Source: Kiritimatiellia bacterium
GTDB lineage: Bacteria; Verrucomicrobiota; Kiritimatiellia; JAAZAB01
Assembly (NCBI GenBank): GCA_040767085.1
Contig: JAXGPF010000003.1
Span: 352,001-416,000 of the forward strand
Length of the DNA: 64,000 bases
Direction: 5' to 3'
Made by a program: the position numbers and the translations under genes. Shown here piece after piece: positions 1-64,000 of the stretch (the stretch's first letter is position 1; each line of letters starts with the position of its first letter). The notes below the pieces were generated by a model. That model saw only the letters and a program-made list of their open reading frames with translations, was not told the DNA's origin and did not search any database.

Positions 1-54
1 GTAGGCCACCAGGTTGCCCTGGCGTTTGATGATCTGGGCAATTTTATCGGTCAT
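1..54 (-). CDS. 5' end (partial) of a probable ATP-cone domain protein, e.g. ribonucleotide reductase; continues beyond the window
   Basis: Own translation from ATG at 54 gives MTDKIAQIIKRQGNLVAY. The IIKRxG..V.Y pattern is typical of ATP-cone N-termini. Only 18 codons are visible. Confidence 0.5.
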   Translation of the reverse strand, partial: MTDKIAQIIKRQGNLVAY

Positions 55-267
55 GGCTGAGTCTTTTTTCAAAATGTTCGGAATTCAGGGTTGCCAGAGG
101 TTGAATCAGGTTCAAAGGTTGTCTGGGTTCGGCATTGGTTTTACACAACCTTCCGTTCCTGCCACGCAAGGTGGCAGGGGACGATTTTTGAAATTGGATC
201 CTTTCTTGGGAATTGCCGCCAATGTAAGGATTTTCACCGCGGAATTCAAGCGCTTCCGCAGCCCGCC

Positions 268-2289
268 TTAATCGGAACGCGGCCCGACACTGGACATGTC
301 TATCCGGCGGAAGCCCAGGGCAAAAGCCGGCGACCCGGGGTCAAGGGCGAAATTGCCCCGCGCCGGATCGGCAAAACGCGGGTCTGCCACGCGCGAATGC
401 CGGTCCAGGGGCAGGGTGGAATCGAAACTGCTGGCGGCTTCGCGGTTCGGCATTTTCGTCCAGACGCGCCTTTGCCATTCATCGAATTTCCAGCGCCCGA
501 ACATGACCGGCTGCCGGCCGGCGCGCCAGTATAGGTTGTCAGCGAAGATTGTGTCGTAGCTGTCCCATTGGTCGCGGGTGAACAATTTACCCGCGGTCCA
601 ATAGACGATATTGCGCATGAACACATTGGGGCGGTCGGTGTCAAATCCCAGCTGCGCGGTTTTTCCCAGGGCGAAGATGTTGTTGACTATGATGTTGCCG
701 GTGGTGAACACCTGCGCCCGGATACCGGGACCCAGGGTATGGTGCACAATGTTGTTTTCCACCACGACCCCGCAGGTGGCGCCATCCAGGTAAATTCCGC
801 GGCTGTCGGAATAACCGTAAATATCATGAATCAGGTTATTGCGGATCATGGTGCCCGGCGCTATGCCCAGGGTATAAATGCCGCCGCCATCGCTAAGCGT
901 CCGCTTCATCAAGTGATGCACATGGTTGAACTCGATAATGTTGCCGGATGTCCGGTTGGCAGCGTATTCCCAATCCCAGCCGACGGAAATGCCGGTGTAA
1001 TAAAGATCATGCACCTCGTTGTGGGCGATGCGATTGTCATGGCCGCGTCCGACCCAGATGCCGACTGCGCCGAGATATACCCGGCCTCCGGCATGGATAT
1101 GGTTGTCGGTCACATGATTGCGGCAGGCATCCTCCTCCTCCCCGCCGCGCAACACGCTCTCGCCGATTTTGACGCCGCCGGCGCCCAGGTCATGCAGATG
1201 ATTGCCGGCAATGGCATTATCCTGGCATCCCCGGCCGAACTCCACGGCGTAATTGCCCACATGCGCGACTTCGCAGTTTTCAATCCGGCAATGCCGCGCT
1301 CCTGCGGCGGCAATCACGCCCGGCACGTCATATGCCGCCTGGAGCCCCGGGTACCCCCGTCCTGTCAAATTCCAGTCGGCATGCTGGAATGACAACCCCT
1401 GGAAGTGGATATGTTGCACGAACTTGCCGGATTCGGGCCGGCCGGCCAGACGCACCAGCTGTGCGAGCGCCGGCGCCTCGACTTCCGCGTCGCGCGGATT
1501 TTCGCCCCGCAGCGGCCAGTAATAAAGTTTGCCGGCGCGGCGGTCCAGGTACCACTTGCCGGGGCCGTTCAAGCCGGCGCGGATATTGTCCACAAAGAAC
1601 CGCCGGTGGCCGGCGATCGGCCACTTGGCCGGAGTTTGCAGGCGGATGGCGCCGGTGGTCGGACTGAATTCCGCCACGCGCGAGCGTGAAATCTCCCAGC
1701 GATGCAGCACGACGATTTCCGCGTCCGTCATCTCTCCCCAGCGTTGCAGATCGGCCGGCTGGCCGTAAAATCCGCGGCAGTTGCGCGGGTCACGGGCGGC
1801 TTGCGGATGCAACGCGGCGGCCACGGGATAGTACCTTTCCGGATCCGGCAGGCGGGCGCGGCAGCGTCGGACGCCATTGACGAACAACTGGCGAAAATAT
1901 TTTTTGCCTGACTTGACGTCCGGCAAATCGGCGACCCAGAGATTCCTGCCGCGGCGGCGCCAGCCGCCAATGCGCCAGCCGCCGCTGATGACCGGCCGGG
2001 CCGCCGGCGCGGCCGCATAAATCACAGGCGCATCCGCCGCGCCGGAATCGGCGGGCTCGAACACCAGCGGCCGCGGGAGGCGGTACGTGCCGGCGCCGAG
2101 AATCACCCGGATGGGGACGGCCTGGCCCGGCCGCGCTTTCAAAACCTGCCTGACAGCCTGCTGCGCCCGATGCAACCCGGCAAACGGGCCGTCCGTGCCG
2201 CGGGCGTCCGGCTCCGGCAACCGGCCTGACCAGCGGTCATTCCCATTCTGCGCGACATGAAAAACAATTTCTTGCATGGCAACATCCAA
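268..2289 (-). CDS. Right-handed parallel beta-helix protein (pectin-lyase-like fold; GH141-like architecture)
   Basis: N-terminal FHVAxxGNDxWSG...DGPFA motif, QLFVNG, and repeated NHIH/NEVH/NLIHD coils with DGGGIYTLG. True start may be MQEIV near 2277. Confidence 0.8.
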   Translation of the reverse strand: MDVAMQEIVFHVAQNGNDRWSGRLPEPDARGTDGPFAGLHRAQQAVRQVLKARPGQAVPIRVILGAGTYRLPRPLVFEPADSGAADAPVIYAAAPAARPVISGGWRIGGWRRRGRNLWVADLPDVKSGKKYFRQLFVNGVRRCRARLPDPERYYPVAAALHPQAARDPRNCRGFYGQPADLQRWGEMTDAEIVVLHRWEISRSRVAEFSPTTGAIRLQTPAKWPIAGHRRFFVDNIRAGLNGPGKWYLDRRAGKLYYWPLRGENPRDAEVEAPALAQLVRLAGRPESGKFVQHIHFQGLSFQHADWNLTGRGYPGLQAAYDVPGVIAAAGARHCRIENCEVAHVGNYAVEFGRGCQDNAIAGNHLHDLGAGGVKIGESVLRGGEEEDACRNHVTDNHIHAGGRVYLGAVGIWVGRGHDNRIAHNEVHDLYYTGISVGWDWEYAANRTSGNIIEFNHVHHLMKRTLSDGGGIYTLGIAPGTMIRNNLIHDIYGYSDSRGIYLDGATCGVVVENNIVHHTLGPGIRAQVFTTGNIIVNNIFALGKTAQLGFDTDRPNVFMRNIVYWTAGKLFTRDQWDSYDTIFADNLYWRAGRQPVMFGRWKFDEWQRRVWTKMPNREAASSFDSTLPLDRHSRVADPRFADPARGNFALDPGSPAFALGFRRIDMSSVGPRSD

Positions 2290-2293
2290 AAAA

Positions 2294-5080
2294 TTACGGC
2301 ACAGTCAATACCACCGGACCCACCCGGCCATACCCGGAGGCCGAAAGCCAGACGTACCAGCCGCCGCTGGCATCCACTACGGCCGGGTCCGCCCGCCCAT
2401 CTCCGTCGTAGTCCCCGGCCGCCGGCGCGCCCGCAATACCCAGGGCGTAAGGTCCGCCAGGCGCGTACCCGGACCGGGAAAACCATACATGCCAGTTCCC
2501 GCCGGCATCCGTCACCGCCGGGTCCGCCAGCCCATCCCCGTCGTAGTCCCCGGCCGCCGGCGCGCCCGCAACGCCCAGGTTGTACGGCCCGCCAGGCGTG
2601 TATCCGGATCGGGAAAACCATACATGCCAGCTCCCGCCCGCATCCACCACCGCCGGGTCCGCCAGCCCGTCCCCGTCGTAGTCCCCGGCCGCCGGCGCGC
2701 CCGCAACGCCCAGGTTGTACGGCCCGCCAGGCGCGTACCCGGATCGGGAAAACCATACATGCCAGCTCCCGCCCGCATCCACTACCGCCGGGTCTGCCAG
2801 CCCGTCCCCGTCGTAGTCCCCGGCCGCCGGCAGCCCCCCTGTCCCCAAGCCAACCGGGCCGCTGCGCGCATACCCGGCGCCGGCAAACCACACAAAGCAA
2901 TTGCCGGCTGCATCCATGGCGGCTGGATCGGTCCGACCGTCTCCGTCGTAATCGCCGGCCATCGGCGCATAATCCCACACGCGCACCTGGCATGCCACGG
3001 TGTTGGAAGAACTGATATTGATCAGGGTCGGCTCGGTCTCGCAAATCCATGTCACCATGCCGGTGCCGACGGCCATGACGCTCAAACTATCCAAACTGAT
3101 GGCCCGCACCACGGCCGCCGCGGCGTGTGTGCTCAGCCTGGCCGTGACCCGCCGTCCCGCAATCCCGCCGTGATGGACCGCCATGGCGTTGGCGTCAAAG
3201 CCGGGGCTTACCGTTATGGATTCGCGGTTGGTGATGACCGGCAGATCGTCCAGCCTGACGCAATGATAGCCGCCGAACCACAATGCTTCCTGCCCGGCCG
3301 CATTGGTGACAGCCCGCACGCTCCCGTCGCTGCGCGAAGTCAAGCCGGCCGCAAACGCCAGCTTATCGTCCACCGGCGCCAGGGTGATGCTGCCGATGCC
3401 CGACAGGGAAAGAATCCCATTGGATGCGCTGAGGATCAAACCGCTTGGCGAACCGGCCGCAAGGTTGTAATCGGAATACAGCAGGTTATCGGCCAGCCAG
3501 ATGGTTTCGCAGCGGTTCGACCAGGCGGCGGAAATAGCCGGCGGAGTATAGCGCGCGCCGTACAAATATTCGGCATACCCGCCGTACATCAGCCGGTTTT
3601 TATCCGTGCCATCGCAACCATAGGCAATGATTATGTCATGTCCGGCCCGATTGGTGAATGCCAGCTGCAGTTCCGGTTGGCCGGGAATGAAAAATCGCCC
3701 GTTGGCATGCGGACGGTAATTCGTCGTCGCCGCGGAATTGTTCTGGACGTTATGCACGCACGACAAGGAGCCGTTCGTCTCGGCGGTAAACCAATCCACC
3801 CCGTTCTTGGTCACGTAATATCCCGCGGCCGCCTGCAGGGCGGCGTAATCCAGGTTGGTTTCCGCCGGCGCCGGCATGGGCGGGATCGGCGGACGGTCCA
3901 GGCCGGCTTTTTCCTTCACCGCGTAAGCTAATACCTCGCGCACTACCGCCAGCGTCATGTTGTTGGCACAGTTGATGTTCACGAAAATGCCCAACTGCTG
4001 GTCCGGCAACACCTCCAACAAGGCCTCGAACGTGCTCGTGGACCCGTTTTTCGCCCAGGTCCGGCCGGCATAATTCAGCGCCGGATCGTCCACCGTGTCC
4101 AGCCCCAGCCCGGTCTTCAGATAATTATCAACGTCCAACGGCCCGGGCACGGTGTGCACCAGATGGAAAAGCGCATTGGTTGACAGATACCGGCTGCCGT
4201 TGAAAACGCCCTCCGCCAGGAGCATTTTGATTGCATTCGCCATGTCCAGCGGACGGGAATAAGCCCCGCCCGTGGCCGGCATGTTGGCCAGCATCAAGGG
4301 CGCGGGCGCGCCGTCCGCGCTGTATCCCACCGCCAGATTTTCCGCAACCGCGGCCTTGCCCGGCAGAAATGACGAATAAGGCATGTGCAACGGCCCAAAC
4401 ACGCGGTTTTCCGCGACGGCGGTATAATCCGCGCCAGCGTGTCGCGCGATGGCTTCGCCCACTATATTGAAGCCGCTGTTGCAATAACTGACAAACAGTC
4501 CCGGCGGATACAGGGGGTACGCCTCCCGGAAGTATTCAACCAGCCATCTGGTGTAGTCCGGCCAGTAGGGAGCATGTCCAAACGCCCTGTTAAAAATATC
4601 GCCGGGAATCCCGGAACGGTGATCCATCATGGCGCGTAAAGTCCAGGCGGCGGCTTGCCCGGCAAACCGCGGCAGCATGGAAAATTCCGCCACGTAATTC
4701 GTCACGTTGGCGTCAAGATCAAAAGCGCCTTCATCAACCAATTGCAGCGCCATGAAAGACGTCAGCAGCTTCGATACCGACCCGATCATCATGACGGTGT
4801 TGGTGGTGGCCGGTATGCCGCGCTCCAGGTCGGCATACCCGAACGCTTCGGCCCAGACCACTTCCTGGCTGTTCACCAGGGCAAGCGTCAGCCCGGGAAT
4901 GTTATGTTCCGCCATCAGGTTGGTTATATAGGCCCGGCCGGCAGCGATGGTGTTGGTTAGCCCGGCGCCCGCGGCGGAATGCCAGCACAAACACCCCGCC
5001 AGCCACACCACGGCCGGTTTTGATAAAACTGCCCGAACCGGCATACAATCTCTCCAATTTTTTCCAAATTGCATATTCAA
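2294..5080 (-). CDS. Secreted serine hydrolase (beta-lactamase class C/AmpC-like fold) with C-terminal DYDGDG (FG-GAP/VCBS-like) repeats
   Basis: SxxK (GSVSK), YxN (YCN), HRSG and a signal-peptide-like N-terminus. Five GDYDGDG repeats at the C-terminus. Confidence 0.85.
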   Translation of the reverse strand: MNMQFGKNWRDCMPVRAVLSKPAVVWLAGCLCWHSAAGAGLTNTIAAGRAYITNLMAEHNIPGLTLALVNSQEVVWAEAFGYADLERGIPATTNTVMMIGSVSKLLTSFMALQLVDEGAFDLDANVTNYVAEFSMLPRFAGQAAAWTLRAMMDHRSGIPGDIFNRAFGHAPYWPDYTRWLVEYFREAYPLYPPGLFVSYCNSGFNIVGEAIARHAGADYTAVAENRVFGPLHMPYSSFLPGKAAVAENLAVGYSADGAPAPLMLANMPATGGAYSRPLDMANAIKMLLAEGVFNGSRYLSTNALFHLVHTVPGPLDVDNYLKTGLGLDTVDDPALNYAGRTWAKNGSTSTFEALLEVLPDQQLGIFVNINCANNMTLAVVREVLAYAVKEKAGLDRPPIPPMPAPAETNLDYAALQAAAGYYVTKNGVDWFTAETNGSLSCVHNVQNNSAATTNYRPHANGRFFIPGQPELQLAFTNRAGHDIIIAYGCDGTDKNRLMYGGYAEYLYGARYTPPAISAAWSNRCETIWLADNLLYSDYNLAAGSPSGLILSASNGILSLSGIGSITLAPVDDKLAFAAGLTSRSDGSVRAVTNAAGQEALWFGGYHCVRLDDLPVITNRESITVSPGFDANAMAVHHGGIAGRRVTARLSTHAAAAVVRAISLDSLSVMAVGTGMVTWICETEPTLINISSSNTVACQVRVWDYAPMAGDYDGDGRTDPAAMDAAGNCFVWFAGAGYARSGPVGLGTGGLPAAGDYDGDGLADPAVVDAGGSWHVWFSRSGYAPGGPYNLGVAGAPAAGDYDGDGLADPAVVDAGGSWHVWFSRSGYTPGGPYNLGVAGAPAAGDYDGDGLADPAVTDAGGNWHVWFSRSGYAPGGPYALGIAGAPAAGDYDGDGRADPAVVDASGGWYVWLSASGYGRVGPVVLTVP
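2330..2965 (-). repeat. Intragenic 135-bp (45-aa) tandem repeat, about 5 copies
   Basis: The anchor CGTCGTA recurs at 2404, 2539, 2674, 2809 and 2944 (exact 135-nt period). The central copies are near-identical. Confidence 0.95.
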
Positions 5081-5130
5081 CCTCCAGTAACCGCTGAACT
5101 TTGCACCTCACGGAACCATTTCTGCCTGGC

Positions 5131-7617
5131 TTATTGCTCGATATTGATGCGGCAGTTGGACCCGCGGCCTTTAACCTCGATCACCGCCACCCGGTTGCGC
5201 CGGAGAGCGATCCGGACCTTTTTGCCGTAAATTGAAAAAAGCGCCTCCGCCGGCCCGGCGCGGTTGTGCCAATCGGTCGCAACGGCAAAAATCCGGCAAC
5301 ATGCGCCGGCACGCGGCGCGCCGGGGTAAACAAAGTAATTGATTTTTTCGCCCGCCAGCAGCCGGATGTCGCGCGGCAACCGTCCCGCCAGATCGCGCAA
5401 CGTGGCGTTGATGAGCAGGTAAACCGTCGGGGCTTTTGCATAATCCGCCAGATTGAACAAATACACCCGCCCGCGGCCCAGCCGATGCTCGACCAGGAAA
5501 GGGAAACCCGAAAACGATTCAACTATAATCGGCCGGGCGCGGCGTCCGGCCAGCCGAAGATTGCGCAACATGGCATTATAAGTTCCCATGTCCATATAAA
5601 ACGGCGTTTCCGGCTGCCGGCGGATCAGGCGGTCGGTCTCCGGAAAATCCCCGCGCCGGACGCGCGGAATTTCCAGCCGGTTGATGGGCGCGTCGGCGCG
5701 ATCTGGCGTTCCGTCAAATTCCACGCCGCACAAGGCGCGCAGCCGGCCGGGATGGATGTGCGCGCAAGGATCGTCCACGCATGTGCTGGATGTCAAATGG
5801 GGCAGCAGAACCGTCAGAATTCCGCCCTGCCGGACGTAACGCATCAATTTCGCATGCGTATCGGCCGTCATGGTGTTCCAGCCAGACATGATCAGCATTC
5901 TGCACTGCCGCATGGCGGCCGGTCCGGCTTCCACCGGCATGATGTCGGCCTGGCCGAACGGCGTGTGCGAAACCATATCCTCGCAACAACGGGGACGGCA
6001 AAAGTTCGCGGCATTGCCTGTTGCGGGCCACATGGGGAAATCCGGATAACACACCTCCAAATTCATCCAGGAGCAGCCGGCATAGCCGGCGTTTGTGAAA
6101 AACGCCGGGTTGATATGCGCGCTGGAAATATCATGCTTGCCCTGCAGGTAGGCGATGTCCGCGGCCGGCTGGCCGCGCAGCCGGTGCCGGCCCGCGAAAT
6201 CTATCAGGCCGCGTTGGATGGACCGCACCTCCGCTACCACCGGATCGTCCCACTCCCGCTCTCGCGTCAGCCGGTGGTAAAACGCTCCGGACTCGGAATA
6301 GATCGTCCGCGCGCCGCCGAGATACAGCAGGTATTGGGTCAGCCACCAGATATTCAGGCGTTTGCGGTCAAAATCCGGGTCCAGCCGGGCATGCTGGGAT
6401 CGCGTTGTCAAGCCGCCATAGCATTGGCATTCCCATGAATTGATGGCGCCCCATTTGTCAATTCCACAGGCCCGGGCCGCCCCGCGCGCGGAAGCCATCA
6501 TCAGCAACGCGCGGCTGCCCAGCAATTCGATGGCCGGAAAAGACGCGCCCGCCGCCAGGTAATAGCGGTGATAAAAACTCGGATCGGTCTCCCAGACCAG
6601 GGCCCCGGGCGCCAAGGCGCGGATAGGGCGCATGATGGTCCGCCGGAATAGTTCGGTAAAGGCGCGGGTGATTTTCCCCAGATCGCGATTCCGGGCTTCC
6701 AGCGCGACCTTGAGCATGGTCCCATGCTGTTCGTGCGGAGCGAAGCCCAGGAAATTCGGCCCCAGCGCGCGGATGAGCCGGCGCAGCCGCCGGTTGTATT
6801 CGGCTTCCGTAAATTGATGGGATTGCGGGCCGGCATAATTGAAATGGTTGCGGATGGCTACGGCCAGGCCGGCCTGCCGGATCAGCCCGGTATTGATCAA
6901 GGCCGGATCGATCTCGCAGAAATGGGAGTTGAACAGGAACGCCAGCAGGTTGCCCTGCCGCTCCAGGCTGAAAAGCCGGATCGTGCGGGAAAAATCGTCC
7001 TGCGATAACTGCACGCCCTCATGCCCGCCGACCAGGTGGCCCAGCCAGGTGCCCGCGGGAATGCCTGCCGGCGGCTGAAGTTTTCGATTCTCAAACGCCA
7101 GCACCTGCACATCGCTGATCCGGTAAGTTGTGTTATCCAGCAATTTTTGCGGAATGGCCATGCGCGCCGTCGGCAGTGGACGGAACGGCCGGGTGTGATT
7201 GAGTAGCACGAATTCGTTTTTGCCGGGGCGGATTGCGCCCGGCTCCAAATCAATTTCCAGGGCCGGCCAGAACCGCCAGGAGCGGTAATTCATGAATTGC
7301 CCCGTGCCCCGGAACACCCGCCGGCCGTTCAACCGCACTTCGAATTCGCCCCAGGTCTTCAAGTCCACCGAGTTGTAAAACGACAGCGGCATCTCCCGGA
7401 GCATGTCCCACATGCCGCGGATGCGGAACACGCCCCGCATGTTGCCCGACGGATAAGGCCAGGAAAAATTGCCCATGACGGAATTCCGGCGCAGGCTGAT
7501 GCACAAGCGCGGCTCGGAATAGCGCTTGGTGACGACATCATGCGCCTGGAACACCGCGCGCGGCCCGCCGGACAGGCGCGCGGCATCAATCACAACCTTG
7601 TAAAATATCACTGCCAT
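5131..7617 (-). CDS. Large hypothetical protein, possibly glycoside-hydrolase-like with a C-terminal beta-galactosidase-trimerisation-like domain
   Basis: About 830-aa ORF in the dominant orientation. C-terminal LMRYVRQGG.L...LRALCG and HRLGRGRVYL segments resemble class-I-GAT-like domains. Start is uncertain (7617 or 7635). Confidence 0.6.
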   Translation of the reverse strand: MAVIFYKVVIDAARLSGGPRAVFQAHDVVTKRYSEPRLCISLRRNSVMGNFSWPYPSGNMRGVFRIRGMWDMLREMPLSFYNSVDLKTWGEFEVRLNGRRVFRGTGQFMNYRSWRFWPALEIDLEPGAIRPGKNEFVLLNHTRPFRPLPTARMAIPQKLLDNTTYRISDVQVLAFENRKLQPPAGIPAGTWLGHLVGGHEGVQLSQDDFSRTIRLFSLERQGNLLAFLFNSHFCEIDPALINTGLIRQAGLAVAIRNHFNYAGPQSHQFTEAEYNRRLRRLIRALGPNFLGFAPHEQHGTMLKVALEARNRDLGKITRAFTELFRRTIMRPIRALAPGALVWETDPSFYHRYYLAAGASFPAIELLGSRALLMMASARGAARACGIDKWGAINSWECQCYGGLTTRSQHARLDPDFDRKRLNIWWLTQYLLYLGGARTIYSESGAFYHRLTREREWDDPVVAEVRSIQRGLIDFAGRHRLRGQPAADIAYLQGKHDISSAHINPAFFTNAGYAGCSWMNLEVCYPDFPMWPATGNAANFCRPRCCEDMVSHTPFGQADIMPVEAGPAAMRQCRMLIMSGWNTMTADTHAKLMRYVRQGGILTVLLPHLTSSTCVDDPCAHIHPGRLRALCGVEFDGTPDRADAPINRLEIPRVRRGDFPETDRLIRRQPETPFYMDMGTYNAMLRNLRLAGRRARPIIVESFSGFPFLVEHRLGRGRVYLFNLADYAKAPTVYLLINATLRDLAGRLPRDIRLLAGEKINYFVYPGAPRAGACCRIFAVATDWHNRAGPAEALFSIYGKKVRIALRRNRVAVIEVKGRGSNCRINIEQ

Positions 7618-7727
7618 ATCCCTGAAGGCGGGCACCAGCCCGCAATTTCACCGGCATTATGATCGCTGCCGGCTTTCCATGCCAACGCCGATTTCACTGG
7701 ATTTTGCCAAAAGCCAGGGCTGCGTCA

Positions 7728-10700
7728 TTACGGATCGAACGGCGTCGGCGCCGTTCCCTGTTCCAGTTGGATGGCGTCCGCCCAGAGTGTTCCGCCTTCC
7801 AGCAACGCCAGCGCGAATGTCGTATAACGCGAGGCATGCGCCGGCATGGTGAACGGCACATAATAGCGTTCCCACTGCGTCGTTACCGCCACATCCCTGG
7901 CGCCGCCGGGCGTGGTCAGCCGGGCGGGCAGCCCATCCCGGCTGCCCTTGAGATAAATCGAAAGCACGTACGGCGTCGGCCGGTCATGCTGCGGCCCCAG
8001 CCGGCAATATACGCTCCGGCCACGCTGGCCTGCCGGGGCTTGCAGGCGGAACGACACCTTGCCCTCGTAAGGATTGTTTTCGTCCAGAAACAGGTTGGGA
8101 TTGGACCGTCCGACGCGTTGCTCCGGATGCCAGGCCATGCCGGAAGCCTGGGGAAACCAGTAATCGGGATAATGCGGCAAAGTCGCCTCCTCGAACCCGG
8201 GATTGGGCATAACGTTGCGATGTCCCGACCGGCCGGCGGCCGGCGTCTCGTTTTCTACCCGCGCCAGCCCGGGATGCGGGATGGCCTCTACGGATACAGC
8301 CAGCGGCGGCGGCATGGCGTCCGCCTGAAACAGGTAGGCGCGCGTGGCCAGCGGTTCCAGCCGCTCCGTTAAACAGCCATCGCGGAGCGCATGCGTTTTA
8401 CCGGAGAATAGCTGTTGCGCCTCTCCCGCCAATCCCGGCCAGGGCAATGTCATTTCCATGTCCACCGGATAAAGCGCGCTGTTGGCCGCCAGGACCAGGT
8501 ATCCGCGCCCGGCAACGTATTTGACGCTTACATGCAGGTCGCGCGCGCCAGGATCGGACGCCGGCACAGACCTGCCGCCGGCCCGGTATTCCAGTTGCAT
8601 GGGGACAGGCAACGTGACCAGCCAGGGGGTCATTTCCCTGATCTCGCGGCCCAGCGCCGCCAGGCCGTCCCAGGTGGCCTGATGGATGACCGGGTAGATG
8701 AAATACAGAAATCCGGATGCGCCGTAAATCAGGCTGAGATATGTCTGGCTGCGTTGCTCGTCCGGCGCGGTCAGGCGCTTGAAATGCCGCGAACCGCAAT
8801 GCTCCAGCACGGGCGTAGGCCAGACCGGCTTGCGTTCCACCAGCGCGCGTTGGAACATTTCATCCGTCTGCATGCCGGCAAAAAGCGGAGAAGTCCGTCC
8901 GCCGCCAACCGGCGGCACCCAGTAGGGATCGCGCGAGATGATATCGCGCCAATCAGTGTATTTTTCATCCGGCGGGGGCAAATCGGCATTCCACAATACC
9001 CGGACTGGATGGTATCCGTCCAAGTCGTTGACCATCCCGTAAAGCTTGCGCCCCTGGATATAATGATCGAAATAGCGCTCAACGGACGGTTCGTCGAAGG
9101 AATCGTAAAACGCCAGGGCGGGATGGCTGCGCACCGACATGATGCCGGCGCGGATGAATGGCGCCGCCTGGTCAAAGACTTCGGCAAACCGGCGCGATTT
9201 TTCACTGCGGCTGAGATTGACCATTTGCGGATGGGCCGCCATGTCCATCTTCAAAAAAGTCAATCCGCGGTAAGGCCAGTTGAGCCAGGCAGTTTGCGGC
9301 TGAAAAACCGCCCCATCGCCGAACATCTCCAACCGTAACCCGAAGTGCAATCCGTATTTCGCCGCCAGGTCCATGGCCGCAACGAGCTGCCCATTGGAAG
9401 CGGCCGTGTTCCAATACACCCAGGTGTTGATTCCGGCGGCTGCGAGTTCCTGGAGGTTGGTTTCGAAATTCGCCGCGCATTCCTCGATCCGGTGGCCGTA
9501 AAGCACGCCGTAAACAAAGACTGGCCGGCCGTCATGCAGGAGCCGGCATTGCTCGCGGTCAATTTTCCATTCATGCCCGGGATTTGGCGCGCGTTTCACC
9601 AGTTCCAACTCCGCCCGGGCCAGGGATGGGGACGCCGCGGCGCCGGCTTGCAGGTTCAAAGTCAGCGGGTAATTTCCGCAGGGCAGATCGGAAAGATTTG
9701 CCTCCACCCTGGTCAGCGCGCCGGTCACCGGCGCGGTAAAGTTCAACGCGGACACGCCCGCCGTGCAAGTAATGCTGAAGTTTGACCAACTCGCCGGCGG
9801 CAGGCCGATCCGGCAGACGATGCCGGCCGCTTTCTCGCCGGTGTAATAACTGCGGTCGGCATACGCGGAAAACACATCCAAGACCGGCATTTTTTCAACG
9901 ACGGTCTGCAGCCATGAGGCATCCGGCTCGTTTTCCGGAATCAATTCCACCCGCAGGCGGCGCGCGCCGGTGTTTTGCACCGGCATGGCAAAGGTCACGC
10001 TGCCGGTGGCGCCGGCCGCCAGGCACAAGGTGTTGGTGTATTCCCTGGCGGCGCCCGCACCGGGCAGATCGGCCGCCGCCACCTTGACGGCGCCGGTTTG
10101 CGCGCCCAGGTTGCGCACCGACACCGTGGCGCCATAAGCCAAACCGCTGGCAGTTACCTCATATCCATGGACCTGCAGCTCTTCATACTTGGGGAGAAAC
10201 GGCAGGCTGCCGGTCCGGGCGAATGGCGCGGCCGCGGCAAAGCAATCGGAGGCGTACCACCATACCGGGGGCGCCGGCTGCCAGCTCAGTACTTCGCGAT
10301 ATTCGCCGATTTCCACGGCCATCGGATCGAGCACGGGATAAATTACATGCGCCACGATGTTCAAGCCCATGGTTTCGGAAAACTGCGACCATTGCGCCAG
10401 CGGCGGCACCGGAATGGCGATCTCAGCGCGCCAGCCCTGGGGATTGGTCTTGGCGCTCGAACGCCAGGGAATGCTCCAGGCCGGCTTGATGCCCCGCGTT
10501 TTCAACACATAAACGTCGGACTTGACGTTATGGGCGCTCACCCGAAACAGGTACCAGCCGCCCGGCCGGCCACGCCCCGGGTCCAGCGCAATCTTGATGC
10601 AATTCTCGCCCTGGATATACCCGTCATGTTCCAGCGCCTTCGGGAATATCCGCGACGGCTCGGGGTGCGTGATATCGGCGGCCACATAAAGCCAGACGTC

Positions 10701-10968
10701 GTCGCGCAGCAGGCGGACGGCGGCATTCGTGGCCGGACGGTTTGAATGCGTCAATGAAACGAACTGTAAAATCTCCCGGGCCTGCCGCCAGCAGGGCTCG
10801 GAAAAATCCGCGTCGATCACGGGCGGGATATCGCAGCGCGGTATGTCCGCCAGCGGCGCGCCCGCGGTCAAGGCCGCCGGCGCGGCCAACAGGAGCGCGC
10901 CGGCCAGTAAGCTGGCGGCGCTTTTTATCCGCCCGGCGATGGGTCTGTTCATTCCGCTTCTGGCATTC
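7728..10968 (-). CDS. Secreted multidomain carbohydrate-active protein (CBM9-like N-domain, TIM-barrel GH-like core, C-terminal CBM4/9-like domain)
   Basis: Signal-like segment, PPVIDADFSEPCW and WRAEIAIP (CBM9/DOMON-like), FDEP and SLIYGASG core, and NPGFEE...WADAIQLE C-terminal module. Start is uncertain (10968-11039). Confidence 0.65.
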
Positions 10969-11119
10969 ATAGTCCCCCGGCGTTTTTCAACCAGTCTGAC
11001 GCGGATTATTCTAACACACGCCGCGCGCCAGGCAAGCAATCCCAGTAGCGTTTATTTGAATTCCAGTATCATCGTCAGCCCGTTCCGGGCCGGCGGCGGG
11101 GATCGGGCGCGGCGCAATA

Positions 11120-11169
11120 TTTGGAGTGCGGCGGCAGGACGCCGCTTTCCCAAGCCGCCGCAGTCCAAA
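11120..11169. repeat. REP-like inverted repeat (TTTGGAGTGCGGCGGC family)
   Basis: 11120-11135 pairs with 11154-11169 at 15/16. Confidence 0.8.
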
Positions 11170-11333
11170 AATCAGGGCAAGACCAAATTCCATCTCAAGC
11201 GGCATGCTTGCGGATTGTGCTACTGGATTGCAACTAAATGATATTCGCTTTGATTGCCTAAGAGCGCACGGCATGATAAACTGTGCGCTTAAACGGGATC
11301 AGCGTTTTCCCAGCGATCTCCAGGAGCGATCAA

Positions 11334-12626
11334 ATGACAATCCGCCGCCGTTTTTCAATCAAGGTTAAAAAGGAAATTTATGTGGCGGCATCCGCCGGCC
11401 GGTCTATCTGGGCGCAAGCACCCTCCTATGTCCGGCCGGGCGGTTTGGAGATGACGGACGTCATTGCCATGACCCGGCGCGGCCCGGTGCTGGGCGATCC
11501 CAACCCCACCCGCTACTACTATACCGAACTGTCCCGGCGGCGGTATTCCTCGGATAATGGCCGCAACTGGGAAGACGGCCCCGTCCTGGTGGACAATCGC
11601 GCCGGCTTCCTTGGCAACTACGAACGTTACACGCCCTTGAATTACCCGGACCCGGACAATGGCCGGCTGCTGTCGCTGACCAACGAGGCGCTGCTGGATT
11701 GCGCCGGCGGCAAACCCCAATGGTACGGCGAGGGCAACCTGCGCGCGCGCACTATGCGCATCTTTTACGAAATCTCTCACAATGGCGGCCGCACCTGGAC
11801 ACCGGCGCGCCAGGTGGTCCACCGCCACCCGCAATATAACGCGCGCGACTGGATGCCGGGATTGGCATACGGCGTTAACGGCGCTATGTGCGGCAATCAG
11901 CGCATCATCAAAACCGGCGCCGGAGCCTTGGTGATCCCCATCACTGCCTTCGCCGCCGGCAGCAACCGGCGCAACATCCAGGAATGCGACCACCAGACCA
12001 GCACCATGGCCGGATTTCTGCTCGGTCAATGGACGCCGGACATGAACGACATCGCATGGGAATGCAGCGAGTTCCTGGATATTGACCCGCGGGAACGCCC
12101 CAGCGGCTTGACCGAGCCGGATGTTTTATACCTGGGCGGACAGCGTATCTTCGCCACCATGCGCAATATGGGCAACAAGGAAAAAGGCATTCCCAGCCTG
12201 CGAATGTGTTCCCTGTCCGAGGATGGCGGGCACACCTGGAGCCCCGCCCGCCCGCTGACTTACGAGAACCGGACGCCGGTCTGGGTGCCGGCCTGCCCCG
12301 CGGAATTCCTGGTTTCGCCCCGTACCGGCCGGATTTACTGGATTGCCAACATCCAGCCCGCGCCGGTTTACCGCGGCATCCCGCGCTACCCGCTCACCAT
12401 CGCCGAATTCGATCCGGAAACGCTCTGCATCATCAAGGACAGCGTACAGACCGTTTACGACAAGCCGTCGGACGCCCCGCCGCAGCGCCGCTATTCCAAC
12501 TGGGGCAGTTATATTGACCGCGCGACGGGCGAATTCGTCCTGACATTGCCGGAAGAACCGAAGATCAGCTGGGACGATTACACCGGCGATGCCGTGCGCT
12601 TCCGGATCGCGCTGGATGAATGGTAA
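11334..12626 (+). CDS. Sialidase-like/BNR Asp-box beta-propeller protein
   Basis: Asp-boxes SSDNGRNW, SHNGGRTW and SEDGGHTW, plus TEP and PRYPL. AGGAG RBS upstream of ATG 11334. Confidence 0.8.
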   Translation: MTIRRRFSIKVKKEIYVAASAGRSIWAQAPSYVRPGGLEMTDVIAMTRRGPVLGDPNPTRYYYTELSRRRYSSDNGRNWEDGPVLVDNRAGFLGNYERYTPLNYPDPDNGRLLSLTNEALLDCAGGKPQWYGEGNLRARTMRIFYEISHNGGRTWTPARQVVHRHPQYNARDWMPGLAYGVNGAMCGNQRIIKTGAGALVIPITAFAAGSNRRNIQECDHQTSTMAGFLLGQWTPDMNDIAWECSEFLDIDPRERPSGLTEPDVLYLGGQRIFATMRNMGNKEKGIPSLRMCSLSEDGGHTWSPARPLTYENRTPVWVPACPAEFLVSPRTGRIYWIANIQPAPVYRGIPRYPLTIAEFDPETLCIIKDSVQTVYDKPSDAPPQRRYSNWGSYIDRATGEFVLTLPEEPKISWDDYTGDAVRFRIALDEW

Positions 12627-12660
12627 AATATTTGGAGTGCGGCGGCTCGACGCTGCTTTT
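12627..12660. repeat. Second copy of the GGAGTGCGGCGGC REP-like element
   Basis: AATATTTGGAGTGCGGCGGC is identical at 11116-11135 and 12627-12646. Confidence 0.8.
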
Positions 12661-12756
12661 TCCACGGCCGGATCTGATTTTACCGCAAATCGAATCCTTG
12701 CGCATATTAACCATGCTTTTAACGTGACAAACAAAACCAAGTCAGAAGGACAGATT

Positions 12757-15201
12757 ATGTTTCGCTCAACCTGGCGCATGCTCAACTTGCTGTTTTTCAT
12801 CCTGCTCTGCCTGCATCGCGCCGGCGCCGGAGATGCGCCCTGGACCGATCGCCTGATCCCCCTGCCCCAGGAAACCAGGTTGGCCGGCACGGTCAACCTG
12901 GCCGCGTCGGAAATCAATTGGCATTTGAATTTCACCGGTTTGCAGGTTGAGGCTATCGGCCAAATCCTCCGGCCGTTGTCCGCCGGAACCAACGGCCGGC
13001 TGCAGGTCGTTTTGCACCTGGCGGAACAGGCGCGCGGCGCGGCCCCGGACGCCATCCTGGCTCGGCTGCACACCCTCCCGAACGCCGGCCAGGCTTACCT
13101 GGTTTACCCGGCGACCAACGCGCCGGCGCAGGTGCGCATCATCGCCAACACCGGCGTCGGACTGCTTTACGGCGCCCGCACCCTGGCGCAATTATGGCGG
13201 CTGCATGCCGATCCGCCACCGGCCGCCGATGCCGTCCAGGCCTGGCCGCTGGCGGAAATTCTGGACTGGCCCGACCTGGCCGAACGCGGCCTCTGGGGCG
13301 ATGTCGAACGTTTTGCGCCCTGGCTGGCGCAATGGAAAATCAACCTGATGGAGACCCGGCTGCGCTTCGACGCCAACGGCGGAGTGTTCAGCTACTTCCT
13401 GACCAATGCGGCGGCCCGGGAGGCCGCGTCGCACGGATTCCACCTGGCGCCTTTTTTCGCCCACCCGGACAAGTTGCTTAATTTCAATCCTTTCCTCCTG
13501 ACGCCGGCCGGCCGGCAAGCCTGGCCGGGCGTGCTGGCAACCAATGACCGGGCGCTTTGTTTCTCCTCCACCAACACCATCCGGCTCCTGGCCGCATGGA
13601 TGGAATCGGCATTCCGATTACTGCGCCAGGCCGATCCGGCCGGGCGGCCCACCCTCAGCATGCGCACCACGGAAACCCGCAAACCCGACCCCTGCGGCTG
13701 CGTTCAATGCCGGCGGCGGACAGTGTATGAAAACGAAACGGCGGCTTTCCTGGAAGCATTCCGCCAAGTTCGTTCGAACTGGCCGGATGCCTTTCTGCGC
13801 ATCAACCTGAGCCAGGGCACGTTCGCGTATAACGACCGCTTGATTGATCTGGTGCCCCGCGAAAACGCCGGCCACGCGGGCCTGGTGTTCTACGACAGCA
13901 AACTGACTTACCGGGTCAAGCGCGAGCCGATGATTTACCCGCTGCTGGAACAATACGCCGCCGCGGGCGGCTGGCTGGGCGCCGTGCCGGTGCTTTCACC
14001 AAACTGGTTTACAATCTTTCCCTGGACCGGCCCGTCATTCGTCAAATACCGCCTCCAGGAATGTGTGGAAAAACATTTGCAATCCATTACGGCCTATTTT
14101 GTGCCCAGCGTCTGGTACCACCAGTGCAATGCCATGGCACTGGCGGAATGGGGTTGGAACGCCCGGGGACGCACTCCGCGGGAATTCGCGCGGGCTTATG
14201 CGGCCGCCATGGGCATGCCGGATCAGGATTTATTCGGCGAATGGGCCATGCTGGCCGGCGAAGCGGGCTGGGACCTGGCGGCCTCCGGCATTATCGCGCG
14301 CATAGCCGGCGACCCGTCGCTCTGGCTTGAGCGCGGCCTGGTGTTTTCCCATGATCTGGACGACCGGTTCAGCGACGATATCGCCGATAACCGCATCTCG
14401 CTTTTTGATCAGGCCTTGAGCAACGCCGCTTCAGCCAGCCGCCTCGCCAGGCAAACCGGCGCGCCGGATATGCTGGATGAATCGTACGCCACTCTCGCCG
14501 GCCTGCGCGCGCTGGCCGTGTGCGCCGAAATTCAGCCCATCCTGGTCAACACCAACCGCGGCGCGGAGGCGCGCGCGGAACTGGCCGAAGGCCTGGAAAT
14601 CCTGGACCGGTGCGCGCATGTTATCAACGCGCGAGTTTACGATTGGGCCAACCGGCGCGAAGCGGAATATGACCATCACGGGCATTATGCGCGCTTGAAC
14701 CATACCGCCGTCGGCTTGCTGCGGACCTGTGATATCTTCCGCCAAAGCAGCCGCGGCTGGAACATTGCCGATCCGCGCCCGGCCAGCCGCGCCCGGCCGC
14801 TGACAATCCTGGCGCAACAATCAACCAACGGCATTACAATTTATGAATTGGCCGTGCCGGATCATGCCGCCGCCGATCCCGGCAGTTACCATGTATGCTT
14901 CGACCGGCATTGTGTCGTCGAGCATGTGGAAGTTTATCAGCAGGATGCGGAGGGACAGCGGACATTGCTCAACCGTTCACCCGAACCGGAACCCAACGGC
15001 ATCACCGGCGCCAGATACCTCGAATGCCGGATAACCATTCCGCCGCCGGCCGCCGGGAACGCCCTGCTGATCAAGGTGCACATGCGCGGAGAGCAAGCTT
15101 GGGAGGGGACTATCGGCCTGCGCCGGACCTGGAGCAGCGCGGATGCCCCCTGGACCTTGGCGGAAATCGAGCAAGCCTTGCTGAATGGCGCGGTTAAATG
15201 A
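12757..15201 (+). CDS. Secreted protein with GH20 domain-2 (zincin-like) N-terminus and TIM-barrel-like core
   Basis: Signal peptide, then LIPLPQE...QAY...GLLYGARTLAQL...ILDWPDLAERG, the standard GH20-domain-2 signature. Confidence 0.7.
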   Translation: MFRSTWRMLNLLFFILLCLHRAGAGDAPWTDRLIPLPQETRLAGTVNLAASEINWHLNFTGLQVEAIGQILRPLSAGTNGRLQVVLHLAEQARGAAPDAILARLHTLPNAGQAYLVYPATNAPAQVRIIANTGVGLLYGARTLAQLWRLHADPPPAADAVQAWPLAEILDWPDLAERGLWGDVERFAPWLAQWKINLMETRLRFDANGGVFSYFLTNAAAREAASHGFHLAPFFAHPDKLLNFNPFLLTPAGRQAWPGVLATNDRALCFSSTNTIRLLAAWMESAFRLLRQADPAGRPTLSMRTTETRKPDPCGCVQCRRRTVYENETAAFLEAFRQVRSNWPDAFLRINLSQGTFAYNDRLIDLVPRENAGHAGLVFYDSKLTYRVKREPMIYPLLEQYAAAGGWLGAVPVLSPNWFTIFPWTGPSFVKYRLQECVEKHLQSITAYFVPSVWYHQCNAMALAEWGWNARGRTPREFARAYAAAMGMPDQDLFGEWAMLAGEAGWDLAASGIIARIAGDPSLWLERGLVFSHDLDDRFSDDIADNRISLFDQALSNAASASRLARQTGAPDMLDESYATLAGLRALAVCAEIQPILVNTNRGAEARAELAEGLEILDRCAHVINARVYDWANRREAEYDHHGHYARLNHTAVGLLRTCDIFRQSSRGWNIADPRPASRARPLTILAQQSTNGITIYELAVPDHAAADPGSYHVCFDRHCVVEHVEVYQQDAEGQRTLLNRSPEPEPNGITGARYLECRITIPPPAAGNALLIKVHMRGEQAWEGTIGLRRTWSSADAPWTLAEIEQALLNGAVK

Positions 15202-15208
15202 ATTTCAG

Positions 15209-15283
15209 GGAGGGCGAAGCTGTGCTGAGCCGTTCGGTGTCATCCATTCAATTTATTGGTTTTGATTTTGCCGGAAGAAGCTA
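15209..15283. repeat. 75-bp dispersed repeat starting with a GGAGGGCGAAGC REP; second copy at 44169-44243
   Basis: Ungapped alignment with 44169-44243 gives about 63/75 identities by manual count, the first 27 nt identical. Confidence 0.85.
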
Positions 15284-15363
15284 TCGCCGGATGCGCAACG
15301 CCGTTGCGCCGCTGCAGATGATGCTTGGCGCGCGCTTTCAGCGCAACCAACGCAGACAAACCA

Positions 15364-17181
15364 TCAACGTACATTGAACATCGTCCCGGAAAACACATAT
15401 TCATACGCGCCCATGTCCACCAGGCCGGTCAGGCGGTCCAGCCGCAGGCGTCCGTCGAGATCGGCGGCATGGTCCATCCAGTTCCGATACAGGCCGGCGT
15501 TGACGCAGGGCGACCCGCGCAGCAGCCGGTAATTGGCGTCATATCCCGGCGGCAGGTCGGTGGAGGCGGCATTGAAAGCGGCGCTGATGGGCGCGGCGCA
15601 GCAATTGGTGAAAGTCGTGCTGCCGGTGACATACCAGTTAGAATTGACCATGCTGGCGGTATTATCGAACACAATCGTATTTTCAATCATGCCGCCGTTT
15701 TGACAATTTATTCCGCCGCCGATATAGCCGTCATTGCCGGCGATGGTGCAATTCTGAACCTGCGCGCGGGGACTATTGTAAACGAATAAACCGCCGCCCT
15801 GCCCATGCCCTCCGCTGGTGCCGTCGGCGACATTGCCGGCAATCAAACAATTCCGCAGAATGGTCGTGTTCGACCCTGAGGGCCAGGAGACATTGTACAA
15901 GTAAATCCCGCCGCCGCCATAGGACGCAGTATTGGTTGTTTGATTGTCGCGGATCACGCAATGGCTGACCGTTCCGCCATCCATGACCCACATGCCCCCG
16001 CCGCCGTAAGCCGTCCCAAATGCCATATTGCTGGAAATCGTCGAGTGCGTCACCAGCATATTGGTCCCGATTGCCGTGTAAATTCCGGCGCCATAACCGC
16101 CGCGGTTGCCGGTCACCAGGCAATTTGAGATTGTGCAATCCACCTGCGCATAAATCCCGCCGCCATGCGCTAAGGACGTGTTGCCCTGGATGGTACACCC
16201 CCGGATCAGATGGTTGGTGCCGCCGATGACGTAAATACCGCCGCCGATAGTGCTTGCAACATTAGCCGCCACAACACAGTGTTCCACGAGATTGTATTCT
16301 GATCTTAAAAAGATGCCGCCGCCAGTGTTGGCGTTGGTGTTACCGACCACGTGGCACCAACTGGCCGTGGCATTGCCTAACATTGTCATGCCGGCGCCGC
16401 GGGCGCTCGATGGCGCCCAATTGTTGCTGATCACGCAATTGGCAAGCTTCGCCAGCCCGCCCAGTGCCGCGCCGCCGGCGCCGTAATTGCCGTTGTTGTA
16501 AATTGTACCATTGCCGGCCACCAGGCAGTTGGTCACCAGGCAGTTGGTGGCGAAAACGCCGCCGCCGGAATAATAAGCGGTATTGCCAAGAATCGTGCTC
16601 CCGCGCAATACCGCGCTGCTGCCAATGATATATACTCCGCCGCCTTCGTTACCGGCTGTGTTGGATACAACCAGGCAGTCCGTCATCAACCCGCTGTTCA
16701 GATATACTCCGGCGCCGCGGTTGGCGCCGCCATTGGAAAAAATGCAGTTGGTGATCGTGCCGCCCGTCATGTATGCGCCGCCGCCATTGCCGGGATTAAA
16801 AACACCATTGGAAACCGTCAAATCCGACAGGACTGCGTTGGCATGGGTCAATTGGAAACAACGCGTTAATTCCAGGCCATCCACCGTAACCGCCGTGCGG
16901 TCGCCGGACACTCCCCGGACAATGCTGTTTTGAATAATCACATTGTTGGTCAAGGCATACACGCCGTTGGAAATCAGCACTGTATCCCCGGCATTATTGG
17001 CATTCGCCACGGCCACCGCTTCAATGATGTTGGTGGCCGCCGTTACCCAGTTGGTGAAGGGCGGTGCGCCGTCCGGATTCTCCGGGCGCACGTAATGCGT
17101 CACCTGCGCCGGCAAGGTCGACGCCAGCCCGGCCAGGGACAGCGCAACTCCCGCCAGCTTTCCGATAATCTTTTTGCTCAT
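15364..17181 (-). CDS. Secreted right-handed beta-helix (Pmp-like GGG-repeat) protein with choice-of-anchor-Q-like C-terminus
   Basis: GGAGG RBS before ATG 17181, signal peptide, many GGG[IV]Y/NC repeats, and the ending SPCVNAG...DLDG..R...VDMGAYE...GTMFNVR. Confidence 0.8.
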   Translation of the reverse strand: MSKKIIGKLAGVALSLAGLASTLPAQVTHYVRPENPDGAPPFTNWVTAATNIIEAVAVANANNAGDTVLISNGVYALTNNVIIQNSIVRGVSGDRTAVTVDGLELTRCFQLTHANAVLSDLTVSNGVFNPGNGGGAYMTGGTITNCIFSNGGANRGAGVYLNSGLMTDCLVVSNTAGNEGGGVYIIGSSAVLRGSTILGNTAYYSGGGVFATNCLVTNCLVAGNGTIYNNGNYGAGGAALGGLAKLANCVISNNWAPSSARGAGMTMLGNATASWCHVVGNTNANTGGGIFLRSEYNLVEHCVVAANVASTIGGGIYVIGGTNHLIRGCTIQGNTSLAHGGGIYAQVDCTISNCLVTGNRGGYGAGIYTAIGTNMLVTHSTISSNMAFGTAYGGGGMWVMDGGTVSHCVIRDNQTTNTASYGGGGIYLYNVSWPSGSNTTILRNCLIAGNVADGTSGGHGQGGGLFVYNSPRAQVQNCTIAGNDGYIGGGINCQNGGMIENTIVFDNTASMVNSNWYVTGSTTFTNCCAAPISAAFNAASTDLPPGYDANYRLLRGSPCVNAGLYRNWMDHAADLDGRLRLDRLTGLVDMGAYEYVFSGTMFNVR

Positions 17182-17369
17182 ACTGCCTCCAGGATTAAGC
17201 TTGAATTGCATATCGCCTGAAATCGCGCGGCACAGTACTATCGCACCTGTGAATTTTACCAGACACCTGAGGCCAGGCAAGCTTTAACGGTATCATTAAT
17301 TTGCAAGGCAGTATCGTCCTGGTATGCAAAGCCGGCGACTGAATGGCGATGGCTGGCGGCTGCCCCGTC

Positions 17370-18734
17370 TCAGAAATGCCGTTGCTGTCCGCCCCAGGCC
17401 TTGTAAATCCCGGCATAATCCGCCGCCATCCCCGGCGCCGGCAGCATGGTCCAACCGGCGTCCACGCCGGCCGGCGCGGCGTCGCGCCGGGCCATCATAG
17501 CTGCGCCCAGCAAGGCATCGTTGGCGCTCCGGATAACCGGACAGCCGCAGACATCGGCCAACATCTGCAGCCAGAAGCGATTGGCGCCGCCACCACCGGT
17601 AACTACCAGCGGCGTGCCTCGCAGAGGCATCCGCATGCCTTCTTCCATCATTTGCCGGGCGCTGAAACAGATGCCTTCCAACACCGCCCGCGCTCGCGCC
17701 GCCGGATCGGACGCGCCAATCCAGGCGCCGGATGCCCGGATACGGTCGGGATAAAAAAAAGCCGCCCCCGGCGCGGCGTTTTCCGCGCAGGCCATGAAAG
17801 CCGCCCGGGCGCCGGGCATGACCCGGTCAACCGCCCAGTCCAATGCGGCGCAACCTTCATCGCGCGCGGCCAGCTCATAATAGCCGCCCCCGGGATATGG
17901 TCCCCAGCATCCTTGCGCATGGAACGGCCCAGGCCGGGCCCCGGCATAACGATAAACCACCAACGCCGTGCCCAGTGTCAACACCGGCCTTCCCCTGCCG
18001 CCGGCGGCAAAGGCGCCGGCAGTCTGGTCATTGCCGGCAAAAACAATCTCAAGTTCCGGGGTAAATTCAATTTCCGCACATTTTGTCCCGGCGGGGATGG
18101 CAGTCCCTGCTTGTGCAAGCCGCCCCATTTGCGCGGTGGTCAACCCGCATATTTCCAGCGCCGCCGGCCGCCAATCGCGCAGCGCCAGCGAGTACATGCC
18201 CGTCATGGCGGCGAGATTGTCGTCCAGCGCCTCCAGTCCGGCCAGCCGGCGGGCCAGGAAGCCGGGCAAAGATATGACGGTTGCGGCATTCCGCCGCCAG
18301 TCCGGGCGATGATGTTTAATCCAAAGCAACTTTGCCAACTGCAATTGCGGCATCGGCGCCGGGAAACTGCAATGCCGGTGGAAGTCTCCGCCCAGGCGTT
18401 CCGCCAATTCGAGCGCTTCGGCGCCGGCGCGTTGATCCAGCCAGCTTAGGAACGGCATCACCGGCCGGCCGGCGCCATCCAGCAGCGTGAACGTCTGCGC
18501 CTGGCCGGTTAACGCAATGGTCTTGATTTGCGATGTTCTAACCGAAGCCGTGGCGCATGTGTTATGAACCAGAGCCACCGTATCCCGCCAGGTTTTTTCC
18601 GGATCGAGTTCTACGGCCCGGACGTTCCGGGCGGAATATTCAACCGGCAAGGCGCAATCCGCCAGCCGGCGCAAACCATGGTCGAAAAGCGCGGCCTTGT
18701 GATTGGTGGAGCCGCAATCAATGGCCAGGATCAT
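17370..18734 (-). CDS. FGGY-family carbohydrate kinase
   Basis: AIDCGST, GQ, WLDQR, GNDQTAG, LGTA, RAVLEG, TGGG and QMLADV motifs. Confidence 0.85.
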   Translation of the reverse strand: MILAIDCGSTNHKAALFDHGLRRLADCALPVEYSARNVRAVELDPEKTWRDTVALVHNTCATASVRTSQIKTIALTGQAQTFTLLDGAGRPVMPFLSWLDQRAGAEALELAERLGGDFHRHCSFPAPMPQLQLAKLLWIKHHRPDWRRNAATVISLPGFLARRLAGLEALDDNLAAMTGMYSLALRDWRPAALEICGLTTAQMGRLAQAGTAIPAGTKCAEIEFTPELEIVFAGNDQTAGAFAAGGRGRPVLTLGTALVVYRYAGARPGPFHAQGCWGPYPGGGYYELAARDEGCAALDWAVDRVMPGARAAFMACAENAAPGAAFFYPDRIRASGAWIGASDPAARARAVLEGICFSARQMMEEGMRMPLRGTPLVVTGGGGANRFWLQMLADVCGCPVIRSANDALLGAAMMARRDAAPAGVDAGWTMLPAPGMAADYAGIYKAWGGQQRHF

Positions 18735-20065
18735 GTCAGTTCCTGCATGAGTTGCAACGCGGCCTTGACCATCCGCGCGCCGGATTCGGGCTTGAACATC
18801 GCCCAGGCTGCCTCATATCCGCCGCTGGCATACGCCGCCTCGGCGGCAATGTAACCCTGCAATTCGCCACTGGCCAGGCTGATGACGAAGGCGCGGCAGG
18901 GCGCCCGCCGCTTGATTTCGAGGGCATATTCGACAAACATTTCGCCCGGCAATCCCACCAGGCAGACATCGCCGATTTTGATCGCCTGCACTTCGGCGGC
19001 GCTGTAGGCCTCCCTGGGAAGCTCCAGTTGGCCGGCTGCTTGCATCCTGGCCAGCGTCAAGGCATTGGCGGCGCCGAACGCTTCGCATTCGGCTGTCCGC
19101 GCCGCGCCGCGCGGCGCGTCCGCTGCCTTTAACCGGGCATAACGATCAACCGCGGATTTAAGCCGGGCTTCCGCATCCGCCACGGCGGGGAAAATGTTAG
19201 GCACAAGTTCGACTGACCGCGATGCGGCGGCCAGCCGCGGATTGGCGGAAAAATCCTTATCCGCCAGCTCCGCCAGCGACCGGCAGACAGTAGCGGCCAA
19301 TTTGCCGCCCAGACGTTCCGCTTCGGCGAATGTCTGCTCCGCCACATCGTAACGGGGACTGAGATTGCCCGCCGGCGCGGTATGATAGACGCAAACCAGC
19401 CCGGGATATTGCGCGCCAATTGCCCGGCGGGCAAAGCCGGGAAAATCCGCGGATACCAATTTTGAGTCTTCATGCAACACGGTCGGATGCATGCCATAAA
19501 TCATGTCGAGAGCCAGCAGCTCATGACCGCGCGGGCGCCGCACCGCCAGCAATCCGACTTCGGGATCAAACGGGCCCTCCGGATCGAGGCGGTTGCGCCC
19601 CGCGCCCACCGCCCGCGCCGCGGTCACGGCCAACTCGGCCGGCTGCGCGGCGGCATGCGCGGCTATGCCGGCCTCAATGATGCCTGTGTGAAACAGCTCC
19701 AGATATTCTGCGGCGGGCGGCGGCACCGCCGGATCATCGCGCCAGGCGAACACCTCGTTCGTCACCGGCCCGGAATGCGTGTGGGTGGCGCTAACCAGGA
19801 TATTGCCGGCGGGAATGCCGGTGGCTTTTTGAATGGCAGCCCGGCAGAATAAAACTGACGGACGGGCAATGAACAAAATATCCACTCCAATCAAAAGCAC
19901 CGGAGTCGCGCCGTCCGACAGGAACAACGCCGAAGCCGCCAGGGGATCATGCGTCCCCGCCGCAATCCGCGGCACGTTGGGATACCCGGACAGGAACAGG
20001 GGGCTGGCCGGGGTAATGTCCCGGATCGCCGCGCCGGCGTGAAACTGGCAAGGTTTATCCGTCAT
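18731..20065 (-). CDS. Neutral/alkaline ceramidase N-terminal-like amidohydrolase
   Basis: DITP..LSGY, HDPL, ATHTHSGP, HPT, SADFPG, PGEMF and GGYE motifs. Overlaps the kinase start by 4 nt. Confidence 0.7.
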   Translation of the reverse strand: MTDKPCQFHAGAAIRDITPASPLFLSGYPNVPRIAAGTHDPLAASALFLSDGATPVLLIGVDILFIARPSVLFCRAAIQKATGIPAGNILVSATHTHSGPVTNEVFAWRDDPAVPPPAAEYLELFHTGIIEAGIAAHAAAQPAELAVTAARAVGAGRNRLDPEGPFDPEVGLLAVRRPRGHELLALDMIYGMHPTVLHEDSKLVSADFPGFARRAIGAQYPGLVCVYHTAPAGNLSPRYDVAEQTFAEAERLGGKLAATVCRSLAELADKDFSANPRLAAASRSVELVPNIFPAVADAEARLKSAVDRYARLKAADAPRGAARTAECEAFGAANALTLARMQAAGQLELPREAYSAAEVQAIKIGDVCLVGLPGEMFVEYALEIKRRAPCRAFVISLASGELQGYIAAEAAYASGGYEAAWAMFKPESGARMVKAALQLMQELT

Positions 20066-20095
20066 TGGCTGCTTTCTTCATGGTTCGGCCGGAAG

Positions 20096-20584
20096 CTAAA
20101 TCACCCCGTCCCGCCCGATGCGTTTGTCGTCAAATATGTTGTCATGCGGCATTGACGGCAGCGATACTTCCAACACCAGCGCCGGCCCGCCTACGGCGCG
20201 GAAGGTGTGCCTTACTCCCGGCTTCATTTTAAAAGTCGCGCCGGCGGGCATCCGGAATCGCTTGCGGCCGGCCTCCATCTCCACCTTGCCGCGGACAATG
20301 AAAAATGTTTCATCCTTCATCTTGTGGTAATGGCGCGGGCAACGCTGGTTCTGGAACATAAACAGAAACTTGCCGCAGTAGCGGTTGGCCAGGTCGTTGA
20401 TAATCCAATACTCAATTTCGCCGATCCGGTAAAAATCATGCAGCCCGAAATGCAAGGGCAGCGGCCGGCCGGCCGGCATGGCCAGGTTCCAGCCGGCGAT
20501 TATTTCCCGCGCCTGCGCCAAGGCCGCGCGGCGTTCCCGTCCCTGCAACTCCATGTCGGTTATCCAGTCAACAGTCCGTTTCAT
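20096..20584 (-). CDS. D-lyxose/D-mannose-family sugar isomerase (cupin)
   Basis: FGL.DF..IG, YCGK, CPRHYHKMKDETF, HTF, EVS and DNIF motifs. Confidence 0.85.
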   Translation of the reverse strand: MKRTVDWITDMELQGRERRAALAQAREIIAGWNLAMPAGRPLPLHFGLHDFYRIGEIEYWIINDLANRYCGKFLFMFQNQRCPRHYHKMKDETFFIVRGKVEMEAGRKRFRMPAGATFKMKPGVRHTFRAVGGPALVLEVSLPSMPHDNIFDDKRIGRDGVI

Positions 20585-20596
20585 GCGGCTGCCCCC

Positions 20597-21550
20597 TCAT
20601 TGGTTATAACGTCCCCAGCGTTCCCGGGCGTTTTTCACTTCCAGATAATTTTCCCAAGGCGTATCCGCGAACACTTCCGAACTGGTGACCAGCACCAGCC
20701 CGCCGCCGGCCTTGGCCGATTCGAGGCAATACCGTGCGCTCTCGCGGATCGCCGCGAGCGGGCCGCGGTGCACCAGGTCGCATTGCACATTGCCGAACAA
20801 CGCCACAAGGTGTCCATACCGCCGCTTGACTTCGGCAATGTCCATGCCGGCCATGGGATCGATCGGGTTCAATCCATGGATGCCGCTGGCGACAATCGGC
20901 TCCAGCACAGGCGTCAGGTTGCCGTCGCTGTGAAATACAATCCAGGCGCCGGTATTTTTCAGGCAATTTACATGTTCGTTCAAATAAGGTTGAATGAATT
21001 CCGCGAAATGCGCCGGCGACAGGAACGGCCCGGGATTAAAGGCGATGTCATTGGCCAGAATCAGCAATTCGCTGCCGGCGTCCACGCACCGCCGCCCCCA
21101 GGCATTCGCCCGTGCCAGCCGCCGGCGCGCTTCCGTATGCACGCCGTCCGGCTCGTCGCAAAGCCGGTAACAGAATTCCTCCAGCCGGTTTCCTTCCGGA
21201 ATGTTGTGAATTCCGCCGCCGACCCAGGAACCGATCATAAACCGGCCGTCCACCCGGCGTCTCAGGCGGGCGACCAGGTCGAGATGCGCTTCGCCCTCAA
21301 ACGGAGCATACACCATGATTAGGGAATAATCCAGCGTTTCGGCAACCTGGATCAGATCATCCGCCGCCTGCGCCAGCAGGCGTTCACGCGCGGCTGCCGA
21401 AGCCGCCTGTTCAAAGTCGGCATTGGTGACGACCGGCCGGCCGGTAATATAATGGGCATTGGACAACAACCCGCCATACCACGGTACCATATCGTCCGGC
21501 TGTTCCAGCTTTAACGCCTTGACCAGGCGGGTATAACCGGGATGGCTCAT
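20597..21550 (-). CDS. Uroporphyrinogen decarboxylase/MtaA-CmuA family protein
   Basis: NDIAFN.GPFLSP..F.EFIQPY, FHSDGN, NPIDP.AGMD, GNV, GGG and ENY motifs. Confidence 0.85.
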   Translation of the reverse strand: MSHPGYTRLVKALKLEQPDDMVPWYGGLLSNAHYITGRPVVTNADFEQAASAAARERLLAQAADDLIQVAETLDYSLIMVYAPFEGEAHLDLVARLRRRVDGRFMIGSWVGGGIHNIPEGNRLEEFCYRLCDEPDGVHTEARRRLARANAWGRRCVDAGSELLILANDIAFNPGPFLSPAHFAEFIQPYLNEHVNCLKNTGAWIVFHSDGNLTPVLEPIVASGIHGLNPIDPMAGMDIAEVKRRYGHLVALFGNVQCDLVHRGPLAAIRESARYCLESAKAGGGLVLVTSSEVFADTPWENYLEVKNARERWGRYNQ

Positions 21551-21557
21551 GCTTCTT

Positions 21558-23030
21558 TCAAGCCTGCTTGACAAAAATCATGGAAAAGGCGCGCGCCGCC
21601 AATTCCGCCCGTTCATCCACCGCCCGCGGCGCATGTTCGTAAATTGAAAGGCTCCGCCGCCAATATTCCCGGCGGATCGCCGGGCGATCGGGATTCGGCG
21701 AGGACAATCGGGCAAACATGCGGGCAAACCACAGCAAATCTGACCGGTATTCCTCGGGCGACGGGAATAGCGGCAAATCGCAGCCGCGCATGTCCGCCTG
21801 TTCCAGATGCTCCGCGATTTTCAGGTACGCGCGATGCGCTTCCCCGGGCGCCCACTTGCGCCGCGGATAATGCCCCCAGCCCGGCACAACTTCAAAGGCT
21901 TCCAACAATTCCCCAAGCCTTTCATGGGCGGCTCCGAATACCCGCCGGCAGAACTCGCGCGAGACCAGGTCGGGATCAAGGTCGGGATTAATGGCGGCCT
22001 GGGCCGCGGCATACATGCTCAAATGGCTTAATTTGGGGCTCATGGTATAACTCATGGCGCCGTGATACGGCGCCACCGCGCGCTCTTCCCGCCGGCGGCT
22101 GAAAATCCGCGGCAGGCGCCAATGCGGATACACCACCAACTCCCCTTCCGCCACCGCGTAATCCCAACTGTTGATCCGGCGGAGTTGGGCGATCTCCCGA
22201 ACGTATTCACGGGCATCGCCGCCGACCGTCGGATCGGCGTCGGGACTGAACCCAAGGTTGATCCCCACCATCGCGTTCGCCGGGAATTCCGGGAGCCAGG
22301 CAATGAAATCCGCCATCGCCCGCCGCGCGCGCTCCGGCGTGCCATTCCAGATCTGGCAGGCGGCTCCATCCGCCGGCGGCAGGTCCTTCGACAGCATTTG
22401 CCAGGTGCCATCCCAATCGGGCACAAACCGCATGTCCTCTCCCCAACCCGCAAACGGCGCGCCCCAGGTGCCAATTTCCATGACTGCATCCGGATTTTTG
22501 TCCAGGGTAATTTCCGACAGGCGCAGGGCCAATTCGATGAAGGTGCGGTGATCACAGCCATTGCGCCGGCAACCGCCCGGATCGCCCGGGAAAATCCCCA
22601 CCATGTCCGCCCCGCTCAGGATTTCCGCCCAATGCGTCCAGAGTTGTTCGATCAGGGCGCGGTCCGCTGGCAGATTGGGACAGGCAAAATACCATTCCTG
22701 CCCGATGCAATTGGGAGTCAAGCCGTATTTCACCTGGAGCCCTGCCTGATGCGCAAGATCAATCACCGCCGGCATCAGCCGGGTAAATTCCGGGTAAATC
22801 CCGTCGCGCGCCAAAGCGGACTTGTAGATGGTCGGCTCCAGCCAGAACTCGAAACAGGTAAAGCCAAAGGCCTTGATCATCGCGAACAGCCGCCGGAACT
22901 CATCCATATCCCAATGCTGGCCGCCCCGCGGATGGACCATGTTGACATTCCAGGCATTCAACAGGTGCGACGCGAAATTGATGTAATACGCCCGATGCCG
23001 GAATGCCGGCGGATTGCTTTCATTATCCAT
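21558..23030 (-). CDS. Hypothetical protein, probable TIM-barrel (GH-like)
   Basis: 490-aa ORF, first gene of a co-oriented operon. Contains FPGDPGGC and a GF...EFW N-terminal pattern. No family recognised with certainty. Confidence 0.6.
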   Translation of the reverse strand: MDNESNPPAFRHRAYYINFASHLLNAWNVNMVHPRGGQHWDMDEFRRLFAMIKAFGFTCFEFWLEPTIYKSALARDGIYPEFTRLMPAVIDLAHQAGLQVKYGLTPNCIGQEWYFACPNLPADRALIEQLWTHWAEILSGADMVGIFPGDPGGCRRNGCDHRTFIELALRLSEITLDKNPDAVMEIGTWGAPFAGWGEDMRFVPDWDGTWQMLSKDLPPADGAACQIWNGTPERARRAMADFIAWLPEFPANAMVGINLGFSPDADPTVGGDAREYVREIAQLRRINSWDYAVAEGELVVYPHWRLPRIFSRRREERAVAPYHGAMSYTMSPKLSHLSMYAAAQAAINPDLDPDLVSREFCRRVFGAAHERLGELLEAFEVVPGWGHYPRRKWAPGEAHRAYLKIAEHLEQADMRGCDLPLFPSPEEYRSDLLWFARMFARLSSPNPDRPAIRREYWRRSLSIYEHAPRAVDERAELAARAFSMIFVKQA

Positions 23031-23042
23031 AATGCATGCTTT

Positions 23043-23188
23043 GGAATAGAGGGAATAGGGGGAATAGGGTCAGTCCGGGGAATAGGGTCAGTCCGAGTCC
23101 GGGGAATAGGGTCAGTCCGTGATTATTGGCATTTTTTATTTGACCGGGGAATAGGGTCAGTCCGTGATTATTGGCATTTTTTATTTGA
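23043..23188. repeat. Ladder of progressively longer direct copies of the Y1-element left end
   Basis: GGAATAG (23043), GGGAATAGGG (23051), GGAATAGGGTCAGTCC (23061), a 24-mer at 23077, and two identical 43-mers at 23101-23143 and 23146-23188. Confidence 0.9.
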
Positions 23189-24233
23189 TTGTCAAGAGAG
23201 TTGATGTTAAAAATTATTCATGCCAAGACAACCAAGAATCGAATACGCAGGGGCTCTGTATCACATTATGAGCCGTGGCGACCGCGGGGAGGCCATTTTC
23301 GATGATGACATCGATCGTCATCAGTTTCTCAAGACTCTGGGCGAAACATGTGGCCGGACAGGATGGATAGTGCATGCCTATGTATTGATGCAGAACCATT
23401 TTCATTTACTGCTGGAGACACCTGCTGCCAATTTGGTGGTGGGGATGAAATGGTGTTTGAGCACTTACACCCTGCGTTATAATGGTCGACATCAGCGGCG
23501 TGGGCATGTTTTTCAAGGCCGGTACAAGGCGGTGATGATCGACCCGGAAGAATTCGGATTCACTGCCCGTGTCAGCACGTATATTCATCTTAATCCGCTG
23601 CGGGCAGGGTTGGAGAACAGAGCCGGCAAGTATATTTGGGGCAGCTTGCCGGCGTATCTGGGACGCGCAATGCCTCCAGCATGGCTGGAACTGGAGCGTG
23701 TATACGGGAGTGTAGAGATTGACAGCCATAGCCGCTTGGCGGGGCGTGCATACGGCCGATACCTGGATCGTGTGTGGAGGATTGACACAAGGCACAAGGA
23801 TCAGGGAGATACATGGGAATGTTTACGCCGCGGCTGGTGTATTGGTGATGGCGCTTTTCGAGAACGTTTGTTAAAAGCCATTGGCAAAAAAGTTGCAAGA
23901 GCTCGGAGGGAAACATACGGCGGAGGAGCCAAGCGAGCGCATGATGATCGGAATGCTTCAATAATTATTCAAGCTGGATTATCCGCTCTCGGATTGAAGA
24001 GCAAAGAGCTTGTGATTTTACGCAAAAGAGACAAACGCAAGCAAGTGTTGGCCTGGTGGTTAAACCGGCATACAAGCGCAGAGAACGAATGGATCAGCCA
24101 ACAACTGCATATGGGACACAGAACTGCGGTATCGAAAGCGTCAAAAGCCGTTGCAGACGGCATTGATCCTGAGCTTAACAAATTGCGGCAGTTGTTGGAA
24201 AACACCAAGAATCACGGACTGACCCCTACTCCC
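23146..24233 (+). mobile_element. Y1 (HUH) transposase element bounded by about 29-bp imperfect inverted repeats
   Basis: Left end GGGAATAGGGTCAGTCCGTGATTATTGG versus reverse complement of 24205-24233, GGGAGTAGGGGTCAGTCCGTGATTCTTGG. Visibly lower GC than the flanks. Confidence 0.75.
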
Positions 24234-24275
24234 TCTTCCGATGGTGGCCCTGTGTTTCATGGAACATGCCATTGA
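23220..24275 (+). CDS. Y1_Tnp/RAYT-like HUH transposase with C-terminal HTH-like extension
   Basis: MPR.PR....GALYH...RG, AYVLMQNHFHLL (HUH), RRGHVFQGRYK and YIHLNP. The ORF reads through the right inverted repeat. Confidence 0.9.
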   Translation: MPRQPRIEYAGALYHIMSRGDRGEAIFDDDIDRHQFLKTLGETCGRTGWIVHAYVLMQNHFHLLLETPAANLVVGMKWCLSTYTLRYNGRHQRRGHVFQGRYKAVMIDPEEFGFTARVSTYIHLNPLRAGLENRAGKYIWGSLPAYLGRAMPPAWLELERVYGSVEIDSHSRLAGRAYGRYLDRVWRIDTRHKDQGDTWECLRRGWCIGDGAFRERLLKAIGKKVARARRETYGGGAKRAHDDRNASIIIQAGLSALGLKSKELVILRKRDKRKQVLAWWLNRHTSAENEWISQQLHMGHRTAVSKASKAVADGIDPELNKLRQLLENTKNHGLTPTPSSDGGPVFHGTCH

Positions 24276-24513
24276 GTTCGGGGCGCTGGACGGCATGCCG
24301 GTGCATACGCTTTTTGCCATTGTCAGCCCGACTGTCACCGCGCATTTGAACCTTTTATCACGCCTGGCGTTTGCGCTCCGGCACCCGGGATTTTCCAAAA
24401 CCATCGCGCAGCAGGGTTCCCGGGATGAAATTCTCGAAAGCGCCCGCGAAATTGACCGGCTTTTGCTCAGCCGCGCCCCGGACAAGGCCGGGACGGGAGG
24501 CGACGCGCCATGA
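24234..24513 (+). pseudogene. 5'-truncated PTS EIIA (PtsN-like, EIIA-2) gene
   Basis: ALCF.EHAIEFGALDG.PVHTLF.IVSPT...HL.LLSRLA is the C-terminal half of EIIA-2. The N-terminal part with the phospho-His is absent and abuts the Y1 right end. Confidence 0.75.
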
Positions 24514-26501
24514 GGCTTTTGGTTTGCGCATTGGCCGTCATGTTTGCCGGGGCATTCCTCTGCCTGGCTGCCATCGGCCGGCCGCGCACAGCCCGGGTGC
24601 TGGGTCCGGCAATCACGGTGATCGGCTGCCTGTGCGGACTGGTTCCGGTTTTCATGGCGCTGGCGGGTATAAACATCCCGCCATTGCGCATCCCCTGGAA
24701 CATGCCCTGCGGGTCCATCTCGCTGGAATTGGATGCATTGGCCGCCATCTTCGCCCTGCCTATACTCGTATTATGCTCCCTATCAGCTATTTACGGCGCA
24801 GAATATCTGCGGTCGTTCGAAACCCGGCGGGATTTGGCGGTTACATGGTTCTTTTTTAACCTGCTGGCCGGCAGCATGCTGTTGGTGGTGGTGGCCCGCA
24901 ATGCCATGTTATTCCTGCTGGCATGGGAAACCATGTCGCTTGCCTCGTTCTTCCTGGTTGCATTTGAAAATGAGCGGGAAAACGCACGGCGCGCCGGCTG
25001 GACTTACCTGGTCGCAACCCATCTGGGCACGGCTTTGCTGCTGCTGATGTTTGCCCTGCTGGGCCGCCACGGCGGCACTTTGGATTTTAATGGATTTGCC
25101 GGCGCGGGCGCCGTTCCGGGATTGGCGACTGCGGTTTTTCTGCTGGCGCTGGCCGGATTCGGGACCAAGGCCGGCTTCATTCCCCTGCATGTCTGGCTGC
25201 CGGAAGCCCATCCCGCGGCGCCATCGCATGTTTCCGCGGTGATGAGCGGCGTGATGATCAAGACCGGCATCTACGGATTGCTGCGCACATTGACTTTTAT
25301 CGGGGCGCCGCCGCCGTGGTGGGGCTGGACCCTGGTAGGTGTGGGCGCCGTCTCCGGCATCCTGGGCGTTTTACTGGCGCTGGCGCAACACGACTTGAAA
25401 CGGCTTTTGGCCTATCACAGCGTGGAAAACATCGGCATCATCACCCTGGGAACGGGGATCGGCCTTCTGGGAGTAAGCTATGCCAGCCCAACCATGGCCT
25501 TCCTGGGATTTGCCGGCAGCCTGCTCCATGTCATCAATCACGCCCTTTTCAAGGGCCTGCTGTTTTTAAGCGCCGGGTCGGTGCTGCATGCTGCCGGCAC
25601 CCGGGAAATTGACCGGCTCGGCGGCCTGCTCAAGTCCATGCCGGTCACTGGCGGCGTTTTCCTGGTAGGTTCCGCCGCCATCTGCGGCCTGCCGCCGCTC
25701 AACGGATTTGTCAGCGAGTTCCTGATTTATCTGGGCGCATTGTGGGCGCTGGTTAAAACAGCGCAACTGCCCGTAGGGGCGGCGGGCGCAGGCGTGGTGG
25801 TGCTGGCCGCGCTGGCGCTGATTGGCGGCCTGGCGGTGGCCTGTTTTACCAAAGCTTTTGGCGTGATTTTTCTCGGCGAAGCGCGCGATCCCGCCGCCGC
25901 CCGGGCGCACGAATCGCCGGCCGCCATGCGTATCCCCATGGTGACCCTGGCCGGACTGTGCTGCCTCGTCGGCTGCTCCGCCCCGTTCCTGCCGGCGCTG
26001 TTGCAACCGGCGGTTGCCATCCTTGCCCCCGGCACGGCGGCCGCGCCGGCGGCGTCAGGCTGGCCCGGCTTAGCCCTGGCAGCCATTCCGGCCATCACCC
26101 TGGGCGCCGCGCTGCTGGCCTGGCTATGCCTGCGCATACGTAAAAGCCTGCTGGCAACCCAGCCGGCGGGCCAGGCGGTCACCTGGGATTGCGGCTATGC
26201 CGCGCCGGCGCCGCGCATGCAATACACCGCCTCGTCGTTTGCCGATCCCATTACGCGGGTTTTCAGGCCGTTTTTGCGCACCCGTTTCCATAGCCAGCCG
26301 CCGGCCGGACTTTTCCCGGATGCGGCGTCGCTGGCGAGCCATACGCCCGATTTTTTCCATGAGCGGATTTACCGTTATTTATTCATGCGGGCGGAGAGCG
26401 TGCTGGCGCGGTTCCGCCTGTTTCAACATGGCCGGTTGAATCTCTATATTTTATACATCATGCTGGCGCTGCTTGGCCTGCTGGCATGGAAGTTGGTCTG
26501 A
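24510..26501 (+). CDS. hyfB: Hydrogenase-4 component B-like proton-translocating antiporter subunit
   Basis: WETMSL, KAG..PLHVWLPEAHPAAPSHVSA, LLAYHSVENIG and TWDCGY...RMQYT motifs; multiple TM helices. Confidence 0.9.
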   Translation: MRLLVCALAVMFAGAFLCLAAIGRPRTARVLGPAITVIGCLCGLVPVFMALAGINIPPLRIPWNMPCGSISLELDALAAIFALPILVLCSLSAIYGAEYLRSFETRRDLAVTWFFFNLLAGSMLLVVVARNAMLFLLAWETMSLASFFLVAFENERENARRAGWTYLVATHLGTALLLLMFALLGRHGGTLDFNGFAGAGAVPGLATAVFLLALAGFGTKAGFIPLHVWLPEAHPAAPSHVSAVMSGVMIKTGIYGLLRTLTFIGAPPPWWGWTLVGVGAVSGILGVLLALAQHDLKRLLAYHSVENIGIITLGTGIGLLGVSYASPTMAFLGFAGSLLHVINHALFKGLLFLSAGSVLHAAGTREIDRLGGLLKSMPVTGGVFLVGSAAICGLPPLNGFVSEFLIYLGALWALVKTAQLPVGAAGAGVVVLAALALIGGLAVACFTKAFGVIFLGEARDPAAARAHESPAAMRIPMVTLAGLCCLVGCSAPFLPALLQPAVAILAPGTAAAPAASGWPGLALAAIPAITLGAALLAWLCLRIRKSLLATQPAGQAVTWDCGYAAPAPRMQYTASSFADPITRVFRPFLRTRFHSQPPAGLFPDAASLASHTPDFFHERIYRYLFMRAESVLARFRLFQHGRLNLYILYIMLALLGLLAWKLV

Positions 26502-26502
26502 T

Positions 26503-27426
26503 ATGCGCTTGATTTTTTCACATTCGATCATAATGCTGGCAGGATTGATCCTGGCCCCGCTCCTGCCGGGCGTCATCAATCGCGCCAAAGCCCTGTGCGC
26601 CGGCCGCCATGGCGCGCCGCTGCTCCAGACTTACTACGATATTTTTAAATTGCTGCGCAAAAGCGCGGTTTACAGCCGCACGACCACCTGGATTTTCCGC
26701 GCCAATCCCGCCCTCGGGCTGGCGGCGATTGTCATGATCACCGCCTTGCTCCCGATGGCGCGGCTGGCCGCCCCGCTGGCCTTTGCCGGTGATTTCATCT
26801 TGTTCGCCTACGCCCTGGGTTTGATGCGGTTCCTGACCATCATCGCCGCGCTCGATACCGGGTCCAGCTTTGAAGGCATGGGCGCCAGCCGCGAGGCGCA
26901 GTTTTCGGCGCTGGCGGAGCCGGCGCTGATCGTCAGCCTGGCGGCACTGGTTTGCGCCACCGGCCGCCTTTCCCTGTCAGACATCTTCGCCGCTCTGGGC
27001 GCATCGCCATCGGCGAGCATCCCGGCCATCGTGCTGGTGGCGGCCGCGCTGTTGATTGTCTTCCTCGCGGAAAATTCACGCATCCCGGTGGACGATCCCA
27101 ATACCCACCTGGAACTCACCATGATCCACGAGGTGATGATCCTGGATTATTCCGGGCCGGACCTGGCGATGATTTTATACGCCGCCTCGCTGAAACTGTG
27201 GGTGCTGGGGGCGTTGATCGTCAACCTGGCGCTGGCGCTGACGGATTTGCGCGGCGCGGTCCTCGCGGCCGCCTTCGCCGGGGGCATGCTGGTCCTGGCG
27301 GCGGCGGTCGGCATCATCGAATCATCCATAGCCCGCTTGAGCCTGATCAAGGTGCCCCGGCTGCTGGCCGGCGCGCTGGTGCTGGCCGTGCTGGCATTTT
27401 CCTTTATCGTGAGGTCGGCAACATGA
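26503..27426 (+). CDS. hyfC: Hydrogenase-4 component C-like (NuoH family) membrane subunit
   Basis: G.PLLQ.YYD..KLL.K, DTGSSFEGMGASRE and ENSRIPVDDPNTHLELTMIHE motifs. ATG at 26503. Confidence 0.9.
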   Translation: MRLIFSHSIIMLAGLILAPLLPGVINRAKALCAGRHGAPLLQTYYDIFKLLRKSAVYSRTTTWIFRANPALGLAAIVMITALLPMARLAAPLAFAGDFILFAYALGLMRFLTIIAALDTGSSFEGMGASREAQFSALAEPALIVSLAALVCATGRLSLSDIFAALGASPSASIPAIVLVAAALLIVFLAENSRIPVDDPNTHLELTMIHEVMILDYSGPDLAMILYAASLKLWVLGALIVNLALALTDLRGAVLAAAFAGGMLVLAAAVGIIESSIARLSLIKVPRLLAGALVLAVLAFSFIVRSAT

Positions 27427-28067
27427 CCGCCCTGACCGACACCATCCTCGTCCTGCTGATTCTCTCGGGTTTCGCCTTGCTGAATTCCAGCCGGCTGGGC
27501 GCCAGCATCCGCCTCGCGGCCCTGCAGGGGATCCTGGCCGGCCTGCTCCCGGCGGCGATGAGCGGGCACGGGGTATCGCCGCGCATTCTGGCTACCGGCG
27601 CGGTGGTGATCGTGATGAAAGGCCTGGTTTTCCCCCGCCTGCTGTTCCGCGCCCTGCGCGAATCCGATACCCGCCGCGAGCAGCAGCCCCTGCTGGGGTA
27701 TATGACTTCGCTGATCTTCGGCGTCCTGGGGCTCCTCTGCGCCTTCTGGTTGGATGCGCGGCTGGATTTGGCGGTCCAGCCCGCCTCCCGCCTGGTCGTG
27801 CCGACGGCGGTCGCCACGATGCTGACGGGCCTTTTCCTGATCGTCACCCGCCGCATCGCCCTCAGCCAGGTGATCGGCTTTATTACGCTCGAAAACGGAA
27901 TTTACGCTTTCGGTCTGGCGATTGTCGGCGATGCGCCCGTGCTGATCGAATTGGGCGTGCTGATGGATGTTTTTGTGGCGGTGTTCGTAATGGGGATCGC
28001 CATTTGCCATATCAACCGCGAATTCGACCACATGGATTCCGACCGGTTGACGACATTGAAGGGTTGA
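27423..28067 (+). CDS. hyfE: Hydrogenase-4 component E-like membrane subunit
   Basis: QVIGF..LENGI, ELGVL.D and D.D.L..LKG end. ATGA overlap with hyfC; true start 27423 lies inside the listed ORF. Confidence 0.85.
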   Translation: MTALTDTILVLLILSGFALLNSSRLGASIRLAALQGILAGLLPAAMSGHGVSPRILATGAVVIVMKGLVFPRLLFRALRESDTRREQQPLLGYMTSLIFGVLGLLCAFWLDARLDLAVQPASRLVVPTAVATMLTGLFLIVTRRIALSQVIGFITLENGIYAFGLAIVGDAPVLIELGVLMDVFVAVFVMGIAICHINREFDHMDSDRLTTLKG

Positions 28068-28070
28068 AAC

Positions 28071-29552
28071 ATGCATGCGGAATGGTTGTTGCCCAGCCTG
28101 GCGCTGCTGCCGGCATTGCTGGCCGGCGTCTGCCTGCTGCTCCGCTCGCCGCGGGCGATTTTGGCGGTTTGCGCCGGCGGCACACTGGCCGCGGCGGCGC
28201 TCGCGGGCTGCGCCGCCGGGCTGGCGCTGCGCCTTGGCCCGCTGACGGCCGCCGCCGGCTGGTTTTGGCTGGACGCGCTGTCGGCCTGCCACATGCTGGT
28301 GATGGCCATGGTTTTTTCCATCGCGGCCGTTTTCGGCGGCAGTTATTTCCGCGCCGAAATTGCCGGCGGCCGGCTGACCCGCAAGCTGGCCCGGCGTTAT
28401 GGCAGCCTCTGGTTCGGATCGCTGGCGGCCATGCTGCTGGTACTGATCGCCAACAATCTGGGCATCATGTGGGTGGGCATTGAAGCCACCACGCTGTTGA
28501 CGGCCTTCCTGATCTGCTTGCACGCCACGCCGGCCGCGCTGGAGGCGATGTGGAAATACCTGCTGATGTGCTCGGTCGGCGTCGCGCTCGCCTTTACGGG
28601 CACGCTGCTGATCGCCGCGTCGGCGGCGCCGGCGGCCTTGCAGGGCGCGGACGTGATGCTCTGGACCAACTTGCGGAACGCCGCCCCGCAGCTCCATCCC
28701 GCGCTGATCAAGGCCGGGTTCATTTTCCTGGTCATCGGCTACGGCGCCAAGGCCGGGCTGGCGCCGATGCATAACTGGCTCCCGGACGCCCATAGCCAGG
28801 CGCCGGGACCGGTTTCGGCGATTTTTTCCGGGTTTCTCCTGAACGCCGCGCTCTACGGCATCCTGCGCTGCCTGCCCCTGGTGGAGGCGGCCACCGGCAA
28901 CACCGGCTGGGGACGCGGCATCCTCGTGGCGTTCGGCCTGCTCTCGGTCGCCATGGCGGCGGCGTTCATCGTCACCCAGCAGGATATCAAGCGCCTGCTG
29001 GCATATTCCAGCGTGGAACACATCGGCATCATGGCGCTGGGTTTTGGGCTGGGCGGTCTGGGCGCCATTGCCGCCCTGTTCCACATGTTCAGCCATTCGC
29101 TGGCCAAAACCCTGGCATTCTGCTGCGCCGGCCGGCTGGGCCAGATCCTCGGGACCCACGATATGCAACGCATGGGTCGGTTGCCGGCGGTCTCGCCCTG
29201 GCTGGGCGCGGGCTTGCTGACCGCGCTGCTGACCCTGATCGGCGCCGCGCCGTTCGCATTGTTTGTCAGCGAATTCCTGATCATGAAAGCCGCCATAGAC
29301 CAGGGAAACCTGGCGGCGGCCGGCATCCTGCTCGCCGGGCTGGCCGTGGTGTTCATCGCGGTGCTGCGCCGCATGATCGCCCTGGCCTGGAACCCCGCCG
29401 CCGGCGCTCCGCCGCCGCAACGCGCGCATTGGACGGAAATTCTGCCGATTGCCGCCGGCCTGGCAGCGCTGCTGGCGCTGGGCTTGTACTGGCCGGCGCC
29501 GCTGGCGCGCACCCTGGAAAGCGCGGCCGCCGTCCTGGGAGGGATGCCATGA
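28071..29552 (+). CDS. hyfF: Hydrogenase-4 component F-like antiporter subunit
   Basis: WVGIEATTL, LEA.WKY, KAGLAPMHNWLPDAHSQAP and KRLLAYSSVEHIG motifs. Confidence 0.9.
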   Translation: MHAEWLLPSLALLPALLAGVCLLLRSPRAILAVCAGGTLAAAALAGCAAGLALRLGPLTAAAGWFWLDALSACHMLVMAMVFSIAAVFGGSYFRAEIAGGRLTRKLARRYGSLWFGSLAAMLLVLIANNLGIMWVGIEATTLLTAFLICLHATPAALEAMWKYLLMCSVGVALAFTGTLLIAASAAPAALQGADVMLWTNLRNAAPQLHPALIKAGFIFLVIGYGAKAGLAPMHNWLPDAHSQAPGPVSAIFSGFLLNAALYGILRCLPLVEAATGNTGWGRGILVAFGLLSVAMAAAFIVTQQDIKRLLAYSSVEHIGIMALGFGLGGLGAIAALFHMFSHSLAKTLAFCCAGRLGQILGTHDMQRMGRLPAVSPWLGAGLLTALLTLIGAAPFALFVSEFLIMKAAIDQGNLAAAGILLAGLAVVFIAVLRRMIALAWNPAAGAPPPQRAHWTEILPIAAGLAALLALGLYWPAPLARTLESAAAVLGGMP

Positions 29553-31129
29553 ACGAGTCCGCCCTGCTGCCGGACAACACGGCCATCCCGCTGGGCGCGG
29601 TGCCGGATTTGACGCCAACGGCATTCCGGGAACATGTTTTGGACGGCGTCCGGCAGGGCGCCCGCCTCGCCGCGCTGTTCGGCTGCCCGGCCGGGGGCGC
29701 GCTCCGGCTGTTCGCCGTGCTGGCCTGGGCGGACCGCGGCCAGATTACGGCCGCTTCCGCGCGCGCGCCGCGGCGCTACCCGGCCCTCACCCCGGAATGC
29801 CCGCAGGCCCACCTCTTCGAGCGCGAACTCGCCGAATTGTGGCGGATCGAACCGGCGGGCCACCCCTGGCTCAAGCCGGTGCGCTTTCCAATCCGCGCGG
29901 CGGGCGGGGCGGCGCCATCGGATGCGCCGCCCCGTGACGCCGCTCCAGGACAGATGCCGCACCCCGTGACGCCGCTGCAAGGGGAACGCGCGCAAACTCC
30001 GCCCGCGCCGTGCGGAGTAATGGATTTCTTCCAAATCGCCGGCGCGGAAATTCACGAGGTGGCGGTGGGACCGGTGCATGCCGGCATCATCGAGCCCGGC
30101 CATTTCCGGTTTCAATGCCACGGGGAGACGGTACACCACCTGGAAATCTCGCTGGGCTACCAGCATCGCGGCGTGGAACAAGCCCTGGCCGGCGGACCAG
30201 ACCGGCGCACGCTGCATTACATGGAAACCCTGGCCGGCGACACCACGATCGGACACGCCACCGCTTATTGCCGGATCGTCGAGGCCCTGGCGCAATGCCG
30301 CGTCCCGGCCCGCGCGCAGGCCCTCCGCGGCATCGCGCTCGAGTTGGAGCGCATCGCCAACCATATCGGCGACCTCGGGGCGCTGGCCGGCGACATCGGA
30401 TTCTTGCCGACCATGTCCTTCTGCGGGCGGATTCGGGGCGATATCCTCAACCTGACGGCCCGGCTGTGCGGCAACCGTTTCGGCCGCCGCCTGATTGTGC
30501 CCGGCGGCGCGGGCTACGACCTGGACCGCGTCCAGGCCGCGGAACTGCGCGCCCGGCTGGACCAGGCCATGACCGACGCCGCCACGGCGATCAGCCTGCT
30601 CTGGGAAACGCCGTCCGTGCTCGCCCGCTTCGAGAACACCGGCGCGGTCCCGCGCGAACTGGCCGCGGAAATCGGCCTGGTGGGGGTCGCCGCGCGCGCC
30701 TGCGGACTGGACCGCGACGTCCGGCGCGACTTCCCGGACGGCATCTTCCAGATGGCGCAAATCCCCGTCGCCACCTGGCATACGGGCGATGTTTTCGCCC
30801 GCGCCTTCGTGCGCTGGCTGGAAACGCAGCGCTCCGCCGCGTTCATCCGCGATCTATTGAGCACCCTGCCCGAGGAATCCGTCCGCGTCCCCTGCGCGGG
30901 GGATTTGCCGCCGGAACATCTGGCCGTGGCCCTGACCGAGGGCTGGCGCGGCGAAATCTGCCACGCGGCCGTCACCGATACCGCCGGACGGTTCGCCGGT
31001 TACAAGGTGGTGGATCCTTCGTTCCATAACTGGTTCGGCCTGGCGCAGGCCATGCGCGGCCAGCAGATTTCCGACTTCCCGCTTTGCAACAAGAGTTTCA
31101 ACCTGTCCTATTGCGGCCACGATTTGTAA
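29549..31129 (+). CDS. HyfG/HycE-like large subunit (NuoC+NuoD fusion) lacking Ni-binding CxxC motifs (Ehr type)
   Basis: FERE..E...GHPW, VGPVHAGIIEPGHFRF, LELER.ANH and EGWRGE. ETLAGD and NKSFNLSYCGHDL stand where RxCxxC and DPCxxC would be. Confidence 0.9.
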   Translation: MNESALLPDNTAIPLGAVPDLTPTAFREHVLDGVRQGARLAALFGCPAGGALRLFAVLAWADRGQITAASARAPRRYPALTPECPQAHLFERELAELWRIEPAGHPWLKPVRFPIRAAGGAAPSDAPPRDAAPGQMPHPVTPLQGERAQTPPAPCGVMDFFQIAGAEIHEVAVGPVHAGIIEPGHFRFQCHGETVHHLEISLGYQHRGVEQALAGGPDRRTLHYMETLAGDTTIGHATAYCRIVEALAQCRVPARAQALRGIALELERIANHIGDLGALAGDIGFLPTMSFCGRIRGDILNLTARLCGNRFGRRLIVPGGAGYDLDRVQAAELRARLDQAMTDAATAISLLWETPSVLARFENTGAVPRELAAEIGLVGVAARACGLDRDVRRDFPDGIFQMAQIPVATWHTGDVFARAFVRWLETQRSAAFIRDLLSTLPEESVRVPCAGDLPPEHLAVALTEGWRGEICHAAVTDTAGRFAGYKVVDPSFHNWFGLAQAMRGQQISDFPLCNKSFNLSYCGHDL

Positions 31130-31140
31130 GGACCTGAAAA

Positions 31141-31926
31141 ATGAGCAGCCTGCTGATCACACGCCTGCGCCAGGGATACCATACCATGCGCTACCCGGAC
31201 GGCCCGGCGCCCCAATTGCCGGAACGTTTTACCGGCCGCCCCGCCATCCGCCCCGGCGCCTGCGGCCCGGACTGCCATGCCTGCGCGGATGTCTGCCCGA
31301 CCGGCGCCATCACGCGCCCGGGGCCGATGGCGCAAATTGACCTGGGCCGCTGCATCTTCTGCGCCAGGTGCCGGGACGCCTGCCCGGCGCGGGCGATCGC
31401 ATTCACCGCCGATCATCGCCTGGCGGCGCGCCGGCGCGGGGAACTGCTGACGGACAACGGGGTCCTCCCGGAATGGGCTGACGGCGGCCGGGATGCCGTC
31501 AAAAAGCTGTTCGGCCGCTCGCTGAAGTTGCGCCAGGTGAGCGCCGGGGGCTGCAATGCCTGCGAAGCCGACACCAACGTGCTCAACACCCTGGCCTGGG
31601 ATTTGGGACGGTTTGGCATCCAATTCGTCGCCGCGCCCCGGCATGCCGACGGCCTGCTGATCACCGGGCCCGCCACCAAAAACATGGAACTGGCGCTGCG
31701 CAAAACATATGACGCCGTGCCGGCGCCCAAGATCGTCATCGCCGTCGGCGCCTGCGCCATTGCCGGCGGACCCTACGCCGGACATGCGGAAGTCTGCAAT
31801 GGCGCGGACGGCCTGCTGCCGGTGGACCTCTACATCCCCGGCTGTCCGCCCCACCCCCTCACCATCCTGGACGGCTTGCTCCGGCTGCTGGGACGGTTGC
31901 CGGCAGCGCGCCAGCCGGCATCGTAG
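31141..31926 (+). CDS. Fused 2x[4Fe-4S] ferredoxin and NuoB/HyfI-like small subunit
   Basis: CHACADVCP and CIFCARCRDACP, followed by GGCNACE, GACA..GG and PGCPP. Confidence 0.9.
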   Translation: MSSLLITRLRQGYHTMRYPDGPAPQLPERFTGRPAIRPGACGPDCHACADVCPTGAITRPGPMAQIDLGRCIFCARCRDACPARAIAFTADHRLAARRRGELLTDNGVLPEWADGGRDAVKKLFGRSLKLRQVSAGGCNACEADTNVLNTLAWDLGRFGIQFVAAPRHADGLLITGPATKNMELALRKTYDAVPAPKIVIAVGACAIAGGPYAGHAEVCNGADGLLPVDLYIPGCPPHPLTILDGLLRLLGRLPAARQPAS

Positions 31927-32007
31927 CTGCCGATAATGCCGGTCAGAAAGACTTGCGATGACCTGCGTCCGTTAATCGACGCGCTCATAGTCTTAAACCA
32001 CTGGACG

Positions 32008-32249
32008 CTACGGTTCGGAGAGTCGCCGCAGGACTTGGATCCATTGCCGCAGATTCTTCTCCGCGAGCTTAGCGTCGGTCAGCTCCTTTTCCTGGTGCGC
32101 GACGTAGGTGTTCCGGAAGTTGTTGATGTCGGTGACGGCGGCCAGCAGGTCCCGGCCCGTGCGGCTCGCACCCGGTGCGCACTCGGTTCCTGCCACGTCT
32201 CAAACAGGGGTTCGAGAACTGATGGAGTGACGAAGTACGGATCTGGCAT
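32008..32249 (-). pseudogene. Collapsed remnant (N-terminus joined out of frame to C-terminus), possibly of a type III restriction Res/DEAD helicase-like gene
   Basis: Frame 1 from ATG 32249 gives MPDPYFVTPSVLEPLFETWQEPSAHRVR. Frame 2 gives RDLLAAVTDINNFRNTYVAHQEKELTD...stop 32008. Family assignment is from recollection only. Confidence 0.35.
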
Positions 32250-32358
32250 GCGACGCCCCCCGAAATTTACCTTATCTCTTACCAACGACCAGCGCTAAAC
32301 ACACACTATACTACTACAGATTGTGGATCATTGCCGTATAACCGGAAAAACACACAAT

Positions 32359-33522
32359 TTAACCATTCTTAATGACTCTGTTATTCGTGGCTTCAGAAAG
32401 CAATGTCTGCCACGTGGCCGTCAACACATACCGCCGGACACGCAAGGCCTCTTCCCGCTCTGGCCTGACAAATCCGCCCATGCGCCACCGGCCGAGCCAT
32501 TCCCGCGCCGTGGACGCGGAGATGCCGTACCATGCGACAAGGTCTTGCGGTCCAAAGACGGAAGCGGCCGGATCGTCTTCCATCCCCCGCAGCATCAGCT
32601 TGCTGAGCAACTGCTGTTGCGTGCGGTGGAGATTATCCCAGGGCGCGTTGCGTCTTTCTTGCGGATGGATGGCTTCCGCTTGCTTTCTGAGCGCATCCGC
32701 TCCGCGGGCCATCGCCCCGCAAAAAAACTCCAGCCAGCGGGTATGATCCGGATCGTGCCGTCCCTGGTAGTAGTCCACCGGCAACCCCATCTGCAGACTG
32801 CCGTAGTAAGCAGCCAGATTTGGGGTATAGTACTCCTCCAGGGACAGGAATCCCCGCATGTCGTATCCGCTGCGCCACAGTTCGACGGTCGCCAGCGCCC
32901 GCGCTGTCCGTCCATTGCCGTCGGAGAAGGGGTGAATACTGACAAAACGGTGGGCCAGCAAACCGGCGCGGAGCGGAGCGGGCAGTGTCGCGGCGACCGG
33001 ACTTTGCGCCCACGCCACGAGATCGCGCATCAGTTCCGGCACATCGGCCGGCTCAGGCGGGCCGTAATCAATCGCGCGCGTGGCGCTATCCACCACCGGG
33101 CACTCGTTCTTCCGGTATTCGCTGCGCGCGCCCCGGCGGCCATGCCCGCGGACAATGATGATCGCATGCAACTCGCGGATGAAATCCTCCGTCAGTTTGC
33201 GTTGTTCTTCCACCTGTTCTTCGATCCAGTCCAGGGCGCGCCAATAGTTGCGCACCTCCTGCGCCATGGCGCTGCCGGTCCGGTCCGGGTGGGCGACGGC
33301 TCTACCCACTTCGCGGCTGTCGAGTGTGTTGCCTTCGATGGCCGTGGAGTTGCGCGTGGCGCGTTGCCGGGCCTCATGCCGCAGCAACAGAATCCGATCA
33401 GGCGGCAAGGGCAGCATGTCTATGACGCTGCGCGCCGCCTCAATCCGGGTGAGCGCATGGACCATCTCATGCGTATAGGTAAAACGCGCGCGAAACGGCG
33501 CGCCGGTATCGCGTCCGCTCAT
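32359..33522 (-). CDS. Fic family protein with C-terminal HTH-like region
   Basis: Canonical HPFSDGNGRTAR motif and STAIEGN N-terminal inhibitory-helix-type motif. Confidence 0.92.
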   Translation of the reverse strand: MSGRDTGAPFRARFTYTHEMVHALTRIEAARSVIDMLPLPPDRILLLRHEARQRATRNSTAIEGNTLDSREVGRAVAHPDRTGSAMAQEVRNYWRALDWIEEQVEEQRKLTEDFIRELHAIIIVRGHGRRGARSEYRKNECPVVDSATRAIDYGPPEPADVPELMRDLVAWAQSPVAATLPAPLRAGLLAHRFVSIHPFSDGNGRTARALATVELWRSGYDMRGFLSLEEYYTPNLAAYYGSLQMGLPVDYYQGRHDPDHTRWLEFFCGAMARGADALRKQAEAIHPQERRNAPWDNLHRTQQQLLSKLMLRGMEDDPAASVFGPQDLVAWYGISASTAREWLGRWRMGGFVRPEREEALRVRRYVLTATWQTLLSEATNNRVIKNG

Positions 33523-33584
33523 GACTTCACCCCCAGGAAGCGGGAATGTTGAAGGGCAAGCGTTGATGGCGTGTTGCCCAAATC

Positions 33585-33696
33585 GAGATTCCTCGACTTC
33601 GCTCGGAATGACGCCTCTGGAGTAGTCGTATTATCCAAGGAACTGTCATGCTGAGCCCTTCGGCTCCGCTCAGGGCAGGCTTTGTCGAAGCATCTC
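33585..33696. repeat. Intergenic palindromic repeats (GTCATTCCGAGCGAAGTCGAGGAATCTC type and GTCATGCTGAG...TCGAAGCATCT type with an inserted CCCTTCGGCTCCGCTCAGGGCAGGC unit)
   Basis: Two related palindromic units in opposite orientation upstream of fic. The second is interrupted by a short hairpin unit. Confidence 0.55.
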
Positions 33697-34001
33697 GCCA
33701 AAGGCGTTTTTTTCTTTTGGGCAACACGCCCTTGAATTGTGACCACAGCGCCCTTTCCCGCACTTCGATCTTTTTCTCCACTTGGCAGAATTCTGAGTTT
33801 CATGCTTGCCAGCGTGCAAAATCCGGGCGGAAATGTCAAGCGCCGAGAGGGAAATCCATCCGGTTGGCGGCTTGCCTTGCCTTGATTGTTCATTCGATCC
33901 CCGGCGTACGCATACCGCCGCACGCAAAAAAACACACAAAATAGCAAAACATTCCCATTGCCATCGACTGGTTAAAGGTTACGATCAGTCCGGTTTTCAC
34001 T

Positions 34002-34178
34002 GGCGTCCCATAAGGGACGCCAAGGCTGAAGGTTATTAGACTGAAGGCTGTAGGTTAAAACCCCGAAAAACATCGGCAAAAAAACCGGAACTGTGTTTTC
34101 CGATCCGATGCTTGAAATCCGCGGTTTTCCTATAGTCTACATCCTTCAGCCTACAGTCTAAGCATCCTGTGGGATGCT
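34002..34178. repeat. Long imperfect hairpin/MITE-like element with terminal mini-hairpins
   Basis: GGCGTCCC-ATAA-GGGACGCC at 34002. TAGACTGAAGGCTGTAGG pairs with CCTTCAGCCTACAGTCTA, CATCGG pairs with CCGATG, and GCATCC-TGTG-GGATGC lies at the right end. Confidence 0.6.
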
Positions 34179-34214
34179 AATGGTCGGGTTTTAAAACCTG
34201 AACCACATGCCGCC

Positions 34215-35087
34215 ATGGCGGTAAAAAAACGACCACTTCGAGCGCAACCCGGCATGCAACCTGCTGACGCTATCAGCCAAATCAATGAATCCGTGGACCC
34301 CGCGGTTTTGGCGCCGCACTGGGCGGATACGCTCGCTGCTGGCGATGGCCGGCTCCCGGACTTTCTGCAACCGGAGACGATTGTGGAACTCCGCCGGGCG
34401 GCCGGCCTGCCGCCGGCCGCCGATACGCCACTGCTGGAAACCGCCCGGCGCATCGCCGGAGACCCTGCTTTGCGGCTGCTGGCGCGGCATTGCTACCGCC
34501 TGCTTTACGCCCATGCGGATTACAACCGGTTCGGCGCCTGGCCGTCATTCCAAACCGTCCTTGGTGAAAACGCCGGCGTTTTTTACCTGCTGATTCTCCT
34601 GGCGGCGGCGCCGTTCATCCGCGCGCAACACCGCCGGCGTCACATTCCGGAAGCAATCACCCGCGCTACCTGCGACAGGCTGGATGCGGGGGAACGTTAC
34701 CGCGCCACCCACCAGGGCCGATGGGGCGCCGACCGCCGCAGTCTGTATTGGACCAGGTTTTACACCAACGGCGACCTGTACCGCCTGGGCCGCATGGAAT
34801 ACATGCTGCGCGGATTCAAGGGCCTGGTCGAAGTATACCGCCACGCGCGGACCGGCGCCACCGCCGCTTTCGCGCCGGACGGCGCAATGTACGATGCACA
34901 GGGACTGGCGGTGAAAACCGCGGACGGCGGCACCCCTCCCCCCGGAACCTGGACCGCCAGCCTGACGATCGCCGACGGATGGATTCAAGGCTGCCCAATC
35001 CTGCCTGAAGGCGTCGCCGTGCGGCGGCAAGCCGGACTGCGCTCCAGTACCAGCAAACTTACCCAATCACAAAAGGGGACATTTTAA
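34215..35087 (+). pseudogene. C-terminally truncated acyltransferase-domain (DUF5596-like) protein
   Basis: H..R.IPE.ITRAT and LYRLGRMEY motifs. Similarity to paralog 54395-55588 stops at about RRQAGL (35040); the HIP/C.SW GNAT-like C-domain is missing. Confidence 0.7.
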
Positions 35088-35099
35088 ACGAGTGTGACA
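35041..35099 (+). mobile_element. Orphan IS end remnant (ISNCY/IS481-like, ...AAAAGGGGACATTTTAAACGAGTGTGACA)
   Basis: Ends in TGACA with the GGGGACATTT core typical of such ends, and sits exactly where the acyltransferase homology breaks. No transposase nearby. Confidence 0.5.
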
Positions 35100-35287
35100 A
35101 ATGGCCATAATTCAGTTGACTTCCTCGAAGGCGGTGATAATTTGCCAAAACCGTGAGAAAAATGTATTGGTGACGGAGAATATGCAAACTGGCCATCGAA
35201 AATCCGGCGATGACTGATTGCAAAACATAATTCCGGAAACATGAGAGTGACGGGTAAAGCCCGTCACGGAATCAGGGGATTGAAACC

Positions 35288-36145
35288 ATGCCAACCATTA
35301 TTGCAATCGGTGCGCACCATGATGATGTGGAGTTGCGCAGCGGCGGGACATTGGCTAGATATGCTATGGAAGGCTGGCATGTGGTATATGCCGTGGCCAC
35401 CACAACCCCGCACTATTTGCCATGGCCCGAGGAAAAGGCGCAAGGTCAGTATCGATCCAATGCGGAGATTATCGAACTGCGCAAAGAGGAATCCCGACGC
35501 GGTGCGGCGGTTCTGAGAATCAAGGATGTGCATTTTTTCGATTTCAAGAGTATGTACTGGTATAAGGACGGCACTCATAAACGGCGTTACTTGGATGGGC
35601 ATAATTCAACGATGGAGGAGTTTCGGCATCTTAACCAGGATTTGCCGGGGCGGGAGTTCATTATGACGGCTTGCCACTGTTCGGCGGCCGTGGATTTCCT
35701 CTGTAATTTCCTGCAGAAAAAGCAGGCGGATGTAGTATTGACGCATTTCCCCGATGATGCTCACTGGGAACACTATGCAACGGCCGGCCTGGTGCGCGCC
35801 GCCGTGCGCCGATGGACTGGCGCCGGCCGGCGGCCAAAGCTCTATGCCTGGGAACAGGGCGGGGCGGGAAACATGACGTCCTCGTTTGCGCCGACTCACT
35901 TCGTGGATATCACCAGCACCATCGATCTGAAATGCGAATCGCTAATGAGTTTCGTGTCCCAGTTTGGCGACCACAATCCGCAGATGTTTGCCGATCGTGC
36001 TCGCAGAAGGGCGCAGGCTTACGGAAAAATGACAGGAATGCAATATGCCGAGCCATACATGCTTTTTCAGATTCCGTCTGTTTCTATGATGAATGTTTAT
36101 ACGGCGCCGACGTATGACGTCAGTCAGGCCCGCCACGGGCTATAA
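35288..36145 (+). CDS. PIG-L/LmbE family deacetylase
   Basis: IGAHHDDVE..SGGTL, R..E, TH..DD.H.EH, P.HFVDI and F.SQ...YAE motifs. Confidence 0.9.
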   Translation: MPTIIAIGAHHDDVELRSGGTLARYAMEGWHVVYAVATTTPHYLPWPEEKAQGQYRSNAEIIELRKEESRRGAAVLRIKDVHFFDFKSMYWYKDGTHKRRYLDGHNSTMEEFRHLNQDLPGREFIMTACHCSAAVDFLCNFLQKKQADVVLTHFPDDAHWEHYATAGLVRAAVRRWTGAGRRPKLYAWEQGGAGNMTSSFAPTHFVDITSTIDLKCESLMSFVSQFGDHNPQMFADRARRRAQAYGKMTGMQYAEPYMLFQIPSVSMMNVYTAPTYDVSQARHGL

Positions 36146-36196
36146 ATGCAAATTTACCCGGGCGGCCTAATTGGAACATTCGGGATTCCGGCATAG

Positions 36197-37205
36197 TTGA
36201 CGGTATCTGATACAACACCGGCGCGGTATTTCAAGCGCCGGATCATTCGCCGCAAGTATGTCCGCAAAGACCGTGCGGAGCAGGCGCTGATCATTGCGCC
36301 GCTGAAGCCGCGTCTGATAGAAGGCAGCTATGCCAGCGTGGGATTGGTGACGGACATCATTTTGAAGAAATACGTGGATCACCTGCCGCTATACCGGCAG
36401 GAACGAATTTTAAAGATCCGGCACGGGATAGACCTGTCGCGGAAAACAATGTGCGACTGGGTGGGTAAGACCGCGGATTTGTTGGGGGCCATTTACCAGC
36501 ATGTCCGCACGGGCTTGAAAAGCAGCGGATATTTGCAAATAGACGAAACGCCGGTGCGATATTGCCGGGATGATGGCGGCGGCGGCGGCCAAGGATACTT
36601 ATGGGCGTATCATCATCCCGGAGAAGACGTGTTATTCGAATGGCATACTAGCCGGAGCGCGGATTGTTTGGAGCGGATGCTGGGTAATTTCAGCGGCACG
36701 GCGCAAAGCGACGGATATGCCGCTTACCCGGCTTTTGCTAAAGGAAACGACCGGATTGTGTTGGCAGGCTGCTGGGCGCATGCACGGCGCAAATTCAAGG
36801 ATGCCGTAGAAGAAACGCCTGGGATGGCAGGGTGGTTCTTGAATCAGATAGGCTTATTATATGGCATTGAAGCCGATTTGCGTAATCGGAATGTATGCGC
36901 GCGTTTGCGGCAGGTGGCCCGGAGTGCCGCCAGCCGGATGATTTTGGCGCGGATACAAAAAGCTTTGCGCCAGAAAATGCCGGCATATCTGCCGAAAAGC
37001 CGGATGGGGCTGGCAATCGGTTATGCGTTGTCCCGCTGGGAACAACTGGAACGTTACATGCATGACGGCCGGATTGAAATAGACAACAACCTGGTGGAAA
37101 ACGCCATCCGGCCGGCGGCGCTGGGTAAAAAGAACTGGTTGTTCTTCGGCGCGCCGGATGCGGGACAAAGGTCCGCGATCTTCTACACGCTGCTGGAACA
37201 GTGTT
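36197..37205 (+). pseudogene. IS66-family TnpC transposase fragment, truncated at both ends
   Basis: DHLPLYRQ, QIDETP, QSDGYAAY, CWAHARRKF, IDNN..EN.IRP..LGKKNWLF. The N-terminal coiled-coil/zinc finger, the C-terminus, tnpA/tnpB and IRs are not seen. Confidence 0.85.
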
Positions 37206-37270
37206 CGGCTTTCCGGATTGCGCCCAGCAATGGCGCACACTGGCTCTGAAATGGATTATTCCGCAAGCGG

Positions 37271-38750
37271 CTATTGCAGCGAAAACATCGTCCCGGCGCC
37301 CACGTACTCATAGCAGCCAAGGTCCACCAGGCCGCTGAACCGGTCAATCCGGCGGCGCCGGTCCAGGTCCACGGCACCGTCCATCCAAGGCATATTGGCC
37401 CCCGCATTGATATATGGCGAATTGGGGGACAAACGGAAATTGCCCGCTTCCATACCGGCAAACATCGGGTCGTCGGTCCTGTTACCCGCATCCGGCGTCA
37501 CCGGCTGGTCGGTGCCATTTTGCAAAGGCGCAACACAGCAATTGGTCAAAATCACACCCGTGCCGGCAACAAGGTACATGTTGCTGCGGCCATCAACAGG
37601 CGCGCTATTCCCGTAAACAATCGTGTTGCGCACCACCATGTTGGTTGTGACATTGGCATTGACCACCAGCCCGCCGCCATTTAAAGGAGCGCTGTTGGAG
37701 GCTATCGTGGTGTTTTCAACCCGGAAACGCACAGGTTGTTCCAGCGCCAGGCCGCCGGCGCCGCCGCTTGCCGCCGTTGCCCGGTTGCCGACAATCAAAC
37801 AACCCGTGATGATCCCGGGGCTATTGATGCGGATGCCGCCCCCGGCATAGCTGGAATTATATGCCGCTGTGTTTCCGCGAATGATGCTGTTGGATATTAT
37901 CAGATCACCAGCAGTCGCATAATAACGATGCAAGATTCCCCCGCCGCCGCTGGCAGCCTGATTGTATGAAATCTCGCAGTTGGCAATCATGCCGGTGCTG
38001 CCGTCGCGGGCGTAAACATAAAAGCCGCCCCCAGAGTCGGTGCTGGCGATATTACGTTCAATCCGGCAGCCATACATTTCAAAAATCATGCCCGGTTCAT
38101 CTACCGCGGAAATCCCATACAAGCCCCCGCCGCCATTGGATGCTACATTATCAACTACTTCGCAATTTGATGCCGCCAGCCTGGCGCTATAAGCGTAAAT
38201 GCCGCCGCCTGTGGTATCGGAAATATTATTGCTGACGATGCAGCCATCCAGATACATGGCGGAGGCAGAGCCTGACTTGTAAATCCCGCCCCCGCCGGAA
38301 GTGGAATAATTGCTATGAACAACACAGTTAGACAGGTAAAAATCGCGGAAATTACGCTTGTAGATTCCGGCGCCGCCCGGTCCGCTTCCGTGGCGGATGG
38401 TAAAGCCGGACATGAAGATCGGATCCCCATCGGTAGTTGGGCTGGAATACACGCACCGCCGGGCATTTTCGCCGTCAATCATCGTTACCCCCGGCCCATT
38501 GACCCCCCGGATATCCACCGACTTGACGAGATTCACCACCGGATCAACCGCCGCGGTATAGGTGCCGTTGGACACCAGGATCACATCGCCATCGCCGGCG
38601 GCATCCACCGCGCCCTGGATGGAACGCTTGGCCAGAGGCCAGGTTGATCCGTCATTGCCGTCATCGCCCGTCTCGGCGACGTACAACGTTGTGGCCGCCA
38701 TACCACCGACCGATAAGGCAAAGCTTAAGAACAGAAACGATACAATTTTC
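37271..38750 (-). pseudogene. Secreted beta-helix protein gene whose start codon and RBS were displaced by ISL3
   Basis: Reading frame continues upstream of 38701 as (M)KIVSFLFLSFALSVGGMAATTLYV. The ATG (40292-40294) and AAGGAG RBS are on the far side of the IS. Paralog of 44241-45722. Confidence 0.85.
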
Positions 38751-40284
38751 GTTTCCTCACCAGAATTTGTGGGTGATTACCGGTTCGGGCAATTGCCCAA
38801 GGGTATGATATAGCGCCATTTCCGCGCCATGAAAAGTTCTGAAGCCATAAGATCGTTTGGTAACCACTCGAGCTTTATTGTTCAAGCCCTCGGTTGCGCC
38901 AGTAAAAACCTCGTTTCTGGCTCTGATCCAGTTCAAAAGCAGCTCCTCGTGTTTAGCAATGGTTTTAGCCGCCTTAATGATTGGCGCAATGCGGCTACGA
39001 CAGGCGCGCTTGACCCATGCCTGGAGATAATTACGCGCCCAGGTTGGGCTGTGATAGCTCCAAAAATGCTGAAAGCTTTCCTTGAACAAATAGGCGCGGC
39101 CGGTTTGCAGTCTTGTGCCCAATATCCGATCAAGCATTTCGCGAGCTTTGCCGCGCACGCGGGTTTTGCGGCGCAGCAAGGTCCAGCGCATTTTCTTGAG
39201 TTTTTGCTTGGCCGCCGGACGCGCTGTCATCGCCGCCATATCCCGGCGCCGGACCTCGTCCACGGCGGCATTCAAGGTTTGCACGACATGGAAGCGGTCA
39301 ATCATGTGGCAACCGTGGCTGAGGCTCGCAGCAATGACTTTCAGATAAGGTCGCCACATATCGCTACATATATGTCGAATGCCGGCCAGCACGGGTTTTC
39401 CCAAAGATTGCAACCCTTTACGCAGCGCGGCCGCCCGGCGGGTTTGGCCGACCCAGAGCAATCGGCGGCATTGCGCATCAATCTGATAGATCAAGGTCAG
39501 ATAGTTCTTGCTCTTTTTACCGTTGCCTACGTGGAGTTCATCAACACCAATCGCCGTTATATTGGCCAATTCCCGGTGCGCCAAGCCCCATTCCACCATC
39601 CACTCGACCGACCGATAAACCGCCTGCCAACTGACTTTGAAAATCAGCGCCGTCTCTTTCCAGGACAACCTCCGCGCCCAGTTCCCCAAAAAAAGCATCA
39701 GCGCCTTGCTGTAGGGTCGTTTGCCATCGCTCCAAGGCAGCGCTTCCACCACCACGCCATGTTCGGGGCAATTTACCCGGCGCGGACTATAATGCAAAAA
39801 AGCCGGCACATTCAAAATGGGCACAAACGCCCATATCCGTTCAGGCAGAGTGTCGTATGTCGCCAGCGGTCGCCCGCAACGCGAGCAGCATGCCGCGCGT
39901 TGGCGATGCGGACGAATGCTTATATCCACTTTCCATTGGCCGCGACGATCCAAAACCATACAAGTTTCCTGATAAATAAAACGTTTCAAAGGTTGCAAAC
40001 GATTCAAAATTGTTTTAAGTTTCACCTTGGGCTGGTCCTCCTTTTTTTGTGTTCACCCATTGCATACGCAATGGATTACGGAAAGGCCAGCCTATTTTTT
40101 TGCCGCCGCTTTATCTCCGTTCCGCCATCGCGCCAATCAGGAGTTATTAATCAGGCTGCTGCGGGGCCGCCAAACGCCCAAAGCGGCAGGCTGTTAATAA
40201 CTCCACCATCTTTTGGCGCCATTGCTTGGAGAACTTCTTAAACTTTAAAACCTGTTTTTTACCCACAAATTCTGGTTAGGAGCC
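38751..40284 (-). mobile_element. Complete ISL3-family insertion sequence, 1534 bp
   Basis: 24-bp IRs at 38751-38774 and 40261-40284 (21/24 match) and 8-bp TSD CAATTTTC at 38743-38750 and 40285-40292. Confidence 0.95.
38757..40025 (-). CDS. ISL3-family DDE transposase
   Basis: CxxC...CxxH zinc finger, IGVDE, SDMW.PY, DRFHV and EGLNNK...KRSYGFR motifs. Stop codon lies within the IR. Confidence 0.95.
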   Translation of the reverse strand: MKLKTILNRLQPLKRFIYQETCMVLDRRGQWKVDISIRPHRQRAACCSRCGRPLATYDTLPERIWAFVPILNVPAFLHYSPRRVNCPEHGVVVEALPWSDGKRPYSKALMLFLGNWARRLSWKETALIFKVSWQAVYRSVEWMVEWGLAHRELANITAIGVDELHVGNGKKSKNYLTLIYQIDAQCRRLLWVGQTRRAAALRKGLQSLGKPVLAGIRHICSDMWRPYLKVIAASLSHGCHMIDRFHVVQTLNAAVDEVRRRDMAAMTARPAAKQKLKKMRWTLLRRKTRVRGKAREMLDRILGTRLQTGRAYLFKESFQHFWSYHSPTWARNYLQAWVKRACRSRIAPIIKAAKTIAKHEELLLNWIRARNEVFTGATEGLNNKARVVTKRSYGFRTFHGAEMALYHTLGQLPEPVITHKFW

Positions 40285-40345
40285 CAATTTTCATGTGTTT
40301 AGCACTCCTTGTGTTATCGTCAACAATCAACAGACTACTTTCAAC

Positions 40346-40466
40346 TGAGCCAATTTCAAAAGTCTCGGACGACGTGGAAGTCGTCCCTCCAAAATGCAAA
40401 ATCACCCGTTTTTGGAGGGTCGGGTTCCACCCCGACCTTTTTGTCAGGACTTTTGAAATTAGCTCA
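40346..40466. mobile_element. MITE-like element with TIR GAGCCAATTTCAAAAGTC carrying a REP doublet
   Basis: TIRs at 40347-40364 and 40448-40465, flanking direct repeat ACTTTCAAC (40337-40345 and 40467-40475), internal hairpins at 40367-40390 and 40414-40437. Confidence 0.7.
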
Positions 40467-40515
40467 ACTTTCAACATCCAACATCCAATACAATTGATTA
40501 TTGAGTGAATATTGA

Positions 40516-41577
40516 TTATTGTCTACCGGACATTGTCCATTTCCTGATAAATTCCCGCACCACCTCAAGATTGTCGTACATGTCGAACCCAAACCCGTCC
40601 AGCCCGTGTCCGCATCCTTTGCGCACCACCAGTTCCACCGGCACATTCAAATCTTTCAACTTCTTTACCATGGCCTCGGCGGAACTCAGCGGGCAGGTCT
40701 TGTCCAGTTCGCCGTGCAGCATCAGCACCGGCGGCATGCCGGCCTTGACCTGGTGCAAGGGCGACGCCTGGGTGTACTTTTCGGGATATTCCTCGACCGT
40801 CCCGCCGATAATGGCCTCGCCGATCCGGCTCTGCCCGAAATCTCCGACAAAATCGCAGATGCCGGCGTTAATCACCGCCAGGTTGACATCGCTCGAAAAA
40901 CCAGCATAGCCGCCGCTGCCGTCAAATTCACGGGAACCGTTGGACGCCGCCGCCAGCCAGGTCCACTGCGTACCGGCGGAACTGCCCATCACCGCAATCT
41001 TATCCGGATCGATCGCGTATTCCCCGGCTATCGAACGCAGCCAGCGCAGGCAGGTTTTCAAATCCTCCAAGGCGGAGGGATATTTTCCATCGTTCGGCTG
41101 ACGGTAATACAAGGCCGCACAAAACAGATTCTCCGTCAATGCCAGGTAATTGCACTGGCGGTCGCCGCAGATTTTCGGCTGTTTGCCGCTGGCCCAGTCG
41201 TGCATGAACACCAGCGCCGGACGCGGCTGGGCCGGTTTTTTATCGCGGTAATACACATCCGCCTTCAAATCAAAGCCGCCGGGCAGCCGCGCGATACTAT
41301 GCTGGCGGACAATGGTATTGCCGCGCGGCGCCACGCACATGGCGGATTGCGGGTCCGCTTCCAGCCGCCTGAGAAACTCGGCATCATCCACCACTGTAAA
41401 TAATCCTGGCTCGTTGGCGCTGGAACTCATGGTCCTAAAGTCCTCCATACGGCTGTTTAACCGGCCCGGGACATCCATCCGCTCATCGGTGGGAATCTCC
41501 CGCTGCGCCGCGGCGCCGAATACCTGGCCGAACACCATCATAATCGTCCCCAACTGACAATACAGGCAGTATTTCAT
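40516..41577 (-). CDS. Alpha/beta hydrolase (BD-FAE/carbohydrate esterase-like), probably secreted
   Basis: YP..LED....LRWLR, IAVMGSSAG nucleophile elbow, ASP, PP.L..HGELD and GH triad. Start placed at 41577 because the listed ORF overlaps the upstream gene. Confidence 0.85.
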   Translation of the reverse strand: MKYCLYCQLGTIMMVFGQVFGAAAQREIPTDERMDVPGRLNSRMEDFRTMSSSANEPGLFTVVDDAEFLRRLEADPQSAMCVAPRGNTIVRQHSIARLPGGFDLKADVYYRDKKPAQPRPALVFMHDWASGKQPKICGDRQCNYLALTENLFCAALYYRQPNDGKYPSALEDLKTCLRWLRSIAGEYAIDPDKIAVMGSSAGTQWTWLAAASNGSREFDGSGGYAGFSSDVNLAVINAGICDFVGDFGQSRIGEAIIGGTVEEYPEKYTQASPLHQVKAGMPPVLMLHGELDKTCPLSSAEAMVKKLKDLNVPVELVVRKGCGHGLDGFGFDMYDNLEVVREFIRKWTMSGRQ

Positions 41578-41665
41578 AACTGATCGCCCCCAATAATGCA
41601 AACTGTTAATCATCGGACGCATCCGCATCTTCCGCCCTGCCAACCGCCGGGTCCTGCCCGCCAAT

Positions 41666-43912
41666 CTATTTTGTATCCTCCGCGCCGAACTCTCGCAAGG
41701 GGAAATGCGCCACTTCATCAACCTGGATGTCGTCAAACCAGGCAGATTCTGTTTTCCCGAAATACCGGCACAGCACAGTTCCCTCAACCGGAGCATCGCC
41801 TGTTGTCAGAACCGCATCATAACACATCCAATCCTGTGTTTCGCCTTTGGGCTCAAATGCATTGGCGCCGTCATGCCCGCCGCGCGCCCGGCGCGCCCGA
41901 ACCTCCTGTTTGCCCGCTATTAACGTCAGTTCCACCGGCGCGTTCTCCGGCATCCGCGCCATCCGCACCCAGCCGGTCACGCGATAACGTGTAGTCGGTT
42001 TCAATGCAAAGGCCGCCGAAACGGCCTTGGCCCGATTGGCCGAGGACTCGCTACCGCCGAGTTTCAACGCGCGCTGGCCGGAATGAGGCGCCGCATCATA
42101 CTCCGCCGGCCCGGACAATTCCCAGCCCCCATCTTCTTCAAATCCGCCATTCGCCAGCGGAGCTATTTCCCGCGCCGGGTACACGTTTTGCATAAAAGTT
42201 TTGTTGGTGTCAACCGCCGCCACATCGCCAATATTCCCCACCACCGACCCGCCCGGATTATGATGCAACAAGCCGCCAACCATGTTTTCGGAGCATTGAT
42301 TGCCCATAATCACATTCTGTTGGCTTTCCGGGCCGGTCGCCACAATCCCCCATTGCTGGCTCTTCAGAATGCGTGGTACTGTCCCTTTCGGATAATCATG
42401 CTTTAAAGGTTGATCCAACTGCAGACCAACCAGACGGACGCGGTTGGTGACATTCACTTCCTCGCGATTCCCCTCATGTTCAAGCACTAACCGAAACTGC
42501 CGATAAACCGGCGGATCAGCGGCAAATTCGGTATTTACAGGCCGAGCTTTATAATGCTTGATTTTTATCTCCCGGCTCCCGGCTGGCGCATCCTCCGTCA
42601 ACTCGCCGCACCCGAATTCGTCCTGGTCGTCATAACAGCGATTATTGGCCACCACGCAATTCTGGGCGTTATACAGCGCAATCCCCGCCGGCATGCGGTG
42701 CCGCGACGTGTACCAAACACCTTGCTTGTTGTTATTCATGACGATATTGCCCATGATCACATAATCCTTGGGGCCGATCCGCCCGCCTTCCGTGGCAATC
42801 CCCTCGCGCATATTATCGAAAATAATATTCTGGCTGATGATATGATAATGATCTCCGTCGCGCGCCAGATGCGCAATACCGAGGGCTTCATAGGTCGGGT
42901 TGCCCTGAAGCACCCGGCAACTCAACCCGCCTATTCCAATCAAGTTGCCGTAAATATGATTGTTTTCGATGATGCACCCGAAATTGCCCATGCACATATA
43001 AATGCCGCATTCCAAATTATCATGAATCAGGTTATTCACGATTTTAACCAGCGGCCCGGAGCCAGGATGAATCCCCTGCCAGCCGCCGCTGATATCGCAA
43101 TCCGTGATCAAGGCGCGGCCGGCGGAACAACTTATATTAACGAAGTTATTCGAAATCCAGCATCGGCGTATTGTGCACCGCTCCTGCACATGCCGTATGC
43201 CCGTCTCGATGAATGCATCCGGATATTTCCGCTTGTTATCCCGCCATGTAATTCCATCGAAGGTTTGCCCATCCAAATTCCCATCGATCGCCAGGTTTTC
43301 AATCAAGCAATCGGGCGCCGCCATAACCATGGTGAATTGCGTCATCAGGACGGCATCACGCTCAACCTTTAACTCGACCGACGGCCTAAACGGTATAATC
43401 GGGTAAGCGTCCGACCAATGTCGGCTGCTGGCGATATGAACGCGATTGTCTTCAATCCGGGAAATAATCCACGGGCGCCGCTCCCAAAGCGGCTTTACGT
43501 ACCCTTTGATATCGCAGGGATGCACGGCCATGCCCGGCCGAAAGGGAGTCGGATCGGTCACCACCACGTAATCCTGTGTGGCGCCTTTGCTGACATCTTC
43601 GGCCAGCGGCACCACCACCATCGGCGCCTTCCAAAGACGCGTGGCCTTGCCGGCGCCGATCAACTGCACCCCCTGCCGGAGCCGGATCGTGCGCTCCATC
43701 ATGTAATCCCCGGGCGGCACGTAGACCGTCCCCCCGCCAGCCGGCAAGGCTTCTATTGCTTCCTGAATCCCCCGCGTCGTCGAGCCGGGTCCGTCATAAT
43801 CGGTTGAAACCAAATAGGGCTTCTTCTCACCTTCCGCAACCACAGAAGACACCGCCATTAATCCGATCAACCCCGCCAAGCCAAACCGTAATTTTGTTTT
43901 TTGGACAAACAT
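41666..43912 (-). CDS. Secreted right-handed beta-helix (pectate-lyase-3-like) protein with C-terminal CBM4/9-like domain
   Basis: Signal peptide, IQEAI..LP..GGTVYVPPG.Y, beta-helix NN repeats and NGGFE...WFDDIQV module. Confidence 0.75.
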   Translation of the reverse strand: MFVQKTKLRFGLAGLIGLMAVSSVVAEGEKKPYLVSTDYDGPGSTTRGIQEAIEALPAGGGTVYVPPGDYMMERTIRLRQGVQLIGAGKATRLWKAPMVVVPLAEDVSKGATQDYVVVTDPTPFRPGMAVHPCDIKGYVKPLWERRPWIISRIEDNRVHIASSRHWSDAYPIIPFRPSVELKVERDAVLMTQFTMVMAAPDCLIENLAIDGNLDGQTFDGITWRDNKRKYPDAFIETGIRHVQERCTIRRCWISNNFVNISCSAGRALITDCDISGGWQGIHPGSGPLVKIVNNLIHDNLECGIYMCMGNFGCIIENNHIYGNLIGIGGLSCRVLQGNPTYEALGIAHLARDGDHYHIISQNIIFDNMREGIATEGGRIGPKDYVIMGNIVMNNNKQGVWYTSRHRMPAGIALYNAQNCVVANNRCYDDQDEFGCGELTEDAPAGSREIKIKHYKARPVNTEFAADPPVYRQFRLVLEHEGNREEVNVTNRVRLVGLQLDQPLKHDYPKGTVPRILKSQQWGIVATGPESQQNVIMGNQCSENMVGGLLHHNPGGSVVGNIGDVAAVDTNKTFMQNVYPAREIAPLANGGFEEDGGWELSGPAEYDAAPHSGQRALKLGGSESSANRAKAVSAAFALKPTTRYRVTGWVRMARMPENAPVELTLIAGKQEVRARRARGGHDGANAFEPKGETQDWMCYDAVLTTGDAPVEGTVLCRYFGKTESAWFDDIQVDEVAHFPLREFGAEDTK

Positions 43913-44121
43913 TGAATTTCCTTTTTTATATTTTTAGTTCCAACATCATTTTCAGCCGGCACGGCGCGGGGGATCGTTTCGGGAGAGTGGTGTCAGCCAT
44001 TGAAATAAGATTTAATATTTTGCGGCACGGTAATGATCAAGAGACTGGATGGCCAAGCGAGCGCCCGGCATACGGCGCACAATCTTTTCGACAGGATCAA
44101 GCCCGGCGCCAAGCCCACATA

Positions 44122-44243
44122 CGGCTCGCCAGAGATTCGCCCTCCGCCTGAGATTTGAGATTTCAAAAGGAGGGCGAAGCTGTGCTGAGCCGTTCTGGTT
44201 CATCCCTTCAATGGATTGGTTTTGATTTTCAGGCAAAAGGCTA
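44122..44243. repeat. REP doublet (CGGCTC...TTCGCCCTCC / GGAGGGCGAA...GAGCCG) plus conserved trailer
   Basis: 44122-44145 and 44169-44192 are inverted relatives. 44169-44243 matches 15209-15283. Confidence 0.8.
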
Positions 44244-45722
44244 TTTCAGCGAAAAGATGGTTCCTTCGAGGACATATTCATAGCAGCCAAGGTCCACCAG
44301 GCCACTGAACCGGTCAATCCGGCGGCGCCCATCCAGGTCCACGGCGCCGTCCATCCACGGCATGTTGGCGCCCGCATTGATGTATGGCGAATTGCGCTGC
44401 AAGCGGAAATTGCCCGCTTCCATGCCGGTAAACATCGGGTCATCGGCCCTGTTACCGGCATCCGGCGTCACTGGCTGGTCGGTGCCATTTTGCAAAGGCG
44501 CAACACAGCAATTGGTCAAAATCACACCCGTGCCGGCCATAAGCCAGATATTACTCCGTCCACTTGAAGAAGCGTCATTCCCATAAACAATAGTATTGCG
44601 CACCACCATGTTGGTCGTGACATTGGCGTTGACCAACAATCCGCCTGCATATATCGAAGCACCGTTGGATGCAATGGTAGTGTTTTCAACAAAAAATCGC
44701 GCCTCGGTTTCCAACAATAGCCCGCCGGCTCCACCGATTGCCGCCATTGCCCGGTTGCCTACTATCAAACAACCTGTGATGTCCCCAGGTCCATTTATAC
44801 GCAATCCGCCCCCGGCATAGCTGCTGTTAATCAACGATTCATTCCCCTGAATCATGCAATTTGAGATGCAAAGATACCCGCCGCCATTGCGATGGTAAAC
44901 GCCGCCACCGCTTCCACTAGCCTGGTTGTATGCCATCGTGCAATTGGCGATGATACCGGTGCTGCCTTCGAGACCATAAAGACAAACTCCGCCTCCTGGT
45001 CCGCCGGTAGCGATATTATGCTCCATCCGACAGCCATACAAAGCAAATATCATACCCGGTTTGTCGGATTTTGACGAACCGTATATCGCTCCTCCGCCGT
45101 CTCTGGAGGTATTATGGACTATTTCGCAATCGAACATGTTCAAACGTCCGTAAGAGGAGAAAGCTCCACCGCCATATCCTCCTGCGGCTGTATTATTGCT
45201 GATGATACAGTTGAACACGAACATTTGACTACGATCAGTGCTTTTACTAATGCCTCCACCACTGACGGAACTAGTATTCGCATGAATGACACAGTTTGAC
45301 AGGTAAAAATCGCGGTAGTTCCCCTTATACACACCCGCGCCGCTATCCGCGCTGCTGCCATTGCGGATGGTGAAACCGGACATGTAGATCGGGTCTCCGG
45401 CGGTAGAGGGGCTGGAATACACACACCGCCGGGCATTTTCACCGTCAATAATCGTCACCCCCGGTCCATTGACCCCCTGGATATCAATCGACTTGGTAAT
45501 GCTCACCACCGGATCCACCGCCGCGGTATAAGTGCCGTTGGACACCAGGATCACATCGCCATCGCCGGCGGCATTAACCGCGCCCTGGATGGAACGCTTG
45601 GCCAGAGGCCAGGTTGATCCGTCATTGCCGTCATCGCCCGTTTCGGCCACGTAAAGGGTGCCGGCGGCGGCGGCGCCTACCAAGATCGTGAATCCCAGCA
45701 ACAGGCATATTACGTTTTTCAT
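44241..45722 (-). CDS. Secreted right-handed beta-helix (Pmp-like) protein with choice-of-anchor-Q-like C-terminus
   Basis: Signal peptide MKNVICLLLG..., YVAETGDDGNDGSTW..AKRSIQ, GGG repeats, and the ending VDLGCYEYVLEGTIFSLK. Confidence 0.85.
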   Translation of the reverse strand: MKNVICLLLGFTILVGAAAAGTLYVAETGDDGNDGSTWPLAKRSIQGAVNAAGDGDVILVSNGTYTAAVDPVVSITKSIDIQGVNGPGVTIIDGENARRCVYSSPSTAGDPIYMSGFTIRNGSSADSGAGVYKGNYRDFYLSNCVIHANTSSVSGGGISKSTDRSQMFVFNCIISNNTAAGGYGGGAFSSYGRLNMFDCEIVHNTSRDGGGAIYGSSKSDKPGMIFALYGCRMEHNIATGGPGGGVCLYGLEGSTGIIANCTMAYNQASGSGGGVYHRNGGGYLCISNCMIQGNESLINSSYAGGGLRINGPGDITGCLIVGNRAMAAIGGAGGLLLETEARFFVENTTIASNGASIYAGGLLVNANVTTNMVVRNTIVYGNDASSSGRSNIWLMAGTGVILTNCCVAPLQNGTDQPVTPDAGNRADDPMFTGMEAGNFRLQRNSPYINAGANMPWMDGAVDLDGRRRIDRFSGLVDLGCYEYVLEGTIFSLK

Positions 45723-45889
45723 AACCCCCCTTATTATTTGCTGCAATATTATCATAAGCAAACGGCCGAACCAATTTCCAAACTAACGTTTTGAAATCTG
45801 TTTTTTGAAAGCAACTCAAATACAAGCTCGGATTTATCCAAGGCGGGCTTTGCCCGCAACCAATCGGTACCTTGCGCGCCAATTACGAA

Positions 45890-45916
45890 GGCGGCCAAGG
45901 GCCTGGCCGCCCTACC
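45890..45916. repeat. Single REP-like palindrome (GGTAGGGCGGCC...GGCCGCC on the minus strand)
   Basis: GGCGGCCA-AGGGCC-TGGCCGCC hairpin followed by CTACC (GTAG foot on the minus strand). Confidence 0.6.
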
Positions 45917-46007
45917 AAATTTAGATACGTAAAAATGCTTGTCCCATGCAATGGGATATCATGTCGAAACGGAACGGTCTAACAGCGGAAAAAGGTTCAT
46001 CCTGTCG

Positions 46008-47609
46008 TTACAAATCCTCGATGCTGCGGATCAATTGATTGACGACTTCCTGGTCGGTTTTAGGATTGAAAAACACGGCTTTCCAGGCCGGCACACTGAT
46101 GCCCTGCGGATAATATCCCATGGCGGTGGTGAAGCTCAGGCGCGCGTCAATCTCCGGATGCAACGCAGCCTTACGCTTGTCAAACAGCCGGCGCGTTTCC
46201 TGGAAGTAGCGCCGGCAGGTTCCCGCCGTCACCTCGCCATTGACCATCTTGGCGTAAATGCTTTTGGCATCGCGCCCCTTGGGCAATACCCACCAGTTGA
46301 CATGCGGACCCAAACAGCCCGCGTTCAACACCTTGCAGTAATCCAACGCCTCAATCTGCCGTTTCAGGCTGCATGTCAGCGCCAGCGCATGCGTCACCAG
46401 TATCTGGTAGCCAATCAACCCAATCCCGTCCAAGCTGGCCATAACGGAATAAGGCCCCAGCGCCGGACGCGAGCATTCCAGGGTGAACAGCGCCGGATCG
46501 TGCCGGTAATCCGCCTCGGAAAAATACGGGACCTGCTCCTTTTTCCGCAACAACAGTTTCAAATCATCGCGATTGCGCACGATAAAAGCGCTGGCGGGGT
46601 AATGCCCCCAGCCCATCTTGTGGAAATCAATCGTCACCGAATCAGCATACTGCATGCCCATGGCCTGCTTTTGAATGCCCCGCACATTTGCAAGGACATC
46701 GTCCGCCAGTCCGAATGGGTTTTGACTGACGTCGTATTCGTTCAGAAAACACAGGGACCAGCCGGCGGCCGCGTCCACATGCAATTGCGGCACAGGCCGG
46801 CCGGCGGATTTTGCCTTGTCCTCGATAATCTGCCGGATGCCTGCGATGTCGTCAATCCCGGCGGCATCGGTGCTGCCGAAGGTGGCGATGACAAACGCCA
46901 CCAATGCTTCGCCGGCATAGAGTTCGTCCAGTTTCCGCGCCAGGCAATCCAAATCCATCCCGCAAGCATCATGGGTGGGAATGCTGACAAGGTTTTCCGT
47001 CCCCATGCCCAGCCAGCCGGCCAGGGTTTCGTTGGAATAATGCGCGGCCTGGGAGGTAATCCCCACCAACCGCCGGCCGCGCAACCCTTTGCCGATAGTG
47101 TCGGGCAATACCTTTTCCATGCCGATCTTGCCGCCGTAAAGATTGGAGATGGTGCCGCCCATGGTAAAGATGCCCCAAGGTTGGCTGATATGATAAAAGA
47201 CCAGGTTGGCCAAGGTGGTGATGGCCTTCACCTCCAACTCGTTGGAACGCTGGCTATAGGTATCCACGCACAGGTTGGGGTTTTTCAACAGACAGGCCAT
47301 GGCGCCAATCAACGAGGCGTAATTGGCCGGGCCTTTGACATTTTCCAGATGCAGTCTGGAATACCAGCCGTCAGTGCCCCAGAAATAAGGGAAGACCGCG
47401 TCGCGGGCATCCTTCAGATTACCCGGCAGGGTGTGGATTTCCGGATTGTTTTGCGCAGTCTCGTAGTTGCGCGACATGATATCCGGCACGGCTAGTTTTT
47501 CCTCGGCCTCCATGGTGTTGAGATACTCGCCCAGGATGCCCAGCACTTCCGCCTTGTTACAGGTGAAAAAATTATTAATAATGGAATCCAAATCGTATTT
47601 CGCGCTCAT
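46008..47609 (-). CDS. Group II PLP-dependent amino-acid decarboxylase
   Basis: GGTISNLY, AHYS, GSTD...ID, HVDAA.G, DSVTIDFHK (PLP lysine) and TLECSR motifs. GAGG RBS before ATG 47609. Confidence 0.9.
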   Translation of the reverse strand: MSAKYDLDSIINNFFTCNKAEVLGILGEYLNTMEAEEKLAVPDIMSRNYETAQNNPEIHTLPGNLKDARDAVFPYFWGTDGWYSRLHLENVKGPANYASLIGAMACLLKNPNLCVDTYSQRSNELEVKAITTLANLVFYHISQPWGIFTMGGTISNLYGGKIGMEKVLPDTIGKGLRGRRLVGITSQAAHYSNETLAGWLGMGTENLVSIPTHDACGMDLDCLARKLDELYAGEALVAFVIATFGSTDAAGIDDIAGIRQIIEDKAKSAGRPVPQLHVDAAAGWSLCFLNEYDVSQNPFGLADDVLANVRGIQKQAMGMQYADSVTIDFHKMGWGHYPASAFIVRNRDDLKLLLRKKEQVPYFSEADYRHDPALFTLECSRPALGPYSVMASLDGIGLIGYQILVTHALALTCSLKRQIEALDYCKVLNAGCLGPHVNWWVLPKGRDAKSIYAKMVNGEVTAGTCRRYFQETRRLFDKRKAALHPEIDARLSFTTAMGYYPQGISVPAWKAVFFNPKTDQEVVNQLIRSIEDL

Positions 47610-47620
47610 GCTACACCTCT

Positions 47621-48018
47621 GGCCCCATTTCAAAAGTCTGACAAATAATGCCGATCACAGTCCCCTCGGCGGGCTCGTCCCGCCAGTGAGCAAGGTTATG
47701 TAAAAAGAGGTTGAATCAGGTTCAACGGTTGCTTGAGGTTGGAGGTTGGCTTATCCCTTAACTTCCATCAACCGCTGAACCCCTTAACTTCCATCACTCC
47801 TTGAACCTCTTACAACACCTTGCCTTTTACCGGCTTTGCCCCTTTGCCCCTTTGCCCCTCTTTCACAGTAACAGAGTTGCTTTCAAAAGTCCATATTGTG
47901 CCGCTATTGTCAGCCGCAAACAACACGGCTGCGTCATGCTTGCGGCTCACCAGGGACGGTTCGCCCCACCTCAGGCAGATATTGCCAAAATGGTAGGGCG
48001 AGGCGTCCCTGCCGAGCC
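47621..48018. repeat. Composite intergenic repeat region (MITE half, GGTTGAATCAGG repeats, CCTTTGCC octamers, REP doublet)
   Basis: 47621-47704 is related to 60303-60362 (inverted), 47707-47731 to 97-122, tandem TTTGCCCC at 47835-47858, and a REP pair at 47943-47970/47992-48018. Confidence 0.7.
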
Positions 48019-48132
48019 TTCTTTTCCGAGAATGACACAGCCGTGCCGCAGATAACCGCACATCACACCCGTCCCGGCTGGGCCGGCTTCTACCGAAGCA
48101 GTTCCGGCAGCTAAACGCATATCCTCCATCAC

Positions 48133-51100
48133 TCACAATCCATGCACTTTTTCGCGCGCCAGGGTGGCGGTGATCCCGCCCAGGAGCAGGCCGCCCTCCG
48201 CCAGCGGCTCAACCGTCAGTTTTACTACCGTCGCATCGGAACGCGGGGAAGGCCATTGCGTCACGTAAAACCCGTGGCCGATATATTTGGCATTTTCCAG
48301 GTCAGAGTTCCGGCCGACCGGCGCGATATCGCGTCCGACAATCAATTCCCGGACTTCCTCCGCGCCGTCCTGGAAAACCAGCTTTAATCTGGCTGCCGGC
48401 GCGCCATCCGGCGCCGGCCCCGGCAAGGCGGCCATGATAAACAGCGTGTCCACCCGGTTTTTCAGCAAGGCCCCCTGATCGTGATCCGTGGCCTGCTTCT
48501 GTGCTTCCCATTCCGGATCCATGTATTGCATGGCATCGGGAAGCTTGAATTCCATGCCGCCGGTCAACAGCGCCGCCCGCGGGTCCGCCAGCATAAAGCG
48601 CAAGCCGCCGCAACTCTTCAAACCCTGCCGCAATGCATCCAGCCAGGACTGGTCAACCTCCACCCGCTGTTTGGCGACAGCGGCCAGGTCAATATATCCG
48701 CACCGCCGGGAATCCACATTGAGAATGTTCAGTCCGCTCAGCGGCTCGGCGAACCCGGTTTCGTCGGAGAGAATATATTTTATGCAGTTTTGAATGAATT
48801 TGGTCGCCACGCTGTCGGAATCGTAACGGAAAGTCGCCGCCGCCTGCGATACCAGCGCCTGTCCCTGCCCGACCTTGACATCGGACACCAGCATCTGGAC
48901 GGCCGCATCCGTCGCCCGCGGCGTGTCCTGGCAGCCGAGCGCCAGCGCGGTCTTGTTGATCGGGCTGATCAAGGCGGAGAAGATTCCGCCCTGTTTCCCG
49001 CCGCGCGAAGTGCGCTCCAGCCTTCCATTCCATGTATCCCAGTTGGCCGAGGCGTTGATTCCGGCAAAGACCGGATGATCCGGGGCGATGATACTGCCGA
49101 CATTCCCGCCCAGGCGCTTGATGATGGACATCTGCGGCAGCCAGCTCAAAGTATTTGGGAAATACTGCTCGAATTGCAGCAGCCGGCCGCCTTGTTTCAA
49201 CCATTCGTTGATCTTTTCGCCCGCGGCCACCACCGCGCCATCATGGCTTTCCGCGCCGATGATCAGGACGTCGTAATCGGCCAGGCGATCGAAAGTTTCG
49301 ATACGCTCGAATTTCACACCCAACCCCTCCAAAATCCCGCCCGTGGTGATTTTCTGGTTGGAAACATCAAACAGCGCCACCCGGCGGCCGCCGGCGTCAA
49401 GCTTGTCCTGCAGGTCGCGCGCATTCATCACGAAAAACTCGTAATGATTGTCGGATATGACGGCCGGTGTGGACGCCGACCCTCCAGAATTTCGCATCAG
49501 ATACATCTGGACGTCATAAAAGCCGGTCGGCCAATCCGCGGGAATCTTCATTTCGAACGGCAACAAATTGCGCGTCATGGCCTTAACCTTGCCGGCCGGC
49601 GAAATTTTGTCGGCCACGGCTTTACCGTCCTGATCCAGAATGACCACCCGCGCCTGCCAACCTTCGGCATCGGCCTGGGTGTCGTTAACGGCATAGACCG
49701 TCAGCGCCAGCGGGCGCCCGGCAAAGCAGTTCCTGGCGAACACATCGGCGCAGATGAATTCGTCTTTGAACGCGCGCTTGTAAGTCGAATACAATTCCGA
49801 GGCCGCCAACGAGCCACCGGGCAGATTCCAGATTTCAAACCAGGGCAATCCGGATTTGACCGATATTTTCCCATCCTGATCCCGCAGATAAAACAGGGCA
49901 TAAAACCGCCCCATGTTGATGCCGAATCCGCCGCGCATCAGTTCGCCGAGCCGGCGGCACTCTTCCAGCACGTTCTTCGCGGCCCATTCCACGTAATACT
50001 TGGCGGCCCAGAAACTTTCGCGCCGGGCCAGGTCGCCGGGATTATCCCGGCGCAAAACATCAAACTCCGGATCCGAGGCCAACTTCGCCGGCGCTTCCAC
50101 AAAATGCCGGCGCAACCCGTAAAGCATCGCCCAGCGAAAACCCAGCGGCATGTGGTATCCCGGGTCCGCCTGGGTAATGTGCTGGATCAACGCTTCCTTG
50201 TCCAGGGCCGGGGCGCTGAATAACTGCCGGCCCTTGGCATACTCGCTCCCGACCATCGATATCTTTGCGCCGCCCATCTCCCAGTTGCCCACCGGCAGCA
50301 TTTGCCCGTGAGCGGCCCATACCTCGCGGTTGGCGTTTTCGAATATTTCCCGCATATCCAGCGGATGTCCGTAAATGCTGCCGGGATAGGCATGGATGTC
50401 CACCACATCCTCCTTGAACCGCAGCACCTGCGGCGCGCCGCCGGACACCGCGCACACCGGGCGTTGCTGTCCGTCAATTTGCTTCACCAGATCGTAAACA
50501 TGATTGATTGGCTCGATAAATTCCTTCTGGCGCGATTCGTTGCCGATGGTATAAACGGCAAACGAAGGATGGTTATAAATATACCGGATACGCCGGGCTG
50601 TATTGTCGTCGTCAAACAGCACGCTGGTCTTGATCAATTTCTGCGCCGTGGCGCCCTGCCATTCGTTGATCAGAATGCCCAGTTCATCGCAGATGTCGTA
50701 AAGATTGCGCGGGGCGAAAATCTGCTCGCCCTGGATGAAAATCATGTTGACGCCCCACATCTTATGCGCCGCCAGCACGCGCCGCAACAGGTTGGCATGA
50801 TTGCGCCAGATGCCGGGCGCCGGCGACGGCATATCAAAAATGATTCCCTTCGGATAAAACCCCTTGCCATTCAGCAAGTAGCGATTGGACTGCGTTCCCA
50901 CTTCGCGGTAGCCGAACCGTTCCCGTCCGGCTTCCCGGCCATTGGCGGATAAAACCAATTCGTAGAGGAACGGGCAAGCGGGCGACCACGGGACCGGACG
51001 CTCCATGCTGATTTTCAGGCTGATGGCGTTGGTCCCCGGCGCAAGCTCATGGCGTCCGCCATCCGCTGTTTGCGGCGCGGATGCATCGGGCGGGGAAAAG

Positions 51101-53382
51101 CCCAGCGCCTCCAGGATCGCACGGTTGCCGCCATACGGGACAAGCTCCACCTTCAAATCCGCCGTTTGCGGCCGGACGGACAGGTTGGCCAGTTCCGCCC
51201 GCACCTCGATTTCCGAGCGGGCCAGCTTGGGATCAATCAACAAGGCCCTGGCATAAATTTCCGGCCGTTCAATCAAGAGCACATCCCCGACAATGCCGCC
51301 GTAATTGCGGTCGGAGATGATGTATTTTTCACGCTCCCCGGACCGCCAGACGCGCACCGCCAGGGAGTTCTGGCCCGTGCGGACGGCATCGGTCACATCA
51401 AACTCGAACGGGCTGTTGCCGGCGCGGTCTACGCCCAGTTTCACGCCGTTCAACCACACGGCAGCTTCGTAATGCACCCGGTCGAAATGCAGAAACAGGC
51501 GTTTGTCCGAGGATTTTTCCGGCAAATCAAAGCGCGTGCGATACCAGCCCACGCCGTAAAAATTCTGGCCTTTCAGCCGACTATCGTACACATATTCCTG
51601 CGCCAGAGGAGGCAACAGCTTTTCTTCCGTGATCCATGTGCCGGGGACGGATCGTTCCGGCCAGGCGGAGTCGTCAAAATCGGGCCGCCAGAATTCCTTT
51701 TGCGTTCCCTCGTCATCCGCCGGATTGTTTTCCGTGCCCGGCAATTTCCTGATCTTCCAGGCGCCGGCCAGGTCGGTGATCTTCCAATTTCCAGGCCAGG
51801 GCTTGTAATCCGCAAGCTCCAGGTATGCCGCGGGCGCCTCCACCGAGTCGCCGAGCATGACTTTGTCCAGCGACGGGACGGCCAGTCCCTTGACATCCTG
51901 CCAATCAGCCTTGACATGTTTTTCGCCGAGGGCGCGCACCTGCTCCACACTCAGCCCGGAATGATCCACCCGGCCCAGGCACATCAGGACGGCATCATCC
52001 AGGTAGATCGCCGTGCCGGCCGGCAAATCCGTCGGCGCCCGCAACGCGCCGGTGAGGGTCTTGCGCGGAATGTTGGTTTCCGTACCGGTCATGGAAACCA
52101 TTGGCGCCATCCGCGTATAGCCCTCCAGGAAAAACCGGACGGTGTGTTTTTGCCACGCGGTCCCGGCGGTAATGGTCTCGTTTTTCGGGACGATGGTCTC
52201 GCGTTTGAGCTTGCCGCCGGTTTCATCGAGATTCCAGACGTAAACCAGAACGCGTACGTCAGGCTGGCGCGCATTGCCGGCATCGCCCCGAATCCACACG
52301 GAAAATTCATACTCGTTGCCGGCCGCGGGTATTACCTGGCCCTCCACACCGTATGCGCCATGCAGCGCATCGCTGAAAATGACGCCCACGGTGCCTTTCC
52401 CGACGCCTTTTTCGGCGGACCGGAATTCGCGGACCGACAGGCGCCCGCAATATTGGCCGGAATGGCAGTCGTTTGTGGATAACGCGAAATCCGGCAGCAT
52501 CGTGCCGGCATTGTGAATCGTTATCTCGGGCGGCTTACCGGCGGCATCGGTCTTTTCAAATCCGCCGTTAAAAAGCAAATTAGCCTGCTTGCCGCCCAGG
52601 TCGTATTCCGCGCCAATATCTTCGCTCGCCGGCGCCGGGTCTTCAACCAAGCCGGCAAGGTACCGGATGCAATCCAGCAACAGCATTTTTTCCGCACCGG
52701 ATGGCGGGACCACGGAACCGTCGGCCAGCAAGCCGGGCAGCGACCCATTGGCAATGTAACGCCCCTTGCCGACCGACCCATACACTACTACCGCGCCGGA
52801 ACTCTTGGCGTTGTCGCCGGTCTTTTCAATCCCGCGCGCCAGGATTCTGCCGGCCGGTCCCGGCTCGGAAACGACATAATCGAAATAACTCAGGGGAACC
52901 CGATCGCCCTGCCGCAGGGACGGCGTAAAAGGCTGGGCGCGGGAAACAACCAGTTCGGCGGTAAACGGATCGCGGCTGATGACATCATGGTAAACGCCTT
53001 TCGCTATTTCCGGAAACAAAGGCGCATGGTTCTTGTAACCGACGGCGTCATGCGTCACCATTAATCCGCCGCCGCTTTCCGCCCAATGCTTGACGGCGGG
53101 AAACCAGCGTTCATAGGCCGCATAAGCCGGCGTTTCCTTGACGGTGCCCAGCGGCATCTGCGGCCAGATCAGCACCTGGTATTTTGCCAGAATCTCCGGG
53201 GCGGCGTCCTGGATCACTTCCGGCGCATATTCACGGGCCCGCTGCGCCAAGGCCTCGCAGATGCCGTCGGCATATCCGGGCTTGTCGCCGAATTTGAGGA
53301 TGCCCACGTTGATTGGCGCGGCCGCGACTGAAAACACGCACACTGGAACCAACGCCACTGATAGTTTTGCGATACTTCTCAT
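48133..53382 (-). CDS. Large secreted GH2-family glycoside hydrolase with ThuA/GATase-like and CBM-like accessory domains
   Basis: GVGWYR..F, LHF..V.Y...VWLNG, PF.FDVT, WSP..P.LY, FGYRE, CDELGIL and NHPS...YTIGNE (acid/base) motifs. N-terminal signal peptide. Confidence 0.85.
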   Translation of the reverse strand: MRSIAKLSVALVPVCVFSVAAAPINVGILKFGDKPGYADGICEALAQRAREYAPEVIQDAAPEILAKYQVLIWPQMPLGTVKETPAYAAYERWFPAVKHWAESGGGLMVTHDAVGYKNHAPLFPEIAKGVYHDVISRDPFTAELVVSRAQPFTPSLRQGDRVPLSYFDYVVSEPGPAGRILARGIEKTGDNAKSSGAVVVYGSVGKGRYIANGSLPGLLADGSVVPPSGAEKMLLLDCIRYLAGLVEDPAPASEDIGAEYDLGGKQANLLFNGGFEKTDAAGKPPEITIHNAGTMLPDFALSTNDCHSGQYCGRLSVREFRSAEKGVGKGTVGVIFSDALHGAYGVEGQVIPAAGNEYEFSVWIRGDAGNARQPDVRVLVYVWNLDETGGKLKRETIVPKNETITAGTAWQKHTVRFFLEGYTRMAPMVSMTGTETNIPRKTLTGALRAPTDLPAGTAIYLDDAVLMCLGRVDHSGLSVEQVRALGEKHVKADWQDVKGLAVPSLDKVMLGDSVEAPAAYLELADYKPWPGNWKITDLAGAWKIRKLPGTENNPADDEGTQKEFWRPDFDDSAWPERSVPGTWITEEKLLPPLAQEYVYDSRLKGQNFYGVGWYRTRFDLPEKSSDKRLFLHFDRVHYEAAVWLNGVKLGVDRAGNSPFEFDVTDAVRTGQNSLAVRVWRSGEREKYIISDRNYGGIVGDVLLIERPEIYARALLIDPKLARSEIEVRAELANLSVRPQTADLKVELVPYGGNRAILEALGFSPPDASAPQTADGGRHELAPGTNAISLKISMERPVPWSPACPFLYELVLSANGREAGRERFGYREVGTQSNRYLLNGKGFYPKGIIFDMPSPAPGIWRNHANLLRRVLAAHKMWGVNMIFIQGEQIFAPRNLYDICDELGILINEWQGATAQKLIKTSVLFDDDNTARRIRYIYNHPSFAVYTIGNESRQKEFIEPINHVYDLVKQIDGQQRPVCAVSGGAPQVLRFKEDVVDIHAYPGSIYGHPLDMREIFENANREVWAAHGQMLPVGNWEMGGAKISMVGSEYAKGRQLFSAPALDKEALIQHITQADPGYHMPLGFRWAMLYGLRRHFVEAPAKLASDPEFDVLRRDNPGDLARRESFWAAKYYVEWAAKNVLEECRRLGELMRGGFGINMGRFYALFYLRDQDGKISVKSGLPWFEIWNLPGGSLAASELYSTYKRAFKDEFICADVFARNCFAGRPLALTVYAVNDTQADAEGWQARVVILDQDGKAVADKISPAGKVKAMTRNLLPFEMKIPADWPTGFYDVQMYLMRNSGGSASTPAVISDNHYEFFVMNARDLQDKLDAGGRRVALFDVSNQKITTGGILEGLGVKFERIETFDRLADYDVLIIGAESHDGAVVAAGEKINEWLKQGGRLLQFEQYFPNTLSWLPQMSIIKRLGGNVGSIIAPDHPVFAGINASANWDTWNGRLERTSRGGKQGGIFSALISPINKTALALGCQDTPRATDAAVQMLVSDVKVGQGQALVSQAAATFRYDSDSVATKFIQNCIKYILSDETGFAEPLSGLNILNVDSRRCGYIDLAAVAKQRVEVDQSWLDALRQGLKSCGGLRFMLADPRAALLTGGMEFKLPDAMQYMDPEWEAQKQATDHDQGALLKNRVDTLFIMAALPGPAPDGAPAARLKLVFQDGAEEVRELIVGRDIAPVGRNSDLENAKYIGHGFYVTQWPSPRSDATVVKLTVEPLAEGGLLLGGITATLAREKVHGL

Positions 53383-53397
53383 ACCTAATCTCCGTTG

Positions 53398-54150
53398 TTA
53401 AACCGCCGATTCCACCAGCATCTTGCGCACATCTTCCGCCAGACGTTTCACGCCGGTGTTAATCAGAAACTCGCCGAACTCCGCCGTGGCGTGCCGGTTT
53501 TCCGCAACCACCTCGGGCTGCATGTCGTAAAATCCGTCAAAGGGCTTGTCCAATTCCGACAAATCCACTCCGGCCGGATCGATGGCCATGTTAATGGAGG
53601 TCTCCCATAATCCGCCGTGCGCGCCGGAATTCTTTAAGCCGTATTTGGCCTTGGCCTTTAAAAGCTCGTCCTTGATGTAATCGCCTGTGCCGGCCGCCAG
53701 CAAGCGCATGCCGCCAACATTGCCGCCGCGTTCCTCGGAGAACGCCTTCAGCATGTGGACGGCCGGCCCATGCGCTCCAAACAAGACGCACAATTTGAAT
53801 TTCAGGCACTCGGCGAAATATTCCGTCAACCCGGCAATAATGTTCCAGCATAAATCCCGGCCGCCGAACACGCCGGGGTACGCCTGAAAATCGAACGTTT
53901 TTAACTCTTCCAGGGTTTTCGAGGGCGGACTGCCGGCCGGCACGATCGGAATGGTCGGATGGACAACACCGCCGGAGATGGCGGCGGCGCGCCGGCAGAT
54001 GACATGGCCTTTGCTGAAATCAATCGCCATGGATTGATGCGTCCCGTGGTATTCCACGCCGCCGAACGGACAGTAGATCACCGGCGCGCGTTCGAACTCC
54101 GCGCGGAATTCCCGCGGCCGCATTTCCTCGAATTGGTGGGTGCGTGCCAT
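53398..54150 (-). CDS. Creatininase/creatinine amidohydrolase family protein
   Basis: P.G..EYHG.H....D, GAHG and HGG..ETS motifs. Start placed at MARTH (54150). Confidence 0.85.
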   Translation of the reverse strand: MARTHQFEEMRPREFRAEFERAPVIYCPFGGVEYHGTHQSMAIDFSKGHVICRRAAAISGGVVHPTIPIVPAGSPPSKTLEELKTFDFQAYPGVFGGRDLCWNIIAGLTEYFAECLKFKLCVLFGAHGPAVHMLKAFSEERGGNVGGMRLLAAGTGDYIKDELLKAKAKYGLKNSGAHGGLWETSINMAIDPAGVDLSELDKPFDGFYDMQPEVVAENRHATAEFGEFLINTGVKRLAEDVRKMLVESAV

Positions 54151-54394
54151 TTGTCTATCCTCTCTGTTGTTTACCAACCCTAATTTTGCACCGCGCAAGT
54201 TTGGTTCAAGGCGCAGCGCGAAGGATGCCGCTTGAGCAGATGGGAAAATAATTCACCGCGAAAGAATATAAAATAGCATAAAGCTAAACAGCCTTTTTTG
54301 CGTCTTTTGCGTTCTTTTGCGTTCTTTTGCGGATAATTCATTCCAACACCAATATTCGTGCGGACTTCGGGCGCCATCTGTTGTTAACTACCGC

Positions 54395-55588
54395 TTACGT
54401 CAAGCCGTGTGCCCCGGTGGTGCGCCGGGCAAAATACTGCGTACCGAAATGTTTTACATCATCCAGCGGCATGAACATGCCGCCGGCATGCAGCGGCTTT
54501 TTTTGCTCCAAGTGTTCCAGCATGATCCGCTGCAGGCGGCTTTTGCGCGGCGCGGTTTGCAAATCCAACTCCCCCGCCGCTTGGCGGAAAACGAAATCAA
54601 TGCCGGCGGTCGGCGTCGACTTGATCGGAAACAGGAAAACCTTGCGCATGAACTGGGCCATGTTGGAGTCCGGCAAAAGCGTCAGCCAGTCGGGATTAAG
54701 AATCCACGACGTGCAGGTGAAACTTTTAACGCCATGCCCCGGCAGATATCGGCGGATTATTTGGGCGGCAGCGCGCAGGGAAGCCTCGCAATCATCGGGC
54801 AGCATGGGCCGCCCGGGGGGGATATGCACCGTCGCCGCACACATGCGCGGCGCCATGACCGTCTCCCATTCCGCCGCATTCAGCTCCGCGCGTTCTCTTA
54901 AAATCCGCCCGGCCGGGACAATCCGATTGCCGGAGATTTTGCCGGAAGATTGCTCCATGCGCGTAATGAAAGCGGGCGCGGCATTATCCCCGCAGACCAA
55001 GCCCGCATCGTCCACCGCTACGCCATCGGATGCCAGCGCCGCAACCTCGCCGGTATTCCGGTTGCAAAAGCCCCAGGCGGGCAGTTTTTCCGACATATTT
55101 GCCAGCAGGTAGACAAATATGCCTGTTTTAAACATTGTTTCCCGATAATATTTGCCGGCCCAATACAAGCTTTTGATATAGGCATCGGGAAAATCCGCCA
55201 TGGCTCTTGATGAATTGCCGAGGGCGCGGCAAGATTCGCCGGTTACATCCGACGGTAAACCAAGTTCCGCATGCCGCGTCCGAATCAGCGGCGCCAGCAA
55301 TGCCAGCAGAATTTTGACAAGCAGCATGCGATCAACGGTAATGCCGGCGAAATCACCCCGGGTCAGACCTGTGCCGTCCAACCATGCCTTTTGATAACAA
55401 GTCCTGAGCGCCGCCAGATTGGCGGGAGCGCCGAGCGCCCCGGAATCGTAAGCCGCCATGACCGTGGGAAGTTCCTCATCCAATCCGGCCGCGGCCAGCC
55501 ATTCGGACAGTTTTGCGCGCTCAGGCAAACGCTCAAGTGTCAAACTATGTTGCATCCGCATTTTCCGTAAGGCGAGCATTGCCCTCAA
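54395..55588 (-). CDS. Acyltransferase-domain (DUF5596-like + GNAT-like) protein
   Basis: H..LG.P..V, VHIP.G.P.....C..SL..A, F.C.SW.L.P and SN..QF motifs. Start is uncertain (55555-55588). Confidence 0.75.
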   Translation of the reverse strand: MRAMLALRKMRMQHSLTLERLPERAKLSEWLAAAGLDEELPTVMAAYDSGALGAPANLAALRTCYQKAWLDGTGLTRGDFAGITVDRMLLVKILLALLAPLIRTRHAELGLPSDVTGESCRALGNSSRAMADFPDAYIKSLYWAGKYYRETMFKTGIFVYLLANMSEKLPAWGFCNRNTGEVAALASDGVAVDDAGLVCGDNAAPAFITRMEQSSGKISGNRIVPAGRILRERAELNAAEWETVMAPRMCAATVHIPPGRPMLPDDCEASLRAAAQIIRRYLPGHGVKSFTCTSWILNPDWLTLLPDSNMAQFMRKVFLFPIKSTPTAGIDFVFRQAAGELDLQTAPRKSRLQRIMLEHLEQKKPLHAGGMFMPLDDVKHFGTQYFARRTTGAHGLT

Positions 55589-56001
55589 CCCAAATCGAAA
55601 TAGGTATCGGCATCGATCCCGATTTCGATTATATTTTTAATTCAGTAGCATCCCATAGAAAACCGCTTTATTTTCTCACAAAGACACCAAGCCACAAAGA
55701 AGATGGGGATTATTTATTACGGAACCGGATAAGCAGTTAGCCACCCGCCTTCTCTAAAGCTACGGCGGGCAAGCGCATGGACTGTAAAAGCCTGGATGTA
55801 ATGTAAATGCAGGGGATATTGAAAGATGCCGCGCTGGCCGTTGGGCGGACATGGATCGGGTGACACTCGGATACCCGAATAAATTCGCGTATCAGGGTGT
55901 CAGCCGATCCGTCAGACCGGCAGATGCCGGTCGGCGCGGCAGTCGTTCGTGATCTGAAAATCTTGTGCATCTTGTGCATTTTTGTGGCTAATCAAAAACA
56001 T

Positions 56002-57627
56002 TCATTCCGTCGCCGGGCCGGCAGCGGCTGGCGGAGCGGCGCCGATCATCACGGGCTGGGAGAAAATCATGTCCACCGTGCCCGGGGGATATTTACCCGC
56101 ATCAGCCCAGCCCGTGTTGTCGTTGATGCAGGAGATCTCATAGACATTCAAATCGGTGAACATCGCAGCCGTCAAAGGCTGGCCGCGATTGTGCGTGTTG
56201 GGATAGGCAAACGCTTCCACCCTTACGTATTTGCAGGCAATGGCGCCGGCCGAATCCCGCGGAAATTCGAAATAAGCGTCCGCGGCGCCGTCCGCCGCGC
56301 GCGCGACACCCGCGTCGGTCACGAACCGGATTTGCAGATTCGGGCGCTTGTCGGGGTCGGCGCCCGCCACGGCCGCATCCAGGCCCAACGGCTGCCCCTG
56401 TTGATCGCGCCGCACGGCGATCCTCGCAAAGCGGAAACGGCTGCACTCCGGCACCGGGGGGACCGCGGCCGGCGCGTTTGGCTCAGCGGCGCTGACCAGT
56501 CCGAAAAACCGGCCCTGGCGGTAAGCGCGCAGGGCATTCTGCTCGCGCTCGGCCATCGGCAGGTCCTGCATGGGCGGCACCAGCAACACATTGCGTCCGC
56601 GTCCAGAATCCCGGTGGTCATTAACGAAGAACCCGAAACAGCGGCGGCCGGCGCCCAATATGGCATTCCATAACTCATAGAACCCCATGTCGGCGCCCCG
56701 CCGCGCGCCCAGCGGGTAATGGTCGTTCCAGACTTCGATCCCCAGCACGCGCGGGTCGAAATCCAATAGCGGCAGGCAGGCCGCGACAGGCAAGCCGGGA
56801 TGATTGATGGTGATCCCGCCGCCATCAGCATACTGCAGCCCTTCAATCGGCTTGTCGTTTTCATCCCGCAGGGTTCCATCCAGGGCCGCGCGGAACGCAT
56901 CCCGCCATGGCCGATGCACGCCTTGCGCAAGGCTGAACAGTTCGATCCGCACAGCGGCAGGATCGAACTCCAGCCGTACCCGCACCTTATCCTCCTGCAC
57001 ACGCAGCAAGATCGGTTCGCGGCTGCGGATGCTTCGCTGGAATATCCGGCTTTCCGGCAGCGGCCGCCAGGTGGCCCGATTCACGGCCAGGGCGCCGTCC
57101 ACTGTCAGTTTCACCTCCGGCTCGCCTGCGCCCAGCGCCGTAAAACGAATATCCGGCCAATAGATGCTCCGCCAGGGCTCATGGTCCGGATCATATACCT
57201 TGGCCCCGGTAAACACATGTTCAAACGGCGCATTGGTATTTTCTATTTTTGCGCTCATCCGGCCGCCGGTGGCATAAAAACTGCCCAGCGTATTCCAATG
57301 AATGCCCAGGTCGGAGCAACCGTGCTGCTCGGCGTTGGGGGCGAAGACCGCGTCGGGGTATTTTTGGGTCAATTCCTCCGGCACCGGATAAAATGGTTCG
57401 GAAGGATAATAATTCGACAATGGGAAATGCCGGTATCCCCGGACATACAAATCCGGCACGCGCGCGGCGGCGCCATGCTGGTGGGACATCGAATGCAGAT
57501 ATTCCACCTTGTCCCAATCCAGGCCGTCGTATGGATTCCGGATCATCGGGCCCTCCGCCGTCCACGCAGCGCGGGCTGCCAAAAAGCCGCACAGCAGCCA
57601 GGCAAGCATTTTAATTTCATGTTTCAC
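56002..57627 (-). CDS. Secreted protein with PHP-like metal-dependent phosphoesterase motifs
   Basis: Signal peptide, NPY, SHQH, NAEQH, HWN, INHP, GIEVWN, NDH and YVRVEA pattern, with an internal insertion. Confidence 0.6.
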   Translation of the reverse strand: MKHEIKMLAWLLCGFLAARAAWTAEGPMIRNPYDGLDWDKVEYLHSMSHQHGAAARVPDLYVRGYRHFPLSNYYPSEPFYPVPEELTQKYPDAVFAPNAEQHGCSDLGIHWNTLGSFYATGGRMSAKIENTNAPFEHVFTGAKVYDPDHEPWRSIYWPDIRFTALGAGEPEVKLTVDGALAVNRATWRPLPESRIFQRSIRSREPILLRVQEDKVRVRLEFDPAAVRIELFSLAQGVHRPWRDAFRAALDGTLRDENDKPIEGLQYADGGGITINHPGLPVAACLPLLDFDPRVLGIEVWNDHYPLGARRGADMGFYELWNAILGAGRRCFGFFVNDHRDSGRGRNVLLVPPMQDLPMAEREQNALRAYRQGRFFGLVSAAEPNAPAAVPPVPECSRFRFARIAVRRDQQGQPLGLDAAVAGADPDKRPNLQIRFVTDAGVARAADGAADAYFEFPRDSAGAIACKYVRVEAFAYPNTHNRGQPLTAAMFTDLNVYEISCINDNTGWADAGKYPPGTVDMIFSQPVMIGAAPPAAAGPATE

Positions 57628-60187
57628 TTTCCCGCTCCTTTATCCTGCGTAGTGCGGCAATTCCATCCTGGATATCCGCAAGTTTCAAGGCCTGCATCTT
57701 ACTGGCAGCGTCTTCGGGCGCTTCTAAGCGCGTGTAAAGCGCGCGGTGCCGCTCGATCAAGTCGGCAGTTTCCTGTTCCAGTGACTCCATTTCCGCCAGC
57801 AATTGCGCGGCGCGGCGTTTTAGCGTGGCCGCATCCCGCGCCGGGCGCGCGCTCCCCGCCGCCCGCGCCGTCATCCCGAAAAGCATGGCAAAACCATTGC
57901 CGGCATCCGGCGGCTGCAATGTCACCGACGCCACTTTCGATCCCGGCCGCGGATTTTTCCACCAGCACAAATAAAGGAAAATGCGGTAGCCGCGGCCGCC
58001 ATCTATGGCCTTGGCGCCTTCCCAGGCCGGCATGCTATCCAGCAGCACCCCGCGGCCGCCGGCCCGCGGACCGGCCGACCAGTTCCAGATATTGCGCCCC
58101 ACCACCAGCGGCAGATCGGCATGGCCGGCATCGGCATATTGCATGCGCAACACTCCCACGCTGGTATCCGGCGCGCCCCAGGCGGCACCCGCCAGGAAAT
58201 ACAGGCTGTCGCAAGCGCAGCCCAGGGGCAAGGCAACCGGCGCTCCGTATTCGCGGCCAACCAGGGACTCCTGGCCGCCGACCAGAATGGCGCGCCGGCC
58301 GGCGCAACGGCGCGGGTCCGGTATCTCGAACGGCACCCCATGGATGAGATGCCGGCCGGGCTCAAGGTTGAAAATCCCCGCCCTTTTGACCATCACCCCG
58401 TCCCAGTTCAAGCCGCCGGCGATATCCACCGGCTGGTCGTCCCCAGATCCCGCTTGCAGCCGGCCCGACAAAATGCCCGCTTCCTGCAGGGCCGCCAGGC
58501 GCCGCGCCATATCCAGGCGCAGGGCGGTCAATTCCGCATATACTCCCCCCATCGCATCGGGCGCCGCCGCGGCATGGCCGCGCAGGTCAAGCGCCGTATC
58601 GCGCAACACGGCCAGGTCATCCGGCTGGGGCGCAATGGCATACCCGCGCGCGTCCACCATCAGCCGGTCGGCCGTGGCGGCGGCTTGCGGCAGCGGGCTC
58701 GCGCGCCCGAGCGTCATCCGCGCGAAGCGCTCGAAGAGCGCGCGCTCATCACCATCGGCGGCCTGCCAGGCATAAGCTGCGCCAGCCGCCACGCCGTGGA
58801 GGGAACTGTGCACCGGCAAATAGCTTTCCCAGGTGGTGTTCAATAATCCCAGCGCCCCGGCCTTGACGGCCGACCGGCAAAAATAGCGGTTATTGGCTAC
58901 CCGGCCGGTAAAACCGATCTGATCCATCGTGTTCGCCATGGGCGAAGCCAGCACAGCATAACCTTGCTCCTGGAAAAACTTCAGGTAAGGGAAGGATTCG
59001 AACAGCGCCGGCCCATCGTGGGCTACGATATATTTGCCGTATAAGCGCCGGTGCAGTTCGGGAATCTGATTTTCCTGTCCCGGGTGGAATTCTCCAGCGC
59101 CGCGCAAAAACAGGGCCTGCCCCTGCGCGCCTTCCGGATGGCCGGAATAATTCCAGTCGGCAAATACCGTTTCCCGCGGCAGCCGCTGCAATTCTTCGGG
59201 ATGCATGATAATCATGTCGCTCCACATGACGGGGCGCGCCCCATGCGCCACAATCCAGCTTCCCAGGTCGGCGTAATAATTCGCGTAGAGTTCCGACAGC
59301 TTGCCGGCGCGCGCGTATTTATCGCAGGCCGGGCAAAACCGGCCCAGGCGAAAGACTTCATCGCCGGTAATCGAAGCGTATCGCGCCCCCGGATGCGCGG
59401 CCAGGACTTCCTCCCAGATGCTCTTGATAAAACGCAATGTTTCGGGATTACTCGGGCAGAGTTCCTGCGGATTGCCCGGCACTTCCGCCAGGTGCTGGAA
59501 TTCGGGATGTTTCAGGTATGCCTGCGCATGCCCGAGCGAATCGAGGCTGGGGATGATTTCCAGGTAACGATCAGCGGCAAAATCCCGCATCGTTTTTATC
59601 TGGGCCTTGCTCAAGGCAGCCGGATGATTCAACACCGGATAACGCTCGAAGGCAAACCGGTCGTCATACTCAAACACCAGGGCGTTGTATTTCCAGGTCG
59701 CAAGCCGATCAATCAATTGCAGGATTTCCTCGAATATCGGCAGGTTGCCGGCGCCGGTAATATGCAAGCCGCGGAACGGCAAGTCCGGCCAGTCCTGGAT
59801 GCGGCAGCAGGGAATCTCCGCGGCGCGGTTCATTTGCCGCAACGTCAGCAAGGCATAATACAGCCCCTGTGGCGCACGCGCCCGCGCCCGGATCTGGCCG
59901 GCGCCGATTTCCAGCAGGTAGGCCTGGTCCAGCGCATCCGGACGGACCGCGGACGGCAGGTTCAACGCGGTGTCCAGTTCCAGCGCCAGGTTCGCGGCCG
60001 CCGGCAAATCGCACTGTTCCACGGCGCCCAGCGCCGCCGCGGCGCGCAGCAAGCGGCCGGCATCCGGGGCGGCGGCGCCGTGGACGGATAATTTTAAACA
60101 CCCGCCCGGCGCCCGCCAACTTCCGGAACCGCGCTCGATTTCCCGCGGGAGCGGCAATAAATCCACCGGCATATCTCGATTCGTCAT
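57617..60187 (-). CDS. GH20-family hexosaminidase-like protein
   Basis: LLPLPR, QAY.L, GLYYALLTL.Q, IQDWP....RG.H, KYN, EIIP..DSLGH, catalytic GDE, MWSDM and TTW motifs. Confidence 0.85.
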   Translation of the reverse strand: MTNRDMPVDLLPLPREIERGSGSWRAPGGCLKLSVHGAAAPDAGRLLRAAAALGAVEQCDLPAAANLALELDTALNLPSAVRPDALDQAYLLEIGAGQIRARARAPQGLYYALLTLRQMNRAAEIPCCRIQDWPDLPFRGLHITGAGNLPIFEEILQLIDRLATWKYNALVFEYDDRFAFERYPVLNHPAALSKAQIKTMRDFAADRYLEIIPSLDSLGHAQAYLKHPEFQHLAEVPGNPQELCPSNPETLRFIKSIWEEVLAAHPGARYASITGDEVFRLGRFCPACDKYARAGKLSELYANYYADLGSWIVAHGARPVMWSDMIIMHPEELQRLPRETVFADWNYSGHPEGAQGQALFLRGAGEFHPGQENQIPELHRRLYGKYIVAHDGPALFESFPYLKFFQEQGYAVLASPMANTMDQIGFTGRVANNRYFCRSAVKAGALGLLNTTWESYLPVHSSLHGVAAGAAYAWQAADGDERALFERFARMTLGRASPLPQAAATADRLMVDARGYAIAPQPDDLAVLRDTALDLRGHAAAAPDAMGGVYAELTALRLDMARRLAALQEAGILSGRLQAGSGDDQPVDIAGGLNWDGVMVKRAGIFNLEPGRHLIHGVPFEIPDPRRCAGRRAILVGGQESLVGREYGAPVALPLGCACDSLYFLAGAAWGAPDTSVGVLRMQYADAGHADLPLVVGRNIWNWSAGPRAGGRGVLLDSMPAWEGAKAIDGGRGYRIFLYLCWWKNPRPGSKVASVTLQPPDAGNGFAMLFGMTARAAGSARPARDAATLKRRAAQLLAEMESLEQETADLIERHRALYTRLEAPEDAASKMQALKLADIQDGIAALRRIKERESET

Positions 60188-60208
60188 TGTACTATCTGCC
60201 TTTCTGTT

Positions 60209-60362
60209 GAGCCAAGTTCAAAAGTCGCCCCCCGCCACCTTGTGTAGCAGGAACGATAGGTTATGCAAAAAACAAAATGTGGTTTTTAAACAACATGTGG
60301 CGTTTTGCATAACCTTGGTCTCCGGCGGGGTAAACCCGCCGGGGGACTTTTGAAATTGGCTC
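60209..60362. mobile_element. MITE-like element, same TIR family as 40346-40466
   Basis: GAGCCAAGTTCAAAAGTC...GACTTTTGAAATTGGCTC, with internal perfect IR GGTTATGCAAAA/TTTTGCATAACC. Confidence 0.7.
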
Positions 60363-60368
60363 CAGTGC

Positions 60369-61553
60369 TCATTCTTCAAAAAAAGTGTTCAGCGGGAAGA
60401 TTGCCATGCCGTGCGCCAGTTCACCCGGCCCATTCCGAGCCGGCAGGACTTCCGTATGAATATCCGGATTCGCCAATTTGCATGCCGCCAGGCGCCGCCG
60501 CACGACCTCCAGTGTGATTTCCGGGCAATGCGCGGTCCAGGGCCACAAGAAGATCGCTTCGGGATTAAACAGGTAATTCAAATTAACGATCATCTCCGCA
60601 TACACCGCAAACATATCCTCCACCAGCGCGCGGCCCAACGCATCGCCCTGGCAGGCCGCCTCGGCGATCAAGTCCCGGGAAAACGGCCGGCCAGACTCCA
60701 GCCAACCGGCCATTACGCTGGGCGCGCCATGCGCCATCGCCTCCTCCGCGCGCAATCGCAAATCGCGGAACCGCGTCAACATGTTCAGCGTCCCGCGCCG
60801 GCCGTCCATTTCGCCGAGCGGCGCATCGGCGATTTTCATCATCCCGATTTCCCCGCCGTAATTCTGGCTCCCCATATAGAGCCGGCCATCCAGAAACATG
60901 CCTACGCCGGCGCCGTCGAAATACAGAAAATTTTCCATTCCCGCCGCAGCGCCCCATTCCTTTTCCGCCAGGGCCAGGGCCGCGGAATGTTCCAAAATCC
61001 GGCAGGGCGCCCCCAGATTTTCCTGCCAGAAAGGCACGATCGGCGCCTGGTCGCCTCCGGTAAAGCAGGCTGACCGGCGCACAATGCCTGTCTTATGATC
61101 AATCATGCCGGGCAAAGACACGCCTAATCCGACCAGTTTGGACCGATCCAGGTTATGTTCCGCCAGAAATTTCTGTACATGCTCCAGCAAGACGCGCAAC
61201 TGCCGGGCACCCTCCACCGGCAACTCCGCCACGTTCCGCGCCCCGATGACCCGTAATCCGGCATCTACCGCGCTGATTTCCGCCGCTTGACTGTCGATGG
61301 AAATACCAACCGCAAAACATTGCGATCCGTTAATAATCAACGATTTTGGCTGGCGCCCCTTGCGCGTTCGCGCGGCATTATGCTCCAGAATGATCCCATC
61401 GTGTAAAAGACGGTCAACTGCGGAGATCACCGTCACCCGGCTTAAACGCAGGTTGCTGATGATATCGCTTCTGACCGCCTGCCCGCGCCGGCGCCAGATA
61501 TAGGCCAGCAGTCGCCGCCCCTTCTGACTTTTTTTATATTCAAATATATTCAT
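60369..61553 (-). CDS. ROK family transcriptional regulator
   Basis: N-terminal HTH (RSDI...LRLS..TV...V..L), GR.P, GLGVSLPG.ID, ALAE..WG, GGEIG and NPE motifs. Confidence 0.9.
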   Translation of the reverse strand: MNIFEYKKSQKGRRLLAYIWRRRGQAVRSDIISNLRLSRVTVISAVDRLLHDGIILEHNAARTRKGRQPKSLIINGSQCFAVGISIDSQAAEISAVDAGLRVIGARNVAELPVEGARQLRVLLEHVQKFLAEHNLDRSKLVGLGVSLPGMIDHKTGIVRRSACFTGGDQAPIVPFWQENLGAPCRILEHSAALALAEKEWGAAAGMENFLYFDGAGVGMFLDGRLYMGSQNYGGEIGMMKIADAPLGEMDGRRGTLNMLTRFRDLRLRAEEAMAHGAPSVMAGWLESGRPFSRDLIAEAACQGDALGRALVEDMFAVYAEMIVNLNYLFNPEAIFLWPWTAHCPEITLEVVRRRLAACKLANPDIHTEVLPARNGPGELAHGMAIFPLNTFFEE

Positions 61554-61677
61554 TATATAGCCATAAAATGGCCGATCATTGATGTAATAAATATAAAATT
61601 AGACTTTATGTCAAGGATGTTTTTTAAATTTTTAATACCACAGGATTATTTGGCATACTTCAAAACGGGTAACAGAA

Positions 61678-61746
61678 GGCTCACCAAAGGTTCGCCCTCC
61701 AGGAACATTGCAATTATTCAATTAGAGGACGAACCTGTGGCAAGCC
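61678..61746. repeat. REP doublet in the ROK-sulfatase divergent intergenic region
   Basis: GGCTCACCAAAGGTTCGCCCTCC and AGAGGACGAACCTGTGGCAAGCC are inverted relatives of the 44122 and 47943 units. Confidence 0.65.
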
Positions 61747-62039
61747 TTGCCGGAAAAATGCCTTCCATTCACCTTTGATGATCCTTACGCCTTTACGGCC
61801 AATCAAGCTCCGTTTTGAACCATGCCGTTTATTTTGACTCCTGCGCATACTTGGCGGCCCAACATTCCGAGCAACTATGAGGGGACAGACGCGCGACACC
61901 GCAAAAAAATCTTTTCCAAGAGTCGTTTTTTATGTTACATGCATTGTAAATGCAACCGCGGGCTTCGCGGCCGGCAGGCCAGGCGCAGAGTCCGCGGAAG
62001 GCTCCGTAATTTGTCAACGCCGCAAAGCTCGCAGGTGTC

Positions 62040-63476
62040 ATGGAACGGCCGAATATTTTACTGATCATGTCCGACCAGCACAATCGCAACGTGCTGGGAT
62101 GTTACGGCGACCAGGTCGTCCGCACCCCGCATCTTGACCGGTTAGCGTCGGCGGGCGCGCGTTTCACGAACGTTTATTGCCCGGCGCCCCTGTGCGTGCC
62201 GAGCCGGATGAGTTTCATGTCGTCCCGCACGCCTGCCCGCAACCAGGTCTGGAACAACGGGCATATGCTTTCCTCCGGCACGCCCACCTGGCCGGACTAT
62301 CTCAACCTGGCGGGATACGCCACCGCGTTGATCGGCCGGATGCATTTCATCGGACCGGACCAGCGCCATGGCTTCGCGCAGCACATGCTGGGCGACTTGC
62401 ATGCCCGCTGGGATAAAATTCCCCGCGTGTCGTGCGGTCAAACGGGCGCCTCCGTCCGAGTAGCCGGAACCGGCACATCCGCCTATGCGTGGTACGACGG
62501 CCAGGTCGCCGATTGCGCCTGCAACTTTTTAAAGTCCCGCGCCCGCGCGTCCGGGGACAAACCCTTCGCCGCCGTGGTGGGTTTTTTACAGCCGCACTCG
62601 CCTTACGTTGCGCCCGCGGACCTGTTTGAGGATTACCTGGCCCGGCTGCCGCCGCCGGAGCCGGCCGGCGCTGTGCCGGAACCGGTGCGCCGGCATCGCC
62701 GGGCGCATCAATTCGAAAACAACATCAGCGAATTACAGGCCCGCCACGCCCGCGCCGCTTATTACGCCATGTGCGAACAGTTGGACCGCCTCTGCGGCAG
62801 GATTCTGGATGAACTCGAACGCAGCGGGCTGGCAGACAACACCCTGGTGGTGTATTGTTCGGACCATGGCGACATGCTGGGCGCGCACGGATGCTGGTTC
62901 AAATCCATCTACTACGAGGGCAGCGCCAGCGTGCCGCTGATTCTCCGGTGGCCGGGCAGGATCATGCCCGGCGCCGCGCCCGGCGTCCTGGCGACTCTGA
63001 TGGACATCGGACCGACATTTTGCGATGCGGCCGGCGCGCAGCCTATGCGCGACATAGACGGGCGGTCGCTCTTCGAACTGATTAATCCGCGGCGGGGCGC
63101 GGCCGGCCGCGCCGCCATCTGCGCAGAATTGTGCGCATACGCGCCGCCGGTTCCCTCCCGCATGATCCGCTTCGGCGACTGGAAATTATGGCAGACGCTT
63201 TATCCCGACGGCGCGCAAACGGTCATGTTCAACCTGAGGGACGATCCCGGCGAGACCCGCGATTTGTCCGGGGCCAGGGAACATGCCGCTATGCACGACC
63301 GCCTGATCGGCGAATTGCATGCGGACTGGCAGCCGGACATTGCCGCCAGTCTTTCCGCGCGCCAGCATGCCGATGTGGTCAGCCTGATACAGGCCTACGC
63401 CGGCCAGGATTGGGAACACGGCGGATTGGCCTTGCGCGCGCCGGCGGATGTTGATAACGACGTCCTGCTGAAATAA
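62040..63476 (+). CDS. Sulfatase (S1, formylglycine-dependent; choline-sulfatase-like)
   Basis: PNILLIMSDQH, CVPSR (CxPxR), GRMH, PH.PY, SDHG.M.G.HG and DPGE motifs. Confidence 0.93.
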   Translation: MERPNILLIMSDQHNRNVLGCYGDQVVRTPHLDRLASAGARFTNVYCPAPLCVPSRMSFMSSRTPARNQVWNNGHMLSSGTPTWPDYLNLAGYATALIGRMHFIGPDQRHGFAQHMLGDLHARWDKIPRVSCGQTGASVRVAGTGTSAYAWYDGQVADCACNFLKSRARASGDKPFAAVVGFLQPHSPYVAPADLFEDYLARLPPPEPAGAVPEPVRRHRRAHQFENNISELQARHARAAYYAMCEQLDRLCGRILDELERSGLADNTLVVYCSDHGDMLGAHGCWFKSIYYEGSASVPLILRWPGRIMPGAAPGVLATLMDIGPTFCDAAGAQPMRDIDGRSLFELINPRRGAAGRAAICAELCAYAPPVPSRMIRFGDWKLWQTLYPDGAQTVMFNLRDDPGETRDLSGAREHAAMHDRLIGELHADWQPDIAASLSARQHADVVSLIQAYAGQDWEHGGLALRAPADVDNDVLLK

Positions 63477-63494
63477 AAAAGCGCCGGGGCGCTT
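63474..63494. terminator. Possible terminator hairpin between convergent genes
   Basis: AAAAAAGCGCC-GG-GGCGCTT is a short hairpin with a U-tract on the minus strand. Confidence 0.4.
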
Positions 63495-64000
63495 CAGAAG
63501 ACGTACACCGGGCCGAACAGCACGGACGTATCGTCGGTGGTGGTGTGTTCCATGTAATCCAGGCGGAGGGCTGCGCCCCAGTGCCGGGTAATCCCCGTCG
63601 TCAGCCGCAGGTGCACATTGTGGAAGTTCTGGTCCTGCTCCTGACTGTCCTGGTAGTAGTACTTCGCATTGAAATTCACCATCCGCCACCGCCAGTCCAG
63701 GGTGATCCCGTAGAGATACGAATCGTTGTCCATGTCGCCATGGCGCGTATCAATCCGTTCCCAGGCATATCCCAGGTAGGGGTTGAGCGCCAGCCCCCAC
63801 GACTGGATGCGGAACACCGGGCCGAGCTTGGCCAGCGGCACGCTGACTTCTATATCTTCGCCGGGCGGCTTGATCTTGTGGTAGAGATGCCCCGCACCGA
63901 TATTCCATGTCACCATTGCTGCGGGATCGCCATACAGGTTGGCATGGAAGAAATTCCCCATCACGCCCGTATCGCGGGCGGCCTCGGTGAAGAACAGGAA
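63494..64000 (-). CDS. Outer-membrane beta-barrel protein, 3' part (starts beyond the window)
   Basis: Alternating amphipathic strands (LNPYLGYAWE, YLYGITLDWRW) and C-terminal GPVYVF beta-signal ending in Phe. Confidence 0.65.
   Translation of the reverse strand, partial: FLFFTEAARDTGVMGNFFHANLYGDPAAMVTWNIGAGHLYHKIKPPGEDIEVSVPLAKLGPVFRIQSWGLALNPYLGYAWERIDTRHGDMDNDSYLYGITLDWRWRMVNFNAKYYYQDSQEQDQNFHNVHLRLTTGITRHWGAALRLDYMEHTTTDDTSVLFGPVYVF

Follow-up and report, generated by a model that had tools for sequence, protein, structure and literature searches.

A recurrent ladder of partial terminus copies at the ends of TIRtrons, seen at a locus of a Kiritimatiellia bacterium and in its relatives

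RAYT-like genes that lie between long inverted repeats were named TIRtrons and their products TIRYTs by Di Nocera, De Gregorio and Rocco (2013; PMC3733652), and the tips of these repeats share the motif GGGGWSAS according to the accessible part of that paper. Most TIRYTs were later assigned to subclass 2.1 of the TnpA-Y1 proteins, a subclass with a Bac_DnaA_C-, HTH_23- or HTH_28-like C-terminal extension and without REPs nearby (Quentin, Siguier, Chandler and Fichant 2018; PMC6006769, accessible part). In the literature that we searched the family name appears in these two papers only, and the accessible text of neither reports any enzymology of TIRYTs. Indeed, the family is very large (more than 5000 proteins) and has been little studied since it was named in 2013, while it raises the question of how a Y1 HUH enzyme handles plain inverted repeats. 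Y1 HUH enzymes normally require single-stranded hairpins. Rearrangements that have one endpoint at the nick site of a rolling-circle Rep are known from plasmid and phage origins. The REP transposases act on single strands, which they cleave on the 5' or the 3' side of the recognition element. In doing so they become linked to the DNA through a 5'-phosphotyrosine, and any supplied oligonucleotide with a 3'-OH can resolve this link (PMC8266576, accessible part). In addition, insertions of Replitron-1 bear extra sequence of variable length at one end, the so-called 'fuzzy ends' (PMC10288648, accessible part).

The locus studied here lies in a stretch of 64,000 nucleotides (the window). Judged from its sequence features, it is a TIRtron that encodes a TIRYT, probably of TnpA-Y1 subclass 2.1, and thus an element of a kind that has been described. 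The element is about 1.2 kb long, holds a single gene and resembles an insertion sequence. The gene (23220-24275, plus strand; an ORF of 351 aa) was identified by the Pfam domain Y1_Tnp (E 4.9e-8), by the alignment of its homologues and by fold models. With two NCBIfam models the product stayed below the cut-off, scoring 52.9 bits for REP_Tyr_transpos (cut-off 80) and 12.6 bits for IS200 (cut-off 55). In an alignment of 26 sequences His60, His62 and Tyr121 are invariant, residues 60-62 forming the His-x-His motif. A word-index search for relatives, in which 8000 candidates were scored, gave 5018 at E<=0.001, and the majority of these relatives measure around 337 aa. The sequence-only reading had noted that there are Y1 subfamilies with a C-terminal extension and associated inverted repeats; these exist, and correspond to the TIRYTs and TIRtrons of subclass 2.1.

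Three parts are predicted for the protein: the Y1 HUH domain at the N terminus, a helical stretch in the middle and, at about residues 235-332, a helix-turn-helix that resembles domain IV of DnaA. For an AlphaFold model based on the 26-sequence alignment (mean pLDDT 82.5) the top match among solved structures was the E. coli REP transposase with a REP hairpin (4er8; E 4.5e-6, TM 0.71 on the target), followed by the transposases of IS200, ISDra2 and IS608. The C-terminal 100 residues were modelled on their own, using 24 sequences (pLDDT 88.6). In the fold search with this model ranks 1-7 were taken by DnaA-domain-IV chains (3pvp, 8btg, 1j1v, 2hcb), with a TM of 0.61-0.70, an rmsd of 2.8-3.6 Å over 88-96 aligned columns and E-values of 0.03-1.4; further DnaA-domain-IV entries stood at rank 11 (3r8f) and rank 28 (1l8q). 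None of the 26 family members matched Pfam Bac_DnaA_C, HTH_23 or HTH_28 at E<=1, and sequence-profile searches of the PDB returned a designed protein and weak chance matches, with no DnaA among them. The modelled likeness of the C-terminal part to DnaA is visible in the fold alone, and there with weak E-values.

The homologues in the 26-sequence alignment terminate in ...P-x-I-S/T-D, directly followed by the stop. In the window the frame leaves that of the homologues at an AAAA run (24199-24202; the affected stretch being 24199-24222, plus strand). The homologues' frame (24202-24222) ends ...TPRITD at a TGA (24220-24222) inside the tip motif of the right repeat, and the assembled ORF continues past this repeat into the flank, to 24275. 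The change of frame may be a genuine frameshift or a homopolymer error, and with its position at the extreme 3' end of the gene it may have left the window copy impaired.

The gene is enclosed by an inverted repeat of 27 nt with 89% identity (23109-23135 or 23154-23180 versus 24199-24225), which is lengthened to 34/35 nt by a gapped local alignment. The innermost full left terminal repeat covers 23148-23180 (plus strand), and its tip GGGTCAG (23154-23160) follows a G-rich 'leader'. The right terminal repeat covers 24199-24233 (minus strand), with the tip GGGGTCAG read from 24225 to 24218 on that strand. Both tips fit GGGGWSAS, the left one having three G and an A instead of the fourth G. The outer limit of the right repeat falls somewhere within 24226-24239, a stretch that can be read either as outer repeat or as codons of the EIIA gene described below. 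The 16-nt core of the repeat occurs three times in the window, every time at the element, with 0.44 occurrences expected. When the two ends, each on both strands, and the ladder were folded as single-stranded DNA, they did no better than shuffled sequences (z +0.03 to +1.25); therefore the hairpins that define IS200/IS605 elements or REPs are not present here. Thus, the sequence-only reading was right in describing a Y1 HUH gene with inverted-repeat ends and without subterminal hairpins: the gene has the Y1_Tnp domain and the 27-nt repeat, and its ends lack better-than-shuffled folds. Subterminal hairpins and REP-like palindromes were both ruled out by this comparison. Within 21000-26000 no Rfam family was found, and PADLOC found no system.

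A weak promoter-like site (9/12) directly precedes the start codon of the transposase gene (23189-23217, plus strand). A near-consensus site (11/12: TTGACA, 17 nt, AATAAT) at 23195-23167 on the minus strand is directed outward, through the ladder toward the intact gene that starts at 23030, and has its second hexamer within the repeat. The promoter scan yielded 2 sites where 1.4 are expected in shuffles, which is not significant. In many repeats of the relatives (see below) both arms carry TTGACA, or a near match, some 15-25 nt from the tip. Judged by its position, this inner-repeat TTGACA might serve as the -35 box of the gene on the left and, on the right, point inward on the antisense strand.

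The right end of the element is joined to the last 94 codons of a gene for a 238-aa HTH_17 plus PTS EIIA-2 protein, which is cut at this end (24229-24513, plus strand); the corresponding ORF (24241-24513) has 90 codons. Residues 145-238 of the closest full-length EIIA relative, which is 87% identical, are matched at 24229-24510, and the first 144 codons have no convincing match anywhere in the window. Because these 144 codons are absent from the window, the left flank can be considered foreign to the EIIA gene. The sequence indicates that the element interrupts a gene of the PTS EIIA type and that the DNA on its left would not be the original neighbour. This suggests that DNA was deleted or rearranged here, the left tip being one of the endpoints. 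The gene on that side (21558-23030, minus strand; 490 aa, no Pfam family) is intact, being full length compared to relatives of 480-504 aa, and starts 12 bp from the outermost rung of the ladder.

The ladder itself consists of six same-orientation copies of the left terminus within 23043-23188, 146 bp in all. On the plus strand GGAATAG is found at 23043, 23052, 23061, 23079, 23103 and 23148, i.e. in steps of 9, 9, 18, 24 and 45. The five partial copies (23043-23147, plus strand) are built of nested exact tandem duplications of 9, 18, 24 and 45 bp, and their exact prefix identity to the innermost full copy amounts to 7, 9, 17, 17 and 41 nt. The lengths of 7, 10, 16, 24, 43 and 43 nt given in the sequence-only reading described the pattern correctly and need replacement by these counts. 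Counted from the first G of GGGTCA, the rungs measure 11, 11 and 35 nt. Tandem Repeats Finder reported periods of 18, 24 and 45 with 100% identity and a period of 9 with 69%. When the exact tandem duplications of 45, 24, 18 and 9 bp are stripped in that order, a single left end remains. Moreover, the duplications were successive, because the 24-bp unit spans the junction created by the 18-bp event. The start of the unit is not strictly fixed, as the 24-bp and 45-bp units start 5 and 2 nt farther outward than the 18-bp unit. The ladder in the window is real, as confirmed from the assembled sequence.

A profile scan of genome contigs with the alignment gave at least 80 loci with 32-56% identity, and the listed loci belong mostly to Verrucomicrobiota and Kiritimatiellia, with some proteobacteria. 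Inverted repeats were searched by local alignment of each upstream region to the reverse complement of the 3' region of the gene. Most of the 80 listed loci have such a repeat, which begins at a G run and stops 20-60 nt before the start codon, its right-side partner overlapping or adjoining the stop codon. Of the 80 listed loci, 70 have the tip GGGTCA in forward orientation in the 300 nt before the start codon and 52 have it mirrored at the right end; the latter number is low partly since the anchor does not reach far enough in those proteobacterial proteins that are shorter. At least two tips oriented like the terminus next to them occur on the left in 20, on the right in 11 and at either end in 27 of these 80 loci, while 10 loci have at least three. 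None of the 80 has two or more tips that face the other way. The background is 0.088 tips per 300 nt per strand (determined on 333,517 nt). Exact tandem duplications with a period of 9-80 are present on the left in 20 of the 72 zones and on the right in 14 of the 78, and in all they affect 30 of the 80 listed loci. In control zones, placed 600 nt or more away, 16 of 744 have one, and some of these hits are themselves solo-end clusters; 50 of the 80 have no exact duplication at the tip. The ladder is a real and recurrent signature of the family, found in about one third of the listed relatives. The homologues had been named in advance as the place where the sequence-only reading could fail, and among them inverted repeats as well as nested copies of the ends recur.

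The clearest arrays contain 11 (L021), 8 (L027), 6 (L049), 5 (L074) and 4 (L072) tips. Two generalizations of the sequence-only reading did not survive the comparison. The ladder is not confined to one end, considering the right-end arrays of four tips in L059 and L042 and of three in L018, and the arrays at both ends of L001 and L016. Nor is stepwise growth of the rungs a rule: in L027, L001 and L074 the order is non-monotonic. Because other ladders are unordered by length, the monotonic growth in the window is a coincidence of one locus. At the right end of L001, which is the closest relative among the matches listed (56% identity), rungs of 51 and 29 nt, the shorter one outward, mirror the left end of the window element.

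The spread of the arrays bears on two alternative explanations. The first is an assembly artefact at a short tandem repeat, considering that the window is known from its assembly alone and that many relatives are metagenome bins. However, the pattern is present in 30 of the 80 listed independent assemblies and the window ladder measures just 146 bp. A 14-nt rung is found at the left tip of L081, a finished plasmid of a culture-collection isolate, and a ladder at the right end of L059, an isolate genome; a pure metagenome-assembly artefact is therefore disfavoured, and we regard this explanation as barely credible. The plasmid collection that includes L081 yielded distant relatives only, none of which covers 80% of the query. 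The second alternative is that the repeated tips are selected sites, similar to iterons or DnaA boxes, at which the C-terminal domain would bind to regulate the gene or the element. This would agree with the predicted DnaA-domain-IV-like fold of that domain and with the position of the left arrays just upstream of the gene. Nevertheless, the length and number of the rungs differ by locus, arrays are also found downstream, at the right end, many rungs are cut within the motif, and 50 of the 80 listed loci have no array at all. We consider selection for binding very unlikely as the origin of the ladders.

Within the arrays the outer boundary of the units is constant and the inner boundary is variable. 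Each unit opens with a leader of 4-13 nt outside the G run, which is the same within an array and different between loci. In L021 (three sites) and L012 (four sites) the copies at separate sites of a contig have different flanks but an identical leader, and therefore the leader is part of the repeated unit there, with the rungs starting at its terminus. Among the 53 other loci with both ends located, the inverted repeat extends at least 3 nt outward of the G run in 22 and 0 nt in 17; at many loci the inverted repeat by itself does not demonstrate that the leader belongs to the element. For the 63 listed units outside the window, a list that includes some widely spaced pairs that are no ladders, the match counted from the first G of GGGTCA is 6 nt in 27 cases and 7 nt in another 17; 5 units match over 8 nt and the other 14 over 12-52 nt. 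The commonest rung in the relatives ends directly past the motif; the rungs in the window are longer.

The junctions were analyzed in 42 exact duplications, all with a unit that contains a G run or tip; three events of the window and L081 are among them. Microhomology was 0 nt in 23 of them, 1 nt in 8, 2 nt in 7 and at least 3 nt in 4, which is close to the calculated chance fractions of 0.56, 0.28, 0.11 and 0.05, respectively. Because the microhomology is near chance, the joins are blunt and not of the repeat-guided type expected from slippage. By eye, no common dinucleotide was seen at the starts of the rungs and no common target at the insertion junctions. These numbers weigh on the explanation that the arrays arose independently of the transposase, through replication slippage or template switching at a sequence that is G-rich, protein-bound or difficult. 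Two observations would suit that explanation: the 9-bp unit in the window is flanked by two G runs, and arrays once formed can expand by unequal pairing, identical units being present three to four times in L021 and L027. Yet besides the lack of excess microhomology among the 42 duplications, the arrays occur at tips with very different leaders, in the opposite orientation at none of the 80 listed loci, and at least eightfold more rarely in the control zones. Given the microhomology count slippage is unlikely to be the main cause, and as an account of the ladders it seems to us quite improbable.

On balance we favour the reading that the ladder is a by-product of the TIRYT acting on its own end by nicking, extension and resealing, where the chemistry of nicking and resealing is drawn from the REP transposases by analogy only. 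The TIRYT would sit on the repeat and nick one strand at the outer terminus. The end of the element would thereby be held through a 5'-phosphotyrosyl link, and the flank would be left with a free 3'-OH, which a host polymerase would elongate by a few to a few tens of nucleotides and in this way re-copy the terminus. The covalently held 5' end would then be rejoined to the new 3'-OH. Replication would then fix a blunt tandem duplication that reaches from the terminus to the point where synthesis stopped, and in repeated cycles the rungs would pile up on the outer side of the active end. Synthesis would be blocked by protein bound to the inner repeat, such that most rungs in the relatives would stop just past the motif. 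According to the sequence-only reading, the ladder may be the trace of nicking and strand transfer or of abortive replication; we infer the same, as this would fit blunt junctions and an outer boundary that is fixed where the inner one varies. The ladder probably marks where the enzyme cuts and reseals the DNA. A more far-reaching reading, in which TIRYTs would not work by peel-and-paste and would be origin-like nickases that a DnaA-type domain keeps on their inverted repeats in duplex form and that are coupled to DNA synthesis at the two ends, with the ladders as fossils of nicking, priming and resealing, is put forward tentatively and we hold it to be rather doubtful.

The main rival to nicking and resealing is self-targeted insertion into a resident tip, preferably just 3' of the motif, followed by recombination between the tandem copies that leaves a rung behind. 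The product would be identical, with the outer boundary fixed at the terminus and the inner one variable. TIRtrons do insert into one another (L045, L048 and L062), foreign solo ends adjoin ladders (L016), and the strong mode of truncation directly after GGGGTC/A/G could represent a target preference. REP transposases cleave both 5' and 3' of the recognition element (PMC8266576, accessible part). However, a tblastn search of the 80 listed loci detected no second full-length copy beside any gene, and the fragments adjacent to three of the elements belong to a different subfamily and end in the coding region (codons 78-108) instead of at a tip. Moreover, each rung would take two rare events, and the rungs that are cut within the leader or the G run are poorly explained as targets. 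We judge self-targeting unlikely.

Several further arrangements were noted in the contigs of the relatives. In L045, L048 and L062 a TIRtron lies within the gene of another TIRtron, each bearing its own ladders, and fragments of the second TIRYT gene directly abut the full element (4063-4371, 3001-3324 and 4-222, respectively), being cut at codons 78-108; no shared target sequence was seen by eye at these junctions. Solo left ends with short ladders are found 1-4 kb from the gene in L021 (2805-2934, 4932-4958 and 6955), L012 (1876-1935 and 2499) and L078 (1314-1388), with no TIRYT gene after them. These solo ends may be non-autonomous derivatives or the beginning of a dispersed repeat family. 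In the Acidobacteriota bin L033 the gene is flanked by doublets (2878-2991 and 4010-4138), each consisting of two inverted copies of the terminus some 115-130 nt apart; with their position on both sides of the gene they resemble the REPINs that flank RAYT genes. Finally, 17 of the 80 listed loci (table count) have a contig end in the 460 nt before the start codon, and the contigs of L014, L017 and L018 scarcely exceed the length of the element, which suggests that assemblies break at the ends of TIRtrons. Along with the nested insertions and the position of the window element in the EIIA gene, such contig ends are indirect evidence that the element may be mobile.

The ladders provide a natural readout of a family of enzymes, in that the constant outer boundary, the blunt junctions and the preferred stop after GGGGWSAS predict a cut and a protected stretch. 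If they indeed result from nicking, priming and resealing, the starts of the rungs would map the site of cleavage and their ends the footprint of the protein, both at nucleotide resolution, and the arrays might represent the first step from transposon ends to dispersed repeat families. For genome annotation, the ladders explain odd short tandem repeats next to 'transposase' genes in the PVC-group genomes and flag points where assemblies break. Nested or partial copies of the terminus find no mention in the accessible parts of PMC3733652 and PMC6006769, nor did other literature searches return any; words that start with 'duplicat' and 'truncated' are absent from the accessible text of the former. 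A search of the literature for the motif string gave, among the matches listed, primer-type matches in unrelated papers.

With the IS200/IS605 elements (IS608, ISDra2) the window element shares the Y1 HUH catalytic domain and the lack of an obvious target-site duplication. In those elements the left and right ends are asymmetric and carry guide sequences as well as subterminal hairpins, whereas the ends here are inverted repeats free of hairpins. As in the Replitrons and the rearrangements at rolling-circle Rep sites, one endpoint would be set by the nick of an HUH enzyme and the other is variable. However, the enzymes of these systems are of the Rep type, the elements and plasmids concerned are unrelated, and no ladder of truncated termini is described for them in the accessible part of the source. 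The REPtrons with their RAYT are closer, as the E. coli TnpA-REP (4er8) represents the nearest solved fold and is likewise encoded by a lone Y1 gene between inverted recognition sequences. Unlike these, the window element has no palindromic REP hairpin and no dispersed copies in the window, and its protein has an extra, predicted DnaA-like domain; flanking GTAG-tagged REP palindromes in many dispersed copies, the feature that marks a REPtron, were not found in the 64-kb window. The resemblance to the TIRtrons extends to the REP-transposase-like Y1 domain with a predicted C-terminal helix-turn-helix, the long terminal inverted repeats without REP hairpins, the GGGGWSAS tip and the overlap of the right repeat with the 3' end of the gene. 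The host fits as well, considering that TIRtrons occur in bacteria of the PVC group and in proteobacteria. From the TIRtrons as described in the accessible parts of the two papers the window element differs by its nested truncated terminal copies, by the three G of its left tip and by the missing score for Bac_DnaA_C. The TIRtron/TIRYT family itself is known; what seems to be new is the recurrent ladder at the ends of its members.
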